Counted from the stretch's first letter, positions 1 to 51,910 are shown. The stretch is DNA of 51,910 nt from Acidimicrobiales bacterium (GCA_004282895.1 SHLQ01000002.1:1-51910); one strand, 5' to 3'. A program made the numbers and translations. The notes: generated from the letters alone by a model not told the origin.

Positions 1-152
1 GCTGATCGGTTGCCACTCGACGTTCAGGTCACGCTCCGGCTGCACCACATCGACGACCCAACGGGCCGTCACCCAGCACCACGGTCAAATGGGATCAACC
101 CAGAATTCGATATCCATCCGGTCACCATACAGAGACGGGTACTGTTCGGGCG

Positions 153-1670
153 ATGGCCAGAAGAGGGCGAGCTCGATCGACGGCGAACGAACCGGCGATA
201 CGGCAGCTGCCATGGCGACAGGTCGAGCACACCCACGGCACCCTGCCTGTCCTGGATGATGAGGGGGTCGAGACGATCCACAACGCGTCACTGCGCGTAC
301 TAGAGGAACTGGGCATCGAGCTCTGGAGCGAGGACGCTCGTCAGCTGTTCGCCGATGCGGGTGCGGTTGTCGAGGGTGAAGTGGTGCGCGTCGGGCGTGA
401 GGTCATCGAAGCGGCGCTTGCATCGGCACCGTCTTCCTTCACACTCACCAGTCGCAACGAGGACAAGCAGCTCGACATCGGTGGAAACCGGATGGCGTTC
501 GGACTCGTGGCCGGCCCGCCATCGGTGCACGACTGCGTCGGCGGCCGACGCCCGTCGAACATGGAGGACTACGAGAACTTCATCCGGCTCGCGCATTACT
601 TCAACGCGATTCACATCATCGGGAATCAGGTCGCATCGCCATTGGAATTGCCAGCCAACAACCGCCACCTCGACGCCTACCGAGCCAATCTCACACTCAG
701 CGATCTGAGCTTCCACTGTCTGTCGATCGGTCGTGGCCGAGCGCTCGATGGGATCGAGATGATGGCCATCGCCAGAGGGCTCACGCTCGAGGAGATGGCC
801 TTATCTCCAGGTGTGACCACGATCATCAATGTGAACTCACCCCGCCGTTTCGATGAGGAGATGGCGAACGGTCTGATGACGATGAGTGAACACGGTCAGG
901 TCGTGTCGGTCACGCCGTTTACGCTCATGGGGGCGATGACGCCGGTGACACTCGCCGCTGCGCTCACGCAGCAGAACGCGGAGGCACTGTTCGGTATTGC
1001 GCTCACGCAGCTGACCAATCCGGGGTCACCCGTCATGTATGGCGCCTTCACCAGCAATGTCGACATGCGCAGCGGTGCCCCAGCTTTCGGCACACCTGAA
1101 CAGACCAAAGCCAATATCGCGTCGGGTCAGTTGGCGCGGCGCTACGGCCTGCCCTATCGGTGCAGCAACTCGAGCGCATCCAATGTGGTTGATGCGCAAG
1201 CCGCCTACGAGACGCAGATGTCGTTGTGGGGAGCCGTCCTCGGCGGAGCGAACCTCGTGTATCACGCTGCCGGTTGGATGGAGGGCGGGCTTCAGGCCAG
1301 CTACGAGAAGCTCGTGCTCGATGTGGAGATGCTGCAGCAGATGATGGAGTTCCTCACGCCGGTGAAACTCGACGAGGAGGAGCTGGCCTTCGATGCAATG
1401 TCGCGGGTGCCTACGGGCGGCCACTTCTTCGGGGATGAGCACACTCTGGCCCGCTACGAGCATGCGTTCTACGCGCCAATCCTCAGCGATTGGCAGAACC
1501 ACGGGGCCTGGGAGGAGGCGGGTTCGCTGACCGCGACCCAGCGGGCCACGACGTTGTGGCAAACCGCGTTGGCGGACTACGAGGAGCCGACGATGCCTGC
1601 GGACCGACGCGAAGCACTCGACGACTACGTGGCCCGCCGCAAAGAAGAGATCGCCGACGGCGAGCCCTAG
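153..1670 (+). CDS. MttB-superfamily methyltransferase, non-pyrrolysine type (quaternary-amine/glycine-betaine:corrinoid methyltransferase-like)
   Basis: Uninterrupted 505-aa ORF. The N-terminus (RQLPWRQ...LDDEGVETIHNASLRVLEELGIE) and the length fit the trimethylamine methyltransferase MttB family as I recall it. There is no in-frame TAG, so no pyrrolysine codon. Confidence 0.85.
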   Translation: MARRGRARSTANEPAIRQLPWRQVEHTHGTLPVLDDEGVETIHNASLRVLEELGIELWSEDARQLFADAGAVVEGEVVRVGREVIEAALASAPSSFTLTSRNEDKQLDIGGNRMAFGLVAGPPSVHDCVGGRRPSNMEDYENFIRLAHYFNAIHIIGNQVASPLELPANNRHLDAYRANLTLSDLSFHCLSIGRGRALDGIEMMAIARGLTLEEMALSPGVTTIINVNSPRRFDEEMANGLMTMSEHGQVVSVTPFTLMGAMTPVTLAAALTQQNAEALFGIALTQLTNPGSPVMYGAFTSNVDMRSGAPAFGTPEQTKANIASGQLARRYGLPYRCSNSSASNVVDAQAAYETQMSLWGAVLGGANLVYHAAGWMEGGLQASYEKLVLDVEMLQQMMEFLTPVKLDEEELAFDAMSRVPTGGHFFGDEHTLARYEHAFYAPILSDWQNHGAWEEAGSLTATQRATTLWQTALADYEEPTMPADRREALDDYVARRKEEIADGEP

Positions 1671-1745
1671 ACCCCTCTGAGATCTGTGGAGCGTGTGGTG
1701 CGTATACCGCGCGCCAGACTCCACAGAACCGGGGTGACGTAGGAT

Positions 1746-2411
1746 TTGGAGGTGGGGTGGCAGGCGTACGATCGATTCGAAGATCCGGTTGACGGAACGG
1801 TCTGGCACATCGACGCCGAGTTCCTCACGTCGAACTGGACCTGTATCTGGGGCAAGGGCTGCAAGGGGATCCTGCCCGAGCCAGCGGAGCATCTGAATCA
1901 AGGCTGTTGTTCACATGGAGCCCAGTTCCTCGACGACGAGGAGGCGATGAACACGGGTGCACTCGCGGCGACGCTCGACCCGCCGCGCTTCCAATTCCAC
2001 GCGGAGGCGGTCGCGGGAGGAATCTACGCGGACGAGTCGCGAACGTTGACCCGTGTGGTCGAGGGCGCGTGTATCTTCCACAACCGTCCGGGATTCGCCG
2101 GGGGAGAGGGGTGTGCGCTCCATCTCGCCGCGGTCGACGTCGGTGAGTCTCCGACCACGTGGAAACCGTCGGTCTGTTGGCAACTGCCGCTGCGTGCCGA
2201 AACGCAGGAGGACGGTTCGAACGTGTTGCGCCACTGGGCGCGCACGGACTGGGACGAAGAGAACTCGACGATCGCCTGGTGCTGCACCGAAGAGCCCGAG
2301 CCGTACATCGGCGAAACCACGGTGATTGAGTCTCTCGCCGAGGAGTTGACCGCCATGGTCGGCCCCGAGGTCTACGTCGAGATCACACGCCGCCTTACAC
2401 CCAAATCCTGA
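1746..2411 (+). CDS. Conserved Cys-rich hypothetical protein (possible Fe-S or zinc cluster protein)
   Basis: 221-aa ORF with good third-position GC bias and a TTG start (GTG alternative at 1752). Cys motifs: CIWGKGC, GCCSHG, ACIF, GCALH, VCWQLP, WCCTE. I do not recall the family name with confidence. Confidence 0.6.
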   Translation: MEVGWQAYDRFEDPVDGTVWHIDAEFLTSNWTCIWGKGCKGILPEPAEHLNQGCCSHGAQFLDDEEAMNTGALAATLDPPRFQFHAEAVAGGIYADESRTLTRVVEGACIFHNRPGFAGGEGCALHLAAVDVGESPTTWKPSVCWQLPLRAETQEDGSNVLRHWARTDWDEENSTIAWCCTEEPEPYIGETTVIESLAEELTAMVGPEVYVEITRRLTPKS

Positions 2412-2424
2412 GCGCACTCCACTC

Positions 2425-2464
2425 AAAGGGGTCTGACCCCTTTTTGGCGAAAGGGGTCAGACCC
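2425..2464. repeat. Composite palindromic element, copy 1 (AAAGGGGTCTGACCCCTTTTT-GGCG-AAAGGGGTCAGACCC); probable bidirectional intrinsic terminator
   Basis: The two arms are reverse complements of each other, and each arm is also self-palindromic. A T-run follows the first arm. It sits between the stops of convergent genes 1746..2411(+) and 2503..4113(-). Confidence 0.7.
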
Positions 2465-2502
2465 GTTGCTGAGTGTGGCCGGCGATTCGGCCCGGTGGTT
2501 GG

Positions 2503-4113
2503 TCAGTTCATGGAGAGTGCGAGCTCGAAGTCGACCTCGGTTTCGCTCAATATGAGCTCGTCGCCTTCTGCTCTGGCCGGGAGGAAGCGCAAGGCAAACA
2601 ACGCACCGGCGACGGCGACCCCGGCGACGACGAGGCAGGCCACGGCCTGACCGGCGAGGAACGCGTCACTCACCTCGGTGAAGAAGCGTTGGGCGTCTGG
2701 TCCAAGCGTTTGAGCGACATTGCCGGCTCCCACGACCGACTCCTCGGTGACGGTTCGGGCCTCACCCGAAAGGCTCGAAAAGATCGGCCCGTCGGCGAGC
2801 GTATTGACATAGACGGAGCTGAAGATGGAACCGATGACCGCCACACCGAGTGTGCCTCCGAGCTCGCGCGTCGTGTCATTCACCGCGGAGCCGATGCCAG
2901 CCTTCTCGACCGGCAGCGAGCCCATGATGGATTCGGTTGCCGGTGCCGTGGTTGCGCCGAGTCCACCGCCGAGCAGCAACATCTGCCCGACGATCTCGAG
3001 GTACGGGGTTGTGGCCGAGGCGGCTGCGACCCAGGCAAAGCCGATGGCCATGGTGGCGAGACCCCCGCTGACGACGTACTTCGTGCCGATGCGCTCAACC
3101 AGAAGCGGCGAGATGATCGACGCCGCGGCGATTGCGAACGCCACCGGAAGGGTGCGGATGCCGGCCTCCAGCGGCGAGTAGCCACGAACCAGCTGGAAAT
3201 ACTGCGTGATCAGGAAGATGAACCCGAACAGTGCGAAGAACGCCGATGTCACCGCGACGCTGGCGGCGCTGAATCGGAGGTTCTTGAAGATTCGCACGGG
3301 CAGCAGCGGATTCTCGACCCGAAGTTCCCACCAGACAAATGTGGCCAAGAGAACCGTCGAGGCTACGAAGCCGGCAAACGTGACTCCACTGAGCCAACCG
3401 AACTCCGGTGCTTCGATGATCGTGAAGACGATTGCGGTGATCGACGCGATCGAAAGCAGTAGTCCAACCCGATCCATGCGGGGTACGTCCTCATCGCGTG
3501 ATTCGGGCACGACGAAAACCGTGGCGATGATGGCGATGATCGCAATCGGCACATTGATGTAGAAGACCGAGCCCCACCAGAAGTTCTCCAGGAGCCAGCC
3601 GCCGCTGATCGGCCCGGCGGCGACGCCGATTCCACTTGTTGCGGCCCATATACCGATGGCTTTTGCTCGCTCCGTTGGGTCGGCGAACATGTTGGTGATG
3701 ATCGCCAAGGTGGCGGGGAAGATGCCGGCGGCGCCGATTCCCATCAACGCTCGCCCGATGATCAGCTCCGTTGGGGTGTCGACGGAGCCTGCGAACGCCG
3801 ACGTGATGCCAAAGATTGCCAGACCGATGATCAATGACCGCTTGCGGCCGAAACGATCGCCCAATCCGCCTGCCGCCAGAAGTAGACCGGCGAATACGAG
3901 GAGATAGGAATCCACGATCCACTGCAGCTCGCGGGTTGTAGCACCGAGGTCAGCCGAGAGGCTTGGCAGTGCGATGTTGACGATGGTCCCATCGAGGGTC
4001 GTCACAAATACGCCGAGCGCAACCACCGCCAGCGCGGCCCATCGGCGCGGATGACCCTTGTCGATGGCGTCCCCTGGCGCCTCTTCCGTTTCCCGTTCCT
4101 GTTGTTTTCTCAT
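2503..4113 (-). CDS. MFS transporter, DHA2 (EmrB/QacA-like, 14-TM) drug:H+ antiporter family
   Basis: 536-aa polytopic ORF. N-terminal motif LGVFVTTLDGTIVNIALPSL and GDRFGRKR between TM2 and TM3 are typical of DHA2 MFS exporters. It is divergent from a TetR gene. Confidence 0.85.
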   Translation of the reverse strand: MRKQQERETEEAPGDAIDKGHPRRWAALAVVALGVFVTTLDGTIVNIALPSLSADLGATTRELQWIVDSYLLVFAGLLLAAGGLGDRFGRKRSLIIGLAIFGITSAFAGSVDTPTELIIGRALMGIGAAGIFPATLAIITNMFADPTERAKAIGIWAATSGIGVAAGPISGGWLLENFWWGSVFYINVPIAIIAIIATVFVVPESRDEDVPRMDRVGLLLSIASITAIVFTIIEAPEFGWLSGVTFAGFVASTVLLATFVWWELRVENPLLPVRIFKNLRFSAASVAVTSAFFALFGFIFLITQYFQLVRGYSPLEAGIRTLPVAFAIAAASIISPLLVERIGTKYVVSGGLATMAIGFAWVAAASATTPYLEIVGQMLLLGGGLGATTAPATESIMGSLPVEKAGIGSAVNDTTRELGGTLGVAVIGSIFSSVYVNTLADGPIFSSLSGEARTVTEESVVGAGNVAQTLGPDAQRFFTEVSDAFLAGQAVACLVVAGVAVAGALFALRFLPARAEGDELILSETEVDFELALSMN

Positions 4114-4133
4114 GATCCTGCCTTTCGAGATAT

Positions 4134-4193
4134 CTTGACACTGTCAAGCTGAAGTACTTGACAATGTAAAGTAGAAACTTGACAACGTCAAGT
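4134..4193. promoter_or_regulatory. Candidate TetR operators / divergent promoter region (three CTTGACA-containing sites, two of them palindromes)
   Basis: CTTGACA-C-TGTCAAG (4134..4148), ACTTGACAATGT (4156..4167) and ACTTGAC-AAC-GTCAAGT (4177..4193) lie in the 99-nt gap between the MFS start (4113, minus) and the TetR start (4213, plus). TTGACA is also a -35-like hexamer. Confidence 0.5.
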
Positions 4194-4212
4194 CCCAAGG
4201 CATACTGGAATT

Positions 4213-4830
4213 ATGACCCCCGCCACAGAGACCGAAGCGGCCGACCTCCGACAGGTGCTGCAGGAGGCAACCGCCGAGGTCATCGTTGAACGAGGGCTCG
4301 GCGCGTTCAGCCTCCGTGAAGTGGCCCGACGCGCTGGCGTCTCCCATGCCGCGCCGGGTTACCACTTCGGCGACATGGAGGGTCTCCTCACGGCGCTTGC
4401 CATCGAGGGACTTGACACCCTGCACCGGCAGACCGCCGCGGCGGCGGCCATGACCACGGATCCCATTGAGCGGCTGCGGCTCATCGGCGTGGCCTACGTA
4501 CAAGTCGGAATGAACTTCCCCGCGCACATGGAGGTTGCGTTCCGGCCCGACGTCGTCGACGGTGACCATCCTTCACTGCAGACCTGCGGGACGTCGGCGT
4601 TCGGCGTTCTTGAGGATGCCGTCCGAGACATTGCGGAGACCCACAACCCGAAACTCGACGTTCGTAAGGCTTCACATTTGTGCTGGAGCGCGATGCAAGG
4701 GTTGGTTGAGCTCCATCCCAAATTGACTCGACTCGACGAGATGAGCGGGGTACCCGCGTCGTCGATCGACGACTTGGTTTCCTCGTTCACCTCGCTGCTG
4801 GTGACCGGGTTCCTGCACGCCGACGACTGA
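4213..4830 (+). CDS. TetR/AcrR family transcriptional regulator
   Basis: N-terminal HTH FSLREVARRAGVSHAAPGYHFGDMEGLLTALA is typical of TetR_N. Length is 205 aa, and it is divergent from an efflux pump. Confidence 0.85.
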   Translation: MTPATETEAADLRQVLQEATAEVIVERGLGAFSLREVARRAGVSHAAPGYHFGDMEGLLTALAIEGLDTLHRQTAAAAAMTTDPIERLRLIGVAYVQVGMNFPAHMEVAFRPDVVDGDHPSLQTCGTSAFGVLEDAVRDIAETHNPKLDVRKASHLCWSAMQGLVELHPKLTRLDEMSGVPASSIDDLVSSFTSLLVTGFLHADD

Positions 4831-4838
4831 CTCAATTG

Positions 4839-4890
4839 CGACAAAGGGGTCTGACCCCTTTTTGGCAGAAGGGGTCAGACCCCTTTGTCG
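4839..4890. repeat. Composite palindromic element, copy 2 (best copy): perfect 20-nt arms CGACAAAGGGGTCTGACCCC / GGGGTCAGACCCCTTTGTCG with a 12-nt spacer
   Basis: I checked the arms base by base as exact reverse complements. The spacer ends can extend pairing to a roughly 24-bp stem with a TGGC loop. It lies between convergent TetR (stop 4830) and PhyH, whose last codons (...KTDKGV, stop at 4875) fall inside the right arm. Confidence 0.75.
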
Positions 4891-5750
4891 GTTTTTGCTT
4901 GTTGGTTGAAGAAGCTGGCGGACTTGGGGACCGGCGGAATTCGCATGGCGTAGTCGGAGGTGCGGACCATCTCCGAGGCCGTGCCGCGGACGAGCTCACC
5001 TTCGTGGACGCTCGGGATGTGGCTGGTCGCCAACGGAATCGCATCGTCGCTGCGGTACTCGGCAATAAACAGGGTCCGGGGCTGATCTGACGCGTTCGGG
5101 GCGGAGCCATGCAACAGCAGGTTGTGCATCAGACAGGCCGAACCAGCGGGGCCGATGCAGGGGACCGAGGCTGCTTCAGCCATCTCGACCACATGGGGTT
5201 CAACGATCCCGCTGAACGTGTCGTCTTCCCAATGCGTGTAGAGCTCGCCTTTGTGGCTGCCCGGCACAACCCGTAGCGGACCGTTGTCCAGGGTGACGTC
5301 ATCGAGGAAGTAGAGGATGGCGACCAGATCGGTGTTGCTGTGCGGCTGGAACGCGAAGTCCTGATGGAACATCACCTGGGTCGCGGCACCGGGTTGCTTC
5401 GAGTTGACCTTCGAGTTGTTGAACTGCACGTTCGGTCCAACGACCTGAGCGACCGCGTCGACGCCGGGCGCATTGCGCATGGCATCGAGATAGGCCAGCG
5501 AAATCTCGGTCGGTGAGGCCACGCGCCGAAGCGCCGGTTTCGGGGCGGTGTGACCAGGCTCGACATCGAACCGCTCTCGACCATCGATGGTGGCACCAAA
5601 GGGGCCGTCGTGTTGGCGGCTGTCATCGCGCCACTCGGCAAAGTCCTCTCGCAAGGCGGCGAGTTGATCGGAGGTGAGCGCGTCTTCCATGAAGACGAAC
5701 CCGTCTCGGTGGTACTTCTGAACTTGTTCGTCGGTGAGCGGTCCGGCCAT
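4875..5750 (-). CDS. Phytanoyl-CoA dioxygenase (PhyH) family Fe(II)/2-oxoglutarate oxygenase
   Basis: 291 aa. N-terminal LTDEQVQKYHRDGFVF, an HQD (HxD) facial-triad motif, and a later LLHGSAPN with the distal His. This is the typical PhyH layout. Confidence 0.8.
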   Translation of the reverse strand: MAGPLTDEQVQKYHRDGFVFMEDALTSDQLAALREDFAEWRDDSRQHDGPFGATIDGRERFDVEPGHTAPKPALRRVASPTEISLAYLDAMRNAPGVDAVAQVVGPNVQFNNSKVNSKQPGAATQVMFHQDFAFQPHSNTDLVAILYFLDDVTLDNGPLRVVPGSHKGELYTHWEDDTFSGIVEPHVVEMAEAASVPCIGPAGSACLMHNLLLHGSAPNASDQPRTLFIAEYRSDDAIPLATSHIPSVHEGELVRGTASEMVRTSDYAMRIPPVPKSASFFNQQAKTDKGV

Positions 5751-5799
5751 CGCGCGAGTGTAGCTATCGACCCTCGGAACGAAGAACTAGGTTCGGGCC

Positions 5800-6531
5800 A
5801 TGAATGTGACCGAGGACATTGTCGAAACCACCAGCGATGGCGAGCCGATGGCGGTGCTCGTGAAACAACCGAGCGATGGGGCGCATCACCCGACGATCGC
5901 AATGTTCCACGACGGTCCGGGCATCCGCGAGTCGACCCACACGTTCGCCAACAAACTGGCCGCAGAGGGGTATCGCGTTGTCGTGCCCGATCTGTACCAC
6001 CGTCACGGTCGGCTGCTCGGCTGGGAGGCCTCGGAAGCCACGGACGAGACCCGAGCCCAGGTCATGAAGATGTTGTTCTCGTTGACGGACGACGGAATTC
6101 AGAACGATCTCGACGCGGCGCTTGCCGCCGTCGGCGTGGAGCCAGCTGAGAAGATGGGGACGATCGGCTTCTGCCTGGGTGCCCGAGCGATCTACCGCAC
6201 GTTGATGCGCCTTCCTGACCGGTTCGTGGTCGGGGCCACGTGGCATCCGTCCTTTCTCGCTGATGACGGAGACGATTCGCCGCACCTGACTGCGGGCGAC
6301 CTGAAGCAGCCGGTGTTTATCGGTATTGGTGATGCGGACGAGGTGCAATCAATCGCCATGCATCAGCCGTTCTTCGATGCGGTCGAGCCATTGGACCACG
6401 TCCAGGTCGAGGTCTTTCCGGGCGCCGACCACGGCTACAGCTGGCCGATCGGGGTCAACTATGACGAGAACGCTGCGACCACATCATGGGAGCGCACCAC
6501 GAAGCTATTCGCCGCGCATCTCCTCGGATGA
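5800..6531 (+). CDS. Dienelactone hydrolase family protein (alpha/beta hydrolase)
   Basis: 243 aa. Motifs include FHDGPGIRE, nucleophile-elbow-like IGFCLGARA, GDADEV and GADHGY near the C-terminus. Confidence 0.8.
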   Translation: MNVTEDIVETTSDGEPMAVLVKQPSDGAHHPTIAMFHDGPGIRESTHTFANKLAAEGYRVVVPDLYHRHGRLLGWEASEATDETRAQVMKMLFSLTDDGIQNDLDAALAAVGVEPAEKMGTIGFCLGARAIYRTLMRLPDRFVVGATWHPSFLADDGDDSPHLTAGDLKQPVFIGIGDADEVQSIAMHQPFFDAVEPLDHVQVEVFPGADHGYSWPIGVNYDENAATTSWERTTKLFAAHLLG

Positions 6532-7877
6532 CCACACCGGGGCATCAGCCCACAGCGGTGCTCAACTGGTTGCACGACACGACCTTGGCCGACATGCCCG
6601 AGGACGTCGTCGCGTTCGGGCAACGCTGCCTCCTTGACCTGCTCGGCGTAGCGGCCGCGGGCCGAACGACCGAACTGTCGAGCATCATCCATGATCATGC
6701 CGCGAAACACTTCGGCGCTGGCACAGGGCCAGCCGTGCCGATGTTGTTCGATGGTCGGGAAGTCAGCCCGGCTGGTGCGGCGCTCGCCTCCGGAATGACG
6801 ATCGACTCGATCGACGCGCACGACGGCAACAACCTGACGAAGGGGCACACCGGTTGCCATCAGGTCGCTGCCATTCTGGCGTTCACGCAGGCGGAGCAGA
6901 AAGATGATGCCGGGGAGTTCCTGGCGAACCTGATCGTCGGTTACGAGATCGCAACCCGCGCCGGCATCGCGCTGCACCAGACCGCGTGTGATTACCACAC
7001 GTCTGGCGCGTGGGGTGCGGTCGGCGCAGCGGCGCTGGGGGCACGGGTCCTCGGTTTGGACCATGCATCGACGTTTGAGGCGATGGGTATCGCCGAGTAC
7101 CACGGACCGCGAAGTCAGATGATGCGCGTGATCGACCATCCAACGATGTTGAAGGACGGATCGGGTTGGGGAGCAATGGCCGGAGTAAGCGCGGCCTATC
7201 TTGCGGCCGATGGCTTCACGGGAGCGCCCGCGGTCACGATCAACGACCCCACCGTCGCCGACGTGTGGGCCGATCTCGGCGAACGGTGGATCATCTTCGA
7301 GCAGTACTTCAAACCTCATCCCGTCTGCCGGTGGGCCCAACCCGCGGTCGAAGCAGCTCTGAATCTCTGCCGGGAGCACAACATTCCGGGCCCCGATGTC
7401 GAAGGAGTTGAGGTGGTCACGTTTCACGAGGCGGCTCGGCTGGCCACCGCCCTGCCGGCCACAACCGAACAGGCGCAATACAGCCTGCCGTTCCCCGTCG
7501 CCGCCGCGATCGTGCGCGGACAACTCGGCGCCACGGAGGTGAGTGCTGCCGCGCTTGCCGACGAGGAGATTCGCTCGTTATCCCAACGGGTGACCATCGT
7601 CGAGGACAATGCCCACAACGCAGCCTTCCCGCACAATCGCTACGCCCGGGTCACGATCAACCTCGCTGACGGCACGTCGCACACCTCCGAAGACACAGAA
7701 CCCCGCGGTGATGCGACTGCACACTTGTCCGACGATGAGATTCGGGCCAAGTTCCACCTGTTCGCTGATCCGGTGCTCGGTCGAGATCGGGCGACGGTAA
7801 TAGGTACGACCATCGGCGGACTTTCGGCGACGGACTCACTCACTCCGTTCTTGGAGCTTTTGCGTCCGGGCGTCTAG
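6528..7877 (+). CDS. MmgE/PrpD family protein (2-methylcitrate dehydratase-like)
   Basis: The long ORF frame opens at 6486. I prefer the ATG at 6528, which overlaps the upstream TGA (ATGA coupling). The sequence (LLDLLGVAAAG..., HTSGAWGAVGAAALGARVLGL) fits the PrpD fold family. Confidence 0.8.
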   Translation: MTTPGHQPTAVLNWLHDTTLADMPEDVVAFGQRCLLDLLGVAAAGRTTELSSIIHDHAAKHFGAGTGPAVPMLFDGREVSPAGAALASGMTIDSIDAHDGNNLTKGHTGCHQVAAILAFTQAEQKDDAGEFLANLIVGYEIATRAGIALHQTACDYHTSGAWGAVGAAALGARVLGLDHASTFEAMGIAEYHGPRSQMMRVIDHPTMLKDGSGWGAMAGVSAAYLAADGFTGAPAVTINDPTVADVWADLGERWIIFEQYFKPHPVCRWAQPAVEAALNLCREHNIPGPDVEGVEVVTFHEAARLATALPATTEQAQYSLPFPVAAAIVRGQLGATEVSAAALADEEIRSLSQRVTIVEDNAHNAAFPHNRYARVTINLADGTSHTSEDTEPRGDATAHLSDDEIRAKFHLFADPVLGRDRATVIGTTIGGLSATDSLTPFLELLRPGV

Positions 7878-7883
7878 CGGAAG

Positions 7884-8903
7884 CTAGGTCGGGGATTCCC
7901 GCAGCACAACGAGTCGGTCGTCGGCTTGGACATCGCCGGCGGCAACTTGATCGGGCGGAAGCCTGACGCCGTCGCGGATGACGGCCACGAGCGTCGAGCC
8001 AGTGGGTGCGGACGCTTCGCCAGCCGATGCCTCGGCTGCAACCTCCACCAACTCGAGTCCTTCGCCGGCGTCGAGAATATCGTCGAGTACCCGGACCGCA
8101 CCTGGCGCATAGGTGCCCAAACCAAGCATCCGCCCAACCGCCGCGGTGGCATCGACGACCTCGTTCGCACCAGCCTGCCGGAGCAAGCTCAGATTCTCCT
8201 GTTCGCGTCCGCCGGCCACGATGTGCGCGGCGGGATTGCGCTCGCGCACGGTGAGTGTGATGAGCACGGCAGTATCGTCCCGGTTCGGCGACACGATCAC
8301 GGCACGCGCATCGGTGATCGCCGCCTGTTCCAGTACGGCGCTGTGGGTGGCGTCGCCTCGAATGGCCACGAATCCGAAATCCGACGCTCGGGCGAGTGCA
8401 TCGCTGTCCAAGTCGACGACCACGATGTCGTTTGCGTCCATCTCTCGGCTCATCAGGTCTCTGGCGGCACTCTGGCCCGTCGAACCGAATCCGCAGATCA
8501 CCACATGGTTCTTCACTTGTTTCCTCCAGCGTCGGGTGAGTAACAACTCGCGTGACTGATCCGTCAGCACTTCAACAGTGGTGCCGACGACCAGAATCAA
8601 AAACAGGATGCGAGCCGGCGTGATCAACACGATCGTCGCCAGCCGCGCCGACTCGGTGACCGCAGCGATGTCGCCGTAGCCCGTCGTGGTGACCGTCACC
8701 GAGGCGTAGTACAACGCGTCGAGGAAGCCGATGGATTCGTTGGTTCCAGAATCGATGAACCCATCACCGCCCAACCGGACGACCACGGCAACGAATACGA
8801 CCAGGGAAAGAGCGAAGCCAACCCGTCGCAGTATGGCGGCGAGCGGGGCCCGATCTGCGCGGGGGATCGCGATGAGATCGATCGCAGAACTCGAGCTGGC
8901 CAT
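7884..8903 (-). CDS. Potassium channel protein with C-terminal RCK/TrkA-N domain (MthK-like, 2-TM pore)
   Basis: K+ selectivity filter TVTTTGYGD. This is followed by a Rossmann GxGxxG motif (VVICGFGSTGQSAARDL) and an RCK-type C-terminus. Confidence 0.85.
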   Translation of the reverse strand: MASSSSAIDLIAIPRADRAPLAAILRRVGFALSLVVFVAVVVRLGGDGFIDSGTNESIGFLDALYYASVTVTTTGYGDIAAVTESARLATIVLITPARILFLILVVGTTVEVLTDQSRELLLTRRWRKQVKNHVVICGFGSTGQSAARDLMSREMDANDIVVVDLDSDALARASDFGFVAIRGDATHSAVLEQAAITDARAVIVSPNRDDTAVLITLTVRERNPAAHIVAGGREQENLSLLRQAGANEVVDATAAVGRMLGLGTYAPGAVRVLDDILDAGEGLELVEVAAEASAGEASAPTGSTLVAVIRDGVRLPPDQVAAGDVQADDRLVVLRESPT

Positions 8904-8978
8904 TCGCTGATGTTAGATCGCGTGGGAAACCGCGCCCGTGACTGCTGGCGGCGGTGGAACGACAGGCGAACTGGTCGG

Positions 8979-9821
8979 TCAGTGACGTTCGCCGATCGTG
9001 GTGCGATGAAGCAGCCGGTCGTGGCCGTCGTAACCACCGGTCGCGCGATGCAACACGCTCCTGTTGTCCCACATCACGAGCATGTTCGGTTGCCACCGAT
9101 GTTTGTAGACGAAGCGGTCCTGGGTCTGATGATGATAGAGCTCCACAAGGAGGTGTTGTGCTTCGTCAGCCTCGACCCCGTCGATGTCGACGATGTAGCC
9201 GGCCGTGCTGAAGATCCCGAGCCGTCCGGTCTCCGGGTGGGCCCGAATGATCGGATGCAGCTGAGAGTCGATGGCGGTCTCCGAGGGGCGGATGTCCATG
9301 CTTCGATCTGGCGCGTCGTTGTCGCCATAGAAGCCAGCCGGAGCGTAGGCGTTACGCGCCGAGTGCACCGCCATGAGCCCTTCCAGCCGGCTGCGCAGTT
9401 CGTCGGGCATCTCGTCCAGGGCGAGGTGTTGGTCGGCAAACCAGGTGTCGCCCCCGACCGGGGGGATGTCGATGCCGAACAGGCAGGTGCCGGCCGGCGG
9501 TACCTTCTGGAAGCTCCAGTCACTGTGCCAGTTGTCGGCGAAGAGCGGGGACGTCTCATCGGCCCGGCGCGACACCGCAATGATGTGGTCCCGGCCGGGA
9601 ATCGTCGCGATGTAGGGGTCGTCCCCGAACGGTCCGAAGTAGAGCGTGAACCGTTCGAGATCATCGTCGTCCATCGGCTGGTCCGGAAACGCGACCACAT
9701 GATGTTCCAGCCATGCCGCCCGAATGTCTGCCACCTCGCGCTCGCTCAGGGGTTCGGTGAGATCGACGCCGGTCACGGTTCCACCGCAGGCCTGGCCGCT
9801 CGGCCTGACAACGATTGTCAT
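8979..9821 (-). CDS. TauD/TfdA family Fe(II)/2-oxoglutarate dioxygenase
   Basis: 280 aa. Motifs WHSDWSF (HxD), GGDTWFAD and MWDNRSVLHRAT are hallmark TauD motifs. Confidence 0.85.
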   Translation of the reverse strand: MTIVVRPSGQACGGTVTGVDLTEPLSEREVADIRAAWLEHHVVAFPDQPMDDDDLERFTLYFGPFGDDPYIATIPGRDHIIAVSRRADETSPLFADNWHSDWSFQKVPPAGTCLFGIDIPPVGGDTWFADQHLALDEMPDELRSRLEGLMAVHSARNAYAPAGFYGDNDAPDRSMDIRPSETAIDSQLHPIIRAHPETGRLGIFSTAGYIVDIDGVEADEAQHLLVELYHHQTQDRFVYKHRWQPNMLVMWDNRSVLHRATGGYDGHDRLLHRTTIGERH

Positions 9822-9850
9822 GGTCCAGACCCTACGCGTAACGTCGCGGT

Positions 9851-11011
9851 GTGGACCACAAGGATGAAGGCTTCGAAGTGCTCGAGGACTTCGAGCGGTT
9901 CAGCCAGGTCAACGACGTCTTCTCCCGGTCGTTCTGGGACGATCGAATTCGCACCCGCAAGTCGGACCGCTTTTATGCGACCTATCGTCGACCGCTCGAC
10001 AACTGGCGCAAGGCCAACGGGTTCACGCAACGCGACTATGCCCTACGGAATGCCTCCTGGCATGTCAGCGACGTCTTCACCGAGATGTACGAGGACCAAG
10101 GCCGCCGCGACGGCTTCCTCGACCCCTTGTCCATGCTTCGGGATGGCGCCGCCGAGAAACTCCCACCCGAGTCACCAGAGGCAGGGGCATCCGACATCAA
10201 GCTGGCGGGCAAGACATTCGGCGCCGACCTGGTGGGGATTACGGCATATGACGATCGCTGGGTGTACACCGATCGATTCAGTCACCAGACAGGCGAGGCG
10301 AAACCCAATGATCTGCCCGACGGACTGACAAGCGTCATCGTCATCGGCCAGTCGATGGACGGCAAGCTGATCCAGACGGCGCCGTCGGCGCTGGCGGGCA
10401 CCGCGACTGGTCTCGGCTATTCCCAGGACGCGGCGGTGCTGCTTGGTATTGCCCAGTACATCCGCAACCTCGGGTACGAAGCCGTCCCGTCAATGAACGA
10501 CACGGCGCTGGCGATCCCTCTGGCACTCGCCGCCGGCCTGGGCGAGTACGGCCGGCACGGCATGGTGATCACGCCCGAGTTCGGAGCCCGTCTGCGGTTC
10601 GGCAAGATCTTCACCGACATGCCGCTGGCCCATGATGCGCCGAAACGGTTTGGGGTGCGTGAGTTCTGCGAGCAATGTGACCGGTGCGCCGGAGCGTGCC
10701 CGGCCCGGGCGATTCCGCATGGCGAACCGGTTTCCGTGGCGCTCAATCCTTCGGGGCTGAAGGGGGTGCGCAAATGGTCGGTCGATGGTGAAGCCTGTTT
10801 TGGGTATTGGTCGAAGATCAACTCGGATTGCGCCATTTGTGTGCGCGTCTGTCCGTTCACTCGGGACTATTCAAAGCGACGTCATCGGCTGTGGCGTCGT
10901 CTCGCCGGAACTGGCCTACGGGGCGTGATGCTCAAGCTCGACGACCGCCTTGGTGGCGGAAAGCGGCTGAAGCCCAAGGAATGGTGGGGCGCAGACCGAA
11001 CTAGGGCTTGA
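9851..11011 (+). CDS. Reductive dehalogenase (RdhA)-family / QueG-related corrinoid-type 4Fe-4S protein, no Tat or Sec signal
   Basis: 386 aa with a GTG start. Two ferredoxin-type motifs lie near the C-terminus: CEQCDRCAGACPARAI and C-x11-CAICVRVCPF. The N-terminus (FERFSQVNDVFSRSFWD) is RdhA-like. I see no twin-arginine leader. Confidence 0.6.
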   Translation: MDHKDEGFEVLEDFERFSQVNDVFSRSFWDDRIRTRKSDRFYATYRRPLDNWRKANGFTQRDYALRNASWHVSDVFTEMYEDQGRRDGFLDPLSMLRDGAAEKLPPESPEAGASDIKLAGKTFGADLVGITAYDDRWVYTDRFSHQTGEAKPNDLPDGLTSVIVIGQSMDGKLIQTAPSALAGTATGLGYSQDAAVLLGIAQYIRNLGYEAVPSMNDTALAIPLALAAGLGEYGRHGMVITPEFGARLRFGKIFTDMPLAHDAPKRFGVREFCEQCDRCAGACPARAIPHGEPVSVALNPSGLKGVRKWSVDGEACFGYWSKINSDCAICVRVCPFTRDYSKRRHRLWRRLAGTGLRGVMLKLDDRLGGGKRLKPKEWWGADRTRA

Positions 11012-12038
11012 GCACGAGTACGGCCCTTGCGCCCATGAATCCCAACACGAGGGCACCAGCCACGAGTGGTGGAACCGTGGACTCCGATGAACCCGAGCTC
11101 GGTGTCGCCGCTATCTGCTGGCTCTCAAGGTCCTCGACGGCTACCGCGAAGGCGAGCGCCTCCTGCTCCATCACTTCTTGGGGGTCGATCGGCGTGGTCG
11201 GGGCATCGGTCGGCTTCGGGGCGACCGGAGCGGCCGGTTCGACAACCGTGGTGGTGGGTACTGACACGAGGTTGGCGTCGGCCACCACCGAGACGGGTTC
11301 CACGGTTGTGGTGGGGGCAACCGTTGTGGTGGGGGCAACAGTTGTGGTGGACTGCGCCGGAGCGGTCGTGGTTGTTGTGGGAGCGATCATCAGGATCGAG
11401 TCGGTTGTGGAAGGCTCGGTGTTCTTCGGCACGGTTGTGGTTGGTGCGGTCGTCGAAGGGGCAGTGGTGATCTGCAACGGAACAGTCGTTGTGGTCGTGG
11501 AGTTTGACGAGATGAACGGTGCTGCAGTGGTCGTCGTGACCGGAGCTGGGATGGTCGTGGTAGTCGTCGCTGGCCGGAGGTGTTCCGGAAGCGCCTCGGG
11601 GAGGTAGACACCCTCGACCAAAGGAATGGTGGGCGGCGAGGTGTCGTCGTCATCGTCAACTTCGTCATCGTCATCGTCGGACGCATCAGCGACGGGATCG
11701 AAGACCTCGAAGTAGATCTCATGGTCGTCGCAGTCCCCGGAGATGTCACACACCGTGTACTCGAAGCCGTCAGCTCCAATGAAGCCGGGCTCGGGGGTGT
11801 AGGTGATCGTTCCGGTGGCCGTGTCGAAGTCGAGGGTCGCGTCCGTTGTGAACGGGACTTCTTCGATCGTGAGCGGATCGATGGTCTCACCGTCGTCGGC
11901 ATGCAACGCAGCGATATCGAAGCTGATGGGGGTGTCTACTGCCGTCTCCGCGGCGCTCTCGAGCGCACCAACCGAAACGGAGTCGACTCCGAGTAGAAAC
12001 GCCACCGCCAGCACAAGCCGCCAAACATGCGGACGCAT
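11001..12038 (-). CDS. Exported Thr/Pro-rich surface protein with a cadherin/Ig-like domain, a poly-Asp tract and a C-terminal TM anchor
   Basis: Signal-like N-terminus MRPHVWRLVLAVAFLLG (ATG 12038; a GTG alternative at 12068). An Ig-like module (TGTITYTPEPGFIGADGFEYTV) is followed by DDDDDEVDDDDD, a long T/P/A/V low-complexity region and a hydrophobic C-terminus (LVAGALVLGFMGARAVLVL). Confidence 0.65.
   Translation of the reverse strand: MRPHVWRLVLAVAFLLGVDSVSVGALESAAETAVDTPISFDIAALHADDGETIDPLTIEEVPFTTDATLDFDTATGTITYTPEPGFIGADGFEYTVCDISGDCDDHEIYFEVFDPVADASDDDDDEVDDDDDTSPPTIPLVEGVYLPEALPEHLRPATTTTTIPAPVTTTTAAPFISSNSTTTTTVPLQITTAPSTTAPTTTVPKNTEPSTTDSILMIAPTTTTTAPAQSTTTVAPTTTVAPTTTVEPVSVVADANLVSVPTTTVVEPAAPVAPKPTDAPTTPIDPQEVMEQEALAFAVAVEDLESQQIAATPSSGSSESTVPPLVAGALVLGFMGARAVLVLKP
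11305..11350. repeat. 18-nt tandem repeat (about 2.5 units: GTTGTGGTGGGGGCAACC / GTTGTGGTGGGGGCAACA / GTTGTGGTGG) inside the Thr-rich linker
   Basis: Read directly from the sequence. It encodes TTVAPT units on the minus strand (…APTTTVAPTTTVEP…). Confidence 0.7.
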
Positions 12039-12177
12039 CAAGCCTCGCTTTCCACCAGAATGCCTCACTGACGATCTGTCACTGAGTCCGCTGACCGATT
12101 CGTCGGCCCCAAATGCTCAGTTCTTGAATCTCGATGGTGGAAATGGGCCGTACGGCGCAGAACGACTCGACTGGGTC

Positions 12178-12705
12178 TCAGACACCAGCCGCGAACGTGA
12201 TCGCGGTGACAATCAGACCGACAAGCAGGACGCCGTAGGCGACGTTGATCAGCCGATACTTCCGGGCGAGCACGTTGCCCATCTGATGCAGATCCTCGGT
12301 GAGGTATTCGTAGATCCCCGCGTCGCTACTGACGATTGCTGCCATCTCTCGCTGGAACTCGGCGGAGGTGAGTTTGCTGTGTGCGCCGAAGAACAAGATG
12401 TTCGGCGTCACATGTTCGCTCGACGGACGGAGGCGCGGTAGCAGGGCGAGGACACCGGCGCCGCCGGACAGACCAACGGTTAGTGCCATGACAACGAGCG
12501 GCAGTTCCGGGTCGCTCGCAAGGGGGGCAATCAAGCCCATCGAAACAATGGCTGCACCGACGAGGATGCTTGCCTTTTGGTCGGCAATGGCCGACAGCTG
12601 GAGATGGTTTGTTTGCATCGAGCGGAACATCGCGTCGATGGTCGGGCTCGGGGTCATGGTCCAAAGACCATCGCCGGTGGCGTCCTCGTTGCGATCGTCC
12701 GTCAT
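12178..12705 (-). CDS. DUF5706 / Pycsar-effector-like (PycTM-type) 3-TM membrane protein, stand-alone
   Basis: 175 aa. The pattern is ...LSAIADQKASILVGAAIVSMGLI (TM1), TM2, LLPRLRPSSEHVTPNILFFGAHSKLTSAEFQ, then a C-terminal TM. This matches my recollection of the PF18967 layout (ADxKA...two TM...PR(L/V)...N-hydrophobic-x-FFG...one TM). Confidence 0.55.
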   Translation of the reverse strand: MTDDRNEDATGDGLWTMTPSPTIDAMFRSMQTNHLQLSAIADQKASILVGAAIVSMGLIAPLASDPELPLVVMALTVGLSGGAGVLALLPRLRPSSEHVTPNILFFGAHSKLTSAEFQREMAAIVSSDAGIYEYLTEDLHQMGNVLARKYRLINVAYGVLLVGLIVTAITFAAGV

Positions 12706-12711
12706 GGGTCA

Positions 12712-13380
12712 ATGCTGGCAACAGTGTTGCCAACCGTCCAACTGAACGTGCATTCTGCTTCTGTGACTGCTTGGCTCGATCTCCCCACAGGGCGCTTCAC
12801 CATGGGTTCCAACGACTTCGTCGGCCAGCCTGACGATGACGAAGGCCCGACCCGCGAGGTAACCGTTGGTGCGTTCCGACTCTCCGCCGAGCCGGTCACG
12901 GTCGGCGAGTTCGCTGCGTTTGTCGACGCCAGCGCATACGAGACGACGGCGGAACGGGAGGGTTCGGGTTTCGTTGGCCGTTTCCCGGATCTCGAGCTCG
13001 TCGAAGGAGCGAGCTGGCGACGACCAAACGGGCCGAGTTCGGAAGTGGTACCGACGAGTCCCGTGACCCAGGTTTCCTGGTCCGATGCCTTCGAATACTG
13101 CCTTTGGAGTCACGGGGCGCTGCCGTCGGAAGCGCAGTGGGCGTACGCCTCCTCGTTGGCCGCTGATGGCGATGCTCCCATTCATGGCGAGCTGTGGCAG
13201 TGGTGTGCGGACTACTACGATGAGTCGTTCTTCCGCCGCGAACAACGGGTCAATCCGACCGGTCCGAACGGTGGTTCGCTACGGGTGGCGCGTGGTGGTT
13301 CGGATCGGCGTACCGCTCGGGCCGCTCTCTACCCCGACTTTGGTTCAAGCGATCTGACGTTTCGGGTGGTCAAGACGTGA
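12712..13380 (+). CDS. Formylglycine-generating enzyme (FGE-sulfatase/SUMF1) family protein
   Basis: FTMGSNDF...DEGPTREVTVGAFRLSAEPVTVGEFAAFV, PVTQVSWSDAFEYCLW, WQWCADYY and RVARGGS are typical FGE-sulfatase domain motifs. I chose the ATG at 12712; the ORF frame opens at 12577. Confidence 0.8.
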   Translation: MLATVLPTVQLNVHSASVTAWLDLPTGRFTMGSNDFVGQPDDDEGPTREVTVGAFRLSAEPVTVGEFAAFVDASAYETTAEREGSGFVGRFPDLELVEGASWRRPNGPSSEVVPTSPVTQVSWSDAFEYCLWSHGALPSEAQWAYASSLAADGDAPIHGELWQWCADYYDESFFRREQRVNPTGPNGGSLRVARGGSDRRTARAALYPDFGSSDLTFRVVKT

Positions 13381-13404
13381 AACCGCGGCGGCGGGATGAC
13401 GAAT

Positions 13405-13848
13405 CTAGCGCCGGGCGTTGTCGTACAGCTCGACGAAGTCTTCCAGCGAGGTGTGAGCGATCGCCTCACCGATGACCTCGAGTGGGAGGTTCTCGAGCTT
13501 CTTGAATCGCACGCAACTCTTGCCCATGTCGAGCTTCTTGCCGGTCGCTTTGTAGGCGTCCAGAAACCATTCGGTGATCTCTGGGTCGGCGTAGACGTTG
13601 CTGAGATACACAGCCATGTGGTTTTTCTGCGACGCCAGCCCGGCGTACATGAGCGGTTTGCCGTTGTACGTGTCGGGCACCGTCTTCAGCGGGATCTCAT
13701 AGGTGATCATGCCCCAGTTCATCGTCTCGACGATCCCCTTGGGCAGGTTCTTGCGGATAACCGCCCGCACCTTGGAGATGGCCTTTCGACGTTCCTCCGG
13801 CAGCTCGGCCAGGTAGTCCTTCACTGTTGTTGCACTGCTCTGCACCAT
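13405..13848 (-). CDS. DUF1801 (YdhG-like) domain protein
   Basis: 147 aa. The N-terminus (VKDYLAELPEERRKAISKVRAVIRKNLP) and the small size fit the DUF1801 family. Confidence 0.75.
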   Translation of the reverse strand: MVQSSATTVKDYLAELPEERRKAISKVRAVIRKNLPKGIVETMNWGMITYEIPLKTVPDTYNGKPLMYAGLASQKNHMAVYLSNVYADPEITEWFLDAYKATGKKLDMGKSCVRFKKLENLPLEVIGEAIAHTSLEDFVELYDNARR

Positions 13849-14005
13849 GTGTGCCCCGTCTCGTTTCGACCTCTCTCAAGAATGTAGTCATCCGGTCTGA
13901 CAGCGGCCCGCCTGAGTCCCAGCCACGAAAAGAATCGGGAAAAGATGTGTCAGCGACTGCGGGGTGGGCACATAAAGGGTTGAAAGCATCGACACGAGAG
14001 AGACC

Positions 14006-14413
14006 GTGCTGAAACTAACAACGACCATGATTACAACGCTCGCACTGATCTTCGCGCTGGCTGCGCCAGCCGGAGCGGAGAAACCTCCGAAGGTGCAAGC
14101 GAGTGCAACCTTTCCGGATGTGAACGCCTGCACCGGAGAGGATGAGCTCATCACATTGAGCTGGACGATCACGGTGCATGAGAATCGCCGGAATTCCGTG
14201 GCGACGTTCAAGACCGTCGTCGAGACGACCTCCGGGTTCTACGGAACGGGCACGGAGACCCAGGTCATCACCGGTGAAAAACAGCTCAATACGTTCAACA
14301 TCAGGATCACGAACGGCGAACAAGTAGCCACGGTGAAAGGACACCGCCGGATCGACCTGGCGGCTGGTGAGATCGTGACGAACAACTTCCGCAGCACGTG
14401 CGTTAGGGCCTGA
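14006..14413 (+). CDS. Small secreted hypothetical protein (signal peptide, two Cys)
   Basis: Signal MLKLTTTMITTLALIFALAAPAGA|EKPP. The mature part is about 110 aa and beta-rich, with Cys near each end. I recognise no family. Start is GTG 14006 or ATG 14027. Confidence 0.55.
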   Translation: MLKLTTTMITTLALIFALAAPAGAEKPPKVQASATFPDVNACTGEDELITLSWTITVHENRRNSVATFKTVVETTSGFYGTGTETQVITGEKQLNTFNIRITNGEQVATVKGHRRIDLAAGEIVTNNFRSTCVRA

Positions 14414-14452
14414 TTCGACGGATCGGTGCGAGAAAGGCAACGGTAGGACTGC

Positions 14453-14974
14453 ATGACGACGGAGGCAGCATTCGATGAGATGTTTCGGCGCTTCGAGCCG
14501 AACGTCTATGCGTATTGCGCTCGGAGGTTCTCTCCGTCGTTGGCCGAGGATGTCACCGCTGAAGTCTTCGGCATCGCTTGGGCCAAGTTCGACGACGCCC
14601 CCTTCGGTGGCGAGGCCCTACCGTGGCTCTACCGCATCGCCTTTCTCACCGCCTCGAATCAACGACGGCGTCTTGGGGCGAGACGCCGCTACGAGGAAGG
14701 TTTCTCACCGATCCGGCGAACGACCGCCGTCAGTGATCACGTTGTAGTTCGAGACGAGCTCCGCGCCGTGCTCGACGGCCTGGAGCGCTTGCGCTCAAAG
14801 GATCAGGAAGTCCTGCGCCTGGCTGCGTGGGAAGGTCTTGAGACCAGCGAGATCGCCACGGTCTTGGGAGTCAAGCCTGATGCGGCGGCGCAGCGTCTGC
14901 ATCGAGCGAGAGAGCGCCTGGCGCGGGAAGTGGCGAGCCGAACTGGCGGACGCAGAAGGAGGGCAGTGCGATGA
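14453..14974 (+). CDS. ECF (sigma-70 group IV) RNA polymerase sigma factor
   Basis: Region 2 (VYAYCARRFSPSLAEDVTAEVFGIAW...WLYRIAFLTASNQRR) and region 4 (DQEVLRLAAWEGLETSEIATVLGVKPDAAAQRLHRARERL). Confidence 0.85.
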   Translation: MTTEAAFDEMFRRFEPNVYAYCARRFSPSLAEDVTAEVFGIAWAKFDDAPFGGEALPWLYRIAFLTASNQRRRLGARRRYEEGFSPIRRTTAVSDHVVVRDELRAVLDGLERLRSKDQEVLRLAAWEGLETSEIATVLGVKPDAAAQRLHRARERLAREVASRTGGRRRRAVR

Positions 14975-16107
14975 CCAACCACAACAACGTCATGGCGCTG
15001 TTGGCCGAAGCCAACCCAATTCCCGATCCCGCTGCGCTCGAACGCCGCGAAGCTTTCAACCCTGCTGGCCTCGTCGACGTATCGCCTGCGACACAACTAG
15101 AGCTGAGACCTGGTGGCGTGCGATGGGCTCTCGTCTCCGCAGTCGTCGCCGTCGTGCTGGCCATATCCGTCTTCGTGGCCACCCGATCCACGACGGTCGA
15201 CCCGGTCGAGACCATCCCCGGGCCCACTCTTCCCACAACGCCAGCGCCGACCAGCGAACCGCCGGCGTCTGAGCCCGCGACAGAGCCAGAATCGCTCGAG
15301 GGAGCGTGGGATGCGTTCTCGTACAGCCTTGTGCTCATAGACGGGCGCTACGCGATCACCACGACCGACTTGGCGGTGGACGGCGGTACCTACATCTATG
15401 AAGACGATGAGCTGGCCCTGGTTTCTGATGATTCGTCGGCGTCGTGCGCTGTCGGGTCGGAGGCTCGTTTCACCGTCGATTTGAGCGCTGCCGAACTCGG
15501 ATTGGAGCCGCTCGATGACGACTGCGGTCTGGATCGAGGCCTCGGGGTGGGATCGAAGTCACTTCAGCGGGGTGAGGCGACCGACCTTCCTCCTTCGGCA
15601 CTCGACGTCGCTCGTCCGCTTAGTCAACTCTCGGGACCCGGGCTCTATGAGAGCCAGCGGTTCTCTCCGGGTTTCTCCGTAGTTCTACCGCGAGGGTGGG
15701 ACTTCCACGCGGGTCCCTTGTCGCCGGACGTCGACTACTCGACATCGGTCAACGATAGCCAAACGTTGATCGTCTGGTACCGGCACCAAGTGGAGAGCCC
15801 CGACGACGTTCATGATCTGTTTGCCAGCCATCCTGTCGTCGAAGTGGGAGAACCGCGACCAACGATGCTCGCGGGCGTCGAAGGAATCACTTTTGACTAC
15901 ATGTCACCGGGGCCCAACAACCTGCTCAACGCGCCGGGAATGGGCGCAGGGTCAATTGTGGGGCCGCCGGAAAACGTCTGGAGAACCTGGGCGCTGGATG
16001 TTGACGGTGTTGTCGTGACAATCGTCGTGTCGTTCGATCCCGATACGTTGCCGGAGAAGGCCGTCGAGGTCGAACAGATTCTCAACTCGATCATTTGGGA
16101 CGGCTAG
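14971..16107 (+). CDS. Single-pass membrane protein, putative cognate anti-sigma factor with a large extracytoplasmic domain
   Basis: Its start overlaps the sigma factor stop (ATGA at 14971..14974). N-terminal LLAEANPIPDPAAL is followed by a TM (WALVSAVVAVVLAISVFVA), a Pro/Thr linker and a domain of about 290 aa. There is no HxxxCxxC zinc anti-sigma motif. Confidence 0.6.
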   Translation: MTNHNNVMALLAEANPIPDPAALERREAFNPAGLVDVSPATQLELRPGGVRWALVSAVVAVVLAISVFVATRSTTVDPVETIPGPTLPTTPAPTSEPPASEPATEPESLEGAWDAFSYSLVLIDGRYAITTTDLAVDGGTYIYEDDELALVSDDSSASCAVGSEARFTVDLSAAELGLEPLDDDCGLDRGLGVGSKSLQRGEATDLPPSALDVARPLSQLSGPGLYESQRFSPGFSVVLPRGWDFHAGPLSPDVDYSTSVNDSQTLIVWYRHQVESPDDVHDLFASHPVVEVGEPRPTMLAGVEGITFDYMSPGPNNLLNAPGMGAGSIVGPPENVWRTWALDVDGVVVTIVVSFDPDTLPEKAVEVEQILNSIIWDG

Positions 16108-16149
16108 TCGCAAACGAGAGTCGGGCCACGCCTGGCATACGCTTGAGTC

Positions 16150-17019
16150 ATGGCCCGACTTGGCGACCGCCACCCTGAGGGGACCGCCGGCGACTGGTTC
16201 GTCGATACCCACTGTTTCGACTGTGACGCCGCCCGGAATGTGGCGCCGGGCCTGATTGCGCGAAATCCGGCCGATGGCGTCAGCCTGTTCGCCCGTCAGC
16301 CGGAGACACCCGAGGAAGTCGAGATGGCGTGGCGCGCCGTGATGGTGTGCCCGACCCGCTCGGTCGGTCACGTCACGCTCAAGCGGCCCGAATCGGCGGT
16401 CTTCCCCGAGGATCTGGGCGACGGCGTCTTTCGACTGGGTCACAACTCGAAGGACTCCTTTGGCGCCCACTCCTACCTGGTGCAGCGGGACCCGGGCAAC
16501 CTGATGATCGATGCGCCCCGCTGGACCCGTGACGTCTACGAGCCGCTCGACGAAATGGGGGGCCTGGCCCACATCCTCCTGAGTCACAGTGACGATGTGG
16601 CCGATGCCGATCGTTACGCCGAGCGCTACGGCGCGCGGGTATGGATCCACGAGGATGACAAGACCGCCGCGCCGTATGCATCGGACATTCTCGTCGGACG
16701 CGAGTCGACCGAGATCAGGAACGACGTCGTCGCGTTTCCCGTGCCCGGCCACACCAAGGGCAGCGTGTTGTACCTCGTCGACGGGCATCTGCTCTTCTCG
16801 GGGGACTCACTGTCATGGAGCCCCGAGCACGAGAACCTGATGGCGTTCCGGCGTGCCTGTTGGTACTCGTGGGATGAGCAGATGTTGTCGCTCGGTCGGT
16901 TTGCCCGCAGCGACCTGCGGTTCGATCGGCTGTTCTGCGGCCATGGCTGGAATCATGACGCGTCCGCAGCCGAGCTCAACGCACATGTACTCCACCTGGT
17001 ACGGCGGGGTTCGAGCTAG
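16150..17019 (+). CDS. MBL-fold metallo-hydrolase with an N-terminal ferredoxin-like Cys segment
   Basis: The N-terminus has DWFVDTHCFDCDAARNVAPGLI...MVCPTRSV (ferredoxin-like, 3 Cys). The MBL core has ILLSHSDDVADADRY (HxHxD-position variant SHSDD) and PVPGHTKGSV. Confidence 0.75.
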   Translation: MARLGDRHPEGTAGDWFVDTHCFDCDAARNVAPGLIARNPADGVSLFARQPETPEEVEMAWRAVMVCPTRSVGHVTLKRPESAVFPEDLGDGVFRLGHNSKDSFGAHSYLVQRDPGNLMIDAPRWTRDVYEPLDEMGGLAHILLSHSDDVADADRYAERYGARVWIHEDDKTAAPYASDILVGRESTEIRNDVVAFPVPGHTKGSVLYLVDGHLLFSGDSLSWSPEHENLMAFRRACWYSWDEQMLSLGRFARSDLRFDRLFCGHGWNHDASAAELNAHVLHLVRRGSS

Positions 17020-17996
17020 CGCGTAGGCCCGGGTTTGACGATGCGGGCGTCACCCTTGCCGGTGACCTTGATCAGCTTGCGAGCCTCGGCGGCCCGGACG
17101 AAGCTGCCGAAGTTGCGGTAGCCGAGTCTCTTCTCGGAGAAGTTGGGGTCGAGCTTCTTCAGCGCCGTCTTGAACCCCGTGAGCTTCACCTGCTTCACAT
17201 CGGCGAGCAGTTGGCTCACGAGCTGGTCGGCTTGCTCGGCCGCGCTGCCTGCCGCGAGCGTGACCTCGGGGTCACCGGTTCCTTCCAGGGACACCAAACC
17301 TTCGTCCTGGAGACTCTGCAACAACGATCCAAAGTTGCGGAAGCCCAGGTCGGTTTCGCTGAATGCGGGGTTCTTGCGCAGCACCGCACGTTTGAGGCTC
17401 GATGACCGGACGGTGCCGCTCGATTCGGCCAGGCCGGCGAGCGTGGCGAGCACGGTGGTGATGTCGCTGCTCGGAGGTCGGTCGTCGGAGGTGTCCGAGG
17501 GGCTGTCGTCACCCGCGTCGTTCACGAGGTTGTCGTAGAACATGAATTCGTCGCACGCTCCGGGCAGAAGCTTGGAGGTGGATGCGCGAACGCCGACACC
17601 GATGACCTCACGGTCGAACTCGCGCAGCTTCTGGACGAGCGGGCTGAGATCGCTGTCACCGGTGCAAATGACGAACGTGTCGATGTACTCGCGGTCGAGG
17701 GCGAGCTCGATCGCGTCGATCGCCATCTTGATGTCGGCGGCGTTCTTACGGCTGCCACCCATCTTCTGGGGGATGTCGATGAGCTCGACCTGATGGCGGG
17801 TGAGCATGCGACGGTCCTTGTCGAAGTACGACCAATCGGCATACGCCTTGCGGACGATGACTCGGCCGCGTTCGGCCAGCGCATCGGCGACGGGTCCAAA
17901 GTCGAACGCAACGCCAAGGTTGTCCTTCGCCCCGATGGCGAGGTTCTCGTAGTCGAGGTAGACCGCAATGCGCGGTTCCGGTTCATTGATCGCCAT
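17016..17996 (-). CDS. NYN (LabA-like, PIN-related) nuclease domain protein with two C-terminal OST-HTH/LOTUS modules
   Basis: NYN core: IAVYLDYENL...VRKAYADW...FVICTGDSDLSPLVQKLRE. There are two similar modules, LKRAVLRKNPAFSETDLGFRNFGSLLQSLQDEGLVSL and FKTALKKLDPNFSEKRLGYRNFGSFVRAAEARKLIKV. Confidence 0.8.
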   Translation of the reverse strand: MAINEPEPRIAVYLDYENLAIGAKDNLGVAFDFGPVADALAERGRVIVRKAYADWSYFDKDRRMLTRHQVELIDIPQKMGGSRKNAADIKMAIDAIELALDREYIDTFVICTGDSDLSPLVQKLREFDREVIGVGVRASTSKLLPGACDEFMFYDNLVNDAGDDSPSDTSDDRPPSSDITTVLATLAGLAESSGTVRSSSLKRAVLRKNPAFSETDLGFRNFGSLLQSLQDEGLVSLEGTGDPEVTLAAGSAAEQADQLVSQLLADVKQVKLTGFKTALKKLDPNFSEKRLGYRNFGSFVRAAEARKLIKVTGKGDARIVKPGPTR

Positions 17997-18130
17997 GTAG
18001 GCCTTTCGCTGGAACGGGATGTTCCTGCGGCCATGCTTACAGAGTCGCGTCGAAGGCGTCGGTATGGCTCCAACGGAGGACCTCGTTCCTCAACTGTTCA
18101 TGGGAATTCTGGAATGCTGGCGCGGGAGCG

Positions 18131-18730
18131 GTGCGTTTACGCCACATGACAGTGTTCAAGAACAAACCCCTTCTTCTTTCCATCGGCATCGTTGGCGTCG
18201 CGTTCTTCGCGTGGCTGGCCTTCGGATTCTTCGGCATCCAGTCCGCCTTTATCGACGACGAGGTGAGCGAAGCTGGCCCGGTCTTCACCGCTACTCCGGA
18301 GGAGCAGGATGTCGTCGCCGCCACCGAGGAGTTCCAGGAGGTGATGGAGGAAGCGGAGGAGAACCCGGTTGCTGCGAGCGAGCCGGTGGAAGCGGTGATG
18401 CCGGACGAGCCGGCCGAGGTCGTCACACTCTTCAGCGGGGACTTCTCGGGCGAGTCCCGCTACACGATCACCGGTGATGCACTTGTTCTCAACGACGGAA
18501 GTGAACAACGGTTTCTGCGGTTCGAGAACTTCGAGTCGAGCAACGGGCCGGACTTGAAGGTCTACCTGCGCGCCGCCAGTGGAGAGTTCGTCAGCCTCGG
18601 AGATCTCAAAGGAAACATTGGCGACCAGAACTACGAAATTCCGGCAGATGTCGACCTGACGGTGTTTCGTACCGTGGAGATTTGGTGTGAGCGCTTCGGC
18701 GTCGGATTTGGCGGCGCGGAACTGGTCTGA
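18131..18730 (+). CDS. Membrane-anchored DM13 domain protein
   Basis: An N-terminal TM (LLLSIGIVGVAFFAWLAFGFFG) and an acidic linker precede DM13-like RFLRFENFESSNGPDLKVYL...EIWCERFGVGFGGAEL. Start is 18131 or the ATG at 18146. Confidence 0.7.
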   Translation: MRLRHMTVFKNKPLLLSIGIVGVAFFAWLAFGFFGIQSAFIDDEVSEAGPVFTATPEEQDVVAATEEFQEVMEEAEENPVAASEPVEAVMPDEPAEVVTLFSGDFSGESRYTITGDALVLNDGSEQRFLRFENFESSNGPDLKVYLRAASGEFVSLGDLKGNIGDQNYEIPADVDLTVFRTVEIWCERFGVGFGGAELV

Positions 18731-18731
18731 G

Positions 18732-19754
18732 TCACCAGTGACGTAGATCGACGGGCCAGCGATCGAGTACCTTGCCATCGTCCACGAGCCACAGCACCTC
18801 GTGTTTGGCGACGGTGGGGTCGATGTGGGCCGGGGTCAGTTCGACGCGATCGCCGACACCCCATGCAGCGAGGTCGGCGGGTGCGAGGGTCGTGTGTTCG
18901 TCCGAACAGAAGAAGACGTCTCCCTGATCCCACGACGGGTCGCCGTGGTCCATACCCAAGGACTTGAGACCTGCGTCGACGACGATCCACCCTTTGGGGC
19001 TCTTCGAAATCACGGTTGCGCAAATGGTGGCGGCGGGGCGAAACGGAAGATCGAGCGAGTCGTACTGGGTATCCATGAGGGTGTAGCTACCCGCTTGAAT
19101 TTCGGTGCACCAGGTGTTCGTATCGAAGGTTCCGGTGCCGCCGCCGGAGATGATGGTTCCACCGACGGCATCGGCGGCTTCCAACAACTGCGCCATCGAC
19201 TCGTGCACGCGATCGGTTCGTTCGATGCGATCCTCGACCATCATCAGGTGGCCTTCGTAGCCCATGACACCGCGCACGGTCATCCCCGCAGCTCGGGCGG
19301 CATCAGCCAGTGGGCCAGCCTGATCGACTGCGCACCCACATCGAGGCAGGCCGACTTCGACATCGATCAACACGGAGCGAATACCAGCCGTCGCGGCCGC
19401 GGCGACGGTTTCCGCAGAATCGACCGCGACGGTGATCTGCGCGTTGTCGCTGTGCTGGGCGAGGGACGCAAGGCGGGCGGTGTCGACCGTTTCGTTGGCA
19501 AGGAGGATGTCGTCGGTCAGCCCGGCGAGGATGAGCCCCTCGACCTCGCGGGTTGTCGCCGCACAAAAGGCGACGTGTCCGTCGGCGGCCAAACGGCTTG
19601 CCAACGCCGTGGATTTGAACGCCTTGACATGAGGTCGCAGCTTTCGCCCGGGAAGAACCGCATCCATCGCGGCGAGGTTCGCGTCGAACGCAGCGCGGTC
19701 CACCAACAGCGCCGGTGTGTGCAGCTGATCGACCGTGTCTGGAGATGACGTCAT
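18732..19754 (-). CDS. PLP-dependent D-threonine aldolase / D-serine dehydratase-like enzyme (DSD1 family, alanine-racemase N-terminal fold)
   Basis: TPALLVDRAAFDANL...RPHVKAFKS contains the PLP-lysine context. The C-terminal part is typical of the D-serine dehydratase-like domain. I prefer the ATG at 19754 over the ORF opening at 19829. Confidence 0.75.
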   Translation of the reverse strand: MTSSPDTVDQLHTPALLVDRAAFDANLAAMDAVLPGRKLRPHVKAFKSTALASRLAADGHVAFCAATTREVEGLILAGLTDDILLANETVDTARLASLAQHSDNAQITVAVDSAETVAAAATAGIRSVLIDVEVGLPRCGCAVDQAGPLADAARAAGMTVRGVMGYEGHLMMVEDRIERTDRVHESMAQLLEAADAVGGTIISGGGTGTFDTNTWCTEIQAGSYTLMDTQYDSLDLPFRPAATICATVISKSPKGWIVVDAGLKSLGMDHGDPSWDQGDVFFCSDEHTTLAPADLAAWGVGDRVELTPAHIDPTVAKHEVLWLVDDGKVLDRWPVDLRHW

Positions 19755-19810
19755 GTGCCATGTTGCGGCGGGACTGGTGCCCTGGTCAATGCGGGTCGTA
19801 GCGTGGCGCC

Positions 19811-21118
19811 ATGTCCGACACACCGCCAACCGTTGTCACGAACTGGTCGGGCAACCAGTCGTGCTCGCCGCTGGCGGTGCACACACCGACGTCCACCGCC
19901 GAGGTCGCGCGCATCGTCAGCGCGGCGGCCGAGAGCGGGGATCAGGTGAAGGTGATTGGCGCCGGTCACTCGTTCACGAGCGCCGCAATGACCGATGGGG
20001 TGTTGTTACGCCTCGATGGGTTGGCTTCGGTCGAGGGCGTGGACGTGCTCGGCGTGGCAACGGTCGGGGCGGGCATTTCGCTGTCGGCTCTGAATCGGGA
20101 GTTGCGCAGTCGAGGGCGTGGGTTGCCAAACCTTGGCGATATCGACAAGCAGTCTTTGGCGGGCGCGACAGCGACGGCCACCCACGGAACCGGCGCACAA
20201 CTGGGCAATCTGTCGACCGGCATCGTGGGTCTGGAACTGGTGACGGGCACCGGTGAGGTGTTGTGGTGCGACACGATCGAGAACGCTGATGTGTTCCGCG
20301 CCGCACGAGTGAGTGTTGGCGCGTTGGGCATCATCACCCGTATTGCCATCGAAACGGTTCCGGCATTCAACCTGCACTCCGTCGAGAGCCCGGAACCGAT
20401 CGGCGACCTCTTGAAGCACTGGGAGGACTTCATCAACAGCGCCCAACACATCGAGTTCTTCTGGATGCCGGGCACGCAGATCGGTTTGGTCAAACGCAAC
20501 AACCCGACGAGCCGCGATGGTTCGACACTACGAACGGCCAAAGACAAGGCCGAGAAGCTGTTGGTGGAGAACATGGCGTTCGGAGCGGCCATGCGGACGG
20601 TTCGACGGTTCCCCGGCACGCGGGAGTTCATCACGACGGCGATCGGTGGATTGGTCAGTGGCACGGAACGTATCGATCGAAGCGAACGAATCTTTGTTAC
20701 CCCGCGTCATGTGCGGTTCATGGAGATGGAATACGGCATTCCGGTGGCTGCGGTCCCCGAGGCGTTTCGGCGGGTGCAGGAGCTCGCGTCCGCAATGCCG
20801 GATCCACCAGCTTTCCCGGTGGAGGTTCGGGTGTCTGCGGCCGACGACATCGACCTGTCGACTGCCGAAGGGCGCGACTCCGGATGGATCGCCGTGCATC
20901 GCTACCAGGGCGTTCCCTATGACGACTATTTCAAGGGGGTGGAGGAGATCATGAACGACTACGACGGCCGCCCTCATTGGGGCAAGTTTCACTATCAAAC
21001 CGCGGAGACACTTGCCCCCCGTTACCCCCAGTGGGACGCGTTCGCCGCTATCCGTAACCGCACCGACCCGGACCGTCTCTTCGCCAACACCTACACCCAA
21101 CGGGTCCTCGGCAACTAG
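19811..21118 (+). CDS. FAD-dependent D-arabinono-1,4-lactone / L-gulonolactone oxidase family oxidoreductase
   Basis: N-terminal NWSGNQSC...VKVIGAGHSFT (FAD_binding_4) and C-terminal ALO motif GRPHWGKFHY...DPDRLFANTY. Confidence 0.8.
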   Translation: MSDTPPTVVTNWSGNQSCSPLAVHTPTSTAEVARIVSAAAESGDQVKVIGAGHSFTSAAMTDGVLLRLDGLASVEGVDVLGVATVGAGISLSALNRELRSRGRGLPNLGDIDKQSLAGATATATHGTGAQLGNLSTGIVGLELVTGTGEVLWCDTIENADVFRAARVSVGALGIITRIAIETVPAFNLHSVESPEPIGDLLKHWEDFINSAQHIEFFWMPGTQIGLVKRNNPTSRDGSTLRTAKDKAEKLLVENMAFGAAMRTVRRFPGTREFITTAIGGLVSGTERIDRSERIFVTPRHVRFMEMEYGIPVAAVPEAFRRVQELASAMPDPPAFPVEVRVSAADDIDLSTAEGRDSGWIAVHRYQGVPYDDYFKGVEEIMNDYDGRPHWGKFHYQTAETLAPRYPQWDAFAAIRNRTDPDRLFANTYTQRVLGN

Positions 21119-21163
21119 AAGGGGTCTGACCCCTATTCGCAAAAAGGGGTCAGACCCCTTTTT
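21119..21163. repeat. Composite palindromic element, copy 3 (AAGGGGTCTGACCCCT-N10-AGGGGTCAGACCCCTT + TTT); probable bidirectional terminator
   Basis: It starts immediately after the TAG at 21116..21118 and ends 6 nt before the stop of the convergent EamA gene (21169). I verified the arms as reverse complements. Confidence 0.75.
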
Positions 21164-21168
21164 CGCTG

Positions 21169-22005
21169 TTAGCCGATCGCGATGAATGCAGTGGCCATCA
21201 TTGCGAGGCCCGCTCCAAAGAGTTGCGGTCGACTCATTCGTTCATGCAGGACCAGCCGCGCAAGGACGATCGTGCTGATGGGGTAGAGGGCGGTGAGCAC
21301 AGAAACTGTGGTCAGGTCCCCGACACGCAACGCATAGAGGAACAGCACGTTGGAGCCGGTGTCGAAGATCCCAGTAAGTACGACCAAACTTCGGGACGTC
21401 TGGTCGGTGGGAACAAGCTGTCGTCGGTTCGCCAGCAACCAGCCGACGATCAGCGTCGCCGACAGCAGGCGGGCGCCGACGATGGGCCACGGTGCAGAAT
21501 CACCATCGGTGAAGTCGAGGAGAATGAAGAAGACTCCAAAGCCGACCCCTGCCAGCAGTGCTTCGACGACGACCTGAACGTTGACTTCCGCACCTGAGTC
21601 ATCCTTAGCCACGGCCGTCAGCCATATCGCTACAAAGGCAATGGCCACCCCGATCCACCCGAGTAACCCGAACCGGTCACCGGAGACCACACCCCACGTC
21701 GCCGGCACAGCAGCGGACGTCACTGCGGTGATTGGTGCCACGATCGACATCGGCCCGCGCGCAAGCCCGTGATACAACAGACCGACCCCGAGTGCGCCGA
21801 ATGCACCCGCAGCCATGCCGATCGTGAAGTCAGCGAGCGTGAACGTGTTGTCGATCAGCACCGAGGCCAGAAACACGCCAATCAGACCGATCAGATGTGA
21901 ACCGCCCACCACCTGGGTGATGTGGAGCCTCTTGGCGGAGAGCCCTCCAAAGAAGTCGCCCGTGCCAAACGCGGCAGCGACAATTAGCGAGAGGACGATG
22001 GCCAT
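21169..22005 (-). CDS. EamA/DMT-superfamily transporter (10 TM)
   Basis: 278 aa, entirely hydrophobic with about 10 helices. The Gly/Ala-rich two-fold repeat architecture is typical of EamA. Confidence 0.75.
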   Translation of the reverse strand: MAIVLSLIVAAAFGTGDFFGGLSAKRLHITQVVGGSHLIGLIGVFLASVLIDNTFTLADFTIGMAAGAFGALGVGLLYHGLARGPMSIVAPITAVTSAAVPATWGVVSGDRFGLLGWIGVAIAFVAIWLTAVAKDDSGAEVNVQVVVEALLAGVGFGVFFILLDFTDGDSAPWPIVGARLLSATLIVGWLLANRRQLVPTDQTSRSLVVLTGIFDTGSNVLFLYALRVGDLTTVSVLTALYPISTIVLARLVLHERMSRPQLFGAGLAMMATAFIAIG

Positions 22006-22037
22006 CCGGCAAGGCTACGGTTTGGGACGAGGTACGT

Positions 22038-23756
22038 ATGCATGATGTGGTGATTCGAAACGGCACGATCGTTGATGGCACAGGCCAGCCCCGGTTCGTA
22101 GGGGACATTGCGATCGATGGCGAGGTGATATCGGCGGTGGGGCAGGTCACCGGTTCGGGCGAGCGCGAGATCGACGCGACCGGGTTGCTGGTCACCCCCG
22201 GCTTCGTCGATATGCATACGCACTACGACGCGCAAGCGACGTGGGATCCGTACATCACCCCATCGGGCTGGCATGGGGTCACCACGGTGGTCATGGGCAA
22301 CTGCGGCGTGGGGTTTGCTCCAGCCCGAACGGAACGGCGTGACTTTCTTATCCGACTCATGGAGGGCGTGGAAGACATCCCGGGTGCCGCGCTCACCGAT
22401 GGCATCCAATGGGAATGGGAGACGTTCCCCGAGTATCTCGATGCCTTGGAGAAGCGAAGCTTTGTCGCCGACATCGGCACGCAGGTTCCTCATTCCGCGG
22501 TTCGGGCGTGGGTGATGGATGAACGTTGTGCCGATGGCATCGATGCCACGGCCGAGGAGATCGCGGAGATGCGGGCGATCACGACCGAGGGTCTCCGAGC
22601 GGGCGCGCTCGGGTTCAGTACCTCGCGGACGCCGCTACACAAGTCGATCGACGGTGATCTCGTACCTGGCACATCGGCGGAGATTGAGGAGGTGCTCGGT
22701 ATTGCCGATGGCATGGCCGAAGCCGGCCACGGTGTCTTCGAGTGTGCGTTGCATCATCCGGATGTGCCGGAATCGTTTTCCTGGATGCGTGAGATTGCCA
22801 CCCGCACCGAGAAGCCAGTCGTGTTCAATTTCAACATCAGCGACATCGCGCCGGAGCTGTGGCGGGACGTGCTCGAGATGCTCGATGAGGCAGCGGCCGA
22901 CAACGTGGAGCTCTACGGCCAGGTGGCGGGGCGGCCGGTTGGCGTGCTGATGAGCTGGGACGGCACGCTGAATCCGTTCGTCGGCCGACCATCCTTCGAA
23001 GCGCTGAGGGGTCTGACCCCTTCCGAGCGGAAAGAGCGACTGACGGATCCGGAAACTCGTGCGGCGATCCTGTCGGAGCGCTCGACGGATGATCGTCCCA
23101 TCGTGCGATTTGTGGCGGACACCTTTGAACGCATGTGGCGCTTCGAAGGTGACGCGGACTACGAACCCGAGGCCAATGCGAGCCTCGCCTCGTTGGCCGA
23201 TGGTGACCCTGGCCGAGCCGCGGAACTTGCGTACGACCACCTGAACCACGACGACGGCAACGGCATCATCTACTTCCCGTTCCTCAACTACTCGGCGGGG
23301 AATCTCGACCCACTTCACGAGATGCATCAACACCACCGCACCCGTATGGGTCTGGCCGATGGCGGCGCCCACTGCGGAACGATCGTCGATGGCGGGATGC
23401 CCACCTACATGCTGTCGTACTGGGCACGGGATCGGTCCCGCGGCGACCGGCTCGAGCTCGAATGGGTGGTGCACCGACAGACGCAGCAGACCGCGGAGTT
23501 CTACGGGCTTGACGATCGTGGGGTGTTGAAGCCGGGCTTCCGCGCCGATGTCAACGTGATCGACTTCGAGAACCTGGCCGTGGACATGCCCCGCATGCGG
23601 TGGGACCTTCCGACCGGAGCACCCCGCTACGTACAACAGGGGCGCGGCTACCGCTACACGATCTGTCGTGGCGCGGTGACGGTCGAGGACGACAGTTTCA
23701 CCGGTGCGCTGCCGGGCGCGCTGATTCGTGGTCCGCAGGCCGCGCCGGCGATCTGA
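22038..23756 (+). CDS. N-acyl-D-amino-acid deacylase (D-aminoacylase) family amidohydrolase
   Basis: N-terminal DVVIRNGTIVDGTG...IAIDGEVISAVG...DATGLLVTPGFVDMHTHYD is the classic D-aminoacylase/amidohydrolase_3 start. Length is 572 aa. Confidence 0.8.
   Translation: MHDVVIRNGTIVDGTGQPRFVGDIAIDGEVISAVGQVTGSGEREIDATGLLVTPGFVDMHTHYDAQATWDPYITPSGWHGVTTVVMGNCGVGFAPARTERRDFLIRLMEGVEDIPGAALTDGIQWEWETFPEYLDALEKRSFVADIGTQVPHSAVRAWVMDERCADGIDATAEEIAEMRAITTEGLRAGALGFSTSRTPLHKSIDGDLVPGTSAEIEEVLGIADGMAEAGHGVFECALHHPDVPESFSWMREIATRTEKPVVFNFNISDIAPELWRDVLEMLDEAAADNVELYGQVAGRPVGVLMSWDGTLNPFVGRPSFEALRGLTPSERKERLTDPETRAAILSERSTDDRPIVRFVADTFERMWRFEGDADYEPEANASLASLADGDPGRAAELAYDHLNHDDGNGIIYFPFLNYSAGNLDPLHEMHQHHRTRMGLADGGAHCGTIVDGGMPTYMLSYWARDRSRGDRLELEWVVHRQTQQTAEFYGLDDRGVLKPGFRADVNVIDFENLAVDMPRMRWDLPTGAPRYVQQGRGYRYTICRGAVTVEDDSFTGALPGALIRGPQAAPAI
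23007..23021. repeat. Half-copy of the GGGGTCTGACCCC palindrome inside the D-aminoacylase CDS
   Basis: AGGGGTCTGACCCCT is in frame as AGG GGT CTG ACC CCT, encoding R-G-L-T-P within ...EALRGLTPSERK.... Confidence 0.6.
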
Positions 23757-23929
23757 TCAAAATTGGCTAAACACCCACTCGTTTGGGCCGATGAGGGTAG
23801 GGAAGTAGCGGCGGCGGAACCCGTAAAGGGGCCAACGGCGACCTTTCACTCCCGGTCGGAAAATGCGGGCCGGGAGTGTAGGTCGAACGCAACTCGAACC
23901 GAGTCGCCCACGTCACCTACGCTGCGCGG

Positions 23930-24385
23930 ATGAGTTTCGAGAATCGAGCGCACCAGTACGACCCGCTCCCGCCGGAGCTCGCCGACAGATGGGCGTATTT
24001 CCCGCATTGGGAAGGCAAGCGGTACTTCGTGAACCTCGTTGGTATCGAGGTCGAGGAGTTGCGCACGGACTACGCACGCATGTCCATGCCGTTCAAGGAG
24101 GAGAACCTTCAGGCGGCGGAGATCATGCACGGCGGTGTTATTGCCACGCTGATCGACACGGTTGTCGTGCCGGCGATAGGAGCCGGACTTGCTGAGGGTT
24201 CACTGTGGTCGACGATCGAGTTGCACGTTCTGTATCACCGTCCGCTCGTGACCGACGCGGTGGCTGAGGGTTGGGTGGTGAAACGGGGCAAGTCCGTGGT
24301 CTTCACCCAGGGTGAAGTGTTCGATGCCGAGGGTCGACTCGTGGCTTCAGGAACTGCCACCTACCTGGTCAAGCCGCCTGACTAA
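23930..24385 (+). CDS. PaaI-family (hotdog fold) thioesterase
   Basis: 151 aa. The MHGGVIATLIDTVV motif and the size fit the PaaI/4HBT family. Confidence 0.8.
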   Translation: MSFENRAHQYDPLPPELADRWAYFPHWEGKRYFVNLVGIEVEELRTDYARMSMPFKEENLQAAEIMHGGVIATLIDTVVVPAIGAGLAEGSLWSTIELHVLYHRPLVTDAVAEGWVVKRGKSVVFTQGEVFDAEGRLVASGTATYLVKPPD

Positions 24386-24434
24386 CTCCGCCCGGTCTTT
24401 CACGAAGGGTTGATGACCGGTACCCTCGAAAAAC

Positions 24435-25784
24435 ATGGCAGATGTCCTAATTCGCGCGCGTCCGTGGACCGTCGTTCTGGCGTTGACGCTTTTCGCTGCG
24501 GGCTGTGGGAGCGACACCCCCGAGGGCTCGTTCAGTGCGGCGGTCACCGTTCCGGCGACGACCACATCGACGACTGCCGCCCCCGAGACAACCGAAGCGA
24601 CCGCCGCGCCCACGACCACCACGTCGACCACGACGACCGTGGCGCCACCGATTCTCGATGAGTTCGGCTGGAGTCTGACCGCCGAAGCGCCATGGTCGAA
24701 ACGAGCCGGCCTGCGGGTGGTTGAGCTCGACGGACGAATCCTCATGATGGGTGGACGCACGCCCAATCAATCCACGATTCCCGGGGACAGCGAGATCTGG
24801 GCGGACGTGTGGGCAACGGACGACCTTGGTGCCTCGTGGATCCAGGTTTCGGCGGGTGGAGATCACTGGTCGCCCCGCGCCTACTTCCAGGTCGCCAAGA
24901 AATCGGGTGAGGTGTTCGTGCTCGGTGGCCAGGACTACGGACTCGAGCCGAACCCGTTTTGTGCGCTGCTCGAGCAGGGTTTGGAGCCGCCGCCTGAGCT
25001 CGGCATCGACCCGGATGCCCCCTGCCCCGAATTCTTTCCGACGTCGCAGTTCTTCAACGACGTGTGGAAGACCAGCGACGGCGTCACGTGGGAGCAGATG
25101 ACAGAGGCCGCTCCGTGGGCAGGCCGGGCCGGTCTCAGCGCCGAAGTGCTTGGCGACTACATCTACGTGCTTGGTGGATCCCAGAACGATGACTCGTCGA
25201 TCATCGGCGCCAACGGTCCGCAGCGGATCTACTACAACGATGTCTGGCGCAGCGACGATGGTGCGTCGTGGCAGCTGATGACGGAGTCCGCGCCGTGGGA
25301 ACCGCGTGCCGGTGGTGTGCTGGTCGTGAAGGATGACGCCATGTATCTCCTCGGAGGAGAGGACGGGTTTACGTGTAGTCCGTTGCCTGATTGTGAGGCG
25401 CCGTACTTCAACGACGTGTGGCGAAGCGTCGACGGCGCATCATGGGACCTCGTGGCGCCGGAAGCCGGTTGGAGCCCGCGGCCGGGGCACGTGTGTGAAG
25501 TGTTGTACGGCGAGTTCGTGTGTTTCGGTGGCTTCGGCTTGATCGAAAACCCCATGGACATCTGGGCGAGTGCGGATGGTGCGACCTGGCGAGAGTTGGC
25601 CGATATTCCGTGGGGGGCCGAGCAGCCGGAGCAGATGCGCTACGACTTCGACTCGTTGGTCACCGAGACTCCCGACGGAGCCGTGTTGCTCACCTTCGGT
25701 GGGGATCGAGAGACCTTTGATTTCGCAGATCCGGATAACTGGACGCGAGTCGACAACGACGTGTGGGCGTTCGCTTCCGAGTAG
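24435..25784 (+). CDS. Secreted (probable lipo)protein with a Thr-rich linker and a Kelch-like beta-propeller
   Basis: Signal with LFAAGC|GS. The linker is TTTSTTAAPETTEATAAPTTTTSTTTTVAPP. Blades recur: NDVWKTSDGVTWEQM..APWAGRAG, NDVWRSDDGASWQLM..APWEPRAG and NDVWRSVDGASWDLV..AGWSPRPG. Confidence 0.7.
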   Translation: MADVLIRARPWTVVLALTLFAAGCGSDTPEGSFSAAVTVPATTTSTTAAPETTEATAAPTTTTSTTTTVAPPILDEFGWSLTAEAPWSKRAGLRVVELDGRILMMGGRTPNQSTIPGDSEIWADVWATDDLGASWIQVSAGGDHWSPRAYFQVAKKSGEVFVLGGQDYGLEPNPFCALLEQGLEPPPELGIDPDAPCPEFFPTSQFFNDVWKTSDGVTWEQMTEAAPWAGRAGLSAEVLGDYIYVLGGSQNDDSSIIGANGPQRIYYNDVWRSDDGASWQLMTESAPWEPRAGGVLVVKDDAMYLLGGEDGFTCSPLPDCEAPYFNDVWRSVDGASWDLVAPEAGWSPRPGHVCEVLYGEFVCFGGFGLIENPMDIWASADGATWRELADIPWGAEQPEQMRYDFDSLVTETPDGAVLLTFGGDRETFDFADPDNWTRVDNDVWAFASE

Positions 25785-25811
25785 GCGATTGCTCCGTTCT
25801 AGACTCGGCGA

Positions 25812-26102
25812 GTGGGCGACACTCCGAGTTCGAGGCAGCGGCTCTCGGCGACGCACGTCCTGTTGGCCCTCATCGGCTGGGGGCTGCAGATGTTGTTCGG
25901 TGTGGTCGCGTTCGCGTCGGGTTTGGTTGCTCCGCCAATCGGGGTGGCGATCATCATTTCCTTCTGGGCGGCGACGGCGCTGATCTCGTTGCTCTACTGG
26001 CGACGCGCGGCGTGGGTTGCTCTGGCGTGTGGGCTGTCGGCCGCGATGCTGATCCTGGCCACGGTCACCATTGGAGACCTTGTCTACGGCTGGACTGCCT
26101 GA
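25812..26102 (+). CDS. Small hypothetical membrane protein (about 3 TM)
   Basis: 96 aa with a GTG start and strong third-position GC bias. There are three hydrophobic stretches. I recognise no family. Confidence 0.4.
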   Translation: MGDTPSSRQRLSATHVLLALIGWGLQMLFGVVAFASGLVAPPIGVAIIISFWAATALISLLYWRRAAWVALACGLSAAMLILATVTIGDLVYGWTA

Positions 26103-26115
26103 ATCCTCACCCGCG

Positions 26116-26535
26116 TCAGAGCTTGTCGACCACGAACCGCGCCAGGTCTGTCGTCGTAACGATCCCCGCAAGGCCGCCGTCGGCGTCGATGATGACGATC
26201 GAGTGGAACCCGCCTTCGGCGAGAATCTCGGCGGCGTCTTTGGCGGTCGCTTCGACCCCGAGCGTGCGTACGGTTTCGGTCATGGCATCGGCGATGTTGA
26301 ACTGATGATCGAGGTACGTCGCGAGTGATTGTTCGGCCAAGCCGTCTGCGTCATAAGCAAGACGAAGGATGTCTGTGGTCGCGAGCATGCCCACCACATC
26401 ATCCCCATCGAGAACGATCAGATGGTGGAAGGCGGCGTGTTTGAGGGTGTGATACGCCTCGGACAGATTCTGTGAGCGCTCGATCGTCCTTGGATCGGCG
26501 GTCATGATGTCGGTGATGGGTGTTGGAGTGGCCAT
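26116..26535 (-). CDS. CBS-pair domain protein
   Basis: 139 aa. Two CBS-like repeats: ITDIMTADPRTI...HHLIVLDGDDVVGMLATTDILR and ...IADAMTETVRTL...HSIVIIDADGGLAGIVTTTDL. Confidence 0.8.
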   Translation of the reverse strand: MATPTPITDIMTADPRTIERSQNLSEAYHTLKHAAFHHLIVLDGDDVVGMLATTDILRLAYDADGLAEQSLATYLDHQFNIADAMTETVRTLGVEATAKDAAEILAEGGFHSIVIIDADGGLAGIVTTTDLARFVVDKL

Positions 26536-26598
26536 ACCTCCAACCTAGGAAGCATCGGCTCGTCCCATTAGGGGCCAAAGGCCCGATCCCCCACCTCG

Positions 26599-28362
26599 TT
26601 GGCTATCGTCCAAGCAGTGAAGCTTCTGCGACAACTGTGGCCGTGGGTCCGGCCGTACCGGCGGTATCTCATCGTCGGCGGGTCACTGTCGATCCTGTCC
26701 GTTCTGATCAATCTGTCGGTTCCGATTCTCACGTCGCGGATCATTGACGACGGTATCGGCGCCGACGACACCAGTTTTGTTGTTCGAACCGCGGTGGTGA
26801 TGGTGGGCTTGATCGTGTTTGGCATGTTGTCATCGGCCGCGGGCAGTGTCATGGGGGTCACGCTCGCTTTTCACACGGTCACGGACATGCGCCGGGACGT
26901 CTACAACAAGGTGCAACACCTGTCATTCGGCAATCTCGATCGGCTGACTTCGGGCGAGCTCCTGACGAGGTTGACGAGCGATATCACCAAGGTCACGCAG
27001 CTGATCGGCATGGCGGTGTCGTTCGCCATCCAGATTCCGATCAGCTTCATCGGGGCGTTGGCGGCGATCGTCCTGATTGATGTCTCACTCGTACCGATCG
27101 TGTTCGTGATGCTTCCGGTGATCGGCGTGATCGTCTGGTACGTAATCATTCGGTCGAACATCTTGTATGACCTCGTACAGAGCCGAATCGACCGCCTCAA
27201 CACGGTGCTGCAGGAGAACATCCAGGGAGCGGAGGTCATCAAGGCCTTCGTTCGCCAGGACTACGAGGTGGAGCGTTTCGATGAGGCGGCGTCCGACTTG
27301 GCCACCGATGCTACGACCGTCAACCAGCTCGTGGCGTCACTCTTCCCGACACTCATCTTGGTTTCGTCGCTCGGGATTTCTGCCGTCCTGTGGATCGGCG
27401 GAGGGAACGTGATCGATGGGGATCTGACCCAGGGTGAGCTGGTCGCGTTCATCCAGTTCATGGCGTTCGTGGTGATGCCCATGATGTTCTTCGCGTTTCT
27501 CCAACCGATGATCTCGGCGGCATCGGCGTCCATGGCGCGCATCGGCGAAGTCATCGATGAAGCACCCGATGTTGTCCCAGCAGCCGAGGGAGCGGAACTC
27601 TCCCACGATGCGCCAGCCGATATTGAGTTCGACCATGTCAGCTTCCAATACAACAACGAGGCAGAGCTCGGCACGGACTGTGCGCTGCGCGACGTCACGC
27701 TGCGGATCGAGGGCGGGACGAAGGTTGCGATCCTCGGCGCGACCGGTTCGGGTAAGTCGTCACTGGTGAACTTGATCCCACGTTTCTACGACACAACCTC
27801 CGGGACCGTTCGGGTGGGTGGGGTTGATGTGCGGAAGCTGTCAAAGAGCTCGCTCCGTCGGTTTGTTGGTATCGCGTTGCAGCAGCCGTACCTCTTCAGC
27901 GGAACCGTGGCGGAGACGCTCCGCTTTGCCCGACCCGACGCCACCGATGCGGAGATCATCGCCGCCGCAAAGGACGCGCAGGCTCACAGCTTCATCATGG
28001 AGATGCCGGACGGCTATGAGTCGAAGGTCGAACAAGGTGGCTCGAACCTGTCCGGAGGTCAGCGCCAGCGGTTGACCATTGCCCGAACGTTGTTGGTGAA
28101 TCCACGGGTGTTGATCTTTGACGATTCAACGAGCGCGGTGGACTTGGAGACCGAGGCCAACATCCAGGAAGTCTTCGAGTCCCTCGATGGTGTGACTGTC
28201 ATCCTGGTCGCCCAGCGAATCAGCACGGCCCTGGGCGCTGACGAGATCATTGTCCTTGACGACGGTCACGTCGCGGCCCACGGTACCCACGAACGGTTGT
28301 TGGCGGAGTCGGAGATCTATCAGGAGATCTACCAGTCACAGCTTGGGGAGCCGGTGGGATGA
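26599..28362 (+). CDS. ABC exporter, fused permease/ATPase (type I exporter half-transporter A)
   Basis: Six-TM domain, then Walker A GATGSGKSS, signature LSGGQRQR and Walker B LIFDDSTSAVD. TTG start at 26599 (GTG alternative 15 nt downstream). Confidence 0.85.
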   Translation: MAIVQAVKLLRQLWPWVRPYRRYLIVGGSLSILSVLINLSVPILTSRIIDDGIGADDTSFVVRTAVVMVGLIVFGMLSSAAGSVMGVTLAFHTVTDMRRDVYNKVQHLSFGNLDRLTSGELLTRLTSDITKVTQLIGMAVSFAIQIPISFIGALAAIVLIDVSLVPIVFVMLPVIGVIVWYVIIRSNILYDLVQSRIDRLNTVLQENIQGAEVIKAFVRQDYEVERFDEAASDLATDATTVNQLVASLFPTLILVSSLGISAVLWIGGGNVIDGDLTQGELVAFIQFMAFVVMPMMFFAFLQPMISAASASMARIGEVIDEAPDVVPAAEGAELSHDAPADIEFDHVSFQYNNEAELGTDCALRDVTLRIEGGTKVAILGATGSGKSSLVNLIPRFYDTTSGTVRVGGVDVRKLSKSSLRRFVGIALQQPYLFSGTVAETLRFARPDATDAEIIAAAKDAQAHSFIMEMPDGYESKVEQGGSNLSGGQRQRLTIARTLLVNPRVLIFDDSTSAVDLETEANIQEVFESLDGVTVILVAQRISTALGADEIIVLDDGHVAAHGTHERLLAESEIYQEIYQSQLGEPVG

Positions 28363-30197
28363 CCACCGCGCAAAGCCAACGCGGCAGCTCCGACCTGGCA
28401 ACCCGCCGTGGGCCAGGCGGTGGACCAGCCCAAGGCACGGTTTCACGCGACGAGAACTCAGGTCGCACCTTCCGCCGAATTACCAGCTACCTTCGGCCAT
28501 GGCGGTTCGCAGTCGTCGTCGCCGCCGTGCTCGTTGTGGTCTCGGCGGTTACCGCATTGCTGGGACCATGGCTTCAGGGTCTGGCGATTGATGAGTACAT
28601 CTCGACCAACGATCGCAGCGGGTTGCGGCGGATCGTGGGCCTGCTCGTCTTCGTCTACCTGACGTCCTATGTGACGGCGCTGATATACGCCCGCCTGATC
28701 GCGCGGATCGCACAACGGGTCATGTACAAGATGCGCCAACAGCTGGCCCGAAAGCTGCAGGGCTTGTCGATCCGGTTCTTCGACCGGAACCGCACGGGTG
28801 ACCTGATGAGTCGGGTCACCAACGATGTCGATGCGGTCGAGCAGCTGCTGAGTCAGAACCTGCTGACGATCTTCTGGGCGTGCGTTCAGATCGTGTCGCT
28901 GCTCGTCATCATGGTGGTGCTCGATTGGCGAATGACGCTTGCCGTGTTATTGCCGGTGCCGATCTCGATGGGAATCGTGCAGAAGCTCGGCACCCTGTCG
29001 GGCCCGCGGTTTGGTGCCTACCAGCGGTCGATCGGTCAGCTGAACGCCACGGCCGAAGAACGCCTGAGCGGACAACGAGCGGTTATCGCGCTCGATCGTC
29101 AGGATCACACCGAGGCCGAGTTCGCAGAGGTGAACGAGAAGACCCGCTTCCTCGGGATTCGGGCACAGAGCCTCACGGCCGTGATGATGCCGCTGATGTT
29201 CGGTCTCGGAAACCTCAGCACGGTGTCCGTGGTCGGAGTGGGAGCATGGCTGGCCGTCTCCGAGCGGGGTGTGACAATCGGGCTCATCGCGTCGTTCGTG
29301 ACCTATGCCAGCCGGGTGGGTCAGCCGCTCGGTCGCATCGCGGGCACGGTCACCTCGATCTTCGCGGCGTTGGCTGGCGGCACCAGGGTGTTCGAGCTGC
29401 TGGACGAAGAACCGGATCTGATCGACGCCGAGCAGGCCCCGGACCTGCCGCCGGTGTCCGGTCGGGTTGTGTTTGATCACGTCGACTTCGAATACGTCGA
29501 GGGTCAGCCGGTCCTCAAGGACGTGAGCTTCGTTGCCGAGCCCGGCCAGATGATCGGCCTCGTTGGACCAACCGGTGCCGGCAAATCGACGATCATTAAC
29601 GTCCTGAACCGCTTCTACGACATCAGCGCGGGGTCGGTGACCGTCGATGGTCACGAGATCGCGTCGGTCCGAAAAGACTCGCTGCGTGAACAGCTGGGGA
29701 TTGTGTTGCAGCGGACCTATCTGTTCACGGACACGGTACGAAACAACATCCGGTTCGGCCGACTGGACGCGACCGACGAGGAGATCGAGGCTGCCGCCGC
29801 CCTCGCAAACGCCGACCACTTCATCCGGGCGCTTCCGCACGGGTACGACACGGTCGTGACCGAAGGCGGCAACAACCTGTCGCTGGGCCAGCGTCAGCTG
29901 TTGGCGATCGCCCGCGCGGCGCTGGCTGATCCGGCATTGCTCGTTCTGGATGAGGCGACGAGCTCGGTCGACACCCGAACCGAGCGTGCTTTGCAAGGGG
30001 CGTTGCTCAATCTGATGGACGGTCGCACCAGCTTTGTAATCGCGCACCGCCTGTCGACCGTTCGGGATGCAGACAAGATCCTCGTGATTCAGGATGGGCG
30101 GATCACCGAAACCGGAACCCATGACGAACTCCTCGAGCAGGAGGGTTTCTACCACCAGCTCTACACCGCCCAGTTCCGCGGTCACGATCTTTCGTAA
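28359..30197 (+). CDS. ABC exporter, fused permease/ATPase (half-transporter B; heterodimer partner)
   Basis: ATGA overlap with the upstream gene (28359..28362). Walker A GPTGAGKST, signature LSLGQRQL, Walker B LVLDEATSSVD. Confidence 0.85.
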   Translation: MTTAQSQRGSSDLATRRGPGGGPAQGTVSRDENSGRTFRRITSYLRPWRFAVVVAAVLVVVSAVTALLGPWLQGLAIDEYISTNDRSGLRRIVGLLVFVYLTSYVTALIYARLIARIAQRVMYKMRQQLARKLQGLSIRFFDRNRTGDLMSRVTNDVDAVEQLLSQNLLTIFWACVQIVSLLVIMVVLDWRMTLAVLLPVPISMGIVQKLGTLSGPRFGAYQRSIGQLNATAEERLSGQRAVIALDRQDHTEAEFAEVNEKTRFLGIRAQSLTAVMMPLMFGLGNLSTVSVVGVGAWLAVSERGVTIGLIASFVTYASRVGQPLGRIAGTVTSIFAALAGGTRVFELLDEEPDLIDAEQAPDLPPVSGRVVFDHVDFEYVEGQPVLKDVSFVAEPGQMIGLVGPTGAGKSTIINVLNRFYDISAGSVTVDGHEIASVRKDSLREQLGIVLQRTYLFTDTVRNNIRFGRLDATDEEIEAAAALANADHFIRALPHGYDTVVTEGGNNLSLGQRQLLAIARAALADPALLVLDEATSSVDTRTERALQGALLNLMDGRTSFVIAHRLSTVRDADKILVIQDGRITETGTHDELLEQEGFYHQLYTAQFRGHDLS

Positions 30198-31666
30198 TGA
30201 CAAGAGCAACAGTGCGAGGCGCAGCTGCGATGCTGGCGATCGCTGCTCTGGTCTCGACTCTGCTGACGCTGCAGCAGACCCCCGCCGGAGCGATCGGTGG
30301 CAATCTGTCACCCGCGCTGCATACACGAGTGATGAGCGATGGGCTGACGCTTCCGTGGGACCTCGCGTTCATCGACGATGGTGCCATCCTGTTCACCGAA
30401 CGTCCCGGGCGGCTGAAGGTGCGGTTCCGCGATGGCCGGGTGATGCGAGTGGACGCTGACCTGCGCGACCTGTTCGCACGGGGTGAATCGGGGCTCCTTG
30501 GTCTCGAGCTGCACCCGGACTTTGCGACCAACCGCCGGTTCTACACGTGTCAGGGGCATACCGGTCCGCAGATTCAGGTGATCGGCTGGACGCTCAGTGC
30601 AGATGCCACCTCGGCCACACGATTCGCTGACCCTTTGGTTGGTGGGATCCCGCTGGTGACGGGTCGTCACGGGGGTTGTCGCGTTCGGTTCGGTCCGGAC
30701 GACAACCTGTGGATCGCCACGGGGGATGCGGCGAAGTCATCAACCCCGCAGAGCCTCGCATCGTTGGGGGGCAAGGTGTTGCGAGTCGACCCGGACACCG
30801 GTGCTGGGGTCGCCGACAATCCGTTCGCGAATTCGGCGAACCGCAACGCTCGCCTCATCTACTCCTATGGCCACCGCAACCTCCAGGGATTGGACCTTCG
30901 CCCGGGCACGGATGAGATGTGGACGGTCGAGCACGGCCCGAGCCGCGACGATGAGATCAATCGCATTGTTGCGGGCGGAAACTACGGCTGGGATCCGGGG
31001 CCGGGATACAACGAGGGCGTACCGATGACGGATCTCGCTGCCTTCCCGAATGCCGTCGAGGCGCAGTGGTCCACGGGTAGTCCGACGCTGGCGATGTCCG
31101 GCGGCACCTGGATCACGGGCCGTCATTGGGGTCCGCTGCAGGACACCTTTGCGGTGGCCTCCCTGAAGAACCGGTCCCTTCGGTTTTTCGACTTCACCGC
31201 CGAGGGTGAGTTCCTTGCGATGGAGATCGGTGACGAGTTGTCGGGGACCTTCGGTCGATTGCGGACGCCGGTGATGGCGCCGAACGGATTGTTGTACGTG
31301 ACGACGTCCAACGGGTCGAACGATCGCATCATCGAGATCGCCCCCACGGGAGCGCCGCGTGGATCCTTGGACAGCGTTCGGGCTGTTGACGGTCGGGTTC
31401 GAGCGGCGGGGTGGGCGATCGATCCGAATCGGACCGGCGTCATTCCTGTGCGCGTCGTGATCGACGGTGAATTCCTCACGAAGAAACGCAGTGGCCGACG
31501 TCGGCCTGATGTTGGTCGAGCCTTCCCGGACTACGGCGCTCGACATGGGTTCGTGGCATGGTTCGATGTCCCGAAAGGCACCCATGAGGTGTGTATCGAG
31601 GCGGTGGATGTCGGCAAGCGTCGCCAAGGGCCTGTCCGTCTGGGGTGCCGAACGATCACCGTCTGA
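30197..31666 (+). CDS. Secreted PQQ-dependent sugar dehydrogenase (soluble glucose/sorbosone dehydrogenase family) with an extra C-terminal beta-sandwich-like module
   Basis: TAATG overlap with the ABC gene stop. A signal-like N-terminus is followed by LPWDLAFIDDGAILFTERPGRL, ESGLLGLELHPDF, YSYGHRNLQGL and GGNYGW. The C-terminal roughly 110 aa (GWAIDPN...VRVVIDG...RPDVGRAFPDYGARHGF) is an additional domain. Confidence 0.8.
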   Translation: MTRATVRGAAAMLAIAALVSTLLTLQQTPAGAIGGNLSPALHTRVMSDGLTLPWDLAFIDDGAILFTERPGRLKVRFRDGRVMRVDADLRDLFARGESGLLGLELHPDFATNRRFYTCQGHTGPQIQVIGWTLSADATSATRFADPLVGGIPLVTGRHGGCRVRFGPDDNLWIATGDAAKSSTPQSLASLGGKVLRVDPDTGAGVADNPFANSANRNARLIYSYGHRNLQGLDLRPGTDEMWTVEHGPSRDDEINRIVAGGNYGWDPGPGYNEGVPMTDLAAFPNAVEAQWSTGSPTLAMSGGTWITGRHWGPLQDTFAVASLKNRSLRFFDFTAEGEFLAMEIGDELSGTFGRLRTPVMAPNGLLYVTTSNGSNDRIIEIAPTGAPRGSLDSVRAVDGRVRAAGWAIDPNRTGVIPVRVVIDGEFLTKKRSGRRRPDVGRAFPDYGARHGFVAWFDVPKGTHEVCIEAVDVGKRRQGPVRLGCRTITV

Positions 31667-31698
31667 GCCTGTTGCCCGATCTGATCTAACGTCGACCC

Positions 31699-32520
31699 AT
31701 GTCAGACATCAAGTCGATGGGGTTGTATCGCAACGTCGAACGAATCATGGCTGACCTGCGCGCGTCGGGTTTCGATGGAACATCGCCGTTGACGGTCGAC
31801 GACCTGACGCCCTACGACCAGTACCACTACGAGGGAACCGACGCGGTCGATGATGCGATCGCCTTTCTTGGCGCCAATCCCGCCGCCCACATCCTCGATG
31901 TCGGCTCCGGCCTCGGCGGACCCGCTCGCTACATCGCCGATCGGTCGGGCGCCGCGGTCACGGGGTTGGAGCTCCAGCCGGACCTCAACGAGACGGCTGC
32001 TGCCCTCACGGTGCGCGCCGGACTATCGGCATTGGTCACTCACGTGAATGGTGACGTGCTTGCAGGCGACGCCGGAACAGACCAATTCACCGGTCTTGTG
32101 TCGATGTTGTGTTTCCTCCACATTCCCGACCGAGCGTCGTTGTTCGCCAACTGTGCAAACGCTCTCCAGTCCGGGAGTCGGATCTTCATCGACGACTACT
32201 ACGAACGCGGCGAGCTCACGACCACAGAGTGGGAGCATCTGGCCAACACCGTCTACTGCACCTATCTGCCCGATCAGGCCACGTATGTGAAACAGATGGA
32301 AGCCGCCGGGCTTGTCGACGTTCAGGTCACGGACAAGACGAACGATTGGGCAGATTTTGTCGGAGACCGTCTGGGTCGATTCCGTGAGGCGCGCCCCGAA
32401 CTGATCGCCCGATACGACGAGGCCACCGTCGAATCGCTCGATCACTTCTACGCAACGGTCGTCGACCTGTTTGGCGGCGGCAACCTGGGCGGACTTCGCG
32501 TCACCGCCCGTAGGCCTTAA
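31699..32520 (+). CDS. Class I SAM-dependent methyltransferase (phosphoethanolamine/sarcosine-dimethylglycine N-methyltransferase-like)
   Basis: Motif I ILDVGSGLGGPARYIA plus downstream acidic motif II. The length and the YDQYHYEG N-terminal segment resemble small-molecule N-methyltransferases. Confidence 0.8.
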   Translation: MSDIKSMGLYRNVERIMADLRASGFDGTSPLTVDDLTPYDQYHYEGTDAVDDAIAFLGANPAAHILDVGSGLGGPARYIADRSGAAVTGLELQPDLNETAAALTVRAGLSALVTHVNGDVLAGDAGTDQFTGLVSMLCFLHIPDRASLFANCANALQSGSRIFIDDYYERGELTTTEWEHLANTVYCTYLPDQATYVKQMEAAGLVDVQVTDKTNDWADFVGDRLGRFREARPELIARYDEATVESLDHFYATVVDLFGGGNLGGLRVTARRP

Positions 32521-33086
32521 CGAACGGTCACCCCAGCTGCCCGAAGCTCTTCGATGGCCGCGTCGCCATCGCCGGGCTGCAGGTTGACCGCTGCAGACTG
32601 ATCGGCCAGCACGGTGGTGTCGTACCCATTGGCAACGGCGTCGAGTGCCGTGGCTTTGACGCAGACGTCGAGCGCAAGGCCGACTACGACAACCGAGGTC
32701 GTGCCGTCCGCTCGAAGCAGCGAGTTGAGCTCAGTCGGGACTTCCTCGCCGGTTTCGGGATCGCGCATGGTGAACCCGGAGTACCCATCCTCGCCTCCCA
32801 CACCCTTGCGGACGATCGGCCCGCGAACGTCGAGATCGGGGCGCAGTTCGGCGCCCCAGGTGTCACGCACGCAGTGGATCGGCCACACCCCGCCGAAGTC
32901 GGCGAAGTGGGGCGTCTCCGGCGGATGCCAGTCCTGGGTGTAATAGACGTGGCCGCCCGCCGCCTCCGTTGCTGCGCTCTCGGCGTTGATGGCGGTGGTG
33001 ATGGTGTCGCCGCCGTCGACGAACAGTGATCCGTTGGGATCAGCGAAGTCGTTCTGCATATCGACGATCACGAGTGCAATGCTCAT
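32517..33086 (-). CDS. pncA: Nicotinamidase/pyrazinamidase (isochorismatase family)
   Basis: LVIVDMQNDFADPNGSLFV, YYTQDWHPPETPHF and a catalytic Cys context in VVVGLALDVCV. These are typical PncA motifs. Confidence 0.8.
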   Translation of the reverse strand: MSIALVIVDMQNDFADPNGSLFVDGGDTITTAINAESAATEAAGGHVYYTQDWHPPETPHFADFGGVWPIHCVRDTWGAELRPDLDVRGPIVRKGVGGEDGYSGFTMRDPETGEEVPTELNSLLRADGTTSVVVVGLALDVCVKATALDAVANGYDTTVLADQSAAVNLQPGDGDAAIEELRAAGVTVR

Positions 33087-33121
33087 CGTGCGATCGTAAC
33101 CCCTCAGCGGGGTGGGGGCCG

Positions 33122-33538
33122 CTAGGCCGTTTTGGCGATGAGGACGGCGCAGGGGGCCGAGTGGGCGACGTCTTTGGCGACGCTGCCGAGGACGCTGCTG
33201 AGACCCTGCACGTTCTTGTTGCCAACGACGATGACGTCGGCGTCAACCGTTTTGGCTTCCTTGACCAGCTGCGCGGCTGGCGTGCCTTCCACGACCGCGG
33301 TGCTGACGTCAACGTGGCCCATGTCGCGGGACAATTCGTCGAGCTGACCGTGCGCGATCTCCGCATCGGTCATCACCCGACGGTCGGAACCGGTGCCAAA
33401 GGTGTGAATCTCGTTCTTTCTGATCGCGGTCACGACGTGCATACGTGCACCGAATGCATTCGCCATTTCCCGTGCTTCCTCCACGGCGCGCAGCGCTCGG
33501 TCGGATCCGTCATAACCAACAACTATCTGTTTGTACAT
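33122..33538 (-). CDS. Universal stress protein (UspA family)
   Basis: MYKQIVVGYDGSDRALRAVEEA...VIVVGNKNVQGLSSVLGSVAKDVAHSAPCAVLI. I trimmed the ORF to the ATG at 33538, because the upstream 103 codons are Arg/His-rich junk. Confidence 0.8.
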   Translation of the reverse strand: MYKQIVVGYDGSDRALRAVEEAREMANAFGARMHVVTAIRKNEIHTFGTGSDRRVMTDAEIAHGQLDELSRDMGHVDVSTAVVEGTPAAQLVKEAKTVDADVIVVGNKNVQGLSSVLGSVAKDVAHSAPCAVLIAKTA

Positions 33539-33645
33539 GTCATCAACGCTACGGGTCGTTTGTTTCGTGGTGGTTACCTCAAGGTGAACTGGTTCGTGAC
33601 AGCAGCCACATGTGAATTCACTCAAGTCTGGTTGCCGATTGCGGA

Positions 33646-34083
33646 CTACTGGTTGAGCGAGGATCCGGTTTCGAGGACGGTCTTCATACCGCTGACGATG
33701 AAGGGGATGCCGGCTTGAAAATCGGCGAAGGTGAGGCTGTCGGACATCAAGCCGTAGTACTCGACTCGGATCCGAGTGGCGCCTGCTTTGGTGTCCACCA
33801 GCCACGCCATGCGGGTTGGTCCTTCGGCGTTGAGCTCGGGACTCCAATGGGGCAGGAAGGTCATCTCGACCCGGTTGGGTTCCGCGACGGCGAGCACCTC
33901 TCCGTCCGCTACAACATCACCATCGGCGGAGAGGTAACGCACCGCCGCGCCTGGCACCCAATCGGAATCGACGCGAGTGCCGTAGAAGTACCTCGCCGTC
34001 CGGTCGCCGTTGACGATCGCGTCCCACGCGGCGGCTTCGGTGCAGCGGACGTAGGCCTCGTAGGCGAGCGTGGCTTCAGACAT
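33646..34083 (-). CDS. SRPBCC-superfamily protein (AHSA1/START-like)
   Basis: 145 aa starting from the ATG at 34083, which has GGAGG 7 nt upstream. Composition and length fit the Activator-of-Hsp90-ATPase-like SRPBCC family. Confidence 0.7.
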   Translation of the reverse strand: MSEATLAYEAYVRCTEAAAWDAIVNGDRTARYFYGTRVDSDWVPGAAVRYLSADGDVVADGEVLAVAEPNRVEMTFLPHWSPELNAEGPTRMAWLVDTKAGATRIRVEYYGLMSDSLTFADFQAGIPFIVSGMKTVLETGSSLNQ

Positions 34084-34211
34084 GACGGTGCCTCCGTTGG
34101 TGTGCTCCATACGACTCTCGCGCCGTGCGCCACCACAGGCAAGAGCGTTGCGGCCGCGAAAGTGACGTTTTGACCTACCGTCCAAGCCCGTCCTGGCGAA
34201 GTGTGGTTCGT

Positions 34212-34925
34212 ATGAGAGTCATCATCTTGCTTCTAGTGGTTGTGTTCAGCCTCACGGTGGCGTGTTCCGACGGGGACGACCTTGTTGTTACCGACGCCGA
34301 TTCAACGTCCGAGTTGCTCGTATCTGCCGGCGACCAGTTCGAAGTTCGTCTCGAATCGAATCCCGGCACCGGTTATGCGTGGGGGGTGTCCGAAATGACG
34401 ACACCGCTCGTGGTCGAACTGCAGTCACAGGACTTTGTTGCGCCTGCCGACGGCGAAGCGGTCGGCGCGCCGGGAACGGACGTCTTCGTCTTTGAGGTCG
34501 CGGATTCGGGTGCGGGCATACTGCGCCTCGAGTATCTGCGGTCATTCGACGACCCGCCGGTGCCGGAACGAGTCGTCGAGTACATCATCCGCATCGATGA
34601 GGCGCCGTGGCCGCCCGCTCGGGACGATTCCCAGCCGCCATCGACCGCGTCGGCGACCGCCCCGGTTCAGGTGAGCGACTTGTTCAACGGCGACGGTGCC
34701 CGGGACGCCACCGTGCGCGGGTTCGTGGTGTGGGATGAGAACCAGGCCAGGTTGTGCGAGGTTCTGATGGAGTCCTTCCCCCCACAATGTGGTGGAGAGG
34801 CGGTCGTGATTTCGAATCCCGAGCAGCTCGATGTCGAGCTCGAGACCGAAGGTGCAGTTCGGTGGACCCAAGGCTTCGTTGAGATAGCCGGATCCTTCGA
34901 TGGTGAGGTCTTCGTCGTCGAGTAG
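34212..34925 (+). CDS. Exported chagasin-family (I42) cysteine-peptidase inhibitor fused to a C-terminal domain of unknown function
   Basis: Signal MRVIILLLVVVFSLTVAC. The I42 hallmark is LESNPGTGYAWGV, plus the beta-sandwich segment up to LRLEYLRSFD. A Pro/Ser linker and about 95 further residues with a CxxxxxxxxxC pair follow. Confidence 0.7.
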   Translation: MRVIILLLVVVFSLTVACSDGDDLVVTDADSTSELLVSAGDQFEVRLESNPGTGYAWGVSEMTTPLVVELQSQDFVAPADGEAVGAPGTDVFVFEVADSGAGILRLEYLRSFDDPPVPERVVEYIIRIDEAPWPPARDDSQPPSTASATAPVQVSDLFNGDGARDATVRGFVVWDENQARLCEVLMESFPPQCGGEAVVISNPEQLDVELETEGAVRWTQGFVEIAGSFDGEVFVVE

Positions 34926-34948
34926 TCGTACAGCACCGTCCGCCTCCA

Positions 34949-35407
34949 GTGGCAGATAGCATTTTCTTCGTGATCAGAACCCATCAAGAGACCTTCGACG
35001 ACTTCATCAACGGCCGCCTGACCAAGGGTGAATGGACGCACGAGGCGCACCTCGTGACCTGCTGGATGACGCTTCGGGACCGCACACCGGCGGAGGCCTT
35101 GCCATTCCTGCGGCACTCAATCAAGACGCACAATTGTGGCGTTGGCACCGCGAACACGGCCTACAGCGGGTACCACGAGACCTTGACCGTGTACTACATC
35201 GCTGCGGTCGCCGAGGCCGACGCGGCCAACCCGGAGGAGTTGTTCTACGAACCGTCGTGTGGCCGCAAGGCAGCGCTGAACCACTGGAAGAAAGAGACGT
35301 TGTTCACTCCGGAGGCTCGACAGGGCTGGGTCGAACCCGATGTTGCGCCGTTACCGTGGTCGGTGGCCTTCGCCGACTCGGTGAGGTTGGTCACGCCCGA
35401 AACATGA
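34949..35407 (+). CDS. Hypothetical protein
   Basis: Coding-like codon bias. The start is uncertain (GTG 34949 or 34970). I recognise no family. The 3' end overlaps the convergent AlkB-like gene by 17 nt. Confidence 0.5.
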   Translation: MADSIFFVIRTHQETFDDFINGRLTKGEWTHEAHLVTCWMTLRDRTPAEALPFLRHSIKTHNCGVGTANTAYSGYHETLTVYYIAAVAEADAANPEELFYEPSCGRKAALNHWKKETLFTPEARQGWVEPDVAPLPWSVAFADSVRLVTPET

Positions 35408-36017
35408 TCGAGACCCGCGAGCCTGCGGCGCGGGTTTTTGGCACGCCATGTTGCCAGTGCTGTTGGGTGGTCCCGCCCATGACGAGAAGGTCGCCGTCGC
35501 CCAGCTGTAGGTGAAGCGTCTGACCGCCGCCGTCGGGTTTGAGTACGAACGGCCGGCGTTCGCCAACGGACACGATGGCGATGATGGCGTCCGCCGGGCG
35601 CTTCACCTTGTCGCGGTGGATGGCGACGGAGTCGCCGCCGGACCGATACCAGTTCGCTCCGATCGACCCGAATCGCCGACCGTAGTGGTCATCGAACAGC
35701 GAGGCGAGCTGCTCGAGGTTTGCGGAGATGTCATCTTTGCCTCGGGTGACGTTGGCGATCAGTCGGGGCACGGCCACTATGCGGTCGTACATCGGTCGGG
35801 TCGCCGACATCCAGGGGAACTCGGCGGTGACCTGTTCGAACCACTCGTCAGCTCCGGGTAGCCAGTTCGGAGCATGGTCGATCCAGGCGCCGGCACCGAG
35901 GTCGGTCCGGTGAACGTCGTGGAATCCTCCAGGGAGATCGGCTGAGCCCAGGGCGAGCAGGCTGGTTTGGCGCGGCCCGACGGTGATGCCGTCGATCTCC
36001 AGGGCAGACAACTCCAT
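35391..36017 (-). CDS. AlkB-like Fe(II)/2-oxoglutarate dioxygenase (alkylated nucleic-acid repair family)
   Basis: NWYRSGGDSVAIHRDK (HxD), LLVMGGTTQQHWQHGVPK and SRVSIMFR are typical of the AlkB/2OG-FeII_Oxy_2 family. I prefer the ATG at 36017; a GTG alternative lies at 36050. Confidence 0.75.
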   Translation of the reverse strand: MELSALEIDGITVGPRQTSLLALGSADLPGGFHDVHRTDLGAGAWIDHAPNWLPGADEWFEQVTAEFPWMSATRPMYDRIVAVPRLIANVTRGKDDISANLEQLASLFDDHYGRRFGSIGANWYRSGGDSVAIHRDKVKRPADAIIAIVSVGERRPFVLKPDGGGQTLHLQLGDGDLLVMGGTTQQHWQHGVPKTRAAGSRVSIMFRA

Positions 36018-36029
36018 GGCGTCAATGTA

Positions 36030-36045
36030 TCGAACTAACGTTCGT
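36030..36045. promoter_or_regulatory. Candidate LexA (SOS) box TCGAAC-TAAC-GTTCGT
   Basis: It matches 15 of 16 positions of the actinobacterial/mycobacterial LexA consensus TCGAAC-N4-GTTCGA. It lies 13 nt upstream of the AlkB-like ATG, in the divergent intergenic region. Confidence 0.5.
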
Positions 36046-36156
36046 TTCACCAGTACGAACGAACCTCCATCGGACGTTCACATTCCCTACACAATCGGTC
36101 GTGAGAATGATCGTGTTGCTTCCACCTGGAGGCACATCAGCAAAAGGGAGTGCATT

Positions 36157-36495
36157 GTGTTTCTGTTTCGTCGGTTCCCGATCCTTGGCATCGTCCTCAT
36201 CGGTTGGTTGTTCCTCTCGTTGGCGCAGAGCGCCAGTGGAGGGGTCATCGCCGGCTTGGTGGGGCTCGCTCTGCTGCCGTTCCTATTGTTCAAGATGATG
36301 TTCTTCATGTTCATGATGACGATGATCTTCGGCTTCTTTGGCCGAGGCGCACGGCATCACTACGGGCGTCATCAGCACTGGAATCGGCGCCGTCAGACCA
36401 CCGAGGTGAACGCAAAACCCCGTGATCCCGAGTGGGAGAAGAATGTCCGCGACGCTCGTAGTGAGCTCGACCAGCTCTTCCCCGATGTGGTCTAG
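36157..36495 (+). CDS. Small 3-TM membrane protein with a basic His-rich tail, first gene of the two-component module
   Basis: GTG start with AAGGGAG 6 nt upstream. TMs: FPILGIVLIGWLFLSLA, GVIAGLVGLALLPFLLF and MMFFMFMMTMIFGFFG. The tail is GRGARHHYGRHQHWNRRRQ. Its stop overlaps the response-regulator ATG region. Confidence 0.55.
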   Translation: MFLFRRFPILGIVLIGWLFLSLAQSASGGVIAGLVGLALLPFLLFKMMFFMFMMTMIFGFFGRGARHHYGRHQHWNRRRQTTEVNAKPRDPEWEKNVRDARSELDQLFPDVV

Positions 36496-37210
36496 CGTCG
36501 ACTCCGTGCGTCGAGTCAACCAGACTGTGCCCGTGAGCACGGTGCTGGTTGTCGATGACGAACCGAAGATCACCCGTCTGGTCCGTGACTATCTGGACCA
36601 GGCGGGGCTCGGCGTTTTCGAGGCTGCGACCGGCCGGGCTGCCCTCGATGTGGTGGAACGAGAGCGGCCGGATTTGATCGTGTTGGATTTGGGTCTGCCC
36701 GATATCGACGGACTCGATGTGCTGCGTCAGATCCGAACGGAGTCGAGTGTGCCGGTGATCATCCTCACGGCGAGATCGGATGAGACCGATCTGGTTGTCG
36801 GGCTCGAGCTCGGCGCGGACGACTATGTGGTGAAGCCATTTGGAGCGAAAGAGCTCGTGGCCCGGGTTCGGGCACTGCTCCGCCGGGTGCAGCAAGCCGA
36901 CGATGAGGACGTGATTCGTATCGGCGACTGTCTCATCGACCTGCCGAAGATGCAGGTGTCGGTTGCTGGTGCGCCGATTGACCTCACGTCCACCGAGTTC
37001 GAGCTTCTGGCCAAACTCACCCGTGAGCCGGGCCGTGTCTTCACGCGGGGTCAGCTGCTCGAAGCGATCCACGGCCTTGCCTTCGAATCGTATGAGCGTG
37101 CGATCGACGCACATGTGAAGAACATCCGCCGCAAGATTGAAAGCGACCCGCGCAAGCCGCACTATCTGCTGACCGTTCGTGGCATCGGCTACAAGTTCCG
37201 TGATGCATAG
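36485..37210 (+). CDS. OmpR/PhoB-family response regulator
   Basis: Receiver domain VLVVDDEPKITRLV...DLIVLDLGLPDIDG...PVIILTA. The winged-helix output has LTSTEFELLAKL...VRGIGYKF. The start is uncertain (ATG 36485 or a downstream GTG). Confidence 0.85.
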   Translation: MWSSVDSVRRVNQTVPVSTVLVVDDEPKITRLVRDYLDQAGLGVFEAATGRAALDVVERERPDLIVLDLGLPDIDGLDVLRQIRTESSVPVIILTARSDETDLVVGLELGADDYVVKPFGAKELVARVRALLRRVQQADDEDVIRIGDCLIDLPKMQVSVAGAPIDLTSTEFELLAKLTREPGRVFTRGQLLEAIHGLAFESYERAIDAHVKNIRRKIESDPRKPHYLLTVRGIGYKFRDA

Positions 37211-38186
37211 GCACGGTCGTTTCGATCCGTCCGGGTCCGGCCCGCCGTGGTGGCCCGAGGGTGAGCCGTGGCCGCCGAAACCGGTTGACGTTGGGCCTCC
37301 GTGGGGGGAATTCGGCCAACGGCTCATGCGCCGAGTGATGCTCTTCGTTCTGGGAGTGATCGTCGTGCCACTGGTCATCGGCGTGATTCTGGCAACGGTC
37401 ATCGGCGGCTGGGAGAGCATCGGCGCCGCCGTCATCGTGGGATTGGCCATCATCGTGATGATGCTCATCGCGGCTCGCATCATGTTTCGCCGCTTCAACC
37501 CCGTCACCGAGATGGTGGACGAGCAGCTGGTGGAAGCTGAGGTGCAGCGGCGCCAACTGCTCGCCGACGTTGGCCACGAGCTGCGCACCCCGCTGACGGT
37601 GATTCGCGGCGAGGTGGAGGCCTTCATCGATGGTGTCCATGAGCCGGACGAGGAACGGCTTACGGAGTTGCTGGCGGATGTGGCGGTGATGGAACGGCTG
37701 CTGGGAGACCTGCAGACGCTGAGCACGACCGATGCTGGCCGGTTGGCGTTGCATCCCGAGCCGACCGATGTGGTTGACCTGGCGGCGAGTGTCGTGCACA
37801 ACTTCGAATCCTCAGAGCCCGCGGTGACATTGGAGGTGGTCGATCCCGATGTCGACGCCGATGTCGATCCCGTACGAATTCGGGAAGTGCTCACCAACCT
37901 GTTGACCAACGCGGCGCGGGCAACCGACGCCGCCGGTGAGGTGACAGTACGCGTGGCGAGGTCATCGTCGCCCGGTCGGACCGCGGCGATCGAGGTCGTC
38001 GACACCGGGGCCGGAATCGAGCGCGACCAGTTGGGGACGATCTTCGACCGATTTCAGAAGGGCCGAGACTCGGACGGCAGCGGCCTCGGCCTCACGATCA
38101 GCCGACACCTCGTCGAAGCCCACGGCGGCACGATCAGTATCGACTCACTCCCGGGCCAAGGCACCACGGTTCGCGTCGAGCTGTAG
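37203..38186 (+). CDS. Sensor histidine kinase, intramembrane-sensing type (two TM, minimal loop, no obvious HAMP)
   Basis: The ATG overlaps the RR stop. The N-terminus is Pro/Trp-rich (GPPWWPEGEPWPPKP). Two adjacent TMs are separated by about GGWES. H-box ADVGHELRTPL, N-box LTNLLTNA, G-boxes DTGAGI and GSGLGL. Confidence 0.85.
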   Translation: MHRHGRFDPSGSGPPWWPEGEPWPPKPVDVGPPWGEFGQRLMRRVMLFVLGVIVVPLVIGVILATVIGGWESIGAAVIVGLAIIVMMLIAARIMFRRFNPVTEMVDEQLVEAEVQRRQLLADVGHELRTPLTVIRGEVEAFIDGVHEPDEERLTELLADVAVMERLLGDLQTLSTTDAGRLALHPEPTDVVDLAASVVHNFESSEPAVTLEVVDPDVDADVDPVRIREVLTNLLTNAARATDAAGEVTVRVARSSSPGRTAAIEVVDTGAGIERDQLGTIFDRFQKGRDSDGSGLGLTISRHLVEAHGGTISIDSLPGQGTTVRVEL

Positions 38187-38196
38187 TCGGAACGAT

Positions 38197-38646
38197 CTAG
38201 CGGCGGTGACGCCGCCGATGGCCTTCGACTCGCTCTGGTGGTGATGTTGGTCGGGTAACGAGCCACAACGCGACCGACGACATGATGCTCGCGGCGAGGA
38301 TGCGAACCCAGAGCACGTCGAGGATGAAGACGACGAGCAGACCACCGACCAACGCGATCATGACTACGGCGAGGATCTTGGCGCGGAGCGGAATACTGCG
38401 ATGCTCATTCCACTCGACGATCATCGGGCCGAACACGCGGTTGGCCAGCAAACGTTCGTGCATTACCGGTGACGAGCGCGCGAAGAAGTAGGCGGCCAAC
38501 AGAACGAAAGGTGTGGTGGGCAGGCCGGGCAGGATCACCCCGATTGCGCCGAGTGCAAGCGACAGGAAGCCGGCGATCAGCAGCAGCCACCGGCGCAGGC
38601 CGGTAGCCACCTGTGGTGGTTCGGCGTTGCTGCTCGGCTCTGCCAT
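38197..38646 (-). CDS. DUF454 (YbaN-like) inner-membrane protein
   Basis: GAIGVILPGLPTTPFVLLAAYFFARSSPVMHERLL is the characteristic DUF454 N-terminal motif. Length is 149 aa. Confidence 0.75.
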   Translation of the reverse strand: MAEPSSNAEPPQVATGLRRWLLLIAGFLSLALGAIGVILPGLPTTPFVLLAAYFFARSSPVMHERLLANRVFGPMIVEWNEHRSIPLRAKILAVVMIALVGGLLVVFILDVLWVRILAASIMSSVALWLVTRPTSPPERVEGHRRRHRR

Positions 38647-38675
38647 CTATTCAGATTACGGATGGGGACGGTTCG

Positions 38676-41672
38676 TCAGCCGCCCAGGAATGCAGACAGC
38701 GCATCCTCGATTACATCGCCGCCGACACCACAATCCGCGGCCGCCGCCGAGATGAGCTCGACCGCTGCGGGCGACGCTTGGACGATGCCAGCCGCAATCA
38801 GCTCGTCGTCGGTTGCCAGCAGGCTGAGCCGCTCGATGACGCAGTTGGCGACGTTCGGCGGCTGGTCCTGACCGATGAGGAGATCGAACAGGGTGCCGCC
38901 GATGAGCGTGTCGGGACGAGCGTCTCCGAAGCTCTCGACGTCCACGGCCGGGCCCTCGTCGAAGGGTTCTTCGCCTTCGGCGGGAGCAACGGTGGTTGTT
39001 GTCGTGGTCGTGGTGGTAGTCGTCGTGGGCAAGGCCACGGGGGAGTAGGCGACTTCGCTCGACGCACCGACCGAGGTGTCGGCGGAGTTGTAGATGAGGA
39101 ACGCTCCGACGATCATGGCGACCGCGGAAACGAAGGCGACGATTGCCTGTGTTCCCCGAGGGGGCGAGGCCAGTTGCACCGCGCCAGCCTTGTCCAGTGA
39201 CGTGTCGCCGGTTCCGAGCCATCCGCGTTCGTCAACCCACACGGCGAGCGGTGGCATCACAACCAGAGCCGACAGAAGGGCGATGGCAACGTTGAGCGTC
39301 ACGATGATGCCAAAGTCACGCAAGAGCGGCAGTGCCGACAGGACGAGCACCGCGAATCCGCCGATGGTGGTCATGGCCGAGGTGAAGAAGGCTCGGCCGG
39401 TGCGGCGGGCGGCGTGATGGCTGGCGTCCTCAGAAGAGAAACCCCGCTGCCGTTCCTCGAGGAAGCGCGCCAGGATCAGCACGGAGAACTCCGCACAGGT
39501 TGCGACCACGAGCGGCCCGCTGACGGTCGTGAGCGGGCTGAGTTCGATCCCGGAGAGGCCAACGACCAGCGAGGAAATGCCGACGGCCAACAGCACGGGC
39601 ACCATCGCCAAAATGGCCCGGGGCAGGCTGCGAAGGCGCAGGACAAGGAAGAGTCCGGCGACCATCAACGACAGGTACGTCAGGGCGGCCCGGTTGGCCG
39701 ACAGGTTCTCGAGCAGGCCGATGCCGACAGTGGCAAGCCCAGCGGGTGTAGCGCGCACGGCGTCCTGCCCAGCGGGGAGGTCCGTCAGCACGATGCTCTC
39801 CGCGGGGATGTCGAGCGCGGCGATCTTTGCATCGAGGTCGGCTTTGAGCTCGTCGACGATGACGGCGCGCTCTTCGAGGCTGGCCGGGGCGATCCGTAGG
39901 TTGATCTGAGTTGCGGTCAGGTCGGGTCGAACGAGCAGTCGGGCTACGTCCGGCGGCATGACGGCACCGGCCGCGACGATGTCATCGCTCGATGGCGGAA
40001 TGACTGTCGCGCCTTCGATCTTGATGATCTTGCCCATCGTGTTGACGAGGCTGGAGCTGGAGACGACCGCTCCGTCAGCTCGCGACTCTGCGGTGTCCGT
40101 GAAGTCGTGAATCAGGTTGATCACGGCGGGATCGTAGACATTGTTGGCTTCGACGAGGACGCCGAGGGTGGTGGCGAACCCGGTTTCGTCCTCGAGCTTC
40201 TCGAGATCGGCGACGGCTTGGCTGCCTTGGTCGATCCAACGGATCGGATCGGACTGAATCGTTGCGCTGCCTTCAGCGAAGACACCACCGACGAACAACG
40301 CCGCCGAGATGGCGATGAGGAAAGGGCTGATGGCAGTCGGAAGGCTGCCGAGCTTGACCACGATGCGTTCGACGAGGGACTCGCCGCGGTCATCGGTGGG
40401 CACGGTCCACTCGCGAATGCCGAGGATTGCGGTCGGAATCACGATGCCGGCGATCACGAGAGCGGCGACACCGATCGAGAGTAGAACGCCGAAGTCCCGA
40501 ATCATCGGCACTTTGGAGATCTGCAGTGAAAGGAAGGCGAGGATGGCGGCAATCGTGGCGATGATTAGTGCTGGCGCGATATTGGCCAGCGTTTCCGCAA
40601 TTGGATGCTCCTCCTTGTCGAGCACGGCCTCCTCTTCCACGCGGTTGTGGATCTGGATCGCGAAGTCGATGCCCAAACCGATGAGTATTGGCAGGCCGGA
40701 GATCGTGACGAGGCTGAGGTCGATCCCGACCAGGCCGACGATGGCGAACGCCCAGAGCACACCGATAACCACGGCCAACAGAGGCAGTAGGCGCCAACGC
40801 ACCTGGAACATCAGGGCGAGCACGACGGCCATGACGGCGAGGGCGGCGGCGCCCAGGGTGAGCATGCCACCCTTGAGATAGTCGTTGATTTCCTTCAGGT
40901 AGACCGGGGAGCCGGTGACGGTGAGATCGAAGTCTTCGAAGGATGCGGTCTCGAGGATGGCGAGGAGGTCTTCGGTGGAGGCGGATTGTTCGTCGAGGGT
41001 CGCGTTGCCATCGAGCACGATGCCGCCGACCGAGGTCTGCTGGTTGGGGAACGTGGAAGCGAGCGAGAGTCGGATGGCGCGGTCCGCGTCGGCGGGAGCG
41101 ACCGGCGCGCCATCGACGATCTCGAAGTTGTCGTTGCCGAAGATGAGGAGGTCGTTGTAGGTCGTATTGCCGATTACCTGCTCGCCCGCGGCACCGAGGC
41201 GCGAGAGGGCGATGCCAATATCGGCCGACCGGGCGGCGGCACCTTCGGTGTCTCGCTGTGATGCCCCGATCAGCGCGTTCGATCCGATCCCTCCCGAGAG
41301 CAGGTTGTGGCTGAACGTGACGGAGGTGAGCGGCGTTACGACGGCATAGACACCTTCGACCTCGGCGAGTTCGGCGTTCAGTCGCTGAAACTCGGCGAGG
41401 TTGGCGCCGGCGAAGAGATCGGCCACGTCGACGCCGGATCCGTCTTGCGCGGTGAACAGAAGAATGACGGTTTCGCCGCCGAAGTCGTTCTGAAATTCGA
41501 CATTGTCGAGTGCAATCTGGGAATCCGGATTCAGGTAGCTGTCCTGACCGGTTGCGAATTCGAGCTGGCGCAGTCCGAGCACCAGCACGGCGGAGAACAC
41601 CAGAACCGCAAGCATCACCAACTTCCAGTGTTTACCCAATGCGACACCGGTAGTGCGCCAAAAGCTTTCCAT
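38676..41672 (-). CDS. MMPL/RND-superfamily transporter with an extra C-terminal TM, poly-Thr linker and extracytoplasmic tail domain
   Basis: It has a 12-TM MMPL layout with two large loops. I prefer the ATG at 41672, which has GGAGGGG upstream. After the core come an additional TM (AIVAFVSAVAMIVGAFLIY), then T12 (PTTTTTTTTTTTTV), then about 100 aa with two Cys. Confidence 0.8.
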   Translation of the reverse strand: MESFWRTTGVALGKHWKLVMLAVLVFSAVLVLGLRQLEFATGQDSYLNPDSQIALDNVEFQNDFGGETVILLFTAQDGSGVDVADLFAGANLAEFQRLNAELAEVEGVYAVVTPLTSVTFSHNLLSGGIGSNALIGASQRDTEGAAARSADIGIALSRLGAAGEQVIGNTTYNDLLIFGNDNFEIVDGAPVAPADADRAIRLSLASTFPNQQTSVGGIVLDGNATLDEQSASTEDLLAILETASFEDFDLTVTGSPVYLKEINDYLKGGMLTLGAAALAVMAVVLALMFQVRWRLLPLLAVVIGVLWAFAIVGLVGIDLSLVTISGLPILIGLGIDFAIQIHNRVEEEAVLDKEEHPIAETLANIAPALIIATIAAILAFLSLQISKVPMIRDFGVLLSIGVAALVIAGIVIPTAILGIREWTVPTDDRGESLVERIVVKLGSLPTAISPFLIAISAALFVGGVFAEGSATIQSDPIRWIDQGSQAVADLEKLEDETGFATTLGVLVEANNVYDPAVINLIHDFTDTAESRADGAVVSSSSLVNTMGKIIKIEGATVIPPSSDDIVAAGAVMPPDVARLLVRPDLTATQINLRIAPASLEERAVIVDELKADLDAKIAALDIPAESIVLTDLPAGQDAVRATPAGLATVGIGLLENLSANRAALTYLSLMVAGLFLVLRLRSLPRAILAMVPVLLAVGISSLVVGLSGIELSPLTTVSGPLVVATCAEFSVLILARFLEERQRGFSSEDASHHAARRTGRAFFTSAMTTIGGFAVLVLSALPLLRDFGIIVTLNVAIALLSALVVMPPLAVWVDERGWLGTGDTSLDKAGAVQLASPPRGTQAIVAFVSAVAMIVGAFLIYNSADTSVGASSEVAYSPVALPTTTTTTTTTTTTVAPAEGEEPFDEGPAVDVESFGDARPDTLIGGTLFDLLIGQDQPPNVANCVIERLSLLATDDELIAAGIVQASPAAVELISAAAADCGVGGDVIEDALSAFLGG

Positions 41673-41865
41673 GGACCCCTCCAGAACCACTATGAAACGA
41701 CGAACGTCGCCCACTTTGGTCCCTCTATCTATAGCCGCATAGGGCCAGCAGTCCCAAAGTGGTTGGGCGAGGACCTGAGACCCTAGGTCCCGCTCTCCTT
41801 CAGGCGTACGTTCGGAAGTGTTGCGTGAATACGCAGCTGATGTTCACCACTGGAGGTGGCAGACC

Positions 41866-42502
41866 ATGACTGCCGGCAAGATCTTTGCGTTGTTTTTTGG
41901 CGCGCTTGGAGTGATCATCGGAACGATATTGGCAACAGCTACCGTCATCGTTCTGGTTCAGGAGCCCGAGCCAGTTCGTCGGCATCGGACGAACGGTCGA
42001 CGTGGATCGGTACCTGTCCGGTGTGAATCACGACGAGATCCGCAGCATCGACATCGATAATGAGGCCGTGGTTGATGTTCGCTATGAGAACCACCCGGGC
42101 ACAGCTGTCCCGGCGGCACCAGGACTGCAGTCGTTCTGGGAGGTGTCCTCCGAGGGAGTCGGCACCCAGACACTCTGGTGGGATATTGACGCTGGCAACT
42201 GGACCGTGGTTGCGATGAACGCCGATGGTTCGGCCGGCGTCGACGCGGATCTCGCGTTCGGACTCAAGATCGCCAACCTCGGTGCCATCGCGTGGACGGT
42301 CTTCGGTTTCGGCCTGATCTCGCTGCTACTCGGTGGTTTCCTGTTCTACCGTGGAATTCGACCACCAATGACCGTGGAGCTGCCTCCTCCGTCCCAGCCT
42401 CGACCCCCGATGGTGGGCGAACCACGCGCCACAGATGTTGACCTGCGCGAGTACATCGATCTCGATCAGCCGCCCGTGCGGGAGCAGCGAGCGACCAGCT
42501 GA
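41866..42502 (+). pseudogene. Membrane protein gene apparently split by a +1 frame change (N-terminal TM ORF 41866..42060; body ORF frame open from 41915, GTG at 42002, to 42502)
   Basis: ATG 41866 has GGAGG 8 nt upstream and encodes the TM helix KIFALFFGALGVIIGTILATATVIVLV. After about 41970 the plausible protein (FVGIGRTVDVDRYLSGVNHDE...WTVVAMNADGSAGVDADL...C-terminal TM) continues in the +1 frame. Confidence 0.4.
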
Positions 42503-42529
42503 TCCGCGAGTCCAGAACGGCGCCGGAAC

Positions 42530-44320
42530 TCAGGGTTCTCTTACGTAAAGCTCAAAATGGTCGATCGTCATCACGATCCCGAAGTCGATGGTGATGCGGT
42601 CGATGAGCTCCGCAGTCATGTCCGTGTTGTAGGCAGACCGGGTGTCATGAACGATCATCGCCGGATTGACGCTCTCGAACTCGGCCACGAAGTCGCGTAG
42701 CTCGCTGTCGTCGAGAATGCTGATCGTGGGGTTGAATAGCCTGAATCCATTGGCTCGGCGGGCAAGGAAGTACAGATCGGCGTTGTTGGGAACGGTGAAC
42801 AGGACGTCGTTGGCTTGCGTATTGCTGTCGATCAGTTGCAGTAGCTCTGAATAGAGCGCCTCTTCCTGGGGGTCAATCCACAACCCCAGACGGGGCAGTT
42901 CGCTTCGTATGAGATCGACTCTTTGACCGGAGACGAGGTCGCTGTAGGTGCGGGTATATGGCTGGCCCGCATGGAAAGTTGCGGCGACGACGCTCAGCGC
43001 TAGAGCGACGCCAACCACGGAGCGGGTCGACCGCTTGGTCACGCCAACACCCTCGGAGATCGATTCAACACCGACGAATAGCCAGAGTCCGGCGACAATC
43101 GACAGGCCAGCGCTGAGATAGAGGTAGAACGGTATCTGGTTGAACACGGACACCAAGGCGTAGAAGACCGCGACGAACGGAAGCGCGTACTCGGTCGGCA
43201 CGCCCCACTGGGATCGATGGCGAAGACGCCCATACAGCGACCGCCCGATAGCGAACGCCACCACGAGCAGGGCGATCCAGTAGACCGCGTTCAACCTCGC
43301 GATGATCGATCCGAACAACAGTTCATTGATCGAACGAAGCCCAATATCCCAGACGTAGCGTCCGGTCGATATGTGCTCGAGCTCGCCAATGCTCAATGAT
43401 CGAACGAAAGTGTCGCGAGCCCAGGCCCGAACCGATCCATGAAACACGTGATAGCCGACGAGAGGGAGAGCGGACCCGGCGGCACCAAAAGCCAATCGGC
43501 TGAGCAAAATACCGAGGTCCCGAGTGCCGATGGTCGTGTGGGAGAAGGCCCAAATGAGTATCAGAATCGGATAACAGCCGAAGAGCAGCGCGGCGGTGAG
43601 ATCAGTGCTGGTTAGCAGGTATCCAACCAGTCCGACAAGGCTGGCTGCGAGGACGAGGCGGGGTCCGGAGGAGCTGACGGATCGTTGAGGTTCCGGCCGA
43701 CGCTCGACCATGAGGAAGGTCAAGACTCCCATCGCCACGAATACCGCTGTCAGCTGGCGGAACAGAAAGACGAGTCCCAACAATGCGCCGATTGAAAGCG
43801 CCCGGTGTCGTGACTCTGGGCTTGTCCGCTGCAGCAGGTACGTGATGGCGACCGTCGCTCCGAGAGCGTAGAGGCCGGTCGTTGGATTGGCGATCTGAAA
43901 CGTGCCAATCGCAGACATGGTGATAGCGGCGACGGTCGCAACCAGCACACCGGCCTGGCGAAAAATCGCGTGAGTGAGTAGCGACTGAATCGCCATGAGT
44001 GCCATCAGTGGGTAACGCAAGGAGACGATCCGGTCGCCGAAGATCTCCAGTGACCATGCGTGTATGAAGTGGACGTAGCCCGGATGCAGTTCTTCGACGT
44101 CCGCGTTCAAGACTTCGCCCTGGGATATGCGCTCTGCGACATGCACATAGTGACCATCGTCCGATGGAATCCAAGCTTTGTCGAAGAAGAGCCAGATGAG
44201 GATCAGGTTGGCCGCGACGACCAGAAGCACTCCGACTGCGTAGTCGCGGTTAGGGCCAACTTCGACGGATCGCCTCACGGTCCGAGATTCAGCGTCAGTG
44301 TCTATCTGCGCGAGTGTCAC
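42530..44320 (-). CDS. GT-C fold glycosyltransferase (ArnT/PMT_2-like polyprenyl-phosphate-sugar-dependent transferase) with a C-terminal extracytoplasmic domain
   Basis: 596 aa with about 11-12 TM. An acidic first-loop motif (WIPSDDGHYVHVAE) sits in the position of the GT-C catalytic Asp pair. The last roughly 150 aa are soluble. A GTGA overlap couples it to the upstream GT2. Confidence 0.7.
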   Translation of the reverse strand: MTLAQIDTDAESRTVRRSVEVGPNRDYAVGVLLVVAANLILIWLFFDKAWIPSDDGHYVHVAERISQGEVLNADVEELHPGYVHFIHAWSLEIFGDRIVSLRYPLMALMAIQSLLTHAIFRQAGVLVATVAAITMSAIGTFQIANPTTGLYALGATVAITYLLQRTSPESRHRALSIGALLGLVFLFRQLTAVFVAMGVLTFLMVERRPEPQRSVSSSGPRLVLAASLVGLVGYLLTSTDLTAALLFGCYPILILIWAFSHTTIGTRDLGILLSRLAFGAAGSALPLVGYHVFHGSVRAWARDTFVRSLSIGELEHISTGRYVWDIGLRSINELLFGSIIARLNAVYWIALLVVAFAIGRSLYGRLRHRSQWGVPTEYALPFVAVFYALVSVFNQIPFYLYLSAGLSIVAGLWLFVGVESISEGVGVTKRSTRSVVGVALALSVVAATFHAGQPYTRTYSDLVSGQRVDLIRSELPRLGLWIDPQEEALYSELLQLIDSNTQANDVLFTVPNNADLYFLARRANGFRLFNPTISILDDSELRDFVAEFESVNPAMIVHDTRSAYNTDMTAELIDRITIDFGIVMTIDHFELYVREP

Positions 44321-45120
44321 TGAGCGGACCGGAGCGGGAACCTAGCCGACCGGATTACACGTGCACCCGCCAATCTCGACTCAATCGAGGTTGCCAGGCA
44401 GCCAAAGCCGTACTGGACACTGCGGCGGAAGTTGATCGACGATGCGTCGGTCGCGTAACGCGTCGGACAGCTCACCTCAGCGATCTTGAATCCGGACCAC
44501 AGAGTTTGCGCAAGCATCTGGTTGTCGAACACAAATCCGTCGGAGTTGGCATCGAGGGGCAGCTCCTCCAACAGCTCACGGGAGAAGGCACGATAGCCCG
44601 TGTGATACTCAGACAGTTTTGCTCCCAGGATCATGTTCTGGGCAAGTGTGAGGAACCGGTTGGCGACATAGCGCCATATCGGCATACCTCCATGGCGGGC
44701 ATGACCGCCGAGGATGCGTGAACCCAGCACACAGTCGTAGAGCCCCGACTCGATCATTGTGACCATGGCGGGGAGGATTTTCGGGGTGTACTGGTAGTCC
44801 GGGTGCACCATGACGACGATGTCCGCCCCGTGTTCCAACGCTGTCTCGTAGCAGGTCTTCTGGTTGCCGCCGTAGCCTCGGTTTTCTGGGTGTCGGATAA
44901 CGGTCGTTCGCTCCAGTCCAGCCGCGATCGTCGCGGTGCGGTCGCTGCTTGAGTCGTCGACCAGGATGACGGCATCGACACAGTCGTGTGCCACCACCTC
45001 GGAGTGGGTTTTCCTGACGGTGTGTTCTGCGTTGTAGGCGGGCATTACAACGACCACACGCTTCCGCTCGGGTTTGCGGAACGGTTCACCGTCGAAGTCG
45101 TGGATGGCGCGGACGCTCAT
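44317..45120 (-). CDS. Family 2 glycosyltransferase, soluble polyprenyl-phosphate sugar synthase-like (Ppm1/DPM1/ArnC-like)
   Basis: VVVVMPAYNAEHTV, ILVDDSSSDRT, NRGYGGNQKTCY and VMVHPDYQYTP form a classic GT2 (GT-A) core. There are no TM segments. Confidence 0.85.
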   Translation of the reverse strand: MSVRAIHDFDGEPFRKPERKRVVVVMPAYNAEHTVRKTHSEVVAHDCVDAVILVDDSSSDRTATIAAGLERTTVIRHPENRGYGGNQKTCYETALEHGADIVVMVHPDYQYTPKILPAMVTMIESGLYDCVLGSRILGGHARHGGMPIWRYVANRFLTLAQNMILGAKLSEYHTGYRAFSRELLEELPLDANSDGFVFDNQMLAQTLWSGFKIAEVSCPTRYATDASSINFRRSVQYGFGCLATSIESRLAGARVIRSARFPLRSAQ

Positions 45121-46094
45121 CGGATCGCCGGGTTCGTTTCAGACTTAACGAAGACGAGTTCCATTGTCCCGCCGCGCCGGGCCAACGACTCGACCGAAGC
45201 GAGCAGCGCGAAGACGGGGTATGTGACCACAAACAGGGCCTTCTGCAGCGTCAATGAGACTCGGCTGTGTCGACGCGTGACGTCGATGTTTCCTTTCAGA
45301 CTCTCGTAAAGCACGTCTCGTTCACTCAAGACGGCGTTGAGCAGGCTTTGAAGTATCCCGAACGGGTTTTGCTCGAGAGAGAAAAACGAGGTTGATTCGT
45401 GTCGGAAGCCCAGGCTCTCGACTTCTGCGGTGAGCGTGTCTGGTCCGAGGTAGAACAGGTGTCGGGGAGGATCGTGATGCAACCAGTTGCCCTCGAACAC
45501 CCGGCTTTGCCAACTGTCGACGTTCGGGAGTGACATGAGCAGTCGGCCCCCCGGCGCGAGCATGTCAGCGACGATCTCCAGGGTTTTGCGGGGCTCCACC
45601 AGATGTTCGAACACGTGCCACATTGTCACTGCGTCGAATTGCTGGCCGGCGTAGTGGCCGTCCTCAAGTGTTCCAACATGGACCGTTATGTTTGGAACTT
45701 CTTTGGCGCGCTGAGCAGAGCCTCCGGGAAGCTCGATCCCGTGGGCCTCGTAGCCGCGATCGGCGAGTGCCTTGAGGAAGCCACCGTTCCCGCATCCGAT
45801 ATCGAGCACGCGCCCACCAGGATTCACCGTTCTTGCAACACGACGAGACCGGCTGGAACGAAAGACGTCGATGACGCGTTCAATAGGTGCAATGAACTTG
45901 CGGGTGGTCGTGCCGTAGTACTCATCGCTGTACGCCGCGGACAGTTCAGCGCCGGTCGGGCGTGGCGCCAGAAACACCGCGTCACAGCTGTTGCAGAACC
46001 GAAAGCTGTACTCGTCGCCAGCAATGGAAGAAGTTGCGTACAGATATGAGCTGTCGTCACGCCCGCAGTACCCGCAGCTCGAGTTTCCCATCAT
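45117..46094 (-). CDS. Class I SAM-dependent methyltransferase with an N-terminal Cys4 zinc-ribbon
   Basis: CGYCGR...CNSCDAVF, then motif I VLDIGCGNGGFLKAL and FDAVTMWHVFEHL (Methyltransf_11/23-like). ATGA overlaps occur at both ends. Confidence 0.8.
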   Translation of the reverse strand: MMGNSSCGYCGRDDSSYLYATSSIAGDEYSFRFCNSCDAVFLAPRPTGAELSAAYSDEYYGTTTRKFIAPIERVIDVFRSSRSRRVARTVNPGGRVLDIGCGNGGFLKALADRGYEAHGIELPGGSAQRAKEVPNITVHVGTLEDGHYAGQQFDAVTMWHVFEHLVEPRKTLEIVADMLAPGGRLLMSLPNVDSWQSRVFEGNWLHHDPPRHLFYLGPDTLTAEVESLGFRHESTSFFSLEQNPFGILQSLLNAVLSERDVLYESLKGNIDVTRRHSRVSLTLQKALFVVTYPVFALLASVESLARRGGTMELVFVKSETNPAIR

Positions 46095-47143
46095 GAGGGA
46101 AGTCCCAGTGTGGCTTGTAGCGGCTTCTGTCGAACCTTCCAGATGCGGCTGTCCACGATGTAGTGGTGGAAGTTGATCGTTTGATAGACGATGATCGGCG
46201 CGACGATTAGCGCCAGCGTGAGTTGGAGCGTCAGATAGATGACAGTCGATGCAGCAATCGACAAGGCGAAGTACAGGACGACGCGATCTCCTGAACTCAT
46301 CTGTTGAATAAACGTCGGCGTGCTCGCCTCAGCAGCGTGTCGGTTGTTGAAGTGCCATACGAAAGCCAGGTATTGAGCGTTGTGCCAGACATTGATAACC
46401 AGCCACCCATGGTCGATCTCGCCAATGAGCAGGTAGCCGGCCGCGAAGATCACGAGATGACTGGCGAAGAAGACGGTGTGCATCACCGGGAGAGTGCCGT
46501 TGCGCCACGCGATGAGGCGGGCAGCTGCGACACCGAGCATCGCCAAGATGGCGGATGCGCCAACGATCGTAACGAGCCAGCTCGGCACAGGGATCGTCTT
46601 GACCTCGACCCGCAGGAACTCGTCGGGACTCTGGTGGGAGCGATGCAGGATCCCCCACAGCGGCAACAGATAGAAGGCTGCAGCAAAGAGCCGTGGATTC
46701 TCTGGCAGTGGTCCGCCTGACTTCCGTTCGTACACCCGGGCGATGCCCCACGATTGCCGGGTGTAGTGGAACCACTGCCAGTACAGATAGACCGTCGTGA
46801 GGGCCCAGAAGCCAACACCAAGCCCGACTGCCAGTACCGCAACAAGGACGGCTATTGGTAGCCGGGTGATGAGTCCGAGGTGCTCGCGAACGCTGTCACG
46901 ATCGGCTCCCAGGCGACTGTACGTTGCGACAACGTGGTGGAATCCCAACAGCCATATGTCGAGCGCAAGAACCAGAAGAAAGAGGTCCGGGCGTGCCAGT
47001 ACGATTGCACCCGAGACCGCTGCAAGGGCCACAGGAACCGCAACAAACGACAGGTCGAATCGTCTGCTTCTGATCCACGGCGGCGCGGATTGAATGACAT
47101 TCATGCTCACACTTGCAACGGTAGGACTGGGCCGTGATTTCAC
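46091..47143 (-). CDS. Polytopic His-rich membrane protein of unknown family (first gene of the glycosylation operon)
   Basis: About 8-9 TM. Recurrent His motifs: LLGFHHVVATYSRL, WQWFHYTRQSWGI, HRSHQ, VWHNAQYLAFVWHFNNRH and NFHHYIVDSRIWKVR. Start is GTG 47143 or ATG 47104. I recognise no family. Confidence 0.6.
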   Translation of the reverse strand: MKSRPSPTVASVSMNVIQSAPPWIRSRRFDLSFVAVPVALAAVSGAIVLARPDLFLLVLALDIWLLGFHHVVATYSRLGADRDSVREHLGLITRLPIAVLVAVLAVGLGVGFWALTTVYLYWQWFHYTRQSWGIARVYERKSGGPLPENPRLFAAAFYLLPLWGILHRSHQSPDEFLRVEVKTIPVPSWLVTIVGASAILAMLGVAAARLIAWRNGTLPVMHTVFFASHLVIFAAGYLLIGEIDHGWLVINVWHNAQYLAFVWHFNNRHAAEASTPTFIQQMSSGDRVVLYFALSIAASTVIYLTLQLTLALIVAPIIVYQTINFHHYIVDSRIWKVRQKPLQATLGLPS

Positions 47144-47145
47144 GA

Positions 47146-47163
47146 ATCCCCAAAATTGGGGAT
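47146..47163. promoter_or_regulatory. 18-nt palindrome ATCCCCAA-AA-TTGGGGAT upstream of the four-gene operon (candidate operator)
   Basis: I checked 8+8 complementary positions by hand. It lies 3 nt upstream of GTG 47143 and 42 nt upstream of ATG 47104. Confidence 0.3.
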
Positions 47164-47252
47164 CCGACGTGTAGTCCGGTGGGTCTCATGATCACGCGGG
47201 TGGATTCATCCACTTCCCCATCGTCCCCGAAGGCCGGGAGCCGCGCACGGTT

Positions 47253-47873
47253 CTACTTCGGAAGCTTTGCTACTCCGTCTCCGGTGAGGTCGGCGCTGGC
47301 ATTGCGACGGTTGATGCCAATCAGAATTGACGCAGCCGGGCCGGACACGAGCGCACCCTCGCCCCACGACCAGTCCATGTCGGTCGCCTCCAAGCGGAGC
47401 CCTTCGATGTCCTTGGGGTCAACGTGGATCTTCCGTTGTTTGTGGGTGGTCACCCAATCGAGTGAGTAGCGAAGAACTTCCGGATCGACCGCACCGTCCA
47501 GTCCCAACCCGCGACGCACATCCTCGATGTGTACTGCCACGTCCATGATGGTCAGGCCAGACGAGAAGGTTGGGATCGGGGCGGTCTTCGAACCCTTGTC
47601 CCGCAACGCCTTCGATATGGCGGCCGGACCCATCGCCTTGTACTTCTCGGCGTTCGCGTTCCATGCCTTGTCGATGTTGAAGCCGGCCTTGGCCATGCTG
47701 AGCATCATCGCCGGCAGCGACAGCTCGACGAAGCTCACCAGGTGTCCGGCCACGTCGAGCGGCGTCCAGTTGGCGCACAGTGTCTTTCCGGCCAACTGCT
47801 CCTCCGACAGGCTGTCGAGCAGATCGGCAAAGTCGCCTCGCGCCTTTGCGGCAAGGTCCCAGCGGTCTTCCAT
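47253..47873 (-). CDS. Mycothiol-dependent maleylpyruvate isomerase N-terminal (DinB_2/MDMPI, TIGR03083-like) family protein
   Basis: The N-terminal segment FADLLDSLSEEQLAGKTLCANWTPLDVAGHL is characteristic of the actinobacterial TIGR03083 family. Length is 206 aa. Confidence 0.75.
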   Translation of the reverse strand: MEDRWDLAAKARGDFADLLDSLSEEQLAGKTLCANWTPLDVAGHLVSFVELSLPAMMLSMAKAGFNIDKAWNANAEKYKAMGPAAISKALRDKGSKTAPIPTFSSGLTIMDVAVHIEDVRRGLGLDGAVDPEVLRYSLDWVTTHKQRKIHVDPKDIEGLRLEATDMDWSWGEGALVSGPAASILIGINRRNASADLTGDGVAKLPK

Positions 47874-48004
47874 GTCATCCCCCTCGTTCGTGGATCTTTA
47901 CATCCCTGACGAACGGTCTACCCGAATTCGGACACCTTGGACACTTGCAGATGGGTGGCTCGCTACATTCGTATCTTCCCGATCGCCGGAACTAGTCTGC
48001 GCGG

Positions 48005-49186
48005 ATGCGTGGTTTGAGTGTTCCCGAGTCGGGCGAGGACTTCACCGCGGACCCGGTCGAGCTGTTCTTCGATCTGGCGTTCGTCTTTGCGTTCTCGCAG
48101 CTGGTTGCCCATCTCGTTCATCATCCGGACTGGACGGGTGCATGGGAGGCGGCCTTGTTGTTCGCCATCCTCTGGCTGGCGTGGTCGTGGTTCACGTGGG
48201 CGGCCAACGCGGTGCCGGGGAATCAGCGGCCGGTGCGTGCCATCTTCCTCGTCGCCACGGCCGTCACCGTGCCGATGGCGGCTTCGGTTGGCACCGCATT
48301 CGGGTCGGGCGGCCTGACCTTCGCCTTGTCTGGGGCCGCGATCATGTTGATGTCGATCGGACTGCAGATCCTGGCGCTCGACAACGACTCGGCCATGTTC
48401 CAGGCAGCGATGAAGTTGACGGCGCCGGTCCTGGTCTCGCTACTTCTCCTGGTGATCGGCGGGTTTGTTGACGGCGACGCGCGGGTCGCTCTGTGGGTCG
48501 CCATGGTGGTGATCACGCTGCTGGGCACGGTCGCCGCGGGGTCGGGGGAGTGGATCGTGCGAACCGGCCACTTCGCCGAACGTCACGGCCTGATTCTGAT
48601 CATTGCGCTCGGTGAGGTGATCGTCGCGATTGGCATCGCCGTCGTGCAGGGCCTGGACGAGGGCGGGCTGACGTCCACACTTCGCATCGCCATGACTGCG
48701 GCTGGCGTGTTTGCCGGGTTGTTGTGGTGGTCGTACTTCGATCGGGTGCTGCCCGCGCTGGAGCATCGTGGTGAGCAGGAGGAGACCGCGTCGCTGGGTC
48801 GGTATGCGCGAGATGTCTACACGTGGGCGCACGCGCCGATCATCGCCGGTGTGATCACCGCCGCGGCGGCGGTCGAGGAGATCCTGCTGCATCCGGGTGA
48901 TCCGTTGCACGCGGAATTCCGCTGGATGTTCGTCATTGGCGTCGGTCTGTACTTCGGTGGCATCGCCATCACCGTCTTTCGAGCGTGGCGAGCTCTGGCG
49001 TTCGAGCGACTGTGGGCGCTGGCGGTCATCGTGGTGTTGATGCTGGTGTCCGGCTCATGGGACGGGGTGTGGTTGTTGATCGCCGTAGACGTCACCCTGC
49101 TGGTTGCGCTGGTCCTTGAGAACGTCCGCGTGGAGTCACGAACCAGGGAACAAGCCGAGGAGTTCGCCGAGCAACTGGAGGCTTAG
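48005..49186 (+). CDS. Low-temperature-requirement A (LtrA) family membrane protein
   Basis: The N-terminal motif VELFFDLAFVFAFSQL and a polytopic body of about 390 aa fit the LtrA family. Confidence 0.8.
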   Translation: MRGLSVPESGEDFTADPVELFFDLAFVFAFSQLVAHLVHHPDWTGAWEAALLFAILWLAWSWFTWAANAVPGNQRPVRAIFLVATAVTVPMAASVGTAFGSGGLTFALSGAAIMLMSIGLQILALDNDSAMFQAAMKLTAPVLVSLLLLVIGGFVDGDARVALWVAMVVITLLGTVAAGSGEWIVRTGHFAERHGLILIIALGEVIVAIGIAVVQGLDEGGLTSTLRIAMTAAGVFAGLLWWSYFDRVLPALEHRGEQEETASLGRYARDVYTWAHAPIIAGVITAAAAVEEILLHPGDPLHAEFRWMFVIGVGLYFGGIAITVFRAWRALAFERLWALAVIVVLMLVSGSWDGVWLLIAVDVTLLVALVLENVRVESRTREQAEEFAEQLEA

Positions 49187-50337
49187 CTTCGGTTTTGGTT
49201 TAGCCGTTGGTGGCCTCTGGTGGCCAGTAGACCAGCGCCAATGAGTGCGGCGGCGACCACAAGCAACGGCAACGTTTCGCGACCCGTGAGAGGAAGGGTC
49301 GGCTCGGGTGCTGTCCAGACATAGATGCCATCTGCTGCCGTGGCGACCACGGTGGTGCCGATCGCGGCCACGTCATGGAAGTCGGCGCCGTCCACGCGAT
49401 GCTCGATCCACTCGATCCCGTCCGTTGAAACGAGAACCCGCTCGGGTCCGACACCTACGAACCCGAAATCGCTGGCGGTCATAGCGACGTCGCCATCGTC
49501 AATTCCCGCGTCCGTCCACGTCGTACCACCATCCATGGACACCCACAGGCCGCCAGTGCCCTTGCCAGCCAGAACGAGCGTCTCGCCGTCCGAGGTCAAC
49601 GACGCACTTCGAAGGGCTGCCTCATATCCCACCCATCGGGTGAAAGAGAACTCCGGTCCAGCGCCAGGCTTTCGGGGAGGTCCTTGCGCGTCCACCTCAC
49701 TCCAGACGACGCCGTCTGTTGACGTCAGGATCCCAAAATCGTCAGCGCCTACGGTGAGGGCCACCCAGCGGTCGTCGAGTTGCGCAGCGATGACGCTGAT
49801 GCAGCCGGAAGGAAGATCCGATGGCGCCCACTGACGTCCATCCGACGAGAAATGCGCCACGGACTCGCACTTCCGATCACCCGCCACAAGGAACCCACGA
49901 GGTCCGCTATTCACCTGCCAGAAGTTGAACCCACGTCCAACGCTAGCGTTTTCCCATTCGAGACCGTCGGAGGAGAACAGGACGGAGCCTTCCGGTTGAC
50001 GTAGTCCTTTGGTCACCACGAAGCCAGCATCGCTGGCGGCAAGGTCCCACACAATCACCGTCCCCTCTGCGTCCGTGACGGCTTGCCATTCGAGTCCATC
50101 AGCGGACCAGAATGCGAGATCGTCGAGGGCTCGAACCACAAAGCCCCTGCCCTCGCTGCTCGCGACTGCAGACCATCGTGGCATCGGCTCCTGAAGCCGA
50201 AGCTCCCATCCGGTGCCCAGATCGGGCGAAGTCGACTCCTGACCAGCGACAGCCGTTGCACCGATCATGAGCGCAACCAACGCCAGCGCCACTACCCGTA
50301 CCGGTTTCGATGCCCAGAGAGATCGCACCGCAACCAC
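49183..50337 (-). CDS. Cell-wall-anchored (LPXTG) beta-propeller protein with SxDGxxW (BNR/Asp-box-like) blades
   Basis: Signal peptide (VRVVALALVALMIGATAVAG). Blades: WSADGLEWQAV, FSSDGLEWENA, FSSDGRQWAPS, TSTDGVVWSEV, VSMDGGTTWTDA, VSTDGIEWIEH. The C-terminal LPLTG (49282..49296) is followed by a hydrophobic helix and an RGHQR tail. The start is uncertain (GTG 50337 or 50328). Confidence 0.7.
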   Translation of the reverse strand: MVAVRSLWASKPVRVVALALVALMIGATAVAGQESTSPDLGTGWELRLQEPMPRWSAVASSEGRGFVVRALDDLAFWSADGLEWQAVTDAEGTVIVWDLAASDAGFVVTKGLRQPEGSVLFSSDGLEWENASVGRGFNFWQVNSGPRGFLVAGDRKCESVAHFSSDGRQWAPSDLPSGCISVIAAQLDDRWVALTVGADDFGILTSTDGVVWSEVDAQGPPRKPGAGPEFSFTRWVGYEAALRSASLTSDGETLVLAGKGTGGLWVSMDGGTTWTDAGIDDGDVAMTASDFGFVGVGPERVLVSTDGIEWIEHRVDGADFHDVAAIGTTVVATAADGIYVWTAPEPTLPLTGRETLPLLVVAAALIGAGLLATRGHQRLNQNRS

Positions 50338-50451
50338 CTCCGTTGTTGACCTGTACTCACACCTTCCGCCTCAGTAGCCGGACTGGGGTAGAGGCGTAGG
50401 TCAGATTCGATGCTTTCGGTGAACAGCTGGACGCCTAGCGGGCGCGTTGAG

Positions 50452-51903
50452 CTATCGGAGGATGGTGCCGTCGGGGCGGCGGATTTCGATTGTGCCGTCG
50501 GACAGGCGGGTGACGGTGTAGCCGTTCTCTTTGTGGCGGTTGTGTTTGCCGCAGGCTGGGCCTGCATTGTGGGAGTTTGTGAGACCACCGCCTGGGTCGG
50601 GTGCGGCGGGGTCGTTGCTTCGGTCGCTGTGGGGTGTGAGGTGGTCGATTTGGCAGGAGGTGGCGGGGACGTGACATCCGGGCCAGTAGCACTCGTGGTT
50701 TTGCAGTTGCGCGGCGAGTCGGGCGTAGCCGGTGTAGAGCCGGCGGCGGCCGAGGTCGATGACGACGCTGTCGGCGCCGATCACCGCTCGGCGTAGATGC
50801 CCCAGCAGTGCGTGGGCAACAGCTGACCGGGGCGACAGGCGCGCCCCGTTGAGAGTGCGGCAGACGAAATCTTCTCGACGGGGATCGTCGTATCGAGCTT
50901 CGCTCGAACTGGCCTTTTGGCCTGCGGCCAAAACGCCAAGGGGGTCTCGTGGTTCAACGTCGGCGCCGAGCAACTTCAGGGTTTCGCGTTCGAATGTTTC
51001 GTTGTCGATGACAATGTCGGTGGTGATTGTTGGGCCGCCGTCGGCTTCGAGACCTTTGGCGGCGTAGATGTGGACTTTGGCGAACGCATCAGCGCGTCGT
51101 TGGGCGGCGGTGCGGGGCATGTGGGTGGGGTTGGCGTCGGGCCCGTGGTTGTCGAGGGCCCATTGCCAGTCGATGTCGAACTCGATCTTCTCGAACGCGT
51201 CGAAGATGTCTTTGGTGATCGCCCCGTCGTAGGCGGCACAGGATCCTTCCCATTCCCACTTGCCGTCGTCGTTTTGGGTCATGCGATGGTTGCGGTCTCG
51301 CTCGGCGCGGGCGTCTTTGGATTCGGCGCCGTCGTCATCGGCCAGGCGTTCCCAATTGGAGACGACCAAGTCGAAGAACTCGTACGTGTCGTTGAGGGCA
51401 TGCTCGGCAAACCACGCGTCGGCATCGATCGCGAGGTCTCGGATACGAGGGTTGGCGTAGGTTCGGCCCAGGCGTTTGACCATGCACGACGAAATCAGGC
51501 CGTCCTCGTACACGTTGCGAACCGTGGGAAGTGCGGCCAAAGCGCGCATGGTTTGGCGGCGGGCGTTTGCTTCGGCACTGGACAGTTTGCCCATGTGGGC
51601 GACCATTGTCTTGGCCGTGCCATGACCATCGATCGCGTGCACGCCGGTGCGATCGATGGACTCGAGCATGTGGTTTTGGGCGGCGTCGAGTTGGCGGCCC
51701 ATCGATTCGACCGACTCGATCAGCTCGAGCGCCGTGTGCACGTTTCGCGTGTCGAGGTTGGCGTTTCGCAGCTTGGCCACGCCGGCCTGAATCAAGACCA
51801 GCGCATCGAAGGCGTCACGATCGAGCAACGTGTCAGACGTTGTCCCCACCTCGAAATCGGCCACCAGCTCCATACGAAACACAATAGAGATGGGGTGTGA
51901 CAC
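50452..51903 (-). CDS. DUF222 + HNH endonuclease domain protein (mycobacterial REP13E12-type)
   Basis: A long helical DUF222-like N-terminal region precedes the C-terminal HNH motif CYWPGCHVPATSCQIDHLTPHSD...NAGPACGKHNRHKE. The ORF begins 8 nt from the window edge. Confidence 0.8.
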   Translation of the reverse strand: MSHPISIVFRMELVADFEVGTTSDTLLDRDAFDALVLIQAGVAKLRNANLDTRNVHTALELIESVESMGRQLDAAQNHMLESIDRTGVHAIDGHGTAKTMVAHMGKLSSAEANARRQTMRALAALPTVRNVYEDGLISSCMVKRLGRTYANPRIRDLAIDADAWFAEHALNDTYEFFDLVVSNWERLADDDGAESKDARAERDRNHRMTQNDDGKWEWEGSCAAYDGAITKDIFDAFEKIEFDIDWQWALDNHGPDANPTHMPRTAAQRRADAFAKVHIYAAKGLEADGGPTITTDIVIDNETFERETLKLLGADVEPRDPLGVLAAGQKASSSEARYDDPRREDFVCRTLNGARLSPRSAVAHALLGHLRRAVIGADSVVIDLGRRRLYTGYARLAAQLQNHECYWPGCHVPATSCQIDHLTPHSDRSNDPAAPDPGGGLTNSHNAGPACGKHNRHKENGYTVTRLSDGTIEIRRPDGTILR

Positions 51904-51910
51904 TCGGTCC

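What the first reader, a model, noticed from the sequence alone, without database searches (positions are those of the whole stretch)
42530..47143. Translationally coupled four-gene envelope-glycosylation operon led by an unrecognised His-rich polytopic membrane protein
Four minus-strand ORFs are chained by 4-nt start/stop overlaps: ATGA at 46091..46094 and 45117..45120, and GTGA at 44317..44320. This implies stoichiometric co-expression. The 5'->3' order has four genes. First is a protein of about 8-9 TM with repeated His motifs (FHH, WFHYTRQ, WHNAQY…WHFNNRH, FHHYIVDSRIWK) that I cannot assign to any family. Second is a Cys4 zinc-ribbon SAM methyltransferase. Third is a soluble GT2 of the polyprenyl-phosphate-sugar synthase type. 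Fourth is a GT-C transferase with an acidic first-loop motif (SDDGHY) and a 150-aa outer domain. GT2 plus GT-C is the established logic of Ppm1/Pmt protein O-mannosylation and of ArnC/ArnT lipid modification. The added methyltransferase and the His-rich membrane protein do not belong to either paradigm. The latter might be a metal-dependent modifying enzyme, a flippase or an acceptor-specific factor. I infer a system that makes a (methylated?) lipid-linked sugar and transfers it to an extracytoplasmic acceptor. This is my best candidate for an undescribed system in the window.
Basis: partly seen in the sequence, partly recalled or inferred. Interest (0 to 1): 0.7.

Follow-up and report, generated by a model that had tools for sequence, protein, structure and literature searches.

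The report
Unannotated His-core membrane protein with swappable partners
The four genes are real, but they are a conserved three-gene sugar-attachment cassette joined to a member of a large, unannotated membrane-protein family that in other bacteria sits next to acyl- or amino-acid-attaching enzymes instead, suggesting an undescribed cell-envelope function.

Summary
Four minus-strand ORFs (46091..47143, 45117..46094, 44317..45120, 42530..44320) are chained by 4-nt overlaps. Three assignments are verified: a Cys4-ribbon SAM methyltransferase, a soluble GT2 nearest to Dol-P-Man synthase and ArnC, and a GT-C enzyme (fold confirmed, acidic loop conserved).

The His-rich protein ("HIS") cannot be assigned. 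It has no Pfam, NCBIfam, PDB-sequence or Foldseek match despite a confident model (pTM 0.82). It belongs to a large family: 2,378 clusters at 50% identity, about 384 reference species, many phyla.

The four genes are not a fixed set.
- MTase–GT2–GT-C is a conserved cassette that also occurs without HIS, including in the GT-C's closest relatives.
- Around HIS (64 loci with at least 2.5 kb on both sides), the neighbour is an AT3 acyltransferase in 52%, this GT-C family in 16% and a Dlt-like aminoacylation set in 6%.
- These partners are mutually exclusive at the 2.4-kb scale and are swapped between sister HIS genes.
- Conversely, 52% of well-flanked GT-C loci carry HIS.

Best reading (inferred): HIS is a 10-TM enzyme whose four-His core faces the cytoplasm. 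It makes or presents a membrane-anchored acceptor, which interchangeable outer-face modules then cap. Function is untested.

The parts
46091..47143 (-). HIS: 10-TM His-core membrane protein of an unannotated family (probable start GTG at 47110, 339 aa)
   Evidence: ORF. No Pfam or NCBIfam hit. No PDB sequence hit. AF2 pLDDT 83.9, pTM 0.82 with no Foldseek match. More than 1,116 homologs, and 2,378 clusters at 50% identity. Invariant core is H59, H115, H243, H316, D320 in 339-aa numbering. Topology is N-in/C-in.
45117..46094 (-). Cys4 zinc-ribbon class I SAM methyltransferase with a C-terminal hydrophobic segment
   Evidence: PF13489 at 3.9e-25. Invariant C7/C10/C34/C37 and the GxGxG motif. The C-terminal hydrophobic stretch is conserved in the orthologs of L168 and L169. 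Its start overlaps the HIS stop.
44317..45120 (-). Soluble GT2, polyprenyl-phosphate-sugar-synthase-like
   Evidence: PF00535 at 2.8e-23. Best NCBIfam hits are AglJ, PpgS and Dol-P-hexose transferase, all below their cutoffs. Nearest solved relatives are Pyrococcus Dol-P-Man synthase 5mlz (8e-8) and ArnC.
42530..44320 (-). GT-C fold glycosyltransferase with a conserved acidic first loop (W50..D54-D55-G56) and a C-terminal extracytoplasmic alpha/beta domain (~459-596)
   Evidence: PF13231 at 30.4 bits against GA 26.1. AF2 pLDDT 92.4, pTM 0.93. The top 23 Foldseek PDB hits are all GT-C enzymes: STT3, DPY19, AftA, PglB, ALG12, Pmt4, EmbA/B/C. Motif conservation.

Best explanation
**Shown.** The locus is a composite of two modules.

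*Module 1* is a conserved MTase-GT2-GT-C cassette of the known multi-component transmembrane glycosylation type. A cytoplasmic GT2 loads a sugar onto a polyprenyl phosphate. A GT-C enzyme transfers that sugar to an acceptor on the outer face of the membrane. A SAM methyltransferase is a regular third member of the cassette.

*Module 2* is HIS, a member of a large unannotated family. HIS has 10 TM helices with N-in/C-in topology. Four parallel helices (TM2, TM4, TM8, TM10) each contribute one invariant His in the cytoplasmic half of the membrane. One helical turn below each His lies a polar residue (T63, Q119, Y247/Q246, D320), and conserved Arg residues (R66, R118, R327) sit at the cytoplasmic mouth.

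Across bacteria the gene next to HIS is one of three alternatives, which are mutually exclusive within about 2.4 kb of HIS:
- an AT3 acyltransferase (about half of loci);
- this GT-C cassette;
- a Dlt-like aminoacyl-transfer set.

These partners are exchanged between sister HIS genes.

**Inferred.** HIS is an intramembrane, probably metal-dependent, enzyme that works on a lipid or lipid-linked substrate at the cytoplasmic leaflet. It makes or presents one membrane-anchored, hydroxyl-bearing acceptor. After that acceptor reaches the outer face, whichever partner module the genome carries caps it with an acyl, an aminoacyl or a (possibly methylated) glycosyl group. In this window the cap would be a (methyl)glycosyl group, and the HIS/MTase ATGA overlap couples HIS translationally to the cassette.
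For: **HIS is unannotated and has no known relatives.**
- No curated family or structure matches it.
- A GT-C model run through the same Foldseek pipeline finds 23 GT-C structures, which serves as a positive control.
- The family is large and strongly conserved: about 50% identity across phyla, and 57 invariant columns in 35 sequences.

**Partner statistics around HIS** (64 loci with at least 2.5 kb on both sides):
- AT3: 33
- this GT-C family: 10
- Dlt-like: 4
- none detected: 13

Of 33 full-length AT3 hits, 30 lie downstream on the same strand within 200 bp.

**Partner identities.**
- AT3: PF01757, 1.9e-22.
- Dlt-like set: DltA-like adenylation enzyme at 1.5e-68, and an MBOAT whose best match is DltB.
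- GtrA/SMR-type flippases and MTases in the GT-C loci.

**Evolutionary pattern.**
- Partner types are interleaved on the HIS tree, and sister pairs differ in partner.
- Reciprocal sampling from GT-C gives GT2 86%, MTase 76% and HIS 52% in 21 well-flanked loci, in at least three different gene orders.
- Mirror-tree correlations: HIS-AT3 r=0.77, HIS-GT-C r=0.66.

**Topology and core.**
- K+R count is 20.3 on the N-terminal side against 1.5 on the other, and the core His sit at relative depth 0.48-0.77.
- The core residues survive down to about 23% identity.
- An LPG_synthase_TM flippase-like gene lies between or beside HIS and its partner in L012 and L027.
Against: - No biochemical or genetic data exist for any family member.
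- Metal binding and the lipid nature of the substrate are inferred only from residue identity, topology and the lack of soluble domains.
- The cassette occurs without an adjacent HIS in about half of loci, including the closest relatives of the window's GT-C. HIS is therefore not obligatory in cis.
- About 20% of HIS loci show no recognisable partner, and the divergent branch P0343 stands alone.
- HIS also has a conserved motif on the outer face (PLWGILxRSxQxP..FLG..PVP, including R157). That would fit a trans-membrane transfer role as well as an acceptor-making one.
- The mirror-tree signal is partly shared species phylogeny.
Confidence: 0.45

Rival explanations
1. One reading: a dedicated four-gene pathway in which HIS is a glycosylation-specific component. 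It would be a flippase for the lipid-linked sugar, a sugar-modifying enzyme or an acceptor-specific factor, expressed stoichiometrically with MTase, GT2 and GT-C.
For: - The HIS stop and MTase start overlap, and the same four-gene order is found in the 99%-identical contig.
- HIS lies near this GT-C family in 11 of 21 well-flanked loci.
- The window's cassette has no GtrA-type flippase gene.
Against: - The window HIS's nearest relatives (72% and about 55% identity) are followed by AT3 or Dlt-like genes, not by the cassette.
- The MTase-GT2-GT-C operon is intact without HIS in L168 and L169.
- Loci that have HIS, GT2 and GT-C together also carry their own SMR/GtrA-type small membrane protein.
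- Half of all HIS genes pair with an acyltransferase.
Confidence: 0.12
2. HIS is itself a fourth kind of trans-membrane tailoring enzyme. It would take a group from a cytoplasmic donor and pass it to the same extracytoplasmic polymer or lipid that AT3, Dlt-like or GT-C enzymes decorate. The genes would cluster because they act in parallel on one target.
For: - Conserved polar residues run from the cytoplasmic mouth to mid-membrane, and there is a conserved outer-face motif including R157.
- The cassette and HIS can each occur alone.
- Tailoring genes for one polymer are known to cluster (own knowledge: Oac, Gtr and Opt for O-antigen; Dlt and CsbB/YfhO for LTA; reviewed in PMC8035078).
Against: - AT3, GT-C and Dlt-like partners are mutually exclusive around HIS, apart from one locus where the GT-C lies 8 kb away. 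A free-mixing tailoring island should show combinations.
- The strict HIS-then-AT3 order with gaps of 18-154 bp in 30 of 33 pairs looks like a two-step unit.
Confidence: 0.2
3. HIS is an O2-dependent Fe/His membrane oxygenase or hydroxylase, working like membrane desaturases/hydroxylases or Brp/Blh carotenoid dioxygenases. It would introduce a hydroxyl group, or cleave a lipid, and the partner would then esterify or glycosylate the product. This is a specific chemical version of the best explanation.
For: - Four invariant His on four helices, plus three more in the main clade (H58, H218, H315), lie in the cytoplasmic half of the membrane.
- All three partner types attach groups to hydroxyls (own knowledge).
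Against: - The canonical His boxes (HX3-4H, HX2-3HH) are absent from the sequence.
- There are no Pfam or NCBIfam hits to the FA_desaturase, FA_hydroxylase or Brp/Blh models.
- There is no Foldseek match to the solved SCD1, AlkB or FA2H structures.
- No redox-partner genes recur nearby.
- The family occurs in MAGs of lineages that are usually anaerobic: Thermodesulfobacteriota, Dehalococcoidia, Thermoanaerobaculia and Spirochaetaceae. This last point is weak evidence.
Confidence: 0.12
4. HIS has an unrelated housekeeping role, such as metal or solute transport or redox, and its adjacency to envelope transferases is genomic hitchhiking.
For: - His/Asp HxxxD-type motifs in TM helices also occur in metal transporters (own knowledge).
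- About 20% of loci have no partner, and the divergent branch stands alone beside UbiB/COQ9 genes.
Against: - Same-strand, near-abutting AT3 is found in many phyla against unrelated flanking synteny.
- Association with an orthologous GT-C family arose independently in at least three gene orders.
- The mirror-tree correlation is positive.
- There is no internal repeat or transporter-like fold match.
Confidence: 0.08

Closest known systems
Multi-component transmembrane glycosylation systems: GtrA/GtrB/GtrC for O-antigen, and CsbB/GtcA/YfhO or GtlA/GtlB for lipoteichoic acid (PMC8035078, PMC7389260)
   Same: A GT2 that resembles polyprenyl-phosphate sugar synthases, plus a GT-C enzyme with an acidic first loop and an outer domain. 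Sister loci also carry a GtrA- or SMR-type small membrane protein.
   Different: - The window's GT2 is soluble, with no C-terminal TM helices.
- The window has no flippase gene.
- A SAM methyltransferase is a regular cassette member (76% of loci).
- The GT-C family is unnamed: no NCBIfam or PDB sequence hit.
- The acceptor is unknown.
- None of the known systems includes a HIS-like protein.
Ppm1/Pmt protein O-mannosylation and PpgS/Rv3779, ArnC/ArnT lipid or glycan modification (own knowledge; NCBIfam PpgS and ArnC models)
   Same: GT2-plus-GT-C logic. The window GT2's weak best matches include PpgS (2.3e-17) and ArnC (4e-9). Pmt4 and AftA are among the GT-C fold matches.
   Different: - All NCBIfam scores are far below the family cutoffs.
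- There is no PF02366 (PMT) hit, and the GT-C has no phmmer match to any PDB chain, ArnT included.
- The PMT_2 match is marginal (30 bits).
- So this is a separate GT-C family.
Alternative O-tailoring modules for one envelope polymer: Oac/OafA (AT3) versus GtrABC on O-antigen, and DltABCD versus glycosylation on teichoic acids (own knowledge; PMC8035078)
   Same: The three partner types found next to HIS (AT3, Dlt-like, GT2+GT-C) are the same enzyme classes that act as alternative decorations of one acceptor in these systems.
   Different: In the known systems the acceptor is made by large, well-known pathways. Here the constant element is a single 340-aa membrane protein of unknown function, and the partners are mutually exclusive within about 2.4 kb of it.
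His-cluster integral membrane enzymes: membrane desaturases/hydroxylases, alkaline ceramidase/PAQR, and Brp/Blh (own knowledge)
   Same: Invariant His residues on TM helices near the cytoplasmic face suggest a metal site acting on a lipid.
   Different: No sequence, profile or fold similarity was detected. The His spacing differs from the canonical boxes. HIS has 10 TM helices.

Membership tests
GT-C glycosyltransferase superfamily (window 42530..44320) | GT-C fold: polytopic N-terminal module plus an extracytoplasmic domain | tested here: met
   AF2 pTM 0.93. The top 23 Foldseek PDB hits are all GT-C enzymes, with E-values down to 1.6e-7 and probability 0.87-1.00.
GT-C glycosyltransferase superfamily (window 42530..44320) | Conserved acidic motif in the first extracytoplasmic loop | tested here: met
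   In the 14- and 15-sequence alignments, D54 is invariant, residue 55 is always D or E, and G56 is invariant. D54 is conserved in at least 90% of 43 sequences.
GT-C glycosyltransferase superfamily (window 42530..44320) | Uses a polyprenyl-phosphate-linked sugar donor | not testable with these tools
   Only indirect evidence: a GT2 of the polyprenyl-P-sugar synthase type is adjacent in 86% of well-flanked loci.
Protein O-mannosyltransferase PMT / GT39 | PF02366 PMT domain and a MIR-domain loop | tested here: not met
   Only PF13231 (PMT_2) is hit, at 30.4 bits. There is no PF02366 or MIR hit, and no phmmer hit to any PDB chain.
ArnT / GT83 | Sequence membership in the ArnT family | tested here: not met
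   No NCBIfam hit. No PDB sequence hit. ArnT is not among the listed top-50 fold matches.
GT2 polyprenyl-phosphate glycosyltransferases (DPMS/GtrB/ArnC-like) (window 44317..45120) | GT2 (GT-A) catalytic domain most similar to polyprenyl-P-sugar synthases | tested here: met
   PF00535 at 2.8e-23. Best NCBIfam hits are AglJ, PpgS and Dol-P-hexose transferase. Best PDB hits are DPMS 5mlz and ArnC.
GT2 polyprenyl-phosphate glycosyltransferases (DPMS/GtrB/ArnC-like) (window 44317..45120) | Equivalog-level membership (score above the curated cutoff) or C-terminal TM helices | tested here: not met
   All NCBIfam scores (at most 68.5 bits) are far below their cutoffs. The protein is 267 aa with no TM segment. 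Sister cassettes use a different GT2 that does have TM helices.
Class I SAM methyltransferase (window 45117..46094) | Rossmann MTase domain with a GxGxG SAM motif | tested here: met
   PF13489 at 3.9e-25. G100, G102 and G104 are invariant, and the Cys4 ribbon C7/C10/C34/C37 is invariant.
Three-component Gtr / CsbB-GtcA-YfhO type system | GT2 plus small GtrA/GtcA-type flippase plus GT-C | tested here: inconclusive
   GT2 and GT-C are present. The window has no small flippase gene in the cluster. GtrA (PF04138, 1.2e-15) or an SMR-like protein is present in the sister loci L082, L016 and L041.
Membrane fatty-acid desaturase / hydroxylase superfamily (for HIS) | Three His boxes (HX3-4H, HX2-3HH, H/QX2-3HH) and a Pfam match | tested here: not met
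   The sequence has HH, H, H, H, HH with different spacing. There is no Pfam hit for 38 diverse members even at E up to 10. There is no Foldseek match.
Brp/Blh beta-carotene dioxygenase family (for HIS) | Match to PF15461 or TIGR03753 | tested here: not met
   No hit in Pfam or NCBIfam. The four-His resemblance is recalled from memory only.
AT3, MBOAT or GT-C (HIS as a divergent paralogue of its own partners) | Detectable profile-profile homology | tested here: not met
   hhalign probability is below 1% against alignments of each partner family.
Repeat-built secondary transporters (for HIS) | Internal structural or sequence repeat, or a transporter fold match | tested here: not met
   hhalign of the N-half against the C-half gives probability 0.5%. 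There is no Foldseek match with E below 0.6.

The most novel reading that the evidence does not exclude
HIS founds a new class of intramembrane (metallo)enzyme with a previously unseen 10-TM fold. It generates a so-far-undescribed membrane-anchored envelope molecule, probably a modified lipid, in diverse bacteria including Acidimicrobiia, Alphaproteobacteria and Acidobacteriota. The AT3, Dlt-like and MTase-GT2-GT-C modules would be interchangeable 'capping' cassettes for that molecule, making this a new modular envelope-lipid decoration system.
Probability: 0.3. Interest if true: 0.85.

Novelty: new variant of a known kind. Interest (0 to 1): 0.62.

Why it matters
- **A new cassette variant.** The glycosylation cassette extends the Gtr/CsbB-YfhO paradigm to an unnamed GT-C family with an integral methyltransferase, found across soil and marine phyla.
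- **An uncharacterised family.** HIS is strongly conserved, widespread and chromosomal. Its model is confident, yet it has no sequence or fold relatives.
- **A concrete lead.** Its gene neighbourhood points to the cell envelope. Three chemically different outer-face transferase systems are exchanged next to it as if they were equivalent.
- **A cheap test.** A two-gene knockout with lipidomics could reveal a new envelope lipid or polymer and a new enzyme fold.
- **If HIS turns out to be mundane,** the MTase-GT2-GT-C cassette and its unknown acceptor are still an uncharacterised surface-modification system.

Tried and rejected
1. **Natural HIS-AT3 or HIS-c42 fusions.** The long ORFs (658-883 aa) proved to be out-of-frame upstream extensions of the downstream gene in high-GC DNA, not fusions.
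2. **An MMPL lipid exporter as part of the system.** It is found only in the near-identical contig.
3. **Other recurrent neighbours.** Molybdopterin oxidoreductase, glucokinase, ABC-F, GH15, GSDH, pentapeptide-repeat and Cpa pilus genes are lineage-specific synteny.
4. **HIS as a divergent AT3, MBOAT or GT-C, or as an internally repeated transporter.** hhalign probability is below 1%.
5. **Remote links through divergent family members.** No Pfam label or name appears in any branch.
6. **HIS on plasmids or phages.** No tblastn match. There is also no BFVD fold match.
7. **Operon boundaries.** The promoter/terminator scan and Rfam found nothing informative.
8. **Literature.** Two full-text searches found no description of the family, only the known three-component systems.
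9. **GT-C-like status of L070, L015 and L172.** These neighbours have no Pfam hit. Their 'DDA(W/Y)I' first-loop motif is my reading only, so they are counted separately.

Full report
**1. Observation.**

The four minus-strand ORFs are present at 46091..47143 (350 aa), 45117..46094 (325 aa), 44317..45120 (267 aa) and 42530..44320 (596 aa). Reading the sequence confirms the three overlaps: ATGA at 46094..46091, ATGA at 45120..45117 and GTGA at 44320..44317.

A 99%-identical public contig (L086, Acidimicrobiales MAG GCA_013001425.1) has the same four-gene order. Its gene caller chose later starts for the GT2 (242 aa) and the GT-C (566 aa). Only the HIS/MTase overlap is therefore independent of start choice. 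The longer GT2 start retains the first Rossmann strand, and the Pfam match begins at residue 24.

No promoter-like site, convincing terminator or Rfam element lies inside the cluster.

**2. The three recognisable enzymes.**

*Methyltransferase.* It hits PF13489 at 3.9e-25. It has an invariant Cys4 ribbon (C7, C10, C34, C37) and a GxGxG motif. It also has a C-terminal hydrophobic stretch that is conserved in its orthologs.

*GT2.* It hits PF00535 at 2.8e-23 and has no TM segment. Its best curated-family matches are AglJ, PpgS and Dol-P-hexose transferase, all far below their cutoffs. Its nearest solved relatives are Pyrococcus Dol-P-Man synthase (8e-8) and ArnC.

*GT-C.* Its Pfam match is marginal: PMT_2 at 30.4 bits against a cutoff of 26.1. 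It has no NCBIfam or PDB-sequence hit.
- An AlphaFold model built on 43 homologs is excellent (pLDDT 92.4, pTM 0.93).
- Its top 23 Foldseek matches in the PDB are all GT-C enzymes: STT3/OST, DPY19, AftA, PglB, ALG12, Pmt4 and EmbA/B/C.
- The first-loop motif is conserved: W50, then D54 (invariant in the 14- and 15-sequence alignments), D/E55 and G56.
- A C-terminal alpha/beta domain covers residues ~459-596.

The refutation criterion 'the GT-C lacks the acidic loop' is not met.

**3. The His-rich protein (HIS).**

*No known relatives.* HIS has no hit in Pfam or NCBIfam. It has none in PDB sequences, either as a single sequence or as a profile. Pfam also finds nothing when 38 diverse members are scanned at E up to 10.

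*Size and spread of the family.*
- More than 1,116 homologs were scored in the 5.8-billion-protein index, all 'hypothetical'.
- The exhaustive search found 2,378 clusters at 50% identity with E ≤ 1e-3.
- About 384 of 185,579 reference species carry a relative. They span Acidimicrobiia, many Alphaproteobacteria, Acidobacteriota, 'delta' proteobacteria, Gemmatimonadota, Planctomycetota, Dehalococcoidia, Spirochaetaceae and several Gammaproteobacteria.
- Identity is about 50% across phyla, and 57 columns are invariant in 35 sequences.
- None was found on plasmids or phages.

*Structure.* An AlphaFold model is confident (pLDDT 83.9, pTM 0.82) and shows 10 TM helices. Foldseek finds nothing in the PDB (best E 0.65, TM about 0.2) or in BFVD. 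The GT-C result shows that the same pipeline does recognise polytopic membrane folds.

*Conserved core.* With members down to 23% identity included, these residues remain:
- H59 on TM2
- Q112, H115, R118 and Q119 on TM4
- W242, H243, Q246 and Y247 on TM8
- H316, Y317 and D320 on TM10
- T63 and R66

The 'WHFNNRH' histidines are not conserved.

*Topology.* Charge counts over 75 sequences give 20.3 K+R on the N-terminal side against 1.5 on the other. The protein is therefore N-in/C-in, and the four core His sit at relative depth 0.48-0.77, in the cytoplasmic half of the membrane.

*Negative homology tests.* There is no internal repeat and no profile similarity to AT3, MBOAT or GT-C.

**4. Is the four-gene set co-conserved? 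No, but there is a stronger pattern.**

I fetched 80 genome loci around HIS, plus several contigs found through exact-protein look-up. I then analysed the neighbours both with targeted tblastn and with unbiased clustering.

Among the 64 distinct loci with at least 2.5 kb on both sides of HIS:

| Neighbour of HIS | Loci |
|---|---|
| AT3 acyltransferase (PF01757) | 33 (52%) |
| Full-length homolog of the window's GT-C | 10 (16%) |
| Dlt-like set | 4 (6%) |
| Other GT-C-like proteins (motif only) | 3 |
| LPG_synthase_TM protein alone | 1 |
| Nothing recognisable | 13 (20%) |

The other GT-C-like proteins rest on motif alone. A further locus outside this 64-locus subset (L054) carries a GT87 confirmed by Pfam.

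- *AT3.* Of 33 full-length AT3 hits, 30 lie directly downstream on the same strand within 200 bp.
- *Dlt-like set.* It comprises a carrier protein, a DltA-like adenylation enzyme (1.5e-68), an MBOAT whose best match is DltB, and an N-anchored DltD-position protein.
- *Exclusivity.* AT3, GT-C and Dlt-like partners are mutually exclusive. The only exception is one locus where the GT-C lies 8 kb away.
- *Partner swapping.* On a neighbour-joining tree of 74 HIS proteins the partner types are interleaved, and sister genes differ in partner. Examples are window(GT-C)/L001(AT3), L007(Dlt)/L026(AT3), L002(Dlt)/L067(AT3), L016(GT-C)/L030(AT3) and L082(GT-C)/L080(AT3).
- *Flanks.* Genes flanking the pairs are lineage-specific synteny.
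- *Co-inheritance.* Pairwise identities of HIS and its partner correlate: r=0.77 for AT3 and r=0.66 for GT-C, both with Mantel p=0.0005. Shared species phylogeny contributes to these values.

**5. The reciprocal view from the GT-C.**

A metagenome scan with a GT-C alignment returned 80 independent loci. In the 21 loci with at least 5 kb of total flank:

| Neighbour of the GT-C | Loci |
|---|---|
| GT2 | 18 (86%) |
| SAM methyltransferase | 16 (76%) |
| HIS | 11 (52%) |
| All three together | 10 |

At least three gene orders occur:
- GT-C > GT2 > MTase < HIS
- HIS > GT-C > GT2
- GT-C > MTase < GT2 < HIS

In the genome loci the recurring block is HIS-GT2(TM)-small SMR/GtrA-type protein-MTase-GT-C.

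The GT2 and MTase are not always orthologous to the window's. Some cassettes use a GtrB-like GT2 with TM helices and a different class I MTase. Cys4-ribbon MTases like the window's occur next to the GT-C in L022 and L078.

The window GT-C's closest relatives (50% and 45% identity) have the same tight MTase(325 aa)-GT2-GT-C operon with no HIS. A third relative (56% identity) has the GT-C with a convergent GT2 and an MTase fragment among transposase genes.

The window's cluster is therefore a conserved three-gene cassette onto which a HIS gene has been grafted with a start/stop overlap. That HIS gene's own closest relatives (72% and about 55% identity) are followed by AT3. The window itself contains no AT3, MBOAT or Dlt-like gene.

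**6. Mechanism.**

*Shown.*
- A cassette of the known multi-component transmembrane glycosylation type, with an integral MTase.
- An unannotated 10-TM family with a four-His, cytoplasm-facing core.
- Repeated, mutually exclusive pairing of that family with three chemically different systems. All three are known, from established work on AT3, Dlt and GT-C enzymes, to deliver groups from cytoplasmic donors to hydroxyl-bearing acceptors on the outer face (own knowledge; PMC8035078, PMC7389260).

*Inferred.*
- HIS is the constant element and its partners are interchangeable, so HIS most likely makes or presents the common acceptor.
- HIS has no soluble domain, and its conserved polar core opens to the cytoplasmic leaflet through an Arg-lined mouth. 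Its substrate is therefore probably a lipid or a lipid-linked molecule.
- The four His and D320 suggest a metal site.
- The MTase's conserved hydrophobic tail fits methylation of a lipid-linked sugar.

*Rivals.* I rank them as follows.
1. HIS as a fourth, parallel trans-membrane tailoring enzyme. Its conserved outer-face motif with R157 is compatible with this.
2. An O2-dependent Fe/His lipid oxygenase version of the main model.
4. An unrelated transporter.

**7. Comparison with known systems and novelty.**

The cassette works like Gtr, CsbB-GtcA-YfhO, Ppm1-Pmt and ArnC-ArnT. It fails membership of PMT/GT39 and of ArnT at the sequence level. Its GT2 is below every equivalog cutoff, it has no flippase gene in the window, and it carries a methyltransferase. 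It is therefore a new variant of a known kind.

HIS fails every membership test I could run: desaturase/hydroxylase His boxes, Brp/Blh, AT3, MBOAT, GT-C and repeat-built transporters. Two full-text searches found no paper describing the family.

The pattern of one small conserved membrane protein with swappable AT3, Dlt-like and GT-C partners is, to my knowledge, undescribed.

**8. Limits.**
- Everything about HIS function is inference from sequence, a predicted structure and gene context.
- No AFDB-scale fold search, HHpred or co-folding could be run.
- About 20% of HIS loci and about half of GT-C loci lack the other partner in cis.
- Many metagenome contigs are short.

**9. Verdict.**

The most interesting element is not a fixed four-gene operon. 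It is the HIS family and its modular partnerships. Interest is 0.62.

Noticed in passing
window 38676..41714 (-): MMPL-family membrane protein (PF03176, 7.8e-36) just downstream of the GT-C on the same strand. It carries a poly-Thr linker ('ALPTTTTTTTTTTTVAPAEGEEP'). Ser/Thr-rich linkers of membrane proteins are known acceptors of GtrB/GT-C-type O-glycosylation (PMC12041528), so it is a candidate acceptor. MMPL does not recur near HIS or the GT-C elsewhere.
   Followed up: partly
window 49183..50337 (-): A 384-aa protein with no Pfam hit. It ends in an LPxTG-like sortase signal ('...TLPLTGRETLPLLVVAAALIGAGLLATRGHQR'), which suggests a wall-anchored surface protein.
   Followed up: no
window 42002..42502 (+): A 166-aa ORF with one C-terminal TM segment and no Pfam hit. 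It lies convergent between the GT-C and the MMPL gene and is conserved in the 99%-identical contig L086.
   Followed up: no
window 42000..48000: G+C dips to 0.595-0.60 over the cluster, against 0.61-0.655 in the flanks. This is compatible with acquisition of the cassette, but the dip is small.
   Followed up: no
L002 3017..7868; L004 9229..14163; L007: The Dlt-like sets next to HIS include two conserved proteins with no family assignment. One is 289-305 aa with only a weak Sulfotransfer_3 hit (1.6e-3). The other is a 377-407 aa N-anchored protein in the DltD position.
   Followed up: partly
L039, L057, L066, L069, L071, L076 (Pyrinomonadaceae): In five of these six loci (all but L039) HIS-AT3 has nearby a conserved zinc-ribbon/TM protein (~220 aa) and a 483-aa polytopic protein with a 'DADFWFHLKTGE' N-terminal motif. 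In L066 these two genes lie upstream of HIS. The 483-aa protein has no Pfam hit.
   Followed up: partly
L170 6001..7014; L171 3948..4961: The divergent HIS branch (P0343, about 23% identical to the window protein) stands alone with no transferase partner. It lies next to UbiB/ABC1 in both contigs. A COQ9-domain gene is also nearby in L170 only.
   Followed up: no
L172 43..3359: The divergent HIS P0230 is preceded, with a 5-bp gap, by a 765-aa polytopic protein with a large C-terminal soluble domain. The architecture is GT-C-like, but it has no Pfam hit and no BLAST similarity to the other partners.
   Followed up: partly
L126 (downstream of the GT-C cassette): In one metagenome contig an AT3-like gene occupies the position that HIS takes in sister arrangements of the GT-C > MTase < GT2 cassette.
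   Followed up: no
L167 10935..14470: The closest GT-C relative (56% identity) sits beside two DDE_3 transposase genes and a truncated MTase (172 aa). This suggests that the cassette is mobile or decaying there.
   Followed up: no
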